Of a DNA stretch of 27,163 nucleotides, positions 1 through 27,163 are shown in pieces (positions within the stretch are counted from its first letter, which is position 1; every line of letters begins with the position of its first letter). A model generated the notes under the pieces. It searched no databases, had not been told where the DNA came from, and was given only the letters and a program-made list of their open reading frames with translations. The DNA is taken from assembly GCA_964517885.1 (NCBI GenBank), contig CAZFCT010000001.1:1-27163 (forward strand). The letters run 5' to 3'. Source of the stretch: Candidatus Woesearchaeota archaeon (lineage in GTDB: Archaea; Nanobdellota; Nanobdellia; Pacearchaeales; GW2011-AR1). The translations under genes and the position numbers were made by a program.

Positions 1-30
1 ATTTATAAACATTAATTTATTATTTTGTTT

Positions 31-882
31 ATGAAAAAAGGTGAAAAGAAATTTGTGTTGTCAAATCGTTGGCTTTATACTTTTATAATTTTAGGAATTT
101 TTGCTGTTGTTGGTGTTGGAGTTTATGCTTATGGAACTTCAAGTCCTTCTACATTTGGACATAGTGCTGGTGAAATTGATTTAAGCGGAGTGGGGAATAT
201 TATTTCATCTGGGTATATTCATGGAAGTATAACTGGGGGAGATGCAAATTTGGGAAGTTCAACATATGAAATTTCAGGAACAAACATTGCAGGACAAACT
301 GTTTATGCTTATGGTTCAATGTGTGTTGGAAATTCTGTGGGAGATTGTTCTGGAACAGATGGAACAGTAATTACTAATACAATGGTTTCTACAGGGACAG
401 TCCATACAGGCGATTGGTTCCGTTCATTTGGGCAATCTGGATGGTATTCTCAAACTTATGGGGGGGGTTGGCATATGACTGATACTCAATGGATAAGGGC
501 ATATAATGGTAAATCTGTTTATAGTGCTGGACATATTCAAGCAGGAGGAAATATGCAAGCAGCGGGAAATATGTATGCAGCTTCTTTTATTTATTCTTCA
601 GATGAATCTTTGAAAGCAAATATTACTCAATTAAATAATGCTTTAGAAAAAGTTAAACAACTTGAAGGAGTTTCATTTAATTGGAAAGATACAGGCAGAA
701 AAGATATGGGTCTAATTGCACAAGATGTTGAGAAAATTATTCCTGAAATTGTTCATACTTCTGAAGAAGGTTTGAAATCTGTTGAATATGGAAATTTAGT
801 TGCAATCTTGATTGAAGCAGTTAAAGAACAACAAGAAGAAATTGATTCATTACAAAAACAAATTGACGAGTTAAGAAATTAA
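31..882 (+). CDS. Membrane-anchored/secreted tail-fibre-like protein with a PilV/tail-fibre-like Trp-Gly segment and a C-terminal peptidase S74 (intramolecular chaperone) domain plus coiled coil
   Basis: ATG at 31 (the track starts at an upstream TTG at 25). N-terminal hydrophobic segment WLYTFIILGIFAVVGVGVYAY. Segment DWFRSFGQSGWYSQTYGGGWHMTDTQWIRAYNGK at 409-531. S74 hallmarks SDESLKANI...GLIAQDVEKIIPEIV...VEYGNLVAILIEAVKEQQ followed by a coiled coil. Confidence 0.85.
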   Translation: MKKGEKKFVLSNRWLYTFIILGIFAVVGVGVYAYGTSSPSTFGHSAGEIDLSGVGNIISSGYIHGSITGGDANLGSSTYEISGTNIAGQTVYAYGSMCVGNSVGDCSGTDGTVITNTMVSTGTVHTGDWFRSFGQSGWYSQTYGGGWHMTDTQWIRAYNGKSVYSAGHIQAGGNMQAAGNMYAASFIYSSDESLKANITQLNNALEKVKQLEGVSFNWKDTGRKDMGLIAQDVEKIIPEIVHTSEEGLKSVEYGNLVAILIEAVKEQQEEIDSLQKQIDELRN

Positions 883-883
883 A

Positions 884-1474
884 ATGGATAGAAATAAAAA
901 AGAAGATTCTATGCGAAATGTTAAAAATTTAATAAATAAAAAAGTTTTTTTAATTTTTATTTTTGCTTTAGTATTTAGTTTATCTTCTGTTTTAGGAGCA
1001 TCTTTATCTTCTAGTGAGAGTTATAAGTATAAAGTTTATGGCAATGAGGGAATTTCAAGTTGGAGTCGTCCGGGTTATACTATTTTTATTCCAACAGGTT
1101 CTGCTGCAGAATGGAGTGCATTTAAATCTGCTGCAAGAAGTTTATGGAATATGAATTTTTGCACTGCTACTGATGGAGTTTGGGGAGACTGGAGTTGTTC
1201 TTGTGATGCTTATTGTCTAAATTTAGCTTGTGGTTCCTATACTGCTACTGGAACTTATACCTGTACTCGTGTACATACTACGAATGCTTATTGTGGAGGA
1301 AGTGAACCTTCTGGTGAGTCTTCATATTCAGAACCTTGTACTAAAGATTGTAGTTATGGTAGTTGTACTGGATCTGTTTCATGTGATAATAATCCCTATA
1401 CTCCAGATCAATGGAAATGGGTTACTTGTATAGGCAATATTTGTGATGCTTCTTCTACTGGAATATGCAATTAA
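884..1474 (+). CDS. Secreted Cys-rich protein with a thrombospondin type-1-like segment
   Basis: Signal peptide-like FLIFIFALVFSLSSVLGA (alternative start ATG 911). Segment IFIPTGSAAEWSAF. TSP1-like pattern DGVWGDWSCSC...TYTCTR...YCGG. 14 Cys in the C-terminal ~105 aa. Confidence 0.6.
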   Translation: MDRNKKEDSMRNVKNLINKKVFLIFIFALVFSLSSVLGASLSSSESYKYKVYGNEGISSWSRPGYTIFIPTGSAAEWSAFKSAARSLWNMNFCTATDGVWGDWSCSCDAYCLNLACGSYTATGTYTCTRVHTTNAYCGGSEPSGESSYSEPCTKDCSYGSCTGSVSCDNNPYTPDQWKWVTCIGNICDASSTGICN

Positions 1475-1476
1475 TC

Positions 1477-2196
1477 TTATCCGAGATATTCTTTAATAAC
1501 TTCTTCGGAGTTTCCTTCTTTTATGATTTTTCCTTCTTTAATTAAAATTACCTTATTACAATATTTTTGGATTAAATTCATATCATGACTTACTAAAATT
1601 ACACTAACTCCTTCTTTCACAATTTCTTTTATTTTTTGCACATTCTTCTTTTTGAATTCCTCGTCTCCTACTTCAAATATTTCATCTAATAATAAAATTT
1701 CTGGATTGCAATGAACTGCTATAGAAAAAGCAACTTTTTGCAACATTCCGTTGGAGAATTTATGTAATCTTGTGTTTACATATTCTGTTAATCCTGAAAA
1801 TTCAACTATTGAATTAAATCTTTTTTTTATTTCTTTTCTACTTAATCCGAAAAGAGCACACAATAAAAAAATGTTATCTTTCATTGTTAGCATTTCTTGA
1901 AATCCAGACGCTAAATTAATCAGAGAAATTATGTTCCCGTTTGTTTCAATATCTCCACTGTTTTGTCTATAAATTCTAGAAATTGTCCTTAAAAGAGTGC
2001 TTTTTCCTGAACCATTATCTCCAATTATTCCGAGGATTTCTCCTGAATTTACATTTAATGAAACTTCTTTTATAACATCAAATTCGTTTTCGTTAATTTT
2101 TTTATTTTTTAAAGAAAGAATTACATTAAGAAAATTTTTTGAAGACGAATTTTTTTTAAATTTTTTTGAAACATTTTTTAAAATTATTCTTTCCAT
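1477..2196 (-). CDS. wzt: Polysaccharide/teichoic-acid-type ABC exporter ATP-binding subunit (Wzt/TagH family)
   Basis: Walker A GDNGSGKST, signature FSNGM, Walker B ILLLDE, H-loop VSHD. Overlaps the stop of the adjacent permease by 1 nt. No C-terminal carbohydrate-binding domain. Confidence 0.9.
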   Translation of the reverse strand: MERIILKNVSKKFKKNSSSKNFLNVILSLKNKKINENEFDVIKEVSLNVNSGEILGIIGDNGSGKSTLLRTISRIYRQNSGDIETNGNIISLINLASGFQEMLTMKDNIFLLCALFGLSRKEIKKRFNSIVEFSGLTEYVNTRLHKFSNGMLQKVAFSIAVHCNPEILLLDEIFEVGDEEFKKKNVQKIKEIVKEGVSVILVSHDMNLIQKYCNKVILIKEGKIIKEGNSEEVIKEYLG

Positions 2197-2957
2197 TATA
2201 TCCTCTCCATAAATTTATGATTTAACTTTTCAAAAACAAAAACACCTAATAATAAAAATGAAACACTAAAAATAATTATTCCACAAATCATCCATGTTTC
2301 AGGTATCTTTTGATATATTATTATTTCTCTGGAAACTTTAATAAAATAATACAATGGGTTTAAAAGATTTATCTTGAATAAGAAAGTTCCTTTTTCTATT
2401 TCATAAAATATTGGAGTTCCAAACCAAATTAGTTTAGAAGCAAAAGCCCATATATTTTTAATATCCACAAAAAAAACAGATAGTGCACTAAGCAGAAGAG
2501 ATACTCCAAATATGAATAATGTAATAAATACGAGGATTAAAGGATAAAAAAAGATATTTGAAATATTAACTCCTAAATAAATCATAAAGAAAACTAGAAC
2601 TATAAATTCAAATATATGTGAATAGAGAAATTTTAAAACACTTCCTCCAACGAATGCAGAACGCGGAAAATTTATTGATTTGAAAATATGCCTGTTGTTT
2701 CTTATTAATTCTGTAGATTCACTTGTAGCTGACTGAAAAAAATTAAATATAATAATTCCTACAAATAAATATAGAGGATAATTTTTTATTTCAGAACCTA
2801 AATTCTGGGAGAATATAAAAAATAATAAACCAAAAAATAAAATCGGATTTAAAATATACCATAAAATTCCTAAATAACTCCCTTCGTTTCTTAATTTAAA
2901 TCCAGATTTTGCTAGATAAAAACTTAATTCAAGAAACCGTTTTATTTTTTTCTTCAT
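2196..2957 (-). CDS. wzm: ABC-2 type glycan exporter permease (Wzm/TagG family)
   Basis: About six TM segments. Family-typical GSYLGILWYILNP, KSINFPR, WFGTPIFY and LNPLYYFI. Upstream of and coupled to the wzt-like gene. Confidence 0.9.
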   Translation of the reverse strand: MKKKIKRFLELSFYLAKSGFKLRNEGSYLGILWYILNPILFFGLLFFIFSQNLGSEIKNYPLYLFVGIIIFNFFQSATSESTELIRNNRHIFKSINFPRSAFVGGSVLKFLYSHIFEFIVLVFFMIYLGVNISNIFFYPLILVFITLFIFGVSLLLSALSVFFVDIKNIWAFASKLIWFGTPIFYEIEKGTFLFKINLLNPLYYFIKVSREIIIYQKIPETWMICGIIIFSVSFLLLGVFVFEKLNHKFMERI

Positions 2958-3064
2958 AAATATTAACTCTTTTTCTAGTTTAAATTTTTATTTATTTTAT
3001 ATTGATAAATCTTATTCTTAAAAGATTTAGAAATGTTTTTAAATAAGTTAATCTTAAACTATTT

Positions 3065-3523
3065 ATGGAAAAAGGTGGTTTCAATAAATTAAATTTTAAA
3101 AGTATTTTAATCGTTGCAGCAATTTTAATTGTTATTATATCCCTAGTCGTATTTTTCTTTTGGCCCAAAGATAATTCCTTATTATCTGAAAAAGAGGTTT
3201 TGGATTATTGGGATATTTGTGGGTTAATTAAAATAGATATTAAAGAGGTAAATTGTGATGCTCAAGGATTTTGTGATGTTACAGTTCAAAAAGTTTCTGG
3301 AGAAAACATTGGAGGGTTTTATTTGTCCTTCTTGAATTCATTAGAAGAAGATAAAGAAGTTAGAGTATCAGAAAATTTTTCTTTTTCTCAAGAAGTTACT
3401 GTAGAAGTTGAAGGATTGGTTAATAGTGAAAGTATTGAATTGTTGCCTTTTATCCACGACACAACTAATGGAAGAAATATTGAACTTTATTGTTTTGAGT
3501 CTAAAAGTAATTATTCTTTTTAG
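3065..3523 (+). CDS. Small N-terminally anchored extracellular protein, possibly pilin-like beta domain
   Basis: One TM helix (ILIVAAILIVIISLVVFFFW), then a beta-rich domain with 4 Cys. No clear class III cleavage site. Confidence 0.55.
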   Translation: MEKGGFNKLNFKSILIVAAILIVIISLVVFFFWPKDNSLLSEKEVLDYWDICGLIKIDIKEVNCDAQGFCDVTVQKVSGENIGGFYLSFLNSLEEDKEVRVSENFSFSQEVTVEVEGLVNSESIELLPFIHDTTNGRNIELYCFESKSNYSF

Positions 3524-3563
3524 TTTTCTATAATTTTATATATCTTTTTTATTTAATATTTGA

Positions 3564-5066
3564 ATGATAAATTTTTTTAAAAAAATTGGGTTAAATAAAA
3601 AACAATTTATATTTTTTTTACTTGTTTGTCTTTTTGTTTCAATAATTTCTTTTTGTTTGCACTTTTTTAGTCAACCAAATATTTCTTTTTTCCCATCTCA
3701 TGTAGACGAATGGCATCATCTTTCACAAGCGAGGAATTTAGAAGAAGGTTCATACAATTTTAATTCTCTTCCTTCTTTAGAAATAGGTTTTCATTTTTTT
3801 CTTTTTTTATTAAATAAAATTTTCTCCTTAGTTCCTTTTTATAAAGTGATTTCTTTATTCTGGATATTTTTAACTTCAATTATCTTATTTTTTCTTATAT
3901 ATAAAATAACAGAAAAAAATTTCTTTGTTTCTATTTTTTCTATTTTATTTTTTGGAGCAATTGGAAGAGATAATCTTTTTTTAGGTTTCCCCCTTTTTAC
4001 TCCCTTAACTTTTGCAACGCCTCTTATTTTTATATATCTCTTTTTATTTATAGAAGGATTACAACAAAAAAACAAAAAAACTATTTTTATTAGTTTAATA
4101 ATTATGTTATCTCTAATATTATTTCATGCTCCCTCTGTTCTCTTTTCTTTTCCAATTCTAATTTTTTATCTTTTTTTATATAAAGAATTTGTGAAAAAAG
4201 AATTTCAATTTTTTTTACTTTTTTTGTTAGTTCCTTTAGGAGGTTTGTTTTTTTATCAATTAACAACAAAAATTAATTTATTTAATTTAAAAAATATTTT
4301 TAATCTTCTTATTTTTCCTAATAATTGGGGAGGTGTTAAAATAACAAATATTTCTTTTGTAAATCTTTATCCTTTAATTGGATTTCTTTTAGGCATTGTT
4401 GGCGGAATTGGTGTTTTTATTCAAAAAAGGAAAAAATATTTTCCTTATTTTCTTCTGGCAGGATACTTATTTATTTCCTTATTAATTTTTAATATTTTTA
4501 AAATTTCTTTATTTTCTCCTGTTCAGAGAAATTATTATTATTTTCTTCTTAGTTTACCCTTCTTGAGTTCATTGGGTTTTAATTACCTTTTGAATTTTTT
4601 TAAAAAACATTTAAACAAGATAGATACTCTTGCTAGATATAAAAAAATAAAAAAGGGTTTAGTTGTTTTTTTGATAATCTGTATTCTTTTTTTAATATAT
4701 TTCCCTTTATTTTTAGAAAGAGAATCTTTTTCTTATCAGACAATAAGTGCTGAAGAATACGCTGATTTGAAATACCTGTCTCAATTTCCTCTCGGAAATG
4801 TAATTGCTCCTTTACAATATCTTTCTGTAGCTATAAAATCTGTTTCAGGACACGAGCCAATTGCAACGCCGTATTTTTTTGGTGATGATGTCATTAGAGA
4901 AGATGTTAATCATTTTTTTGAAGAGATAACTTGTGCTGAAAAAAAATTTATTATTAAAAAATATTTTATAAGATATATAATTTCAAAAGAAAAAATCTCT
5001 TGCGAGGGATATAATTTGTTATATTACCACAATCTTTATATTTATAATACGTCCTTAGTTGATTAA
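3564..5066 (+). CDS. Polytopic membrane protein, probable GT-C fold glycosyltransferase
   Basis: About 11-12 TM segments. Acidic pair in the first external loop (HVDEWHHL), as in GT-C enzymes. Soluble C-terminal tail. Lies inside the glycosyltransferase cluster. Confidence 0.6.
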   Translation: MINFFKKIGLNKKQFIFFLLVCLFVSIISFCLHFFSQPNISFFPSHVDEWHHLSQARNLEEGSYNFNSLPSLEIGFHFFLFLLNKIFSLVPFYKVISLFWIFLTSIILFFLIYKITEKNFFVSIFSILFFGAIGRDNLFLGFPLFTPLTFATPLIFIYLFLFIEGLQQKNKKTIFISLIIMLSLILFHAPSVLFSFPILIFYLFLYKEFVKKEFQFFLLFLLVPLGGLFFYQLTTKINLFNLKNIFNLLIFPNNWGGVKITNISFVNLYPLIGFLLGIVGGIGVFIQKRKKYFPYFLLAGYLFISLLIFNIFKISLFSPVQRNYYYFLLSLPFLSSLGFNYLLNFFKKHLNKIDTLARYKKIKKGLVVFLIICILFLIYFPLFLERESFSYQTISAEEYADLKYLSQFPLGNVIAPLQYLSVAIKSVSGHEPIATPYFFGDDVIREDVNHFFEEITCAEKKFIIKKYFIRYIISKEKISCEGYNLLYYHNLYIYNTSLVD

Positions 5067-6201
5067 GATGGTTTCAGTTAAAATTCCAGAAATATCTATA
5101 ATCCTTCCATGTAGAAATGAAGAAAAAGCATTGAGTTTTTGTCTTGAAAATATTAAAGAAGTCATTAAAAAGAATGATCTTAATGCAGAAATAATTGTTT
5201 CTGATTCTTCTTCTGATAAATCACCTGAAATTGCGAAGGAACATAGTGTTGTTTTAATAAAACATAATAAAGAAGGATATGGAAATGCTTATCTTGAGGG
5301 ACTTAAACATGCGAAGGGAGAATATATTTTTATGGCAGATGCTGATGGAACTTATGATTTTAGAGAAATTCCTAAATTTATTAATTATTTAAAAAATGGT
5401 TATGGTTTTGTTATAGGAAATAGGTTTGGTGGAAGAATAGAAAAAAAAGCTATGCCTTGGTCTCATAAATATTTAGGAAATCCTGTTTTGTCTTTTTTAT
5501 TGAGATCTTTTTTTAAAACAAAAATTCGTGATGCTCATTGCGGAATGAGGGCAATAAAAAAAGATGCTTTGATAAAATTGGATTTGAAAACAACAGGGAT
5601 GGAATTTGCTTCTGAAATGATTATTAAAGCATTGAGAAATAATCTTAAAATAAAAGAAATTCCAATTAATTATTCTTGCAGAAAAGGAAAATCAAAACTT
5701 CGTTCATTATCTGATGGATGGAGACATCTTCGTTTTATGCTTTTGTATTCGCCTTTCTTTTTGTTTTTAATTCCAGGATTTATTCTTTTATTATTAGGAA
5801 TTATATCTGGAATCTTAATTTATTCTGGAATTGGTTTTTTTGGAATGACTTTTTTTTATCATCCTCTTTTTTTATCTTCTTTGTTTTTAATTTCAGGATA
5901 TCAAATTATTCTTTTTTTTATTTTTGCTAAAACTTATGCAATTAATCAATTAGGAGATAAACCTGTTTTGAATAATTTTTATAAATTTTTTTCTGTGGAA
6001 TTTGGAATTCTTGTAGGGCTTCTTTTTATTGTTGGAGGCTTAATTATTTATTCTTGTTTATTTTCTGGTTGGCTTAAAAGTTTTGGAGAGTTTGGGATTG
6101 CAGAAACAAAAAATTCAATTCTTGCATTTACTTTTATTATCCTTGGGATTCAGACAATTTCATCATCTTTTATGTTAAGTATCTTAGGGATTAAAAAATG
6201 A
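5059..6201 (+). CDS. GT2 dolichol-phosphate-hexose synthase-like glycosyltransferase with C-terminal TM helices
   Basis: ISIILPCRNEE, IIVSDSSSDKS, NKEGYGNA, DADGTYD, DAHCGMRAI and FASEMIIKA; hydrophobic C-terminal third. Likely start ATG 5068. Confidence 0.88.
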   Translation: MIKMVSVKIPEISIILPCRNEEKALSFCLENIKEVIKKNDLNAEIIVSDSSSDKSPEIAKEHSVVLIKHNKEGYGNAYLEGLKHAKGEYIFMADADGTYDFREIPKFINYLKNGYGFVIGNRFGGRIEKKAMPWSHKYLGNPVLSFLLRSFFKTKIRDAHCGMRAIKKDALIKLDLKTTGMEFASEMIIKALRNNLKIKEIPINYSCRKGKSKLRSLSDGWRHLRFMLLYSPFFLFLIPGFILLLLGIISGILIYSGIGFFGMTFFYHPLFLSSLFLISGYQIILFFIFAKTYAINQLGDKPVLNNFYKFFSVEFGILVGLLFIVGGLIIYSCLFSGWLKSFGEFGIAETKNSILAFTFIILGIQTISSSFMLSILGIKK

Positions 6202-7295
6202 AAATAGCGATTTTTCATAATTTTATGGATAATATTGGCGGTGCAGAAATTGTTTGTTTAAATTTAGCAAGGGAACTAAATGCAGACTTATATACAACAA
6301 ATATTGACGAAGATAAAATTCGTAAAATGGGTTTTGAAGATATTCTGTTTAGAATAAAATCAATTGGAAAGGTTCCTAGGGAAGCTCCTTTTAGACAACA
6401 GATTACTTTTATGAAATTTCGTAAATTGAATTTATCTGGGAAATACGATTTTTTTATTATTGGAGGAGATTGGGCGATTTCTGCTGCAGTTAATAATAAA
6501 CCAAACATAGAATATTTTCATTCGCCTTTAAATGAAATTTGGGAATTTAGAGATTATGTTAGAAAATCTTTGAAGCCGTGGATGAAACCAATTTACCACA
6601 TTTGGACTAATTATGTTAGAATTTTTTATAAAAAATATTTTAAACACGTTGAAAAAAGAGTTTGTAATTCAAAAAATACTCAGGATAGAATTAAAAAATA
6701 TCTAAATAGTGATGCGAGAATAATTTTCCCTCCTGTTGATACAAAGAAATATCATTTTGAAAAATCAAAAAATTTTTGGCTTTCTGTTAATAGACTTACT
6801 GCTCACAAAAGAATTGATATACAATTAAAAGCATTTAAAAAAATTCCAGAACAGAAATTAATTATTGTTGGTTCTTATGAAAATTCAAGAAGTTTTCTTC
6901 AGGAAAAAAAACATTTAGAAAAGATACTTCCCCCAAATGTGAAAATTGTTCATTGGGCTGATGATGAAAAATTGAAAGAACTTTATTCAACTTGTAAGGG
7001 ATTTATTACAACTGCAAAAGATGAGGATTTTGGTATGACTGCAATTGAAGCGATGGCCTCAGGAAAACCAGTTATTGCCCCAAATGAGGGGGGTTATAAA
7101 GAATCTATTATAGACGGAAAAACAGGAATTTTAATAGAAAATATCGATGAAGAAAAACTTGCAGAATCAGTTGAAAAATTAGGTGTAGAGTTAAAAAAGA
7201 AAACTAATAAATATAATGGGGCTTGTATAAAACAAGCGAGAAAATTTGATATTGAGAATTTTATTAAACAAATCAAAGAGGAAATAGGGGAATGA
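6198..7295 (+). CDS. GT4 (GT-B) glycosyltransferase
   Basis: N-terminal IGGAE; C-terminal EDFGMTAIEAMASGKPVIA. ATGA overlap with the upstream gene. Confidence 0.92.
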   Translation: MKIAIFHNFMDNIGGAEIVCLNLARELNADLYTTNIDEDKIRKMGFEDILFRIKSIGKVPREAPFRQQITFMKFRKLNLSGKYDFFIIGGDWAISAAVNNKPNIEYFHSPLNEIWEFRDYVRKSLKPWMKPIYHIWTNYVRIFYKKYFKHVEKRVCNSKNTQDRIKKYLNSDARIIFPPVDTKKYHFEKSKNFWLSVNRLTAHKRIDIQLKAFKKIPEQKLIIVGSYENSRSFLQEKKHLEKILPPNVKIVHWADDEKLKELYSTCKGFITTAKDEDFGMTAIEAMASGKPVIAPNEGGYKESIIDGKTGILIENIDEEKLAESVEKLGVELKKKTNKYNGACIKQARKFDIENFIKQIKEEIGE

Positions 7296-8440
7296 AAGAT
7301 AAATCTATAAAAAATAATGAGTGCCCCCTTGTAAGTATAATAATTCCTACATATAATAGGGGGTATATCCTCTCCCGATCAATTGATTCTGTTCTGAAAC
7401 AATCTTATAAAAATTGGGAGTGTATTGTTATTGACGATTTTAGTAATGATAATACTGAAGATATCACTGAAGAATATATAAAAAAAGATAAGAGAATAAA
7501 ATATTTAAGAAATACACATAAAAAGGGTCCTTCTGGGGCAAGAAATTGTGGAATTGAGGTTTCTAAAGGAGAATATGTTGCTTTTCTTGATTCTGATGAT
7601 GAATGGATGCCTTTCCATTTGATGGATAGTGTTAATGCATTAGAAGAATTTAAAGTAGGTTTTTGCACTTCTATGTGGTATATAGAATCTAATAATAAGT
7701 TATTAGACTTCCAAGAGAGTGGTCAAATGGAAAAAATAAATGAGGGTATAAAATTAAAATCTCCTTTTAGAAGAGGAGATATTTATCTTTTTAGAAACAA
7801 TAAAGATATTTACCACCTTTTTCTTTCAAATGACTTTTTATATCTCTCTTTTTTTTGGACAAGTATAATGGTTATTAAAAAATCTGTTTTTGAATTTATT
7901 GGCTTATTTAATGAGGATCTTTTTATTTATGAAGATATAGATTTATTTCATAGATTATTCTTAAATTTTGATTTTGTTTTTATAAATCAATATTCCGCTA
8001 TATGGCATGAAGGAATGGATAATCTTTATAGATTTAAAGGTAATTCTGATTTTAATGATAATCTGTTTGGACTGGATCCTTATTTCTTGGATAAAGAGGA
8101 ATTTTTATTAAAGAATTCTATCTCTGGTGCTGGGTTTATCATTAAAAGGATAAAAAAATTAAATGGAAATTTTAATAATGAAATTTCTTTTCTTAAATCA
8201 GTTATCTTTGATAACTATTCTAAACTAGAAAAAATTGAAAGAATTCGAAAAAATTATGTGAAAAAATATTATTATTTTTTTTCTAAAATTAGTAATATTT
8301 ATTGTCTTATTTCTATAATATATTCTTATTTTGATAAGATTTTTGGTATTTGTGGGATTTGGTTAAAAAAGAAGAATCCTTCAACATATAAAAAGTTAAA
8401 AAAAATATTTCTATTTAGAAATAAGAAAAAATCAAAATGA
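7292..8440 (+). CDS. GT2 (GT-A) glycosyltransferase
   Basis: VSIIIPTYNR, IDDFSND, GPSGARN, FLDSDD and EDIDL. ATGA overlap. Confidence 0.92.
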   Translation: MKDKSIKNNECPLVSIIIPTYNRGYILSRSIDSVLKQSYKNWECIVIDDFSNDNTEDITEEYIKKDKRIKYLRNTHKKGPSGARNCGIEVSKGEYVAFLDSDDEWMPFHLMDSVNALEEFKVGFCTSMWYIESNNKLLDFQESGQMEKINEGIKLKSPFRRGDIYLFRNNKDIYHLFLSNDFLYLSFFWTSIMVIKKSVFEFIGLFNEDLFIYEDIDLFHRLFLNFDFVFINQYSAIWHEGMDNLYRFKGNSDFNDNLFGLDPYFLDKEEFLLKNSISGAGFIIKRIKKLNGNFNNEISFLKSVIFDNYSKLEKIERIRKNYVKKYYYFFSKISNIYCLISIIYSYFDKIFGICGIWLKKKNPSTYKKLKKIFLFRNKKKSK

Positions 8441-9513
8441 AAAATCCAAAAATTTCAGTAATAATCCCTGTTTATAATGTTGAAAAATATCTGAGAGAAT
8501 GTTTAGATTCTGTTATTAACCAAACATTTAGAGATATTGAAATAATTTGTATTAATGATGGTTCTACAGATAATTCTTTAAATATTTTAGAAGAATATAA
8601 AAGGATAGATAAAAGGATAAAAATTATTCATCAAAAAAATAAAGGAATGTCTGTTGCTAGGAATAATGGAATGAAGATTGCTAAAGGAAAATATATTTGT
8701 TTTGTAGATTCAGATGATTGGGTTGATAAAAAAATGTGTGAATTATTTTATTTAATTAGCAAGAAGAATAATTTAGATATTTTAGTCGGAGGATCAAATT
8801 TAATTTATGAAAGGAGGGTCCTTAGGAAAATTGTTAAAACTGATTCTCGTTATTCTTTATCTAATCTGAAAACTTTTGATAATGAAATTTTTTATTGGAA
8901 AAATATAAACAATTTGTTTCAAATTAATCTTTGTGTCTGGGGGAAATTATATAAAAAAGATTTTTTAAAAAAAATAAATATATCTTTTCCTGAAGGAATG
9001 TTTCATGAAGATTATCTTTTTTATTTAAAAACAATTCTTTTAGCAAATAAAATTGGTCTTCTCAGAAATAATTTGTATAATTATAGGAAATTAAGAAAAG
9101 GAGCAATTACTTATAAAATTAAAGATAAAAATCTAATGGATATTATTAAAATTATGGAAATGTGTAAAGAATTTTTGGTCGAAAAAGGTTTTTGGGATGA
9201 ATTAAAAAAAGAATTTATAGAATTTAAATTTGATACTTTTGATAATTTCTATAAATCTACAAAACATAAAAGAAAAATGTTTTATTTAATGAAAAAATCT
9301 TTATCCAAAGAAGAATTTGATAATTTAGAGATTCCTGCTGTCAAAAAAATTTATTTTTCTTTTCTTAATTCTAATTCTCTTATTAAATTTTTTATTTTTC
9401 GTCTTTTTTATAAAAACATTATTTTTTTAGATAATCTTATTGGAAAATTGGGGATTTTTCTTAAGAAAAAAAATCCTAATTTATACTTTACTTTAAAAAG
9501 ATTTATAGGTTAA
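8437..9513 (+). CDS. GT2 (GT-A) glycosyltransferase
   Basis: ISVIIPVYNVEKYLRECLDS, INDGSTD, ARNNG, FVDSDD and HEDYLF. ATGA overlap. Confidence 0.93.
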   Translation: MKNPKISVIIPVYNVEKYLRECLDSVINQTFRDIEIICINDGSTDNSLNILEEYKRIDKRIKIIHQKNKGMSVARNNGMKIAKGKYICFVDSDDWVDKKMCELFYLISKKNNLDILVGGSNLIYERRVLRKIVKTDSRYSLSNLKTFDNEIFYWKNINNLFQINLCVWGKLYKKDFLKKINISFPEGMFHEDYLFYLKTILLANKIGLLRNNLYNYRKLRKGAITYKIKDKNLMDIIKIMEMCKEFLVEKGFWDELKKEFIEFKFDTFDNFYKSTKHKRKMFYLMKKSLSKEEFDNLEIPAVKKIYFSFLNSNSLIKFFIFRLFYKNIIFLDNLIGKLGIFLKKKNPNLYFTLKRFIG

Positions 9514-9520
9514 TTAAAAT

Positions 9521-10750
9521 ATGAAAAAAAAGATATTAGTTATTTCTCCTATTCCTTCTCATCCTCAAAATGCGGGGAATAGAATTAGAATTTATAATTT
9601 ACTTAATGAATTTAAAAAAAAAGGGTGTGAGATTCACTTTTTATTTTGTGATTTATTTTTTGATGATTCAACGTCTGGAAAAAAACCAGATTTCCATAAG
9701 ATGAAAAAAGAATGGGATAATTTTTTTTATTTTAATCCTCATAAAATTTTTTCTTGTAAATATAATCTTTTTTTAGGAAATGTTGGGAAATTTTTAAAAA
9801 AGAAAATTCCTTTTTTATATTTTTTATTAAAACCCTTTTTTCCAAATAAAAATCTTAATAAAATTCTTTCAGATAGGTATAAAGGATTAGATTCTTTTTT
9901 TCCAGATATTTTAGAAAAAAAATTATTTTCCATTCTTAAAAAAGAAAAATATGATATTGTTTTAGCAGAATATGTTATTATGTCAAAAGCATTTGAAAAT
10001 GTTCCAAAATATACGCTTAAAATTATAGACACTCACGATACTTTTTCTGATGGAACTAACCAATCTATGTCTCTTTCTTTAATTGAGGAAGCAAAGGGGT
10101 TAAGTCGGGCAGATATTGTTCTTGCTATACAGAATAAAGAAAAAAAATATTTTGAAGAAATTCTTAAAAAAAATGGAAAAAATAAATTACCCAAGGTAAT
10201 TGAAGTCGGACATTCAACTAATCTTCAGGAATTTAGAGAAAAAAGATTAGATAAAAATCTTTTATTTGTTGGAGCAGGTATTCATCAAAATATTGAAGGA
10301 ATAAATTTTTTTATAAAACAAGTTTTACCTTTGCTAAAAAAAGATATTCCCAATATAAAATTAAAAGTTGTAGGAAATGTTTGTAAGGAAATTGATTCTT
10401 CTGAATGTGAAAAATTGGGCGTTGTTGATGATTTAAAAAATGTTTATGAAAAATCAGATTTAGTCATTGCCCCTATTTTTTTGGGTTCTGGTTTGAAAAT
10501 AAAATTAATAGAAAGTTTGTCTTATAATCTTCCGGTGATATGTACTTCTCATGTTGTATCTCCATTAGAATCTTTATCTAAAATTAAGAATTCTCCCCTT
10601 CTTGTTGCAGATACTCCTCAGGAATTTGTTAATCAAATTAAGAAACTTTTTGAAGATGGAAATTATGAAAAAAGAAGAAAAAATGCGCATCTTTTTATAA
10701 AAAAGTATAATAAAAAAATAGATAAAAAAATTGAAGATATCTTAAATTAG
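9521..10750 (+). CDS. GT4-like (GT-B) glycosyltransferase
   Basis: SPIPSHPQNAGNRIRIYNLL, IDTHD, FVGAGIHQNIEG and GSGLKIKLIESLSYNLPVI. Confidence 0.85.
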   Translation: MKKKILVISPIPSHPQNAGNRIRIYNLLNEFKKKGCEIHFLFCDLFFDDSTSGKKPDFHKMKKEWDNFFYFNPHKIFSCKYNLFLGNVGKFLKKKIPFLYFLLKPFFPNKNLNKILSDRYKGLDSFFPDILEKKLFSILKKEKYDIVLAEYVIMSKAFENVPKYTLKIIDTHDTFSDGTNQSMSLSLIEEAKGLSRADIVLAIQNKEKKYFEEILKKNGKNKLPKVIEVGHSTNLQEFREKRLDKNLLFVGAGIHQNIEGINFFIKQVLPLLKKDIPNIKLKVVGNVCKEIDSSECEKLGVVDDLKNVYEKSDLVIAPIFLGSGLKIKLIESLSYNLPVICTSHVVSPLESLSKIKNSPLLVADTPQEFVNQIKKLFEDGNYEKRRKNAHLFIKKYNKKIDKKIEDILN

Positions 10751-10931
10751 GAAAATAGGAAAAGATATTGAAAAAATTATGAATCTCTTCTTCTTGTGTG
10801 TAATAATCTCAACAATTAAATTATTTTGATCTATTTTTTAAGAAGTTATTTTTTTGAGCATATTATAAAATTGGGGTAAAAATTAATTTAATTATCTAAA
10901 TTCTTAAAAAGCTAAATAATTATATTTTTTT

Positions 10932-12770
10932 ATGCAACAATTTTTGCTTAAACTTGCAGGAACTTTTTTTTTCTTTATTCCGGGATCTCTTTTAACAAGA
11001 ATTCTTTTCAAAAAAACTACTTTATCTGAATTTCTTTCGTATTCTGTTATTCTTTCTTTTTTTGTTTCCACTATTCTTTCTCTTTGTTTATTTAAGATTG
11101 GGATTTTTAGTTCCTTTTCTTTGTTTATCTCAATTGTAATTTTATCTGTAATTTTTTTATTAGTAATTTTTCTAAAAAGAAAAAAATTTACTCTTTTATA
11201 TGGTAAGAAAATTTTTTGGTTAATTTTTTTATTTGCGGTTTTGGGAACTTTGTGGAGATGGTTTTTTAGATTAAAAACTAATCTTTGGGGAGATGGAATT
11301 ACAAGTCATATAAATTCTGTTGTAACTCAAAATTTATTTTACAATGGAGTAAGTAATTTTACTATTCCGGATGTAGGGTTTTATACGGGCATGATGGTAG
11401 ACCATTCTAAACTTTTTGCAGGAGGATTGGCAAGTAATTTTTATTCTATGATTAGTCTAACTGGTTTTTTTGAAACTTTTTTGGCAGTTTTTATTTTATC
11501 TTTTTTTACATATAAAGTAATTTATTTATATAGAAAAAATAATTCTCTTGCTTTTTTTGGTGCATTTATTGTTGCTGTTATTGGTCCTGTGGAAATTTGG
11601 CAAAATACATTTACTTTTCTTGGAGGAGATTTGGTTTATGTTGGATTAATTTCTTTATTTATTCTTTATCTTGAAAAAGAAAAATCTTTCTTCTATTTCT
11701 GTTTGATAATTGCATCAATATTATCTCTTAGTTATTATACTGCTGGGATTGTTTTAATTTTAACTTCTTTTGGTTTTTTGGTTTCTTTTTTTATTAAAGG
11801 ATTTCTAGAAAATAAGAAGAAATCTTTTTCTGAAAAGATTAAAATTATTATCAATGAAAAGAAGTTCAAAGAATATTTTTTAATTTTAATCTTGGTTTTA
11901 TTTTTGTTTTTTATATTTGCTGGGGAGTCTTTAATAACCCATGCTGAAAATACTGCTGTTTCTGCAGCACAAAATGCATATTCTTCTTCTTTGTCTCTTT
12001 TTATTAATTCTTCTAATTTCGGATTTGTAAGTAATCAAATTACTCCTTCTCCTGTTCGCCCTTATGTTAATTATTATAAATTTCTAAGAATTTCCCCTCT
12101 TAATTGGCAAAATTTAATTATCCTTTTAATGGGATTTACTTTTTTACTTAAATTATGTTTGGATGTGAATAAATTCAAGAAAATTCCAGAAGAAGATAAA
12201 TCTCTTCTTGTTTCAATGTTACCTGCTTACATTCTTGCTATGGCTTTTGGATTGGTTCATTATGAACAAAGATCTTTTTCTTATCTACTTTTCTTTATAA
12301 TTTTAATAGTGAAAATTCCAAAAAAGTTTTTTTATTTTTTTGTAATTTTTTCTGTTTTATTCTTTTTTACTACGGGTTATTTTAATAATATGGAACGAAT
12401 TATTTTTTATGATAATTCTGAGGGAGAAATAGGGGGAGCTTTGTGGATTTCTCAAAATTTGAATGGGAAAATTTTAAGTGATGAAAAATTTATCAGTTTG
12501 TTAATTAATGACAAATATTATAATGTTACTGGTTTTCCAGATGATTCTCTTTTTACTGACCCTATTTTTTATTCAATTGATTTAAATAAAACACTAAATG
12601 CTCTTGAATCTCTGAATGTGACTTATTTTGTTTCTACAAACCGGATGAGAGAAAAATATATTTTAATGTTAAACTTTCCTCAACAACCAATGAGTTCTAG
12701 TTTTTTATATTCTGAGAATTTTAATTTGATTTATAATAATTCTGATGTGGAAGTTTATTTTATTAAATAG
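10932..12770 (+). CDS. Large polytopic membrane protein, putative GT-C-like glycosylation protein
   Basis: About 13-14 TM segments. Extracellular loop after WGDGITSH. C-terminal soluble domain (GALWISQNL...SDEK) of the kind seen in archaeal GT-C-like proteins. Last gene of the glycosylation cluster. Confidence 0.5.
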   Translation: MQQFLLKLAGTFFFFIPGSLLTRILFKKTTLSEFLSYSVILSFFVSTILSLCLFKIGIFSSFSLFISIVILSVIFLLVIFLKRKKFTLLYGKKIFWLIFLFAVLGTLWRWFFRLKTNLWGDGITSHINSVVTQNLFYNGVSNFTIPDVGFYTGMMVDHSKLFAGGLASNFYSMISLTGFFETFLAVFILSFFTYKVIYLYRKNNSLAFFGAFIVAVIGPVEIWQNTFTFLGGDLVYVGLISLFILYLEKEKSFFYFCLIIASILSLSYYTAGIVLILTSFGFLVSFFIKGFLENKKKSFSEKIKIIINEKKFKEYFLILILVLFLFFIFAGESLITHAENTAVSAAQNAYSSSLSLFINSSNFGFVSNQITPSPVRPYVNYYKFLRISPLNWQNLIILLMGFTFLLKLCLDVNKFKKIPEEDKSLLVSMLPAYILAMAFGLVHYEQRSFSYLLFFIILIVKIPKKFFYFFVIFSVLFFFTTGYFNNMERIIFYDNSEGEIGGALWISQNLNGKILSDEKFISLLINDKYYNVTGFPDDSLFTDPIFYSIDLNKTLNALESLNVTYFVSTNRMREKYILMLNFPQQPMSSSFLYSENFNLIYNNSDVEVYFIK

Positions 12771-12773
12771 ATT

Positions 12774-13880
12774 TTATAATCCTAATTTTTCTAAAAATTT
12801 TTCTTTGTTAAAAGGTTCTATTTTATCATATGCTTGTCCTGTTCCTAAATAAAGGATTGGTTTTTTTGTGACATAACCGACTGAAAGTGCTGTTCCGCCT
12901 TTCTCGTCGATATCTGCTTTTGTTAAGACAATTCCGTCGATTCCGATTGTTTCATCAAAACTTCTGACTTGTTCGACTGCGTCGTTTCCTGTTATTGATT
13001 CTCCTACAAATATCTTTCTGTTTGGTTTACAAACTCTGACGATTTTTTCTATTTCTTTTAATAAATTTTTTTGTGTGTGCATTCTTCCTGCGGTGTCAAT
13101 TAAAACGCAGTTGATATTATTTTTTTCTGCGAATTTTATTGCGTCAAAACCAACTGATGCGGGGTCTGAACCATACTCGTGAGAAATTACTTTCACGCCG
13201 ATTTTTTCCCCGTGTTCTTCTAACTGTTGAATTGCTGCTGCTCTAAAAGTGTCGCCTGCAGCTAGGACACAAGATAATTTTTTGCTCTTCAAATGTTCTG
13301 CAATTTTTGCAATAGTTGTTGTTTTTCCTGTTCCATTAATTCCACAAAATAAAATTACATAAGGTTTTTTTTCAATCAAATTACTTTCTTTAATTTCTTC
13401 AATTAAATCTAAAGGCGAGATTAAAATTTCACGAATTATATCTTTAAAAGAATCTTTGATTTCTTCTTCAACTTCTTTTTTTAAAAGTTCTTTTCCTACA
13501 ATTTTTTCTTTCAGTTCTTTCACAATTTTTTCAGCAACTTCCAAAGCCACATTGTTCTCAAGCAAAAGCATTTCAAGTTCTTCGCTGTAAATCTCAAATT
13601 CCTTTTCAGAAATTTTTACTTTATTTAATTTAGAACCTATTTTCTTAAAAAAAGATTTTTTTTCTGTAACTTCTTCTAACTCTTCTAAATCTGGTTCAAA
13701 TTTTTGTGTTCCAACATTGAATTTTTCTTTAAGTTTGATTTCTTTCTCTTTTTTTGGCTTTTCTTTTTTTATTTTATTCTTCTTTATTTCTTTTTCAATT
13801 TCTTCTTTGGGAACTTCTTCTGCTTTTTTAACTAAATTTTTTGTCCAGTTTTGAAGTTTTTCTTTTAATTTTCCAAACAT
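12774..13880 (-). CDS. ftsY: Signal recognition particle receptor FtsY
   Basis: GINGTGKTTT, DTFRAAA, DTAGR, TKAD and GTGQ; charged N-terminal extension. Confidence 0.97.
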   Translation of the reverse strand: MFGKLKEKLQNWTKNLVKKAEEVPKEEIEKEIKKNKIKKEKPKKEKEIKLKEKFNVGTQKFEPDLEELEEVTEKKSFFKKIGSKLNKVKISEKEFEIYSEELEMLLLENNVALEVAEKIVKELKEKIVGKELLKKEVEEEIKDSFKDIIREILISPLDLIEEIKESNLIEKKPYVILFCGINGTGKTTTIAKIAEHLKSKKLSCVLAAGDTFRAAAIQQLEEHGEKIGVKVISHEYGSDPASVGFDAIKFAEKNNINCVLIDTAGRMHTQKNLLKEIEKIVRVCKPNRKIFVGESITGNDAVEQVRSFDETIGIDGIVLTKADIDEKGGTALSVGYVTKKPILYLGTGQAYDKIEPFNKEKFLEKLGL

Positions 13881-13973
13881 GAATTAAGAAGTTAAATTTG
13901 ATTTATATGTTTTCTCTTTACTTTACATACATAAATTTTTATAAAGATTAATTCCTATTATTTATAGAGGAAA

Positions 13974-15215
13974 ATGAAGGGGATATTTGTTATTGTTGAC
14001 GGAATGGGTGATTTGCCGAATAAGCAACTTGGAGAGAAAACTCCTCTTGAGGCGGCTCAAATGCCGAACGCAGATTTTTTGGCTTCACGAGGAGAAATGG
14101 GTTATATGTATTCTGTTAAACCGGGTTTTGTTCCTGAATCTGACGAAGCAATTGTTTCAATTTTTGGGAATGATTTGATTTCTTCTACAAGAGGGCAATT
14201 AGAAGCGAGAGGGACAAATATTAAATTAGTTAGAGGAGATTTGGCTTGGAGAGTGAATTTTGCGACTATAGATTCTTATGAGAATGAGAACATTTTAGAT
14301 AGACGGGCTGGGAGAAATTTACAAACTTGGGAAGCAGAAGCACTTGCTAAATCTTTGAATAACATTAAACTTGCTGTTCCTTTTATTTTCAAAGCAACTT
14401 TGGGACATAGAGGGGTTTTAATTTTTAAGGGTGGATTTTCTGATAATCTTTCTGGAAATGATTTAGTTTATAGTGGGGGAAAAAGTTTGATTCATGATAA
14501 AATTTCTTCTGTTAAACCTCTTGATGAAGAAGAAAACACTCAGTATTCTGCGAATGTTGTTAATGATTTTTTGGAGAAAGCGTTTGAGGTTTTAGATAAG
14601 CATCCAATTAATGAGGCGAGAAGAAAAAAGGGGCTTTTGCCTGCAAATTTTTTATTAATTCGTGGTGCTGGTGTTGAAGTTCCTAAATTGAAATATTACA
14701 AGAAGTGGATGTCTGTTAATTATATGCCCTTGGAAAAAGGTTTTGCGAAAGTTTGTGGAATGACAAATTTTGCTTTTGAATATCCAAAATCAAAAGAGAT
14801 TGATTCTTATGAAAGTTTGTGGGCTGGTTTGAAAAAAGCGTGTCGTTTTTCTGCGAAAGCGATTAAAAAAAATTATAAAAAATTTGATTATGCTTATGTT
14901 CATTTGAAAGAAACAGATTTGCCTGGGCACGATAATAAACCTTTTGTTAAAAAAGAAATGCTTGAATATATTGATAAAACTTTTTTTAATTTTTTGAGAA
15001 AGTTTTGCCCTCCGAATAAAATAAAAGTTGCAATTACTGCAGATCATTCAACTCCTTGTAAATTGAAAGCTCATTCTGCAGATCCTGTTCCTGTTTTGCT
15101 TTATAATGATTCTATTCCTAAAGAAAAAAAGTTTAATGAAAAAGAAGCGAGAAAAGGAACTCTTGGAAGAATTGATGGGAAAGAATTTTTATCTAGAGTT
15201 GGTTTTAACAAATAA
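13974..15215 (+). CDS. apgM: Archaeal 2,3-bisphosphoglycerate-independent phosphoglycerate mutase
   Basis: VIVDGMGD, KTPLEAA, SDEA, DRRAGR, HLKETDLPGHD, TADHSTP and HSADPVP. Confidence 0.9.
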   Translation: MKGIFVIVDGMGDLPNKQLGEKTPLEAAQMPNADFLASRGEMGYMYSVKPGFVPESDEAIVSIFGNDLISSTRGQLEARGTNIKLVRGDLAWRVNFATIDSYENENILDRRAGRNLQTWEAEALAKSLNNIKLAVPFIFKATLGHRGVLIFKGGFSDNLSGNDLVYSGGKSLIHDKISSVKPLDEEENTQYSANVVNDFLEKAFEVLDKHPINEARRKKGLLPANFLLIRGAGVEVPKLKYYKKWMSVNYMPLEKGFAKVCGMTNFAFEYPKSKEIDSYESLWAGLKKACRFSAKAIKKNYKKFDYAYVHLKETDLPGHDNKPFVKKEMLEYIDKTFFNFLRKFCPPNKIKVAITADHSTPCKLKAHSADPVPVLLYNDSIPKEKKFNEKEARKGTLGRIDGKEFLSRVGFNK

Positions 15216-15305
15216 AATTAACTGCGGGTTTTTATGATGCAACCTGATAGAACTCAAATTTTACTACACAATAATTCTTAAAAACAGGTGATTTATACTT
15301 TAAGT

Positions 15306-15860
15306 ATGATAACTTATAATGATATTTATGAAGCGTCTAGAAAAGAGAGATATTCTGACCAACTTCAACCTTTACCGAAGAATTTTATTACAGAAGTTTC
15401 TGATTATCTTAAAGAGAAAAAGGAAATTGCGTCGAAGGATAATGATGTTTTTTCTGATGTTATTGTAAAAACAAAGAAACAATTAGAGAATGCGATTACG
15501 TTGTTTAAAGAATTAATTTTAAGAAGAAAGAAAAAGATTTTGAATTTGGTTTTAATTGCTGCTGAGACTGGGATTTCTAAACAGGATTTTGATAATATGC
15601 TTGCTTTTGAAAAATTGTTGTTTGATGATTTAATGAAAGCGATTGATATTTCTGAAAAAAAACTGGGGAATTTACTTAATGGTGAAAAAGATGAAAAGAA
15701 AAATGAACTTATTGTTTTTAAGGAAAATGTTGAAGAATTTATGGGATTAAATGGGGAGAAAATGGGTCCTTTTGAAAAAGGGCAAATTGCAAATCTTCCT
15801 AGAGAAATTGTGAAAATTTTAGTCGAAAGTGGGAAAGCAGATAAAGTTGAAGGGGAATAA
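15306..15860 (+). CDS. DNA replication complex GINS family protein (Gins51-like)
   Basis: ERYSDQLQPLPKNFITEV, LILRRKKKILNL helical A domain, and C-terminal B domain GEKMGPFEKGQIANLPREIVKILVESGKA. ATG 15306 preferred over the track's GTG at 15288. Confidence 0.85.
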   Translation: MITYNDIYEASRKERYSDQLQPLPKNFITEVSDYLKEKKEIASKDNDVFSDVIVKTKKQLENAITLFKELILRRKKKILNLVLIAAETGISKQDFDNMLAFEKLLFDDLMKAIDISEKKLGNLLNGEKDEKKNELIVFKENVEEFMGLNGEKMGPFEKGQIANLPREIVKILVESGKADKVEGE

Positions 15861-15964
15861 TTTTATAACTTTCTTTTATTTATCTTAATTATGAAAACTT
15901 CACAATTAATTACAGGAATTATTTGAAAGTGGAAAAGCAGAAAAGGTGGAAGGGGAATAATTTT
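15825..15964 (+). repeat. 40-bp imperfect direct repeat of the GINS 3' end (15825-15864 and 15925-15964)
   Basis: gaaagtgggaaagcagataaagttgaaggggaataatttt vs gaaagtggaaaagcagaaaaggtggaaggggaataatttt: 36/40 identical, 100 bp apart. Confidence 0.93.
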
Positions 15965-15984
15965 CAATTACTCTCATTATAATT

Positions 15985-16135
15985 AAAAGCCTGTAGAGGG
16001 ATTTTACTCGCACCCGTAAAAATTGCAATAAACATTTTCGGCATTTTTGCAAACGCTCGCCCCCGACGAAATCCTTCTGATTTAAGCGAGTTCAAATCTT
16101 ACAAATATAATTTCACTTCGTTCAATTATATGAGA
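15985..16135 (-). repeat. tRNA-Thr-associated structured mini-element (copy A), ending in a 20-bp duplicate of the tRNA 3' end
   Basis: aaaagcctgtagagggattt at 15985-16004 equals 16136-16155. Core 16006-16059 is 46/54 identical to 18005-18058. Hairpin at 16105-16131. Confidence 0.88.
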
Positions 16136-16138
16136 AAA

Positions 16139-16210
16139 AGCCTGTAGAGGGATTTGAACCCCCGACCTCCGGTTTACAAAACCGATGCTCTGCCACTGAG
16201 CTATACAGGC
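16139..16210 (-). tRNA. trnT: tRNA-Thr(UGU)
   Basis: Cloverleaf GCCTGTA/TACAGGC, D arm GCTC/GAGC, anticodon loop TT-TGT-AA, T loop TTCAAAT, U73 discriminator (archaeal Thr type), no encoded CCA. Confidence 0.97.
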
Positions 16211-16226
16211 ATAATTATTTGATAGA

Positions 16227-16248
16227 ATTAATGGTTTAAAAGATTTCT
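16227..16248 (-). promoter_or_regulatory. BRE/TATA promoter of tRNA-Thr, exact 22-bp copy 1
   Basis: Minus strand AGAAATCTTTTAAACCATTAAT, ending 16 nt upstream of the tRNA. Identical to 16492-16513. Confidence 0.75.
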
Positions 16249-16250
16249 TA

Positions 16251-16478
16251 TTATAACTTCTCTATAAATTGTTGGGCTTCTTCGAAAAGTCTTTCCCTAT
16301 AAATTTCATCTAAGTTAACATGTTTCAAGTATAGGGTAGCAACATCACTTTCAAATAAATTTTTTAATTCCCCCACATGTTCTTCGTAATATTTTTTCAT
16401 AAATTCGGAGGTTACTCTCTCTTTTGGAATTTTTAATCTCTTAGCTATTGCTTCAGTAAGAAATTCATTTAGGTTCAT
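16251..16478 (-). CDS. Hypothetical 75-aa protein, cassette between two identical promoter copies
   Basis: Intact ORF with ATG 13 nt downstream of the promoter repeat (leaderless spacing). No recognisable motif. Confidence 0.6.
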   Translation of the reverse strand: MNLNEFLTEAIAKRLKIPKERVTSEFMKKYYEEHVGELKNLFESDVATLYLKHVNLDEIYRERLFEEAQQFIEKL

Positions 16479-16491
16479 TTTAATATTAATT

Positions 16492-16513
16492 ATTAATGGT
16501 TTAAAAGATTTCT
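16492..16513 (-). promoter_or_regulatory. BRE/TATA promoter, exact 22-bp copy 2 (drives the 75-aa ORF)
   Basis: attaatggtttaaaagatttct, identical to 16227-16248. Confidence 0.72.
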
Positions 16514-16523
16514 GATAATTTAA

Positions 16524-17057
16524 TTATTTCTTTTTTGCGTCTAAGATTCTTATCTCACAGAGGGCGAGAGGATAAATCTTTTTGAGTTTTATACTTAATT
16601 TTTTCTGTAACTGATTTTGTAAAATTTCTGAGAAAAGTTCTTCTGCGTTTTTTGTTTTAACATATTCTAAAAGTTCTTTTTTTGCTTCGTTTCTCAAAGC
16701 TTTTCTAACTGCTCTTGAAACTTTTCTTCTTGTAACTAAGAAAGGTTTTATTTTCAAATAAGCATCTTTACATTCTGTATCAAAAGAATCTTCGACATAA
16801 TTTGTTCCTTTTCGAACCATTCTTCTAATAAAATAAGGCATTACTTCGAGTTTTTTTGGTATTGTTGTTGCTTTTTTGTCTTCAACTTTTACATTTAATG
16901 TAAGCATAACACTTTTTCCTTTCAAGGCCCTTGTTAAATCATATTTCATAAATCTATTATTGAGTTCTTCGATTTCGTAAGCTTGCATTTGTGTTTCTTT
17001 TCCAATTATTGGAATTTCCACTTCAAAAAATTTCTTTTTTCTTTTTGCTTGTGCCAT
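16524..17057 (-). CDS. rps3ae: 30S ribosomal protein eS1 (S3Ae)
   Basis: YFIRRMVRKGTNYVEDSF, KIKPFLVTRRKVSRAVRKALR and KKIYPLALCEIR. Confidence 0.93.
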   Translation of the reverse strand: MAQAKRKKKFFEVEIPIIGKETQMQAYEIEELNNRFMKYDLTRALKGKSVMLTLNVKVEDKKATTIPKKLEVMPYFIRRMVRKGTNYVEDSFDTECKDAYLKIKPFLVTRRKVSRAVRKALRNEAKKELLEYVKTKNAEELFSEILQNQLQKKLSIKLKKIYPLALCEIRILDAKKK

Positions 17058-17058
17058 T

Positions 17059-17367
17059 TTATTCTTGTATTATCTTGCCAACTCTTCTTCCCTTTTTCTG
17101 GTATTTAGATTTTTTGCAAGTTAAGCATGTATACATTATGTTTGTTTTTTTATTTGTTTTAGTTTTTCTTTTGAATTTTGAAACTGCGGGTTTACTCCAT
17201 CTTCCTAAATTTCCAATTCCTCTGTTTTTTCCTCTAAGTTTTGCCCTTTGTTTTGAACCTCTCTTTAGGGCTCCTCTCTTTGCTCCTGTAGAAACTAATT
17301 TGATTTTCTGTTCTGTTTTTTTCTTACAATAAGGACAATATCTTTTTGTCGTTTTAGGAATTTTCAT
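17059..17367 (-). CDS. rpl44e: 50S ribosomal protein eL42 (L44e)
   Basis: True start MKIPKTTKRYCPYCKKKT at 17367 (the track extends it upstream). Zn ribbon CxxC...CxxC (YTCLTCKK). BRE/TATA-like AAAAACTTTTTAAACC upstream. Confidence 0.92.
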   Translation of the reverse strand: MKIPKTTKRYCPYCKKKTEQKIKLVSTGAKRGALKRGSKQRAKLRGKNRGIGNLGRWSKPAVSKFKRKTKTNKKTNIMYTCLTCKKSKYQKKGRRVGKIIQE

Positions 17368-17427
17368 AAAATTGGTTGTTAAAATCGGTTTAAAAAGTTT
17401 TTTATACTGCAGTCCCGCAGTTAATTT

Positions 17428-17694
17428 ATGAGAGTTCAGTTTCCAAAAGGAATGCAGAGGAAATTTTTGCAAAAAGTTTTAGAAAAAATAAATTGTCCGT
17501 CGATAAGTGAACTTGCAAATAGATTAAATTCTAATTATTCTTCTCTTAAAAATTATTTTGCTGAAGAGAGATGTATTCCTGAAAGTTTGTTTGAAGATTT
17601 ATGCTATGTTTCAAAAATGAATAAATCAGAATTTAAGTTTGATATTTTGGGAGAAAATTGGGGACAGAGCAAAGGTGGGAAAAATAAATTTTGA
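17428..17694 (+). CDS. Small HTH-like protein ending in a WGQxKGG motif
   Basis: SISELANRLNSNYSSLKNYFAEERCIP has an HTH pattern. C-terminal ENWGQSKGG. Divergent from rpl44e. Confidence 0.6.
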   Translation: MRVQFPKGMQRKFLQKVLEKINCPSISELANRLNSNYSSLKNYFAEERCIPESLFEDLCYVSKMNKSEFKFDILGENWGQSKGGKNKF

Positions 17695-17955
17695 TTATTT
17701 TGTTAAATTTAATGTTGAGTTCAAACTTGCATTTTGAAAAAGATTTGAAATTTGTGTAGGAATTATTGGTTGACTGGTAAATATTCTATAAAAAATCCAT
17801 CCAATAATTAAAATTGCTATTAAAATTAAAATTTTGTTTAGGTTATTTTTTCTCTTTTTTTGAACAAAAGCATAACCACATTTTATACAATAAGAATCTG
17901 TTAGAGAATTTGCAGTTCCACATCGAGGACAATATTTTACACCTATTCTTTTCAT
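17695..17955 (-). CDS. Zinc-ribbon membrane protein
   Basis: CPRCG...CIKCG followed by one TM helix (ILILIAILIIGWIFY). Confidence 0.8.
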   Translation of the reverse strand: MKRIGVKYCPRCGTANSLTDSYCIKCGYAFVQKKRKNNLNKILILIAILIIGWIFYRIFTSQPIIPTQISNLFQNASLNSTLNLTK

Positions 17956-17990
17956 ATAATTAAATAATTTCTTAATTTATAAATTATTAT

Positions 17991-18112
17991 AATGGTCCCA
18001 CGTAACTCGCGCCCGCAAAAATTGCATTAAAAATTTCTGGCATTCTTACAAACGCTCGGAATCGGACATCCGATTTTAGAATATTATTTCAGCTTCATTT
18101 CATTCAACTGAA
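17991..18112 (-). repeat. tRNA-Val-associated structured mini-element (copy B), ending in a 12-bp duplicate of the tRNA 3' end
   Basis: aatggtcccacg at 17991-18002 equals 18113-18124. Core 18005-18058 is homologous to 16006-16059. Hairpin at 18087-18113. Confidence 0.88.
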
Positions 18113-18114
18113 AA

Positions 18115-18186
18115 TGGTCCCACGCAGAATCGGACTGCGATCTTGTCCACGTCAAGGACACGTCTTAGCCATTGGACTATGGGACC
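18115..18186 (-). tRNA. trnV: tRNA-Val(GAC)
   Basis: Acceptor GGTCCCA/TGGGACC, anticodon stem TGTCC/GGACA, loop TT-GAC-GT, T stem CGCAG/CTGCG with atypical loop TCCGATT, A73. Confidence 0.92.
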
Positions 18187-18336
18187 TAAAAACTACCTGC
18201 GGTTTTTTACGAATTCTACAACTCCACAGGAAGTTGAAATTAATTTTACTAAAAGAATATATTTTAAAAGATTATTCCTTTTTTATAACTAACTTACTTA
18301 GTTAATTATTTATTTAATTAATTTGTTATTTATTTA

Positions 18337-18349
18337 GAAACTTTTATAA
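18337..18349 (+). promoter_or_regulatory. BRE/TATA promoter of the RHH - pilin-like - giant protein unit
   Basis: gaaacttttataa, about 25 nt upstream of ATG 18373 (leaderless spacing). Confidence 0.55.
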
Positions 18350-18372
18350 GCAATTAATTATTAATTACCTAA

Positions 18373-18501
18373 ATGAAAAAATATTTACTTTTAATAGAGG
18401 ATGAAAAACTTTGGGCGAAATTTAAGAATAAAATACAAAAAGATATTAATACGTCTATTTTAGAATTAATAAAGGAGTATGTTGATAATGATAAAAAATA
18501 A
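18373..18501 (+). CDS. 42-aa ribbon-helix-helix (Arc/CopG-like) DNA-binding microprotein, below the ORF-track length cutoff
   Basis: Translated by hand: MKKYLLLIEDEKLWAKFKNKIQKDINTSILELIKEYVDNDKK*. Beta strand + helix + helix pattern, own TATA box, overlaps the start of the next gene. Confidence 0.7.
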   Translation: MKKYLLLIEDEKLWAKFKNKIQKDINTSILELIKEYVDNDKK

Positions 18502-20344
18502 AATAGATAATCACGAAAATCGTCGTGGACAAGTTACAATTTTTATTATTCTCGCAATTTTAGTTGTTGGGGGAATTGTTACTTATTTAATCTTTAGACA
18601 AAATATTTCTTCTGTTTCTCTTCCCGCCAGTATTCAACCAGTTTATACTACATTTTTATCTTGTGTAGAAGAACAAACACAAATTGGAATAAATTTATTG
18701 GGTGCCCAAGCAGGATATATTGAACTTCCTGAATTTGAACCGGGTTCAAGTTATATGCCTTTTTCATCACAATTAAATCTTTTCGGAAATCCGATTCCTT
18801 ACTGGTATTATGTTTCTGGAAATAATATTCAAAGAGAACAAATTCCAACAGAACAAGATATGGAAAAATCTCTCGCGGATTTTATTGATGATAGAATTTC
18901 TTATTGTAATTTTGATAATTATTACGAAGATGGTTTTGAAATTTCTCTTGGTGAATCAAAAACAGTTGTTGATATGAAAAAAGGAGATGTTGTTGTTTCA
19001 ATGAATCTTGATTTATCAGTTAATAAAGGAGAAGACAGCGTCGTTGTTTCTAATCATAATGTTGAAGTTAAATCTAAAATTTTTGATTTGTATACTTCTG
19101 CGATGAAACTTTATGAAAAAGAACAGGAAGAATTATTTTTGGAAAATTATGGTGTTGATACACTTAGACTTTTTGCTCCTGTCGACGGTGTTGAATTAAC
19201 TTGTAGTCCTCTTGTTTGGAGTGCAGAAGAAATTTTTGATGATTTAAAAAATGCAATCGAGACAAATACTCTTGCTTTATCTACGGAAAATCCAATTAGT
19301 TCTGAAGAGAAATATTTTTATGTTGATACAGGGATTAATGAAAATGTGAGATTTATTAATTCAAAAGATTGGGCAAATAGTTTTGAGGTTCTTCCTTCTG
19401 AAGGGGTTTCTTTGATTGCTATGCCTGTTGGAAATCAAGAAGGACTTGGAATTTTAGGATTTTGTTATGTTCCATATCATTTTGTTTATAATCTTAATTA
19501 TCCTGTTTTAGTTCAAATTTACGACGGAGATGAAATTTTTCAGTTTCCTCTTGCTGTTGTAATTCAAGGAAATCAACCAAGAAAATCTTTGGATACTTCT
19601 GCAAAGAATATTGAAAATGAATTTTGCAAAGATAAAAATTCTTTTACTTCTGTAAATCTTTTTGATTCTGATTTGAATTCTGTTGATGCACAGATTTCTT
19701 ATGAGTGTTTTGGGACAACTTGTTATATTGGAGAATCTTCTTCTGGAAGTTTAGATGCTCAATTTCCTCAGTGTGTAAACGGTTATATTCTTGTGAGAGC
19801 AGAAGGTTTTGATGAAATGAAATATTTGTATTCTTCTGTTGCAGAAGGAAATGTAAACATTGTTTTGAATAAACTTTATGAATTAGATGTTGATTTGTCT
19901 GTTGGAGATTTGCGTTATAATGAACCCGCCATAATTTATTTTACTTCTGATTCTGGTTCAAAGATTGTTTCTTATCCGGAACAAACTAAAGTTAATCTCA
20001 GCGAGGGGGATTATGAAATTTCAGTTTATGTTTATAAAAATTCTTCAATTAATTTTCAGGAAACTACTACAGAACAATGTATAGATGTTGCTCAAACTGG
20101 TATTGGCGGTTTACTCGGATTTACAGAAAAGAAATGTTTTGATATTACTGTTCCTGCGCAGATAGTTTCAAATGTTCTTGCTGGTGGTGGAAAACAGGAT
20201 TATTCTATTTCTAATAATCTTATTAAATCTTCAAGTACTATCAAAATTAATGCAAATAAATTTTCTACTCCGAGGACAATTGAAGAACTTCAGAGTAATT
20301 ATTTGCTTTTTGAAGAAAATGGTTTGGAGGTTAATTTAATATGA
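18479..20344 (+). CDS. Large class III signal peptide (type IV pilin-like N-terminus) surface protein
   Basis: RRG/QVTIFIILAILVVGGIV prepilin-type cleavage motif and hydrophobic helix. About 590-aa extracellular body with several Cys. Likely start ATG 18488. Confidence 0.8.
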   Translation: MLIMIKNKIDNHENRRGQVTIFIILAILVVGGIVTYLIFRQNISSVSLPASIQPVYTTFLSCVEEQTQIGINLLGAQAGYIELPEFEPGSSYMPFSSQLNLFGNPIPYWYYVSGNNIQREQIPTEQDMEKSLADFIDDRISYCNFDNYYEDGFEISLGESKTVVDMKKGDVVVSMNLDLSVNKGEDSVVVSNHNVEVKSKIFDLYTSAMKLYEKEQEELFLENYGVDTLRLFAPVDGVELTCSPLVWSAEEIFDDLKNAIETNTLALSTENPISSEEKYFYVDTGINENVRFINSKDWANSFEVLPSEGVSLIAMPVGNQEGLGILGFCYVPYHFVYNLNYPVLVQIYDGDEIFQFPLAVVIQGNQPRKSLDTSAKNIENEFCKDKNSFTSVNLFDSDLNSVDAQISYECFGTTCYIGESSSGSLDAQFPQCVNGYILVRAEGFDEMKYLYSSVAEGNVNIVLNKLYELDVDLSVGDLRYNEPAIIYFTSDSGSKIVSYPEQTKVNLSEGDYEISVYVYKNSSINFQETTTEQCIDVAQTGIGGLLGFTEKKCFDITVPAQIVSNVLAGGGKQDYSISNNLIKSSSTIKINANKFSTPRTIEELQSNYLLFEENGLEVNLI

Positions 20345-23300
20345 TAAAAAAAATGAAACTTTTCGGATTTCTTTTTTTATTTGGAATTTTATTTTTGGGT
20401 TTTGTTTCTGCTTGGACAAGTTCAACTCCTCAATTGAGTCAGTATGGGATTTCTACATCAAGTAATATTGAAACTTCTTGTGGAGAAGGAACAGATTTTA
20501 TTGTTCAAATTGAACCTTTTGGTTGCACGCCTGCAGTTGTGAGACAAGATTTGATTGAGGAAAATGATGTTCCTGTTTTTTGTAAACTTGCTGTTACAAA
20601 AGTAAATCCTCTTGTTAATATTAATTTTATAGATAGTGTTTCAATTACAGGAGAATTATCTCCTTATGTTTCAGGAGTTGCATTTTACCCTGCGAGAGCT
20701 GCTTTAGATACAGATACACAATTAACTTCATCTGTTTTAGAGAATATTGGTTATGTTGTTATTAATTTAAAGAAACAAGAGAATGTTTCTGCTTTAGAAA
20801 ATTGTCGTGACGCTTCTTTTTTGGGTTTTCCTGTTGGAGAATTTTGTGTTATCGAAGGTAATTTAACAGCATATTTGGAATACGATGTTAATGAAGCGCT
20901 GGGTTTTGGTAATGCTGTTTTTTATATTCCAGAACTTGATGAAGAGGAATGGGAAATAAACAAAGATTTATATCAATTCTGGGGAAGAAGAGGTTATTTA
21001 AAAATAGATTCTGTTGATGTGGATGAGGCAACGATTTCTTTGTATGGAGATAATAAAAAAATTTCAGGTGTGACTTTGAAAAAAGGAGAAACCTCAGATA
21101 TAATTCCTGTTCCAAATATTGCGTGTGGTGCGGGTGTAAGATTAAAACTTGTTGATGTTGAAAATCCAGATACAAGAGCGCAACTTAGTATAAGTGGGGA
21201 AATTATTGAAGTTGGTGTTGGAGAGAAATTTTTGGATAATAAATGTGTTGTGAGAGAAATTGATAAAAAAGGTTTTTCACACTTGGTTAAAATAAAATGT
21301 ACTGAAGATGATAAGACAAACACTTTTGATTTGAGAGTTAGTCCTAAATTATCATTAAATATTAATGGAGTTGAAAGTGAAGTTGGTATTGGTGATTTTT
21401 TATACAACGACGGTGAAAATGCAATTTATCTTGGTTATGCTGGAACAAAATATAATTCTAATAAAATAGATGATTTGTTTATCTATTTTGTTTCAATGCC
21501 AAAATCTGTTGGAACTAAACTTAGTGAAAGTGATTTGTCTTCTATTGATTTTGTTGTTGGAGATTTAATTGAATCAAAACAAGAGGGCAGCGGTATTATT
21601 GATTCTGTTTCTGATGCTCTGAAGGGAATTGCTGGTGCAAGTAATAGATTATCTAGGCTTCTTGCGTATAAACAAAAATTATTTAGAATAGATTTTGGAG
21701 ATTCTAAAAATGTTTTTGGAACAGATGTTTTCATAGTTAATTATGCGGGTTCTGTTGATGGAGAATTATTTTCTGATTATGAAGAACATTATGAAAAAGC
21801 AATGACTTCTTATGATGAAATAATCAATAAGTATTCTTCAGAGATATATTTTGGAGATTTCAGTTATGGTGAGGAAGCTTTATCTTCAGAAATTGAACTT
21901 GCATATTTTGTTAATCAAAAAAGAGTTGCTGCTGAATTGTGCGAGCAGTTTAAAATTAATTATCCTGATGCGCTTATTCCTGTTCCTTGTAGATTAGTTT
22001 ACAAACTTTCAAGTGATAATTCTGATATGACTTCTGTTTTAATAAATAAAAAAATAAAAACAATTTCTTTGGAAGGAATTTATGAACCTACTTTTGAGGA
22101 ATATGGTGTTAGTGTTACTGTCTTAGATAAATTTGGAAAGATTCATTCTTACAATTTAATAAAAGATAAAGTGGTTTATTTACAGAATGATGGGGGAGAT
22201 TATTTGCAGTTGATTTCTGCTACAGAAAATTCTGCGAAGATAAAAACGAGTATAAGCACCGCAGGTGTGATGGACGCAATTAAAAAAGAATTTGGTTCTG
22301 ATACTATTACCATTGAAAAAGATATTCCTAAAGATTTTGCAGATTCTTCTATCACTTTAAATGAAATTAATTTGAAAAAAGTTGCGAAAGTTTCTTTGAC
22401 TTCAAATATTAACGACGCTGGAACAAAAGCGAATTTTAGTTTTCAGATTGGAATTGAGAAGAGAGCGATTAGTTTATCGACGAATCAAATTGAAAATATT
22501 ATTGAAGATTTGAATGATACAATTGAGAGTTTTGAAGAAATTTCAGACAATTTGGGAATTGTCGTCGATGGATTACAAAAAACTTGTCTTGCTACTGGAG
22601 CAATTTTAGTTACGAAAAATTTTATTTCTGGACTTGGTGGCGCAGGTATTGCAAGACAATATGTTATGAGGGGAGCAGAAGGTTGGTTTGAGAAATGTGC
22701 TGGTTTAGTTGATAATGATGAATATATTTCAATAGATAAATGTCTTTCTGATAATTCTGAACAAATTAATAAAGATGTTGAATCAATGACAAAAATAGTT
22801 GATGAGCAAAATAAAAAAATAAAAGAATTACAAGAGCAATCTTCTACAACGCAATTTTTATTGGAACAAGTTGTAAATGATGATTCTTTTATGAAAGGTT
22901 ATTCTGAACAAGTTAATAATAAAGTTTCTCAGAATTTGGATATTCCTGATGTAATTACAGACCCTTCTGGAAAAGGAGATTCAATTAATAAAGAAGATAT
23001 TTTGCAAATTCTTGATTATTCTGGTTGGGAAAATAATTATTATTCTGTTGAGGATTTAAGAAATATTGAACTTTATTCTGCAGTTTTGAATGATAATTCC
23101 GCAAGTAGTGAACTTAAGAAAATTGCTTACTCTGAACTTTATTCTGAACTTTCTGATATAAAATCTAATTCAAATTATTATTTAGAAAGACAAACAATTT
23201 CAAGTTCATTAAATAATGTTAATCCGTCGCAAATTAATTCTTTGTCTTCTGGAGAGAGAACAACTAAATTAGAATATCAAGGATTGACTGTTACAAATCT

Positions 23301-26300
23301 TGGTAAACAAATTCCTAATGAATCTTCTAATTCTCCTATTGCAATTGTTCAAACTTTGTCTGGAAAATATTCTGGAAAGAAATATGTTATTGTTTTGGAT
23401 TCTTCAGGTGGAAGTTCTAAATTACCAATTAAAAATTTAGATGGTAAACTTGCGATTTATGATTATCATTCTTTAAGTTTGGTAGAGACAAATGATTATC
23501 CTCCAGAATTACTTAATATTTATTTTGAGAAATATGATTCTTCAAATTATCAAAATCCTTACAAGAATGAGAAATTAAGATATTATGAAACAGAACCTTA
23601 CAAGGGATTACCTGCTGTTGTTCCTTTTGATTTAGATGAGGGTTGGTATGCAGCGACAAAACAGACACTTCCTGTTGCAGGAAATATTAGGGCTTATGAT
23701 GCTTCTGGAAAAGTTAATAGTTTTTATTTGTGTAATGTTGGTTCAAATGGTTTAGAAGAATTTTCTTCTTCAAGTTATGGTGATGACGAATGTATTTTAA
23801 TTAATACTGGAACAGGACAGCCATTTAGTCAGGTTCCTGGTTTGAGTGAATCTAATGCGAAGAAATTTGTTGATTGTGCTTTGGATGCGATTCAGCAAGC
23901 AGCGAATGCTTATCCAGCAACAGGACAAGTTCAAATTAATACAAATTGTGGAGGGAGAATTAGAGTTAGTGTTGGAGAACCTGCTGTGGATGTTCCTGAT
24001 TTTGCATGTCAAGATTTTATGTCCCCTGACGAATGTTTATTATTGTTTAATGTTTGTGATCCTGTCCTTTGTCCGTCGAGCAGATGTGATTTTGGAGGAA
24101 GTTATCCTGTTAGTAATGTTGCGCAGACAGGAATTATTGGAAGTTTAGTCTTATGTTTACCAAATGCTCAAGAAGGAATTTTAATTCCCATTTGTCTTAC
24201 AGGTGTAAAAGCAGGTGTTGATTCTTTCTTATCTGTTTTAACTTCTTATAGGGGTTGTTTACAAGAAAGTTTAGATACTGGAAAGATGGCGGGAATTTGT
24301 GATGAAATGTATAGTATCTACATCTGTGATTTTTTCTGGGAACAAGCACTTCCTCTTGCGGACATAGTTATTCCTAAATTAATTGAAGTTATGCTTGGAC
24401 AAAATGTTCGTGGAGGAGGAGAATATCTTACTGTGCAGAATGCTTTAGAAAATTCAGATAAGGCTTTGTCATATTTTTCAAATTATTATGGAACTAATAT
24501 AAAAGAAGCATTTACATTAAGAACAAAAGAAGTAATTCAGAATGAGGTTTGTAAAAATTTTGTCTCTGGTGTTGCTCCTTCTGGTGCGGATTTAATTGAT
24601 AGTTTGACAACTGCAGATTCTCCTACACAATTTTATGGAAAGTTTGAAGAAAATACTTTGACAACAGCGACGGTTCCTGCAATTTCACATTACAAAGTAT
24701 TTTATCATATTTATGCTGGGGAAAATTTGGGTGCGTATTATAAAGTTTATTTAAAGGGAAATCCAGAAACTTCTTATTATCAGGATACATCTTCTGTATT
24801 GACTGTTGCGTCTGGTTATGTTAATGCTGGAGGTTATGCAACAGAATCAAAAGATATTACTGGAACTTCTGGGTATCAACAACTTTGTATAAGTGTAAAT
24901 GACCAAGAGGAATGCGGATTTAAATCTGTTACAACTGAATTTGCAATTAATTATGCTAAAGATGAATATCTTTCAAACCAAGCAGAAACAACAAAAATTA
25001 CGACACAGAAAGAATGTATTTCTGGAACAACTAGTTTGTATAATTTACTTAATTTGAATGTTCAAGAGGGAGTTGAATCTGCAATTGATCCTGCAATTTA
25101 TACACAAGGAATTACTCGTGTTTGTGCAACTTCAAATCCTGGGAAAAATTCAGACACTAATTATGATACTGATAATGCAAGATGGGTTGATGTTGGTTAT
25201 TGTGATGATAAAAATATGAAATGTTGGATTGATACAGAAAGTGTTAAAGAAGTTATAAAAACTGTTTCAGTTGAAGAGAACACTTTGGAGAATCTTACAG
25301 AAACTACAATTTCTACTTTGCAAAAAGAAGGGATTTATTTAAGTGAATCTGAATTTAATTCAAAAGTTAAAGAGATTGAATCAGAAGAAGAATATGGAAA
25401 TAAAATTCTTTTGATAGAAGGTATTTTTGATAAATCTCCTTGGAGTTACCAGAAAGCGAAGTTATTATTATTAAAAGGGGATACTTATTTTTCTATTCTT
25501 CGTTCTTTAATTGTAGAGAATAAGGTTACTTCTTCAGATATTACTTCTCAAGGAGAAAATATTCCTTCTTCAGAGGAAACTGTTGAAACTGTTGAAACTA
25601 CACAAACTTATCAATCTGCAATAGAAAATGTGGAGGTTAATTCTTTAAGTGATTTACAAAAAGTAGTTTTAGAATCAACGCAGAATTTAGAAGGAAAAAG
25701 TGCTTCAAGAGATGTTTATGAACATTGTTTTGATGCAGCATATCAAGTTTATAGAAATGCAAAAAGTGATTATCCTGATTTGAATATTAAATCTTTTTGT
25801 GTTTATTCTGATGAAGAAAAGAAATCTTATACAATTGCTAATGAAAAATGTTTGAAAAAACCATGCAGTTCTGATACAGTTTCTACAACTATTCATTTGT
25901 CTGGGCAACCTTTCCCTTATTTTGCTGTTTATAAAAATTGTGAAAAAGTTGGGACGAAGTTATCTGAAAAAGATAAATTATCTCAATTGCAAACAGGAGA
26001 TTTAATTTCTTATGTTTTTAGAAATGATTCTGGACATAATGCAATTTTTATTGGATGGGCTGATGAAGAAAATAATATTGCGAGTTTATTTGATTGGAAT
26101 GGTTATTCTAATAATGGGCCTGTTTTTAGATATTACAAAGAAGATTTGAGTGATGATAAACATCCTGTTTATGTTTTTTGGAGAGTTAAATCTTCTAATA
26201 AAGAAGAATTTCCTACAGAAGCAATTATTGATTATCTTCCTAAAGACACACAGGAAGAAATATATAAACTTGATTCTCCGACGACAATTGTTAATAAAGA

Positions 26301-26979
26301 AGAAGAAAGTGTTGATACAAATATGGCTGCAAGAATTCTTTCTGAAGCAAAGGAATTTCTTGGTAGTGAATTAGGTGGTGTTGGTTTTTTAAGAAGAATT
26401 TTATATTCTGGTTTAGATATAAAAGGAATTTCTAGTTCGAGTATGGATGGTGTGGGTGTTGCTTCAACTTATAATTTAAATGAATTAATGTCTGAACTTG
26501 ATTCTAATTTAAATTTTGAATTAGTTAATACTGGAATTCTTCAGCCAGGAGATATTGTATTTTTAGGAAAGGGTTGTACTCTTCCTTATTCTGTTGGCGT
26601 TTTTGATTATTCTGATGAAGATAAATCTTATTATTATGCTTCTTCAAATGTTAATACTTTAAGTGAAGTTAAGCGAATGCAAACGAAGGAAATTTTTTCT
26701 CTTGATTCAGGAATTTATATTTACAAAGCGTATAGATATAAGGGAGGGAAATCTAGTTCTAGAAATCCTTGGTATTTGAATTCTGCTATTACAGAGATTG
26801 GAGATTTGACTGGGAAATATAATGATAATAAGCAGTTTGTTGATGAATTAATTTTTGATAATTTATTTAGCGAAACAGAATGTAAAAAAATTACGCCTAC
26901 AACTGTTCTTGGAATTAATTTTGGTGGTGGCATGAAAATTAGTGATATTCATAATTTATTATTAGCAAAACAATTATAG
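20341..26979 (+). CDS. Giant (2212 aa) secreted Cys-rich surface protein with two C-terminal NlpC/P60-like domains
   Basis: Signal peptide MKLFGFLFLFGILFLGFVSA. Cys clusters such as CQDFMSPDECLLLFNVCDPVLCPSSRC. Internal hydrophobic segments. C1796 (HCFDAAYQVY), GDL at 1886-1888, H1899 (GHNAIFIG). Second ILSEAKEFLGS...LQPGDIVF module. ATGA-coupled to the upstream gene. Confidence 0.8.
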   Translation: MIKKMKLFGFLFLFGILFLGFVSAWTSSTPQLSQYGISTSSNIETSCGEGTDFIVQIEPFGCTPAVVRQDLIEENDVPVFCKLAVTKVNPLVNINFIDSVSITGELSPYVSGVAFYPARAALDTDTQLTSSVLENIGYVVINLKKQENVSALENCRDASFLGFPVGEFCVIEGNLTAYLEYDVNEALGFGNAVFYIPELDEEEWEINKDLYQFWGRRGYLKIDSVDVDEATISLYGDNKKISGVTLKKGETSDIIPVPNIACGAGVRLKLVDVENPDTRAQLSISGEIIEVGVGEKFLDNKCVVREIDKKGFSHLVKIKCTEDDKTNTFDLRVSPKLSLNINGVESEVGIGDFLYNDGENAIYLGYAGTKYNSNKIDDLFIYFVSMPKSVGTKLSESDLSSIDFVVGDLIESKQEGSGIIDSVSDALKGIAGASNRLSRLLAYKQKLFRIDFGDSKNVFGTDVFIVNYAGSVDGELFSDYEEHYEKAMTSYDEIINKYSSEIYFGDFSYGEEALSSEIELAYFVNQKRVAAELCEQFKINYPDALIPVPCRLVYKLSSDNSDMTSVLINKKIKTISLEGIYEPTFEEYGVSVTVLDKFGKIHSYNLIKDKVVYLQNDGGDYLQLISATENSAKIKTSISTAGVMDAIKKEFGSDTITIEKDIPKDFADSSITLNEINLKKVAKVSLTSNINDAGTKANFSFQIGIEKRAISLSTNQIENIIEDLNDTIESFEEISDNLGIVVDGLQKTCLATGAILVTKNFISGLGGAGIARQYVMRGAEGWFEKCAGLVDNDEYISIDKCLSDNSEQINKDVESMTKIVDEQNKKIKELQEQSSTTQFLLEQVVNDDSFMKGYSEQVNNKVSQNLDIPDVITDPSGKGDSINKEDILQILDYSGWENNYYSVEDLRNIELYSAVLNDNSASSELKKIAYSELYSELSDIKSNSNYYLERQTISSSLNNVNPSQINSLSSGERTTKLEYQGLTVTNLGKQIPNESSNSPIAIVQTLSGKYSGKKYVIVLDSSGGSSKLPIKNLDGKLAIYDYHSLSLVETNDYPPELLNIYFEKYDSSNYQNPYKNEKLRYYETEPYKGLPAVVPFDLDEGWYAATKQTLPVAGNIRAYDASGKVNSFYLCNVGSNGLEEFSSSSYGDDECILINTGTGQPFSQVPGLSESNAKKFVDCALDAIQQAANAYPATGQVQINTNCGGRIRVSVGEPAVDVPDFACQDFMSPDECLLLFNVCDPVLCPSSRCDFGGSYPVSNVAQTGIIGSLVLCLPNAQEGILIPICLTGVKAGVDSFLSVLTSYRGCLQESLDTGKMAGICDEMYSIYICDFFWEQALPLADIVIPKLIEVMLGQNVRGGGEYLTVQNALENSDKALSYFSNYYGTNIKEAFTLRTKEVIQNEVCKNFVSGVAPSGADLIDSLTTADSPTQFYGKFEENTLTTATVPAISHYKVFYHIYAGENLGAYYKVYLKGNPETSYYQDTSSVLTVASGYVNAGGYATESKDITGTSGYQQLCISVNDQEECGFKSVTTEFAINYAKDEYLSNQAETTKITTQKECISGTTSLYNLLNLNVQEGVESAIDPAIYTQGITRVCATSNPGKNSDTNYDTDNARWVDVGYCDDKNMKCWIDTESVKEVIKTVSVEENTLENLTETTISTLQKEGIYLSESEFNSKVKEIESEEEYGNKILLIEGIFDKSPWSYQKAKLLLLKGDTYFSILRSLIVENKVTSSDITSQGENIPSSEETVETVETTQTYQSAIENVEVNSLSDLQKVVLESTQNLEGKSASRDVYEHCFDAAYQVYRNAKSDYPDLNIKSFCVYSDEEKKSYTIANEKCLKKPCSSDTVSTTIHLSGQPFPYFAVYKNCEKVGTKLSEKDKLSQLQTGDLISYVFRNDSGHNAIFIGWADEENNIASLFDWNGYSNNGPVFRYYKEDLSDDKHPVYVFWRVKSSNKEEFPTEAIIDYLPKDTQEEIYKLDSPTTIVNKEEESVDTNMAARILSEAKEFLGSELGGVGFLRRILYSGLDIKGISSSSMDGVGVASTYNLNELMSELDSNLNFELVNTGILQPGDIVFLGKGCTLPYSVGVFDYSDEDKSYYYASSNVNTLSEVKRMQTKEIFSLDSGIYIYKAYRYKGGKSSSRNPWYLNSAITEIGDLTGKYNDNKQFVDELIFDNLFSETECKKITPTTVLGINFGGGMKISDIHNLLLAKQL

Positions 26980-27048
26980 AAATAATTCTAAAACTTTTTA
27001 TAGGCATAATCAATTATATTTTATATTCATAATTTATATTTTTATTAT

Positions 27049-27132
27049 GCGGAATTGCCGGAGTGGTCAAACGGGACAGACTCAAAATCTGTTGGCTCAG
27101 TGCCTACAAAGGTTCGAATCCTTTATTCCGCA
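27049..27132 (+). tRNA. trnL: tRNA-Leu(CAA)
   Basis: GCGGAAT/ATTCCGC acceptor, anticodon arm ACAGA-CT-CAA-AA-TCTGT, long variable arm, AAAGG-TTCGAAT-CCTTT, A73. Confidence 0.97.
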
Positions 27133-27163
27133 TTTCTAGAAATAAATAACTCGGGATAACCTT

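Follow-up and report, generated by a model that had tools for sequence, protein, structure and literature searches.

Rickettsia palindromic elements (RPEs) are short, gene-less palindromic repeats of ~100-150 bp that occupy reduced, A+T-rich genomes (review PMC10969869). In E. coli, tRNA-linked repeats (TLRs) lie directly behind tRNA and rRNA genes; each unit finishes at its 3' end with a copy of the final 18-19 bp of the upstream gene, and no function or mechanism is known for them (Egan and Landy, 1978; Rudd, 1999, via PMC8144298). Insertions with long, variable target duplications have been described for kb-sized bacterial restriction-modification units, which are bracketed by repeats of 30-400 bp (Nobusato et al., 2000; Furuta et al., 2010, PMC2853133). 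We have analysed a window of 27,163 nucleotides from a Candidatus Woesearchaeota archaeon (contig CAZFCT010000001.1, positions 1 to 27,163), in which a 54-nt hairpin core stands behind two tRNA genes and can be compared with each of these systems.

Like RPEs, the core is short, palindromic and gene-less, lacks an identified transposase, resides in the small A+T-rich genome of an obligate symbiont, and inserts between genes, within RNA genes and, in frame, within protein genes. Unlike RPEs, it has an archaeal host and an unrelated sequence of 54 nt rather than about 100-150 bp; its preference for tRNA ends and its long, variable duplications with templated filler are not described for RPEs. As in TLRs, the unit ends in a copy of the last bases of the upstream gene. 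This likeness is one of architecture only, with no homology: TLRs are bacterial, unrelated in sequence and without a dispersed hairpin core, and they are not reported at protein genes, 5' ends or open reading frames (ORFs). With restriction-modification units the core shares target repeats that are longer and more variable than transposase target-site duplications, the lack of a mobility gene, and frequent overlap with gene 3' ends and tRNA genes, but here the insert is a 54-nt archaeal hairpin with 8-73 bp repeats and fold-back filler.

Yeast mitochondrial GC clusters are comparable hairpin repeats, and archaeal integrative elements of the SSV and pNOB8/pTN3 types duplicate tRNA 3' ends as attL and attR. 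The present loci resemble the latter in that an intact tRNA gene is followed by a direct repeat of its 3' part. They differ in that integrase and cargo are lacking, the core interrupts the repeat, the repeat has no fixed length, and many hosts are not tRNAs. REP/REPIN sequences, which go with RAYT (Y1, IS200-like) transposases, are likewise short, imperfect, strand-specific multicopy hairpins with a conserved motif at the foot, found at gene ends; REPs lack long bracketing target duplications, and the core neither flanks Y1 transposase genes nor is co-distributed with them. Measured against MITEs, the family is multicopy and non-coding with terminal inverted repeats, whereas its target duplications vary in length and often carry filler. 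By analogy with REP, MITE and Rickettsia palindromic sequences, the core family appears to behave as selfish DNA.

Two tRNA genes with split second 3' ends

The intact tRNA-Thr(TGT) and tRNA-Val(GAC) genes are followed by the same series of parts (Table 1): a trailer hairpin, a tRNA-derived segment, the core and a duplicated tRNA 3' end. This arrangement had been proposed in a first-pass annotation made from the sequence, and ARAGORN, Rfam and sequence comparison confirm it. The reported core alignment, gapless with 46 of 54 positions identical, was reproduced, and the duplicated ends hold at ~20 nt for Thr and 12 exact bases for Val. Each core splits a diverged second copy of the 3' end of its own tRNA. 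At tRNA-Thr the duplicated target is the T-loop and 3' end of the gene; B' comprises the last 17 nt of the tRNA and the first Ts of the trailer, and A' starts at the anticodon loop and reaches as far as the T-stem's 5' strand. At tRNA-Val, B' matches the gene end plus TT at 13 of 14 positions. The tRNA sequence that precedes the repeated part stands directly 5' of each core, as GTCGGGGG for Thr, in which A' terminates, and as GTCCGATTC for Val. The Val palindrome is an inverted plus a direct copy (A') of a T-loop segment and stops 1 nt before the core. The inverted Thr copy, x, has two pairing partners, TTAAATC at the start of A' or the core 3' end together with the start of B'.

Table 1. Features of the tRNA-Thr and tRNA-Val loci in the window
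Feature	Position	Strand	Basis
tRNA-Thr(TGT), intact host gene	16139..16210	-	ARAGORN; Rfam RF00005, 73.2 bits
Thr trailer hairpin (hairpin1), 8-bp stem, loop GAACGAAGTGA	16105..16131	-	sequence
Thr inverted copy x (GATTTGAACTCGC)	16086..16098	-	whole-element MFE fold with this closing helix
Thr A', diverged direct copy of a tRNA-Thr segment, abutting the core	16060..16085	-	comparison with tRNA
Thr core hairpin, 54 nt	16006..16059	-	R1 82.1 bits, R2 66.3 bits; fold
Thr B', distal copy of the target duplication, AAAATCCCTCTACAGGCTTTT	15985..16005	-	sequence comparison; X5 metagenome allele
tRNA-Val(GAC), intact host gene	18115..18186	-	ARAGORN; Rfam 55 bits
Val trailer hairpin1, loop TGAATGAAATGAA	18087..18113	-	sequence; fold
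Val palindrome AATCGGA-tg-TCCGATT(c), adjoining the core	18059..18077	-	7-bp stem, 2-nt loop
Val core hairpin, 54 nt	18005..18058	-	R1 82.5 bits, R2 71 bits; family-consensus fold
Val B', second tRNA-Val 3' end, TACGTGGGACCATT	17991..18004	-	sequence comparison

The two trailer hairpins have the loop consensus GAAYGAARTGA in common. The Thr loop recurs with other stems 3' of tRNAs in four related genomes (G004, G014, G003 and G082), orthologues of the Val hairpin with other stems occur in G004 and G014, and in G014 hairpin1 is present without a core. It is a separate module, outside the core family.

Independent metagenome contigs span the Val locus: a 22.8-kb contig from a 2025 soil run covers 16136-18250, and a 388-nt contig from a wastewater run covers 17754-18141. 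The Val locus is therefore no assembly chimera, a concern that had been attached to the original observation. The filled Thr element is represented by low-depth contigs in three runs, with no single spanning contig among the matches listed.

Empty sites, which had been named as a check on mobility, were found in close relatives: most genomes of the genus have no element at the orthologous flanks of tRNA-Thr and tRNA-Val. A contig from the X5 metagenome joins position 15984 to 16136 and skips 151 nt (15985-16135), with 20 nt that fit both sides, such that its tRNA-Thr allele lacks exactly the element and one 20-bp repeat. Deletion between the 20-bp repeats could equally have produced this allele. 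Taken together with the genus genomes, there is presence/absence polymorphism with exact borders at orthologous sites, as is required of a mobile element, and the family is apparently mobile within one family of Nanoarchaeota (DPANN).

Copies, targets and fold of the core family

The source genome (G000) carries four copies in 503 kb, with E-values of 1e-9 to 1e-18 by nhmmer and Infernal; chance similarity is excluded. One of the four is 3' of the aIF2-beta gene. Two covariance models, R1 and R2, recovered copies in 24 of 151 relatives, all from one GTDB family of Nanoarchaeota, and none in other families among these relatives. Within the genus, 12 of the 16 genomes searched have copies and four yielded none; 11 other genera of the same family have them too. 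Numbers run from 1 to 37 per genome and differ between sister species, with G003 (37) and G013 (20) the richest. A scan of genome contigs by sequence pattern was too loose and returned mostly chance bacterial matches, its only use being organism names (MAGs of Nanoarchaeota, Woesearchaeota and Pacearchaeota). At gathering threshold, Rfam finds three tRNAs and nothing else in the window; an E-value search of 25 core loci against Rfam 15 placed tRNA, SRP RNA and RT-16 near cores and none on them. Literature searches found no description of such elements in DPANN. The core family is apparently undescribed. The earlier view of a family of miniature structured elements is supported; its members are gene-less and have no match in Rfam.

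The first-pass annotation regarded the element as tRNA-targeting, which captures a strong tendency and misses the breadth of hosts. Among 67 distinct copies, 23 lie 19-125 nt 3' of a tRNA on the same strand, serving 18 anticodons; by our own estimate this is a roughly 80-fold enrichment. There is a preference for tRNA 3' ends and no restriction to them. The same core is found at tRNA 5' ends, SRP RNA, 5' leaders near the Shine-Dalgarno sequence, the loops of other copies, and one reading frame, where a conserved protein gene has 0, 1 or 2 in-frame units depending on the organism. The split-duplicate architecture recurs at the 3' end of aIF2-beta, at the 3' end of SRP RNA, with the core antisense to that RNA, and at tRNA-Leu 5' ends in two genera, where the core is again antisense and the split duplicate includes untranscribed promoter DNA. 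Copies occupy the same site in different species at aIF2-beta (G000, G008), tRNA-Leu(TAA) (G000, G003) and SRP RNA (three genomes), and a decayed copy is 3' of tRNA-Arg(TCT).

Across the 67 copies the flanks show G/C at -2 (54/67) and at -1 (57/67) and T/A at +1 (63/67), which places the insertion point between a G/C-G/C dinucleotide and T/A. A frequent setting is in or near the loops of heavily transcribed DNA that forms stem-loops, such as tRNA T- and D-loops and the SRP RNA end; leaders and the loops of other copies also count among these settings. Nearly all copies are oriented along the host transcript, and strand bias across a contig is strong (16 minus, 3 plus in G013). This co-orientation and bias would also follow from a role at the RNA level or from an RNA intermediate.

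The arms of the hairpin form imperfect inverted repeats of ~17 bp. Since the stem is rich in U.G pairs, which dominate in four columns, it folds on the sense strand only, and no fold forms on the plus strand. The Val core folds to the family consensus at -16 kcal/mol (z -2.1 against shuffles), and the Thr core alone does no better than shuffles (z +0.5). The first-pass annotation had also claimed that stem substitutions preserve pairing. Where the stems of the two window copies differ, only one side of a pair has changed and no pair is compensatory, and the slightly decayed Thr core has a C.A mismatch; true covariation emerges only in the family-wide comparison, with changes on both sides at 11 of 16 main-helix pairs and 85% of cells paired. 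None of 500 shuffles reaches the family values, and slid controls collapse.

Such covariation, on the transcribed strand, raises an alternative, close to the structured ncRNA trailer that the first-pass annotation had offered as its second option: a functional RNA module under selection, co-transcribed with tRNAs and mRNAs and perhaps serving as an L7Ae-type binding site, 3'-end stabiliser or processing/termination signal, with the duplicated ends as part of its structure. Two conserved tandem G.A/A.G motifs (CGAG../..CGAGT and CACGARTGC/GCAAYGAGTG), the retention of the fold by same-site copies in different species, and placement in tRNA trailers and next to Shine-Dalgarno sequences fit this proposal. 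Hairpins kept at the same site through many compensatory changes could point to selection for a host function, against selfish spread, and the poor predicted fold of the Thr copy counts against the selfish reading that we favour below. However, sister species differ in whether their essential genes carry a copy, the population includes an empty allele, decayed copies occur, and the family is missing from a quarter of the genus genomes searched. The in-frame units of variable number and the antisense copies at SRP RNA and tRNA-Leu 5' ends are also hard to reconcile with a co-transcribed module, as is the absence of a canonical K-turn, for which the 3-nt bulge is missing. We consider a conserved RNA function distinctly unlikely.

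The T-loop position matches known sites of non-canonical introns, and many tRNAs of the source genome have introns. The core could then be an intron of the archaeal bulge-helix-bulge type, or else a proto-intron held by a spare 3' exon, from which recombination could carry it to the T-loop of the working gene. The core ends do not allow a bulge-helix-bulge to be drawn, though: the consensus has no 3-nt bulges, and the core helix is unbroken to C1-G53 with tandem G.A. In-silico removal of the core creates a tRNA at none of 67 sites, R2 matches no annotated tRNA intron of the source genome, and the core is also found in DNA unrelated to tRNAs. An intron origin seems extremely improbable.

Several other RNA classes were considered and set aside. 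The topology of an H/ACA-like guide on the opposite strand, with the 5' guide serving the 3' side of the target, seemed to fit, but the stem cannot form there because U.G becomes C.A, there is no ACA, and the Val and aIF2-beta copies leave no target bases unpaired. The alignment contains no C (RUGAUGA) or D (CUGA) boxes and the flanks correspond to the sense strand of the tRNA, which speaks against a C/D box sRNA; hammerhead and group II domain V motifs are unlike it. For a bridge-RNA (IS110-like) guide-scaffold-guide design, both flanks are target-sense, the intact target is uninterrupted, and no recombinase was found among the enzymes searched for (reverse transcriptase, Y1 transposase, tyrosine integrase and TnpB).

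Duplications, filler and the route of insertion

Insertions are bracketed by target duplications of 8-73 bp (8, about 9, 12, 14, 20, 22, 36, 56 and 73), and the core lies inside the duplicated segment, as A'[core]B'; TGGGYGGG[core]TGGGYGGG is an example. The distal border of the duplication is usually at or just past the gene end, in an oligo-T stretch. Inserts measure 60-150 bp. Most tRNA cases have filler between the first repeat and the core, in which the 8-25 nt to the left of the insertion point appear twice, first inverted and then as a direct copy. A stem of at least 6 bp ends within 3 nt of the core in 13 of 21 tRNA-linked copies, and stems of at least 7 bp occur in 48% of them against 16% of random windows; the palindrome is weak or absent in about a third. 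We also considered an antisense guide to the T-loop. The inverted segment follows the left border of whichever piece is duplicated, including cases beyond the T-loop (TGTGGAC for a T-stem, and palindromes at SRP and D-loop sites), and so represents a product of folding back, not a guide specific to T-loops.

The duplicated tRNA ends had been read as marks of tRNA-targeted integration. The loci would then be footprints of small elements, or remnants of viruses or plasmids, integrated site-specifically by a tyrosine or SSV-type integrase acting in trans, with the repeats as attL and attR. Direct repeats of the tRNA 3' end do bracket the insert, its junction is in the T-loop region, a known integrase sublocation, partial 3'-end repeats without a core lie behind tRNA-Thr in three genomes (G001, G003 and G007), and the source genome has two Phage_integrase matches elsewhere. 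Yet a core inside the duplicate does not lie between complete, uninterrupted att copies of fixed extent, the repeats run into unrelated trailer or promoter DNA, and the inserts are small. The same core is, moreover, shared by more than 18 tRNAs, protein genes, SRP RNA, leaders and an in-frame ORF, and no tyrosine recombinase (PF00589) matched in G003 or G013, the two genomes with most copies. Integrase footprints are thus a very improbable explanation, and this part of the original interpretation does not hold.

The first-pass annotation further supposed mobilisation in trans and advised a search for a co-distributed recombinase or transposase; none emerged. Only 2 of 17 genus genomes have a reverse transcriptase (RVT_1) match, and G000, G003 and G013 have none. 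The Y1 transposase (PF01797) exists in this archaeal family by profile search and in a preprint, in which RAYT is reported as the only transposase KO in 256 Nanobdellota proteomes (10.64898/2026.05.13.725050). Of the 24 core-positive genomes 7 have it, as do 35 of the 127 core-negative ones; G000, G003 and G013 lack it, and R2 found no core at 11 Y1 loci, including their ends. No TnpB reached the cut-off in G003 or G013. IS200/RAYT, reverse transcriptase, tyrosine integrase and TnpB were accordingly rejected as partners for lack of co-distribution, and no autonomous relative with the same ends was found at the Y1 loci, among integrase and TnpB matches in G003 and G013, or among reverse transcriptases in 17 genomes. 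The same preprint reports no DDE family in its 256 proteomes. The searches covered these four enzymes in metagenome-assembled genomes that are 82-92% complete, so an enzyme gene may have been missed.

We think it probable that the 54-nt core is the unit of small, gene-less, selfish and non-autonomous hairpin repeats, mobile in one Nanoarchaeota family. The anatomy of the junctions, from which we infer the mechanism, makes a template switch the most likely route. A sense single-stranded DNA hairpin would become incorporated in one of the two target strands. The opposite strand, as it is synthesised, would copy B, then the core and then a few of the bases of A, snap back to leave the palindrome, and re-prime in the A/T-rich stretch just past the gene, such that the target is copied again and a duplication of variable length results. 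The second tRNA 3' end would then be a target duplication and not an att site. Survivors would be limited to resolutions that keep the single-copy essential gene intact, which would account for the intact gene invariably found next to the split copy. The element encodes no protein; the scheme would require host replication and repair functions or an enzyme yet to be recognised.

Alternatively, the copying could be RNA-mediated: core RNA would be joined to host transcripts, or a polymerase would switch between RNAs, and cDNA of the 3' portion of the chimeric transcript would be deposited at that transcript's end in a manner like target-primed reverse transcription, with 5' truncation and snap-back. 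The variable duplications, truncated A' and fold-back resemble retroposition, of which variable duplication, 5' truncation and fold-back are classical signs at LINE and SINE junctions. Folding of the sense strand alone, through U.G pairs, the orientation along host transcripts, and a distal border in the oligo-T stretch where archaeal transcripts end also agree with an RNA intermediate. This route is quite improbable, given the scarcity of reverse transcriptase, the copies that are antisense to SRP RNA or that include untranscribed DNA at tRNA-Leu, and core ends that are always precise on both sides.

Implications for DPANN genomes

The genomes of DPANN archaea are among the smallest of any cell and are considered nearly devoid of transposable elements. 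Here, dozens of hairpin copies come and go between sister species at essential genes, including tRNAs, SRP RNA, a translation factor and promoter leaders. If their spread needs no enzyme of their own, they would be a minimal form of selfish DNA, and their junctions would record template switching during archaeal replication. In practice, the cassettes break assemblies, give rise to false tRNA pseudogenes and leave DPANN proteins with in-frame insertions that lack an explanation; a covariance model for them would improve annotation.

A bolder version of the selfish reading, which we regard as speculative and rather unlikely, is that a single strand-specific hairpin constitutes a class of mobile DNA with no dedicated transposase, integrase or reverse transcriptase, one that exploits the single-stranded loops of highly transcribed genes together with host replication and repair, through snap-back and template switching, and leaves split gene ends behind. 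The origin of non-canonical tRNA introns and of split and permuted tRNA genes is an old open question in archaea. Were this version true, each jump would leave a spare split gene end, and such ends would be raw material for tRNA introns, split tRNAs, trailers, leaders and protein insertions in DPANN. As intermediates, spare split gene ends are of a type that could give rise to non-canonical tRNA introns and to split or permuted tRNA genes.

The core hairpin family and its window copies

Both window copies of the core, a 54-nt hairpin unit, lie behind tRNA genes (see the table), and the same parts follow in the same order: a short run of Ts, a hairpin of 8 bp whose loop reads GAAYGAARTGA (hairpin1), a spacer, a left piece (A'), the core and a right piece (B'). 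A' duplicates tRNA sequence as far as a split point within the T-arm. B' runs from that split point to the tRNA end and a few bases past it, over ~20 nt at tRNA-Thr and 14 nt (12 exact) at tRNA-Val. The two cores agree at 46/54 positions, and the architecture that the first-pass annotation described for both loci is accurate. Two details of the cores need correction. The stem differences between them are one-sided only. The Val core adopts the consensus hairpin fold (-16 kcal/mol, z -2.1); the Thr core carries a C.A mismatch and folds no better than shuffled sequence. The plus strand of either copy gave no fold.

The hairpin does covary family-wide. An nhmmer search located a third copy on contig C21 of the source MAG (G000). 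Covariance models, R1 from 3 copies and then R2 from 36, detect four cores in this 503-kb MAG and cores in 24/151 related genomes, all within one GTDB family (12/16 genomes of the genus, plus 11 other genera), with 1 to 37 cores per genome. In an alignment of 67 distinct copies, 85% of cells are paired, two-sided changes occur at 11/16 main-helix pairs, and 0/500 shuffles match the observed pairing and covariation values. Sliding the partner by 1-3 columns abolishes the pairing signal, and an alignment of 32 copies gave the same outcome for both controls. Because U.G pairs predominate in four stem columns, the helix is possible on the sense strand only. Tandem G.A/A.G motifs occur twice in most copies, at the foot of the hairpin (CGAG.../...CGAGT) and again midway (CACGARTGC/GCAAYGAGTG); in the G000 subfamily A-U pairs take the place of the inner motif. 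The core has no match in Rfam, and membership of an existing Rfam family, raised at the outset as a possible refutation, thus falls away.

Other small structures stand behind tRNA genes in these genomes. Hairpin1, with its constant loop and variable stem, recurs behind tRNAs in the related genomes G003, G004, G014 (without a core there) and G082. Its loop is similar to the motif of core-2, a second small family (GTTTCATTTGGC..GACGAATGAG..GAACGWRGTGAGSCCC) found behind tRNA-Ile(TAT), tRNA-Arg(CCT) and tRNA-Tyr. Core-2 is built on the plan of the core, with an inverted T-loop copy in front of the element and 18-36 nt of the tRNA end and trailer repeated behind it. Past the scaffold gap at tRNA-Leu(CAA), the last ~25 nt of the tRNA and its trailer reappear immediately; this repeat may be an artefact of the gap or else a further unresolved cassette. 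The core remnant behind tRNA-Arg(TCT) (GATTTAAAC TTCAAACTC CGAGAGTTTTTTTT...) is decayed in G000, where the related genome G013 has a full copy.

Coordinates of the tRNA genes, hairpin elements and associated loci
Feature	Location	Strand	Remark
tRNA-Thr(TGT)	window 16139-16210	minus	intact
tRNA-Val(GAC)	window 18115-18186	minus	intact
Core, Thr copy	window 16006-16059	minus	
Core, Val copy	window 18005-18058	minus	
Hairpin1 behind tRNA-Thr	window 16105-16131	minus	
Hairpin1 behind tRNA-Val	window 18087-18113	minus	
tRNA-Leu(CAA)	window 27048-27163 and beyond (G000:C1:27134-27300)		scaffold gap (Ns) 3' of tRNA
Core remnant, tRNA-Arg(TCT)	G000:C1:30440-30540		just outside window
Core-2	G000:C2:39612-39740		outside window
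Core-2	G000:C4:24500-24629		outside window
Core-2	G000:C20:941-1030		outside window
Core-2	L061		G009 tRNA-Thr
Leader module	L004, L005, L013, L022, L023, L041, L049, L056		G003, G007, G008
227-aa protein with in-frame cores	L006:1276-1959	minus	G013
RT-16 RNA/reverse-transcriptase locus	L016:364-571	minus	
RT-16 RNA/reverse-transcriptase locus	L198, L199 (G011:C1:48478-49160)		

Target sites and their occupancy

Among the fetched loci, 23/67 copies lie 19-125 nt 3' of a same-strand tRNA (21 tRNA loci, 18 anticodons). By our own estimate chance would place ~0.4% there in random place and orientation, which corresponds to an approximately 80-fold preference. The host tRNA's own T-arm and 3' end, split as A'[core]B', can be recognised in nearly all 23, though some are diverged. 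The idea of a family at tRNA 3' ends therefore stands as an enrichment, but these ends are not the sole host. The aIF2-beta gene (Pfam PF01873) has its last ~40 bp duplicated, with the duplicate split by the C21 copy, and G008 has a core at the same site. In three genomes the SRP RNA 3' end has a split duplicate with the core in opposite orientation. At tRNA-Leu in G003 and in G082, which belongs to another genus, the promoter and first 17 nt are duplicated and split by a core at the D-loop, antisense to the tRNA. Many copies lie inside a repeated promoter/5'-leader module, adjoining the Shine-Dalgarno sequence of various genes. Others occupy the loop of another core copy or other hairpin, some of them between plain direct repeats of 8 nt, TGGGYGGG[core]TGGGYGGG. 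Two in-frame units are present inside a conserved 227-aa protein of G013, and homologues in other organisms carry a single unit or no unit at precisely that point. This host is a conserved DPANN protein of ~190 aa without a Pfam family, in which core-encoded units of 15-18 aa number 0, 1 or 2 according to the organism.

The leader module (~70 nt, TTTATCAGCCYTGAGC..GGGAAGGTCAGGCGAACGAAACCGGAGGTGTCGTCGC-ATG) stands upstream of many unrelated genes, has two alternative core insertion sites and looks like a portable unit of promoter, leader and Shine-Dalgarno sequence. Core orientation is biased contig-wide. Contig C3 of G013 has 16 minus and 3 plus copies over 470 kb, with no reversal along the copy-bearing part of this 623-kb contig; in G003, C4 has 8 plus and 2 minus copies and C7 has 0 plus and 4 minus.

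Insertion is polymorphic between relatives. The r-protein region between tRNA-Thr and tRNA-Val is syntenic in 17/17 genus genomes. G000 alone has the core behind tRNA-Thr; in most relatives the neighbour gene follows directly, and in G009 the site holds another kind of small hairpin, accompanied by 17 nt repeated from the tRNA end. At tRNA-Val three genomes (G000, G004 and G009) have the core, G014 has the loop-conserved hairpin alone, and the other genus genomes have nothing. Empty sites in close relatives, which the first-pass annotation proposed to look for, exist at both tRNAs among the 17 genomes.

The G000 population also occurs in public metagenomes of three independent studies. A 22.8-kb soil contig of ~98% identity passes through the Val element, so the Val locus is no assembly artefact. 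The early concern that both loci might be chimeras is thereby settled for Val; among the contigs listed, the filled Thr form is represented by low-depth ones only, none of them shown to span the element. The same soil strain (run X3) differs at the Thr site: tRNA-Thr and the downstream gene are separated by ~755 nt of unrelated sequence, versus 173 nt here. The tRNA-Thr 3' flank (window 15925-16135) is a rearrangement hot spot. On a contig from a bioreactor run, position 15984 is joined to 16136, with exactly 151 nt missing and 20 nt fitting both sides. This shorter allele, at about the depth of the filled form, is either an empty or a precisely deleted site.

Junctions and a possible route of insertion

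In the target, B' follows on A' without a gap, and the core therefore creates no small duplication of its own. Across 67 copies, in genomes of 29% G+C, the -1 base is G/C in 57/67, the -2 base is G/C in 54/67 and the base directly after the core is T/A in 63/67. The duplicated target piece (B plus trailer) varies from 8 to 73 bp; it usually ends in T-rich bases just beyond the gene at tRNA 3' ends; at the tRNA-Leu 5' end its limit is the TATA box. In most tRNA cases filler separates the first repeat from the core. The 3' part of this filler is A', which copies the 8-25 nt flanking the insertion point on the left in direct orientation; the reverse complement of the A' start stands immediately 5' of A'. 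Stems of at least 6 bp ending within 3 nt of the core occur in 13/21 tRNA-linked copies, and stems of at least 7 bp in 48% of these copies versus 16% of random 40-nt windows. The inverted piece matches the border of each duplicate, whether T-stem, T-loop, D-loop or SRP sequence; it is therefore copied anew from the target with every event rather than brought in by the element.

We consider the core to be, probably, a mobile and selfish hairpin family that is non-autonomous. Observation supports five steps directly: the existence of the family, its fold, the polymorphic insertions, the target preference, and the variable duplication with its templated filler. Enzymes were sought with four Pfam families in MAGs that are 82-92% complete. 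Reverse transcriptase (PF00078) was found in 2/17 genus genomes and not in G000, G003 or G013. Spread by retroposition could account for the sense orientation of copies and for duplication borders at transcript ends; given the missing reverse transcriptase, and contradicted as it is by antisense and promoter-containing copies, this RNA route seems improbable. An RT-16 RNA (Rfam, 61 bits) lies ~1 kb from a core and adjoins a reverse-transcriptase gene that is apparently split or interrupted (1 TAA). The locus probably represents a retroelement, of DGR type or another, and is confined to 2/17 genus genomes.

In the GTDB family Y1 (IS200/RAYT) transposases are frequent, and equally so in genomes with cores (7/24) and without (35/127); no cores were found at the ends of 11 Y1 loci. 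RAYT is the only transposase orthologue reported in 256 Nanobdellota proteomes (2026 preprint, 10.64898/2026.05.13.725050). G003 and G013, the genomes richest in cores, gave no tyrosine recombinase match and no TnpB above cut-off at this level of completeness.

For the mobile hairpin, we tentatively propose snap-back and re-priming, a route we regard as possible rather than likely. The active form would be the sense single strand, which may be joined to one target strand where the DNA is often single-stranded or forms extruded stem-loops. The opposite strand could then be synthesised from B through the core into a few bases of A, after which synthesis would snap back, producing the palindrome. 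Re-priming in A/T-rich DNA past the gene would copy the target a second time and create the duplication. The tRNA, SRP RNA and aIF2-beta genes are essential and present in one copy each, so that only products with an intact copy are seen; survival of such products would explain why the core always lies in the spare copy.

Relation to described elements

Several known classes were considered and set aside. Unlike a MITE, the core family has no fixed TSD, and the search with four Pfam families revealed no autonomous partner; cores are not co-distributed with RAYT as in a REP-RAYT system. An att duplication does not fit a repeat that is interrupted by the core, and no integrase turned up in G003 or G013. 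Tested for membership, the core fell outside both BHB introns and guide sRNAs. A mobile hairpin is a likelier reading than footprints of an integrase, a functional RNA module of the L7Ae type or a BHB intron.

In its mode of action the family resembles Rickettsia palindromic elements, transposase-free hairpin repeats of a reduced genome that insert into its genes in frame (PMC10969869). Its architecture recalls two other phenomena. One is the tRNA-linked repeats of E. coli, still without an explanation, in which the 3' end copies 18-19 bp from the tRNA or rRNA that lies upstream (PMC8144298); the other is 'insertion with long and variable target duplication', reported for restriction-modification genes (PMC2853133). 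In the literature searched, we found no published description of such elements. The window contributes one well-resolved hairpin-repeat family.

Follow-up and report, generated by a model that had tools for sequence, protein, structure and literature searches.

Short folded inserts behind tRNA genes point to a family of gene-less miniature mobile elements in DPANN archaea

We analysed a stretch of 27,163 nt (henceforth the window) from a Candidatus Woesearchaeota genome and found, behind its tRNA-Thr gene, a short insert in which a folded core is accompanied by segments that match this same tRNA. The reading that we favour, with moderate confidence, is that of a gene-less miniature mobile element of ~100–150 nt that landed in the T-arm of tRNA-Thr, with a second copy in tRNA-Val, and whose tRNA-matching segments were copied from, or corrected against, the target. 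Such elements apparently form an undescribed family of miniature mobile elements in DPANN archaea.

Results

Two tRNA genes of the window are followed by inserts of the same layout

The genome of the window (G000) is 0.5 Mb in size and 82% complete, and has many tRNA introns; these introns, the genome size and the archaeal translation genes are in line with DPANN. Segment coordinates are read on the minus strand, which is the strand of the tRNAs; on this reading, all the positions that a first-pass annotation had given for the Thr and Val segments were correct. The features at tRNA-Thr are as follows.

16139–16210, minus strand: tRNA-Thr(UGU), the intact target gene (ARAGORN; Rfam tRNA, 73 bits)
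16136–16155, minus strand: Z1, the working tRNA's copy of the repeat, from T-loop position 57 to the tRNA-Thr 3′ end plus TTT (exact 20-nt match to 15985–16004)
16105–16131, minus strand: hairpin within the inserted spacer, with an AT stem and a loop rich in purines (tandem G.A, 2 bp, GAA triloop; evidence: sequence)
16090–16098, minus strand: A, GATTTGAAC, antisense of the T-loop (complement of positions 53–61; exact complement of the 9-mer at 16151–16159)
16060–16067, minus strand: X′, GTCGGGGG, 8-nt sense copy of tRNA-Thr positions ~46–53 (T-stem 5′ strand), directly 5′ of the core (equals tRNA-Thr 16159–16166)
16005–16059, minus strand: type-1 core, Thr copy, a hairpin whose closing helix contains tandem G.A pairs (85% identity to the Val copy)
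15985–16004, minus strand: Z2, second copy of the tRNA-Thr 3′ end, displaced to a position directly 3′ of the core (exact 20-nt match to 16136–16155)
15985–16135, minus strand: the whole polymorphic insertion unit at tRNA-Thr, 151 nt (empty-site contig)

The Thr unit is composed of the spacer, the antisense block, X′, the core and one 20-nt repeat. Owing to the repeat, its placement is ambiguous (15985–16135 or, equally, 16005–16155). The sense segment GTCGGGGG occurs at only two places in the window (16060–16067 and 16159–16166), against 0.05 expected. The antisense segment GATTTGAAC is found at two places only as well, a count that is weak on its own because 0.5 occurrences are expected. A chance origin of the tRNA-matching segments is unlikely. 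The hairpin with the purine-rich loop recurs 3′ of several other G000 tRNAs, and is missing from the empty-site contig described below.

The second copy has the following features.

18115–18186, minus strand: tRNA-Val(GAC), the intact target gene (ARAGORN; Rfam tRNA)
18087–18113, minus strand: hairpin of the Val copy, with the conserved loop rich in purines (evidence: sequence)
18069–18075, minus strand: A of the Val copy, AATCGGA, complementary to the T-loop over 7 nt; it forms a hairpin with X′
18059–18067, minus strand: X′ of the Val copy, GTCCGATTC, 9-nt sense copy of the T-loop region (equals 18127–18135)
18003–18058, minus strand: type-1 core, Val copy (85% identity to the Thr core)
17991–18002, minus strand: Z2 of the Val copy, a 12-nt repeat of the 3′ acceptor strand with TT (identical to 18113–18124)

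After each of the two tRNAs the order is the same: a T-run, the purine-loop hairpin, A, X′ (7–9 nt), the core (54–56 nt) and Z2, which reproduces the tRNA from the break point to 2–3 nt beyond its 3′ end. The layout can be written as gene [X-t-Z1], spacer, (antisense T-loop block A), X′, folded core, Z2. Both tRNA-Val genes of the genome (window 18115–18186 and G000:C9:1882–1952) have the T-loop UCCGAUU, in which position 55 is C and not the near-universal U; this makes pseudouridine-55 impossible in either of them.

The Thr unit is present or absent in nature

Contigs from four public metagenome runs were aligned to the window region. A contig of run X4, which belongs to the same study as the run that covers the region best, joins 15984 directly to 16136 and skips 151 nt. 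At the joint 20 nt fit both sides, and there is no mismatch over 116 nt on the tRNA-Thr side. The 151-nt block is a natural present/absent polymorphism with exact boundaries. The run index samples 31-letter words from metagenome contigs, and the word length of the assembler exceeds 20 nt. We do not read the joint as an assembly collapse because the 20-nt repeat is shorter than both of these lengths. The empty-site contig could represent a deletion between the 20-nt repeats and not the ancestral state. For the Val copy, exact-pattern scans of the JGI metagenomes and IMG/VR gave no match to an empty site.

Relatives of the same genus have both empty and filled loci at tRNA-Thr(UGU). The neighbouring gene lies 2–12 nt downstream, with no element, in four genomes (G005, G002, G013 and G008). 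The spacer of G014, 51 nt long, includes a hairpin but neither the core nor the tail repeat. The locus of G009 is filled by a sister element with the second type of core described below, which has its own 18-nt repeat.

The convergent protein gene on the plus strand has undergone a similar change. Its last 46 nt (15819–15864) are repeated 100 nt downstream (15919–15964) with 87% identity, and the differences between the duplicates fall mostly at third codon positions. The run with the best coverage has a second joint here, from 15848 to 15949, at which 100 nt are skipped and 16 nt fit both sides. The region 15819–15964 is thus a second polymorphic gene-end duplication, without a recognisable core.

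We also observed that window positions 16227–16513, where a 75-aa open reading frame lies, are missing from the contigs that a wastewater run yielded for a related organism; the joints run from 16211 to 16705 and from 16252 to 16647. This is consistent with the first-pass annotation of the reading frame as an inserted cassette.

The inserts contain a displaced, interrupted copy of their target

Together, X′ on the left and Z2 on the right make up a second copy of the target, displaced and interrupted. In all four core copies of G000, the match of the downstream flank to upstream sequence exceeded that obtained in 100 shuffles. The third strong copy lies just past the stop codon of the aIF2-beta gene on contig C21; when its core is removed, X′ plus Z2 encode, in frame, the final 11 codons of the gene, and the only differences from the working copy are at third codon positions and in the stop codon. 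The same layout recurs in a weaker fourth copy, 3′ of tRNA-Leu(UAA). The duplicated part can also be the beginning of a gene. In genome G149, a core antisense to tRNA-Glu has the anticodon loop as its target and the 5′ half of tRNA-Glu is duplicated, and at G000:C22, where the element has the opposite orientation, the duplicate comprises the 5′ end of tRNA-Ile and the promoter region. The antisense block is absent at the aIF2-beta gene end and from the G149 anticodon-loop copy.

In every case the repeat starts where the element is inserted and ends slightly beyond the outer limit of the functional gene, and an intact gene copy is left. The length of the repeat, 12–36 nt, depends on the distance to the gene end. 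Both Z2 and A decay: the spare target copies carry point differences and are therefore not maintained. At least seven tRNA genes of G000 bear inserts of this kind.

These results bear on the first-pass annotation, which had proposed a programmed, tRNA-targeting insertion system. Insertion at tRNA genes is supported by the empty site and by the empty and filled loci of relatives; the sense segments are duplicated target, and a guide role for them is wrong. The annotation had also placed the core where the tRNA has TTC. This holds at tRNA-Thr, where TTC is lost at the break; at tRNA-Val the lost bases are TG, in the T-stem, and in other copies none are missing.

Flank duplication is seen in only 7–8 of the 30 type-1 copies, and core and duplication may therefore arise in separate steps. 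The copies without duplication lie in conserved intergenic scaffolds or antisense within canonical tRNA introns. The cores are modules that enter many contexts, and in tRNA exons they occur only together with a compensating duplication.

Two further loci of G000 contain displaced tRNA ends. At window positions 27048–27163 and beyond, tRNA-Leu(CAA) is followed by a scaffold gap and then by a second copy of the T-arm and 3′ end, probably another element of the family that broke the assembly. On contig C3, a 12-nt fragment identical to the tRNA-Glu 3′ end lies 3′ of tRNA-Ser(GCU) at 23186. This fragment may be the trace of a rearrangement between element copies at different tRNAs.

Covariation supports a strand-specific fold of the type-1 core

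The search model R1 matches type-1 cores in 17 of the 151 genomes of the family. We assessed covariation in an alignment of 41 distinct type-1 cores from 18 genomes, specifying nine Watson-Crick or wobble pairs, seven of which lie outside the search model. The fold is 96.4% paired and eight of the nine pairs show compensatory changes. None of 500 shuffles reached its covariation score, and controls in which the pairing partner was slid were 14–62% paired. The closing helix consists of C-G, G.A, A.G, G-C, C-G, R-Y and A-U; the inner helix is capped by a second tandem G.A, and the tandem G.A pairs are conserved. Many of the pairs are U.G, and therefore only the tRNA-sense strand folds. The single-sequence folding energy is not better than that of shuffles (z = +1.2 for Thr and −1.6 for Val). 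The evidence for the strand-specific fold of the type-1 core is its covariation. The tandem-G.A motif is common to the type-1 core, the post-tRNA hairpins and the second hairpin of core 2.

We compared the fold with known RNA classes. Rfam 15 covariance models detected tRNAs only, in the window and in six element loci. A K-turn was rejected, as the tandem G.A pairs come without the 3-nt bulge, and for a hammerhead or other ribozyme there was no motif by eye and no Rfam match. In an H/ACA-like guide on the plus strand, the arms would be the complement of the duplicated target; the fold is on the other strand, and the K-turn/ACA geometry is lacking. A bulge-helix-bulge (BHB) intron or a trans-splicing leader was rejected too, because the 4-bp central helix of the h-B-H-B-h motif cannot form at the core borders or between the T-loop and the antisense block.

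The first-pass annotation had considered that the segments might act as an antisense switch of tRNA 3′ maturation. In a broader form of this idea, the insert is a functional RNA: a trailer co-transcribed with the tRNA, whose copies regulate 3′ maturation or yield a processed small RNA. Most copies do lie downstream of a tRNA on the same strand, the core fold is strand-specific with U.G pairs, and in a read-through transcript pairing between the block and the T-loop would be possible. However, the unit is dispensable in the population, it also occurs at a protein gene end and antisense to tRNAs, its duplicated tails decay, and no BHB motif or known RNA family was found in it. We consider a functional RNA very improbable, and the switch itself fits poorly with non-tRNA targets, copies in the opposite orientation and presence/absence polymorphism.

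Across the whole GTDB, the exact pattern of core 1 had one match only, in a Burkholderia genome, which we take as chance. Exact-pattern scans of IMG/VR and the JGI metagenomes yielded no further copies.

A second core type is inserted at T-loop positions 56/57

Core 2 was first found by scanning downstream of all G000 tRNAs. The elements of this type in G000 are listed here.

C4:24561–24610: core-2 element
C2:39648–39696: core-2 element
C20:961–1008: core-2 element
C22:6613–6657: core-2 element

They are located behind tRNA-Arg(CCU), tRNA-Ile(UAU) and tRNA-Tyr and, in antisense, before tRNA-Ile(GAU). The core-2 covariance model has matches in 13 of the 151 family genomes, and one of the carriers, G084, has 11 near-identical core-2 copies at 11 different tRNAs.

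The insertion point of core 2 is always between T-loop positions 56 and 57, and the duplicated stretch comprises positions 57–73 (+0–3 nt). We scored 16 copies by script, of which 13 had a measurable repeat. The repeat starts exactly at position 57, 17–18 nt before the called tRNA end, in 12 of the 13; the remaining one is blurred by a mismatch and was scored from 7 nt further in. The exact repeat ends 0–3 nt beyond the tRNA in ten copies and 19 nt beyond it in one, and is shortened by a mismatch in two. The antisense block, 3–8 nt before the core, is the complement of positions 52–61, that is, of 5 nt on each side of the break. Some inserts comprise two or three hairpin modules in tandem.

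The antisense block follows the local tRNA

We compared the fit of each antisense block to its own T-loop with the fit to reassigned T-loops. For 21 tRNA-linked copies from nine genomes, none of 5000 permutations reached the observed fit. The flanking segments thus match the adjacent tRNA and not other tRNAs, as the first-pass annotation had supposed.

The annotation's further suggestion, of programming by a guide, is not borne out for the antisense segment in G084. Six copies in this genome have a first hairpin, half of the core, that is identical at 38 out of 38 positions, and yet they carry two different antisense blocks, fitted to the local tRNA in five of the six. The block is therefore not inherited with the scaffold as a guide; it must either be copied from the target when the element inserts or be corrected against it later. 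Correction could proceed, we infer, by template switching within the inverted repeat that the block forms with the T-loop.

A related alternative, which we regard as unlikely, is that the block, as RNA or ssDNA, genuinely guides insertion: it would pair across the cut site, direct a recombinase and be reset to the new target after each jump. Its symmetry is as expected, since the block always complements positions 52–61, 5 nt on either side of 56/57; it tracks the adjacent tRNA in the permutations above; and the core could be its conserved, strand-specific scaffold. Two or three antisense blocks are also one base off the local T-loop and fit another tRNA better, as after a jump with a tolerated mismatch, and a carried-over guide therefore stays as a minority reading. 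This alternative is opposed by the different blocks on the identical cores of G084, and by the lack of a block at the aIF2-beta and G149 anticodon-loop copies. Moreover, the enzymes of known guided systems were not found where they were searched for (TnpB and Y1 in G000 and G084, IS110 in five other carrier genomes).

Cores occur inside canonical tRNA introns

In two genomes, introns at the canonical position consist largely of antisense cores. In G094 (C3, ~109870–110120; locus L028) the intron belongs to tRNA-Asp and is 175 nt long; in G154 (C28; L084) it belongs to a class II tRNA, which we read as Ser(UGA), and is 65 nt long. There is also a resemblance between the first hairpin of core 2 and the beginning of the G000 tRNA-Glu(UUC) intron. 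How archaeal tRNA introns arrive is an open question according to a 2026 preprint (doi 10.64898/2026.10.13.758758), and the presence of the same cores in canonical tRNA introns bears on the route of their arrival. If it is true that landings in the anticodon loop become introns, this route would be concrete and observable.

Search for the mobilising enzyme

We searched for genes that could mobilise the elements. The Y1 transposase (PF01797) was not found in G000, G084, G108 or G003, and is present in G106 and G118. Neither reverse transcriptase (RT) nor TnpB was found in G000 or G084. The IS110 DEDD transposase (PF01548) was not found in five carrier genomes other than G000, which are 77–88% complete. 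Cas1 (PF01867) was not found in G000, and was found in one of five carrier genomes. G000 has two Phage_integrase tyrosine recombinase genes, both on contigs other than that of the window, and Xer-like recombinases occur in most carrier genomes. In five genomes, no core lies within 1.5 kb of any integrase. A link of the cores to integrase, Cas1 or Y1 genes was rejected, as no core is near any of them.

Two mechanisms that depend on RT were also rejected. Retroposition from tRNA transcripts would account for a repeat that ends at the tRNA 3′ end, but no RT was found in G000 or G084. In the case of a template repeat of a diversity-generating retroelement (DGR), the differences between copies are not adenine-specific and no RT was found in G000.

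G106 has a tandem-G.A hairpin with the stem GTTGC at C22 ~16070–16120 (L126), ~60 nt past an IS200-like Y1 transposase pseudogene. Its loop is of the same type as that of the post-tRNA hairpins, and it is a possible lead to the mobilising enzyme.

G000 does contain an ordinary integrated island, of ~6.6 kb, at tRNA-Asp (contig C2, 43–6718). A gene for a 406-aa tyrosine integrase, one of the two recombinases of this genome, starts 48 nt past the tRNA, a 13-nt direct repeat of the tRNA 3′ end (att) marks the far border, and there is no core. A further solo tRNA-tail fragment was observed on contig C34.

Tyrosine recombinases suggest another explanation, in which the inserts are att scars or attP-only mini-circles of a host Xer, virus or plasmid enzyme, with X′-core-Z2 as attR and the tRNA as attL. 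The enzyme would recombine the T-arm with a tRNA-end copy that the element carries and that contains the core, after the model of an intron-bearing attP copy of a tRNA (PMC3293823). Reportedly, the classification of Williams (2002) has a T-loop sublocation class of tRNA att sites, and an identity block from the T-loop to the tRNA end, as in known sites of this class, is what we observe. The genuine 6.6-kb island at tRNA-Asp of G000, with its integrase and att repeat, and the Xer-like recombinases of most carrier genomes point the same way, as do the third-position differences of the 100-nt gene-end duplicate, which look as if it had been brought from a relative. However, a new element-borne 17-nt tail would be needed for each target, and yet G084 has near-identical cores at 11 tRNAs. 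No integrase is near any core, the island at tRNA-Asp is without one, and the core interrupts the supposed att site and does not flank it. We therefore regard an origin as att scars as rather doubtful.

Discussion

A possible insertion mechanism

We return to the gene-less mobile element as the preferred reading. Its folded core, as ssDNA or RNA, would be recognised by a putative enzyme acting in trans. The tRNA-matching segments would be copied from the target at insertion or corrected later, and no heritable programmable guide would be involved; the antisense block may be a mechanistic footprint of the insertion reaction or help in its pairing step. Survival would be limited to insertions in which the duplicated target extends to the end of an essential, single-copy gene. 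Z would thus appear "tailored" to the gene end because only those insertions that regenerate the essential gene persist. Landings in the anticodon loop may remain as spliceable introns or parts of them.

A bolder variant seems improbable to us. In this variant, a folded DNA or RNA module that encodes no protein would move by an undescribed reaction: it would pair with the T-loop through a rewritable block, the gene would be broken at 56/57 and its tail copied, which lets the host survive, and landings in the anticodon loop would give new introns.

Comparison with known systems

We compared the elements to systems that insert at or near tRNA genes, and to short structured repeats and introns. 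Casposons are inserted at the 3′ ends of tRNA and translation-factor (aEF-2) genes, with a target duplication that preserves the gene, and the elements are alike in inserting at gene 3′ ends with a gene-preserving duplication. However, casposons have Cas1, long terminal inverted repeats (TIRs) and a fixed target-site duplication (TSD) of 14–15 bp, whereas no Cas1 was found in G000, the elements have no long TIRs and their repeat is variable.

Miniature hairpin repeats include MITEs, the Rickettsia palindromic elements, REP/REPIN sequences with RAYT, and Correia elements. Like these, the elements are short, gene-less, structured and multi-copy, patchy among relatives and polymorphic for presence and absence. 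MITEs are defined by terminal inverted repeats, a fixed short TSD and an autonomous IS. The elements differ in all three respects (no tested transposase family was found in G000), and their only inverted repeat involves target-derived bases.

The IS110/IS1111 bridge RNA, the guide nucleotides of IS200/IS605 and the omega-RNA of TnpB likewise place a structured non-coding scaffold beside target-matched sequence, and on the element side the antisense block resembles them in spanning the insertion point symmetrically. These systems make no long target duplication, whereas the elements do, and their blocks vary among identical scaffolds. IS200/IS605, PATE and REP-RAYT insert 3′ of a fixed tetra- or pentanucleotide and do not duplicate the target. 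Here, in contrast, there is a duplication, and no Y1 was found in G000.

A group I intron has a catalytic core, P3–P9, of at least ~200 nt, whereas the unit is 151 nt long and had no Rfam intron match at E values up to 1–5. The introns of archaeal tRNAs with a BHB motif and the split tRNA genes (PMC4033280, PMC3218864, PMC3293823) are similar in that they too involve short conserved sequences at varied positions of various tRNAs. The same cores are found in canonical introns of related genomes, and tRNA fragments occur beside disrupted tRNA genes (PMC3218864), as they adjoin tRNA genes here. BHB introns interrupt genes that are otherwise complete, whereas the interrupted copy in the window is a 3′ fragment that lacks the 5′ part of the tRNA and lies behind an intact gene. 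Inspection of the core borders in the window found no BHB; with a 3′ fragment behind an intact gene and no BHB that can be drawn, the insert in the window is therefore not an intron.

A further comparison is with the tRNA-targeting integrative elements of tyrosine integrases (SSV and pNOB8 types in archaea; PMC3293823). Duplication of att by such integrases has been described, as has an attP tRNA copy that carries an intron (PMC3293823). In those elements, as in the inserts described here, a direct repeat begins in the T-loop and extends to the 3′ end of the tRNA or just past it. The tRNA remains intact, a spare tail decays downstream, and the tRNA-fragment copy can contain an intervening sequence. 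A border repeat with a reconstituted tRNA is found here in exact form (20 nt for Thr and 12 nt for Val). However, integrative elements carry or adjoin an integrase, whereas the elements here are 100–150 nt long, with no gene and no integrase nearby. The attR identity block of integrative elements is uninterrupted, whereas here the second copy is split by a 54-nt core 7–9 nt from its left edge. Also distinctive are the inverted T-loop copy and the occurrence of cores at the ends of protein genes, within introns and in ordinary intergenic DNA. In the literature on tRNA-targeting integrases, disrupted tRNA genes and tRNA introns, we found no gene-less unit of 100–150 nt of this kind.

By creating spare tRNA tails and dispersed repeats, the units give rise to broken assemblies and misled tRNA annotation in DPANN genomes. 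An element with a covariation-supported fold that writes a direct and an inverted copy of its target is of wider interest, and its enzyme could reveal a new chemistry of site-specific insertion. The tRNA genes are classic landing pads of mobile DNA. Their known users are kilobase-sized and have an integrase, whereas the units described here are 100–150 nt long, gene-less and still polymorphic.

Follow-up and report, generated by a model that had tools for sequence, protein, structure and literature searches.

Tandem-GA hairpins behind archaeal tRNA genes as candidate end modules of gene-less mini-insertions

The window under study—the whole stretch of 27,163 nucleotides from a Candidatus Woesearchaeota archaeon (contig CAZFCT010000001.1)—features two small hairpins directly behind the genes of tRNA-Thr and tRNA-Val. 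With moderate probability, these head hairpins are the conserved cis-acting end module of a family of gene-less, non-autonomous mini-insertions and are used by machinery that acts in trans. Comparison of the loci indicates that the hairpin is part of such a gene-less insertion and comes and goes with it between sister species, since sister species with near-identical tRNAs lack the hairpin, the core hairpin that accompanies it, and the flanking repeat. The fold would then be a cis-acting structure recognised or used at element ends by trans-acting insertion machinery. As no mobilising enzyme was found, the term recognition structure is derived from position, conservation, and fold.

Both tRNA genes are intact host genes on the minus strand: tRNA-Thr(TGT) at 16139–16210 (ARAGORN; Rfam tRNA, 73.2 bits) and tRNA-Val(GAC) at 18115–18186 (ARAGORN, Rfam). 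The Thr head hairpin reads ATATAATT-GAACGAAGTGA-AATTATAT on the minus strand (16131..16105). It consists of an 8-bp stem, a GA/GA tandem, an A-U pair, a C-G pair, and a GAA triloop, and it is the best match of R1 (34 bits), a covariance model of the head hairpin that was run on 101 related genomes. The Val head hairpin, TTTCAGTT-GAATGAAATGA-AGCTGAAA on the minus strand (18113..18087; R1, 31 bits), has an 8-bp stem including one G·T, followed by the GA/GA tandem, A-U, U-A, and the GAA triloop. The preliminary description of this DNA had placed two hairpins with 8-bp stems here, starting within about 8 nt of the discriminator base; both are present on the minus strand, and the measured distances are 7 nt at tRNA-Thr and 1 nt at tRNA-Val. 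The loop motif stands clearly above background: shuffles predict 0.10 occurrences of GAAYGAARTGA in the window, which contains two, and in several related genomes the pattern is far more frequent than its reversed control (8 versus 0 in G003, 8 versus 1 in G021). Because of the excess in the window, and because a stem of at least 8 bp around an 11-nt loop is found at just 8e-4 of all genome positions, a chance origin of the two hairpins is excluded. The description had further read the pair as fully swapped stems around a conserved loop. The conservation of the loop holds, with 9 of 11 positions identical between Thr and Val, but the stems are not free. The Val-type stem TTCAGTT/AACTGAA recurs with compensatory changes: two sister species have it behind tRNA-Val, and a Woesearchaeota MAG has it behind tRNA-Ala. 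The 8-bp stem is not universal, as many motif matches have a lower stem of 0–3 bp.

The supposed 11-nt loop is conserved in sequence, as described, but it is not open. Its bases read G·A, A·G, A-U, and Y-R, followed by the GAA triloop, and the fourth and eighth bases covary as C-G or T-A. Because of this covariation, the 11 nt are predicted to form a folded continuation of the helix through two purine mismatches, on a lower stem that need only pair. Counted by eye in 41 related genomes, the motif carries C..G at positions 4/8 in approximately 38 matches and T..A in approximately 48, against approximately 10 each of the forms C..A and T..G; the C..G form far exceeds the expectation for a genome of 29% G+C. 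In an alignment of 21 copies, 14 have CG and 7 have UA as the inner 4–8 pair, none has a mismatch there, and position 3–9 is A-U throughout. The 10-pair structure has 73% of its stem cells paired versus 54% in shuffles, and the covariation score of 0.565 versus 0.238 is reached by 0 of 500 shuffles—several rows were selected for having a stem, which inflates the figures for lower-stem pairing and leaves the inner Y-R pair unaffected. Controls with slid alignments give 28 to 42% pairing. The tandem G·A/A·G mismatches sit in a Y-GA-R context, and such a context favours sheared tandem GA pairs.

The inserts behind the two tRNAs share one order of parts. Reading 3′ of each tRNA on the minus strand, these are the head hairpin, a segment antisense to the T-loop, a sense copy of the T-arm, a 53-nt core hairpin, and a copy of the tRNA tail. 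At tRNA-Thr, the insert lies between two copies of an exact 20-nt direct repeat that are 151 nt apart. The first copy (16136–16155) runs from T-loop position 57 to the discriminator plus TTT, and the second (15985–16004) is the displaced tail of tRNA-Thr. In between, a 9-nt segment antisense to the T-loop, with the match GATTTGAAC, lies at 16090–16098, and an 8-nt sense copy of the 5′ side of the T-stem—the left arm of the split tail copy—at 16060–16067. The Thr core (16007–16059) is closed by the same C-GA...GA-G foot as the head hairpin, replaces the TTC of the T-loop in the tail copy, and occurs in three copies in the genome. At tRNA-Val, the 7-nt antisense segment (18069–18075) pairs with the adjoining 9-nt sense copy of the T-loop (18059–18067), which again is the left arm of the split tail copy. 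The Val core (18006–18058) is 85% identical to the Thr core, and a 12-nt tail repeat has its first copy at 18113–18124 and its second at 17991–18002. On contig 21, the third core interrupts a duplicated stretch that comprises the final ~44 nt of a protein gene. The CGA/GAG ends are invariant among twelve cores, which come from five genomes, and enclose a covarying 10-bp helix with compensatory changes at 8 of 13 core pairs; mini versions with a 3-nt apex occur as well (CGAGCG-TTA-GCGAG and CGAGCG-AAA-GCGAG). To judge from these parts, head hairpin and core represent two sizes of one structural module, placed in the same orientation at opposite ends of the insert. Since a head hairpin alone stands behind tRNA-Val of G014, with no tail copy, head and core may be separate insertions rather than the two ends of one element. 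The insert size is about 120–150 nt at tRNA-Thr and tRNA-Val and 34–70 nt elsewhere in the genome. Across this range of 34–150 nt, the inserts hold hairpins only and no genes. Whole inserts fold no better than shuffles; the individual hairpins do.

The same genome carries further duplications of this kind. Duplicates of their own ends (10–36 nt) accompany 8 of the 34 predicted tRNA genes, and module remnants are found at three more. Inserts of a short type behind tRNA-Ile(TAT), tRNA-Tyr, and tRNA-Arg(CCT) combine a segment antisense to the T-loop with two hairpins, one the conserved TTTCATTTG...CGAATGAG and the other a GA/GA hairpin that is of the same kind as the head hairpin and adjoins the tail copy. 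The repeats measure 20 nt at Thr, 21 at Tyr, and 19 at Arg, and duplications reach 52 nt at ORF ends. Repeats stop 0–3 nt past the gene—20 nt past it at tRNA-Ile—and start mostly after T54-T55; the left boundary often follows the GGTT of the T-loop, yet it is variable. Behind the SRP RNA gene (Rfam), a repeat of 27 nt from the SRP 3′ end brackets a 34-nt insert with a Val-type apex. Here the hairpin is reversed, the motif strand being antisense to the gene, and G004 features the same arrangement. Insertions thus occur in both orientations, and also at ORF ends and at a tRNA 5′ end. In the latter case, a 16-nt duplicate of the 5′ end lies 135 nt upstream of tRNA-Ile(GAT) on contig C22 (6583–6733), and the stretch between duplicate and gene contains two motif-like GA/GA hairpins, both reversed; therefore, tRNA 5′ ends are targets too.

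Two further repeats were noticed beside the Thr locus. The last ~40 nt of the ORF at 15288–15860 on the plus strand, including the stop codon, are repeated ~100 nt downstream (15800–15962; ~34 of 40 identical by eye), and this gene-end duplication adjoins the tRNA-Thr insert. Just upstream of tRNA-Thr, an exact 22-nt direct repeat (16227–16248 and 16492–16513) flanks an ORF of 75 aa on the minus strand (16251–16478). Other candidates were discarded. The 55-nt "repeats" exactly 100 N apart (27109–27163 onward on C1; C3:7996) are overlaps at scaffold gaps, and the tail duplicate of tRNA-Leu(CAA) at the window end, bordering a 100-N gap, is an assembly artefact.

Within the same genus, the hairpin, the core, and the repeat are lacking at tRNA-Thr of G005 and G002, which has an identical 3′ end, and at tRNA-Val of G013, which is 97% identical. 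In G004, tRNA-Val is followed by the hairpin, the arm, a longer core, and a decayed tail copy, and tRNA-Thr of G009 carries a different module set at the same T-loop position. The preliminary description had considered a processing factor for the tRNA transcript as the partner of the hairpin. Such a role is unlikely because sister species with near-identical tRNAs do without the hairpin and because it is inverted behind the SRP RNA gene. Its other suggestion, that the hairpin marks one end of an element, agrees with the position directly 3′ of the tRNA and ahead of the other modules and the tail copy, a position that recurs behind tRNA-Lys, tRNA-Ile, tRNA-Glu, and tRNA-Ala elsewhere.

Among the 101 related genomes, R1 finds matches in 40; within the family, 34 of 60 genomes are positive, and in the rest of the order, 6 of 40. 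The number of matches reaches 16 in G066, 15 in G083, and 9 in G084. An exact search for the conserved junction of hairpin and motif in one genome per species (185,579) returned 18 matches, of which 8 are in MAGs titled Pacearchaeota, Woesearchaeota, Nanoarchaeota, or Nanoarchaeia. Six of these eight DPANN loci lie directly behind a tRNA and have a perfect tail repeat of 13–20 nt, and in six DPANN MAGs the second hairpin of the short type adjoins the tail copy. The family is common in DPANN archaea of the Pacearchaeota/Woesearchaeota type. At locus L159 (tRNA-Ala), a Val-type head hairpin right after the tRNA is followed by short-type modules; therefore, the Thr/Val head hairpin and the short-type inserts belong to the same family. 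A generic scan for tandem-GA hairpins was swamped by GAA/GAT-rich coding sequence (552 matches versus 287 in the control), and a tighter pattern gave 29 versus 12. In G084, at least six different tRNAs are followed by near-identical units, which in each case come with a matching antisense segment and tail copy of their own. These loci (L170 and L198–L202; Arg, two Leu, Gln, Lys, and Asn) hold arrays of 2–4 near-identical hairpin units ending in ...GTGAGGCC, which follow one another with the antisense T-arm segment on one side and the tail copy on the other and look like repeated insertions at the same site. The literature was searched, and no published description of these hairpin-headed mini-insertions was found.

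The head hairpin folds from one strand. Non-Watson–Crick positions in the stems are G·T on the GAAYGAARTGA strand in the Val copies of this genome (G000) and G014, in the SRP copies of G000 and G004, and in two copies of G003; the sole C/A mismatch belongs to a decayed copy behind tRNA-Arg(TCT). The Val stems of G000 and G014 differ by one double compensatory change and two switches between wobble and Watson–Crick pairs, and the closing pairs of the two SRP copies differ by a compensatory change. Because the wobble pairs fall almost only on the motif strand, a single strand—RNA or ssDNA—is the folded form, not a duplex site. The fold would accordingly act as single-stranded nucleic acid, either as ssDNA or as a transcript of the element. 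The core features U·G at three consecutive columns (12/12, 12/12, and 9/12 copies). The predicted folding energy of the Val core with RNA parameters is −16.3 kcal/mol for the minus strand (z −2.1) and −6.2 for the plus strand; DNA parameters give just −4.1 kcal/mol. The three consecutive G·U pairs and the predicted energies suit RNA better than ssDNA.

The preliminary description had also likened the loop to the GCGAAGC-type mini-hairpins, and the likeness is found: the Thr apex is A-C-GAA-G-T with a C-G pair closing the GAA triloop, and the Thr copy and most relatives have C-GAA-G. As in d(GCGAAGC) mini-hairpins, the GAA triloop can form a sheared G·A, a conserved apex stands on a variable stem, and one strand folds (PMC13037366). 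The apex is likewise flanked by tandem GA mismatches in a Y-GA-R context. Unlike d(GCGAAGC), the Val-type apex is T-GAA-A, closed by T-A, and the partner core has three G·U-type pairs that suit RNA better. Mini-hairpins of the GCGAAGC type mark ssDNA origins, ssiA, and the hairpin promoters of phage N4, and the C-GAA-G mini-hairpin melts at 76.5 °C as DNA and at 39 °C as RNA (PMC13037366). This stability as DNA, the antisense SRP copies, the reversed hairpin behind tRNA-Ser(TGA), and the T-runs before the hairpin make up the evidence on the DNA side. There is thus evidence both for RNA and for DNA as the acting molecule.

A hairpin that works as RNA could be a protein-binding or stabilising module (e.g., for L7Ae) or part of a guide-like RNA whose sense and antisense tRNA segments would pair with the target; the insert would then be transcribed with or like the tRNA, as are the tRNA-linked repeats of E. 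coli (RtT). G·U wobbles are placed almost only on the strand codirectional with the tRNA, the core folds well only on this strand and with RNA parameters, most of the tRNA-linked copies seen share the orientation of the tRNA, and the same module vocabulary appears inside tRNA introns, which are transcribed. Tandem sheared GA beside a C-G pair is, in addition, a classic protein-binding motif of RNA. However, a run of T4–T6 often separates tRNA and hairpin (T5 at Thr, counting the discriminator, and T4 at Val), in two species the SRP RNA gene has the motif on its antisense strand, and behind tRNA-Ser(TGA) the hairpin points the other way. Neither a K-turn nor a K-loop is formed: in the arrangement stem-GA-AY-GAA-RU-GA-stem, the GA pairs adjoin the stem on both strands, positions 4/8 pair, and the 3-nt bulge is missing. 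Sister species without the hairpin indicate that it is not needed for tRNA maturation, and Rfam searches with E relaxed to 10 returned tRNAs and noise but no family for the hairpin. A function as RNA is therefore judged unlikely as an explanation of its own; it is compatible with mobility and does not exclude it.

Taken as the end module of a mini-insertion, the hairpin fits a simple scheme. Two staggered cuts would be made, one in the T-loop-coding DNA (mostly after T54-T55) and one 0–20 nt past the end of the tRNA, and the stretch between both cuts would be duplicated on insertion. The upstream copy would stay an intact tRNA gene, which is why only insertions that straddle the gene end would survive. 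Disruption of tRNA genes by mobile elements has been described (PMC3293823), and the geometry of the repeats resembles that of T-loop-class elements with a tyrosine integrase, in which a direct repeat spans the tRNA gene between T-loop and 3′ end, the upstream copy rebuilds the gene, and a displaced tail lies downstream. A repeat of this class was found at Thr, Tyr, and Arg and at six DPANN MAG loci (13–20 nt). The inserts might accordingly be miniature or decayed integrative elements that arose by a tyrosine-integrase crossover in the T-loop, with the repeats as attL/attR identity blocks and the hairpin as an attP arm or accessory site. This would agree with repeats that, like those of tRNA-targeting integrases, begin in the T-loop and stop at the tRNA 3′ end or slightly beyond it, and with an upstream copy that restores the gene. 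The genome does contain a genuine element of that type, with the sole integrase located beside a tRNA gene: on contig C2 (~42–6718), ~6.6 kb are integrated at tRNA-Asp(GTC), where a tyrosine integrase of 400 aa immediately follows the tRNA and 13 nt of the tRNA 3′ end recur on the opposite side. That element, however, has none of the hairpin modules. The inserts, unlike integrative elements, contain no integrase or any other gene, measure 34–150 nt—those of 34–70 nt being too small for duplex circles—and place near-identical modules at many targets in both orientations, including a tRNA 5′ end and ORF ends. The repeat at tRNA-Ile runs 20 nt into the non-genic flank and fits a local duplication, not a block borne by the element. 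For the units of G084, which come with individual tail copies behind at least six tRNAs, attP would have to change its target rapidly, and no tyrosine recombinase was detected in the hairpin-rich G003 and G083. An origin from integrative elements is thus quite improbable.

Still less probable is the reading of the hairpin as the sub-terminal structure of an IS200/IS605- or REP/RAYT-type element that is moved as ssDNA by a Y1 HUH transposase, the enzyme proposed in the preliminary description. A conserved apex, variable stems, and a fold on one strand are what HUH enzymes use, and hairpins of one strand also mark the element ends of IS200/IS605 and of their gene-less derivatives, the PATEs. The short target-complementary segment 5′ of the hairpin foot recalls the IS608 guide. 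In G044 (L093/L081), the exact motif, flanked by CTCC/GGA, lies inside the right-end hairpin of an IS200-like element just after the Y1 TnpA gene; G069 (L172) has the same right-end motif by eye, and G055 (L091) a variant TCTCGC-GAA-GCGAGA at the corresponding position. The IS200-like right-end hairpins of these three genomes carry a branch of two hairpins, the first with a C-GAA-G apex. Within these elements, though, the motif forms an added branch that emerges from the TnpA hairpin loop, and simpler relatives lack it. IS200/IS605 elements insert 3′ of a short fixed target word and make no target duplication, whereas the inserts are flanked by repeats of 10–36 nt and have a complementary segment of 7–12 nt that matches the T-loop. 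Y1_Tnp (PF01797) is present in 14 of 61 relatives, but it was found neither in G000 and the hairpin-rich G003 nor in G004, G032, G066, G083, and G084, with 4–16 hairpins each. Matches of R1 are spread over 8 of 14 Y1-positive and 19 of 47 Y1-negative genomes, with no clear association. As to a REP/RAYT element, REP elements conserve the stem, not the apex, whereas here the apex is conserved and the stems vary; there are about a dozen copies per genome and no Y1/RAYT gene.

The enzyme searches, that for Y1_Tnp included, covered genomes that are 77–87% complete, so that absences are not proof. In G000, the searches for Y1 HUH, TnpB, IS110, RT, and Cas1 gave no matches or sub-threshold matches at most, with neither IS110 nor Cas1 found, and RT was found in none of six genomes, namely G000 and hairpin-rich relatives. 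G000 has one serine recombinase, on contig C18 and without module context, and two tyrosine recombinases, one Xer-like and one in the unrelated tRNA-Asp element. Viral contigs yielded no candidate for a parent virus: 13 matches of the module junction and 7 of the core start in viral contigs are nearly all chance matches in coding sequence of unrelated phages.

Several further systems were compared with the inserts. In the tRNA-linked repeats of E. coli (tyrT operon, RtT RNA, RF00391), a structured non-coding unit ends in a second copy of the tRNA 3′ end of ~19 nt. The inserts share with RtT the sequence of tRNA gene, structured non-coding unit, and second copy of the gene's own 3′ end. Unlike RtT, the units are polymorphic between sister species, stand behind many tRNAs, the SRP RNA, and ORF ends, and carry a segment antisense to the T-loop; neither RF00391 nor any other Rfam family matches 15900–18250 at the gathering score or at E up to 10. 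Each of the T-loop integrative elements, RtT, and IS200/IS605 hence has a defining property that the inserts do not share. A MITE of a DDE transposon was rejected as well, the end hairpins being in direct, not inverted, orientation and the duplications, instead of having a short fixed length, varying from 10 to 36 nt and reaching 52 nt at ORF ends. The inserts do not resemble H/ACA or C/D guide RNAs, since they lack the boxes and since the arms next to the core carry tRNA sequence in sense rather than antisense orientation. The core cannot be a functional tRNA intron because its excision would leave a T-loop of 4–6 nt.

A possible link to tRNA introns is nevertheless suggested for the mobile modules. 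Fujishima and colleagues are said to have described, in 2010, transposed tRNA introns of the bulge-helix-bulge type in Thermoproteales. The modules resemble these in that small related sequences occupy many tRNA positions and in that the intron module of tRNA-Gly(GCC) recurs outside tRNAs; unlike them, hairpin and core lie outside the functional tRNA. The 60-nt intron predicted by ARAGORN in tRNA-Gly(GCC) (C9:982–1112) shares a 39–45-nt module with non-tRNA sites at 88–92% identity (C3:26357–26395, L038:268–305, and L069:275–319). One such module, judged by eye, immediately precedes the start codon of an RNase HII-like gene. In G003, an intron-like module separates the real tRNA-Ser(TGA) from a 13-nt duplicate of its 5′ end and lies beside a GAACGAAGTGA motif, and the intron of tRNA-Glu(TTC) also holds module-like pieces. 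A tentative and unlikely proposal is that the modules are the working parts of a new kind of mobile element that needs no transposase of its own, targets hairpin loops or gene ends by short segments matching both strands, namely the antisense T-loop segment and the sense arms, makes long and variable duplications, and becomes a tRNA intron where the splicing endonuclease clears the loop.

With approximately a quarter to a third of the tRNA genes in a genome of 0.5 Mb carrying insertions, these mini-insertions are a major shaper of the tRNA loci of DPANN archaea. They are also a trap for tRNA annotation because tail fragments remain. The conserved end fold of tandem GA and GAA provides a handle for finding the insertion machinery. 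If the proposal of a new kind of element holds, the insertions would still be supplying archaea with tRNA introns and fragments of tRNA genes. And should these modules also give rise to tRNA introns, a long-standing question would become testable in these genomes, namely where archaeal tRNA introns originate and how they move.
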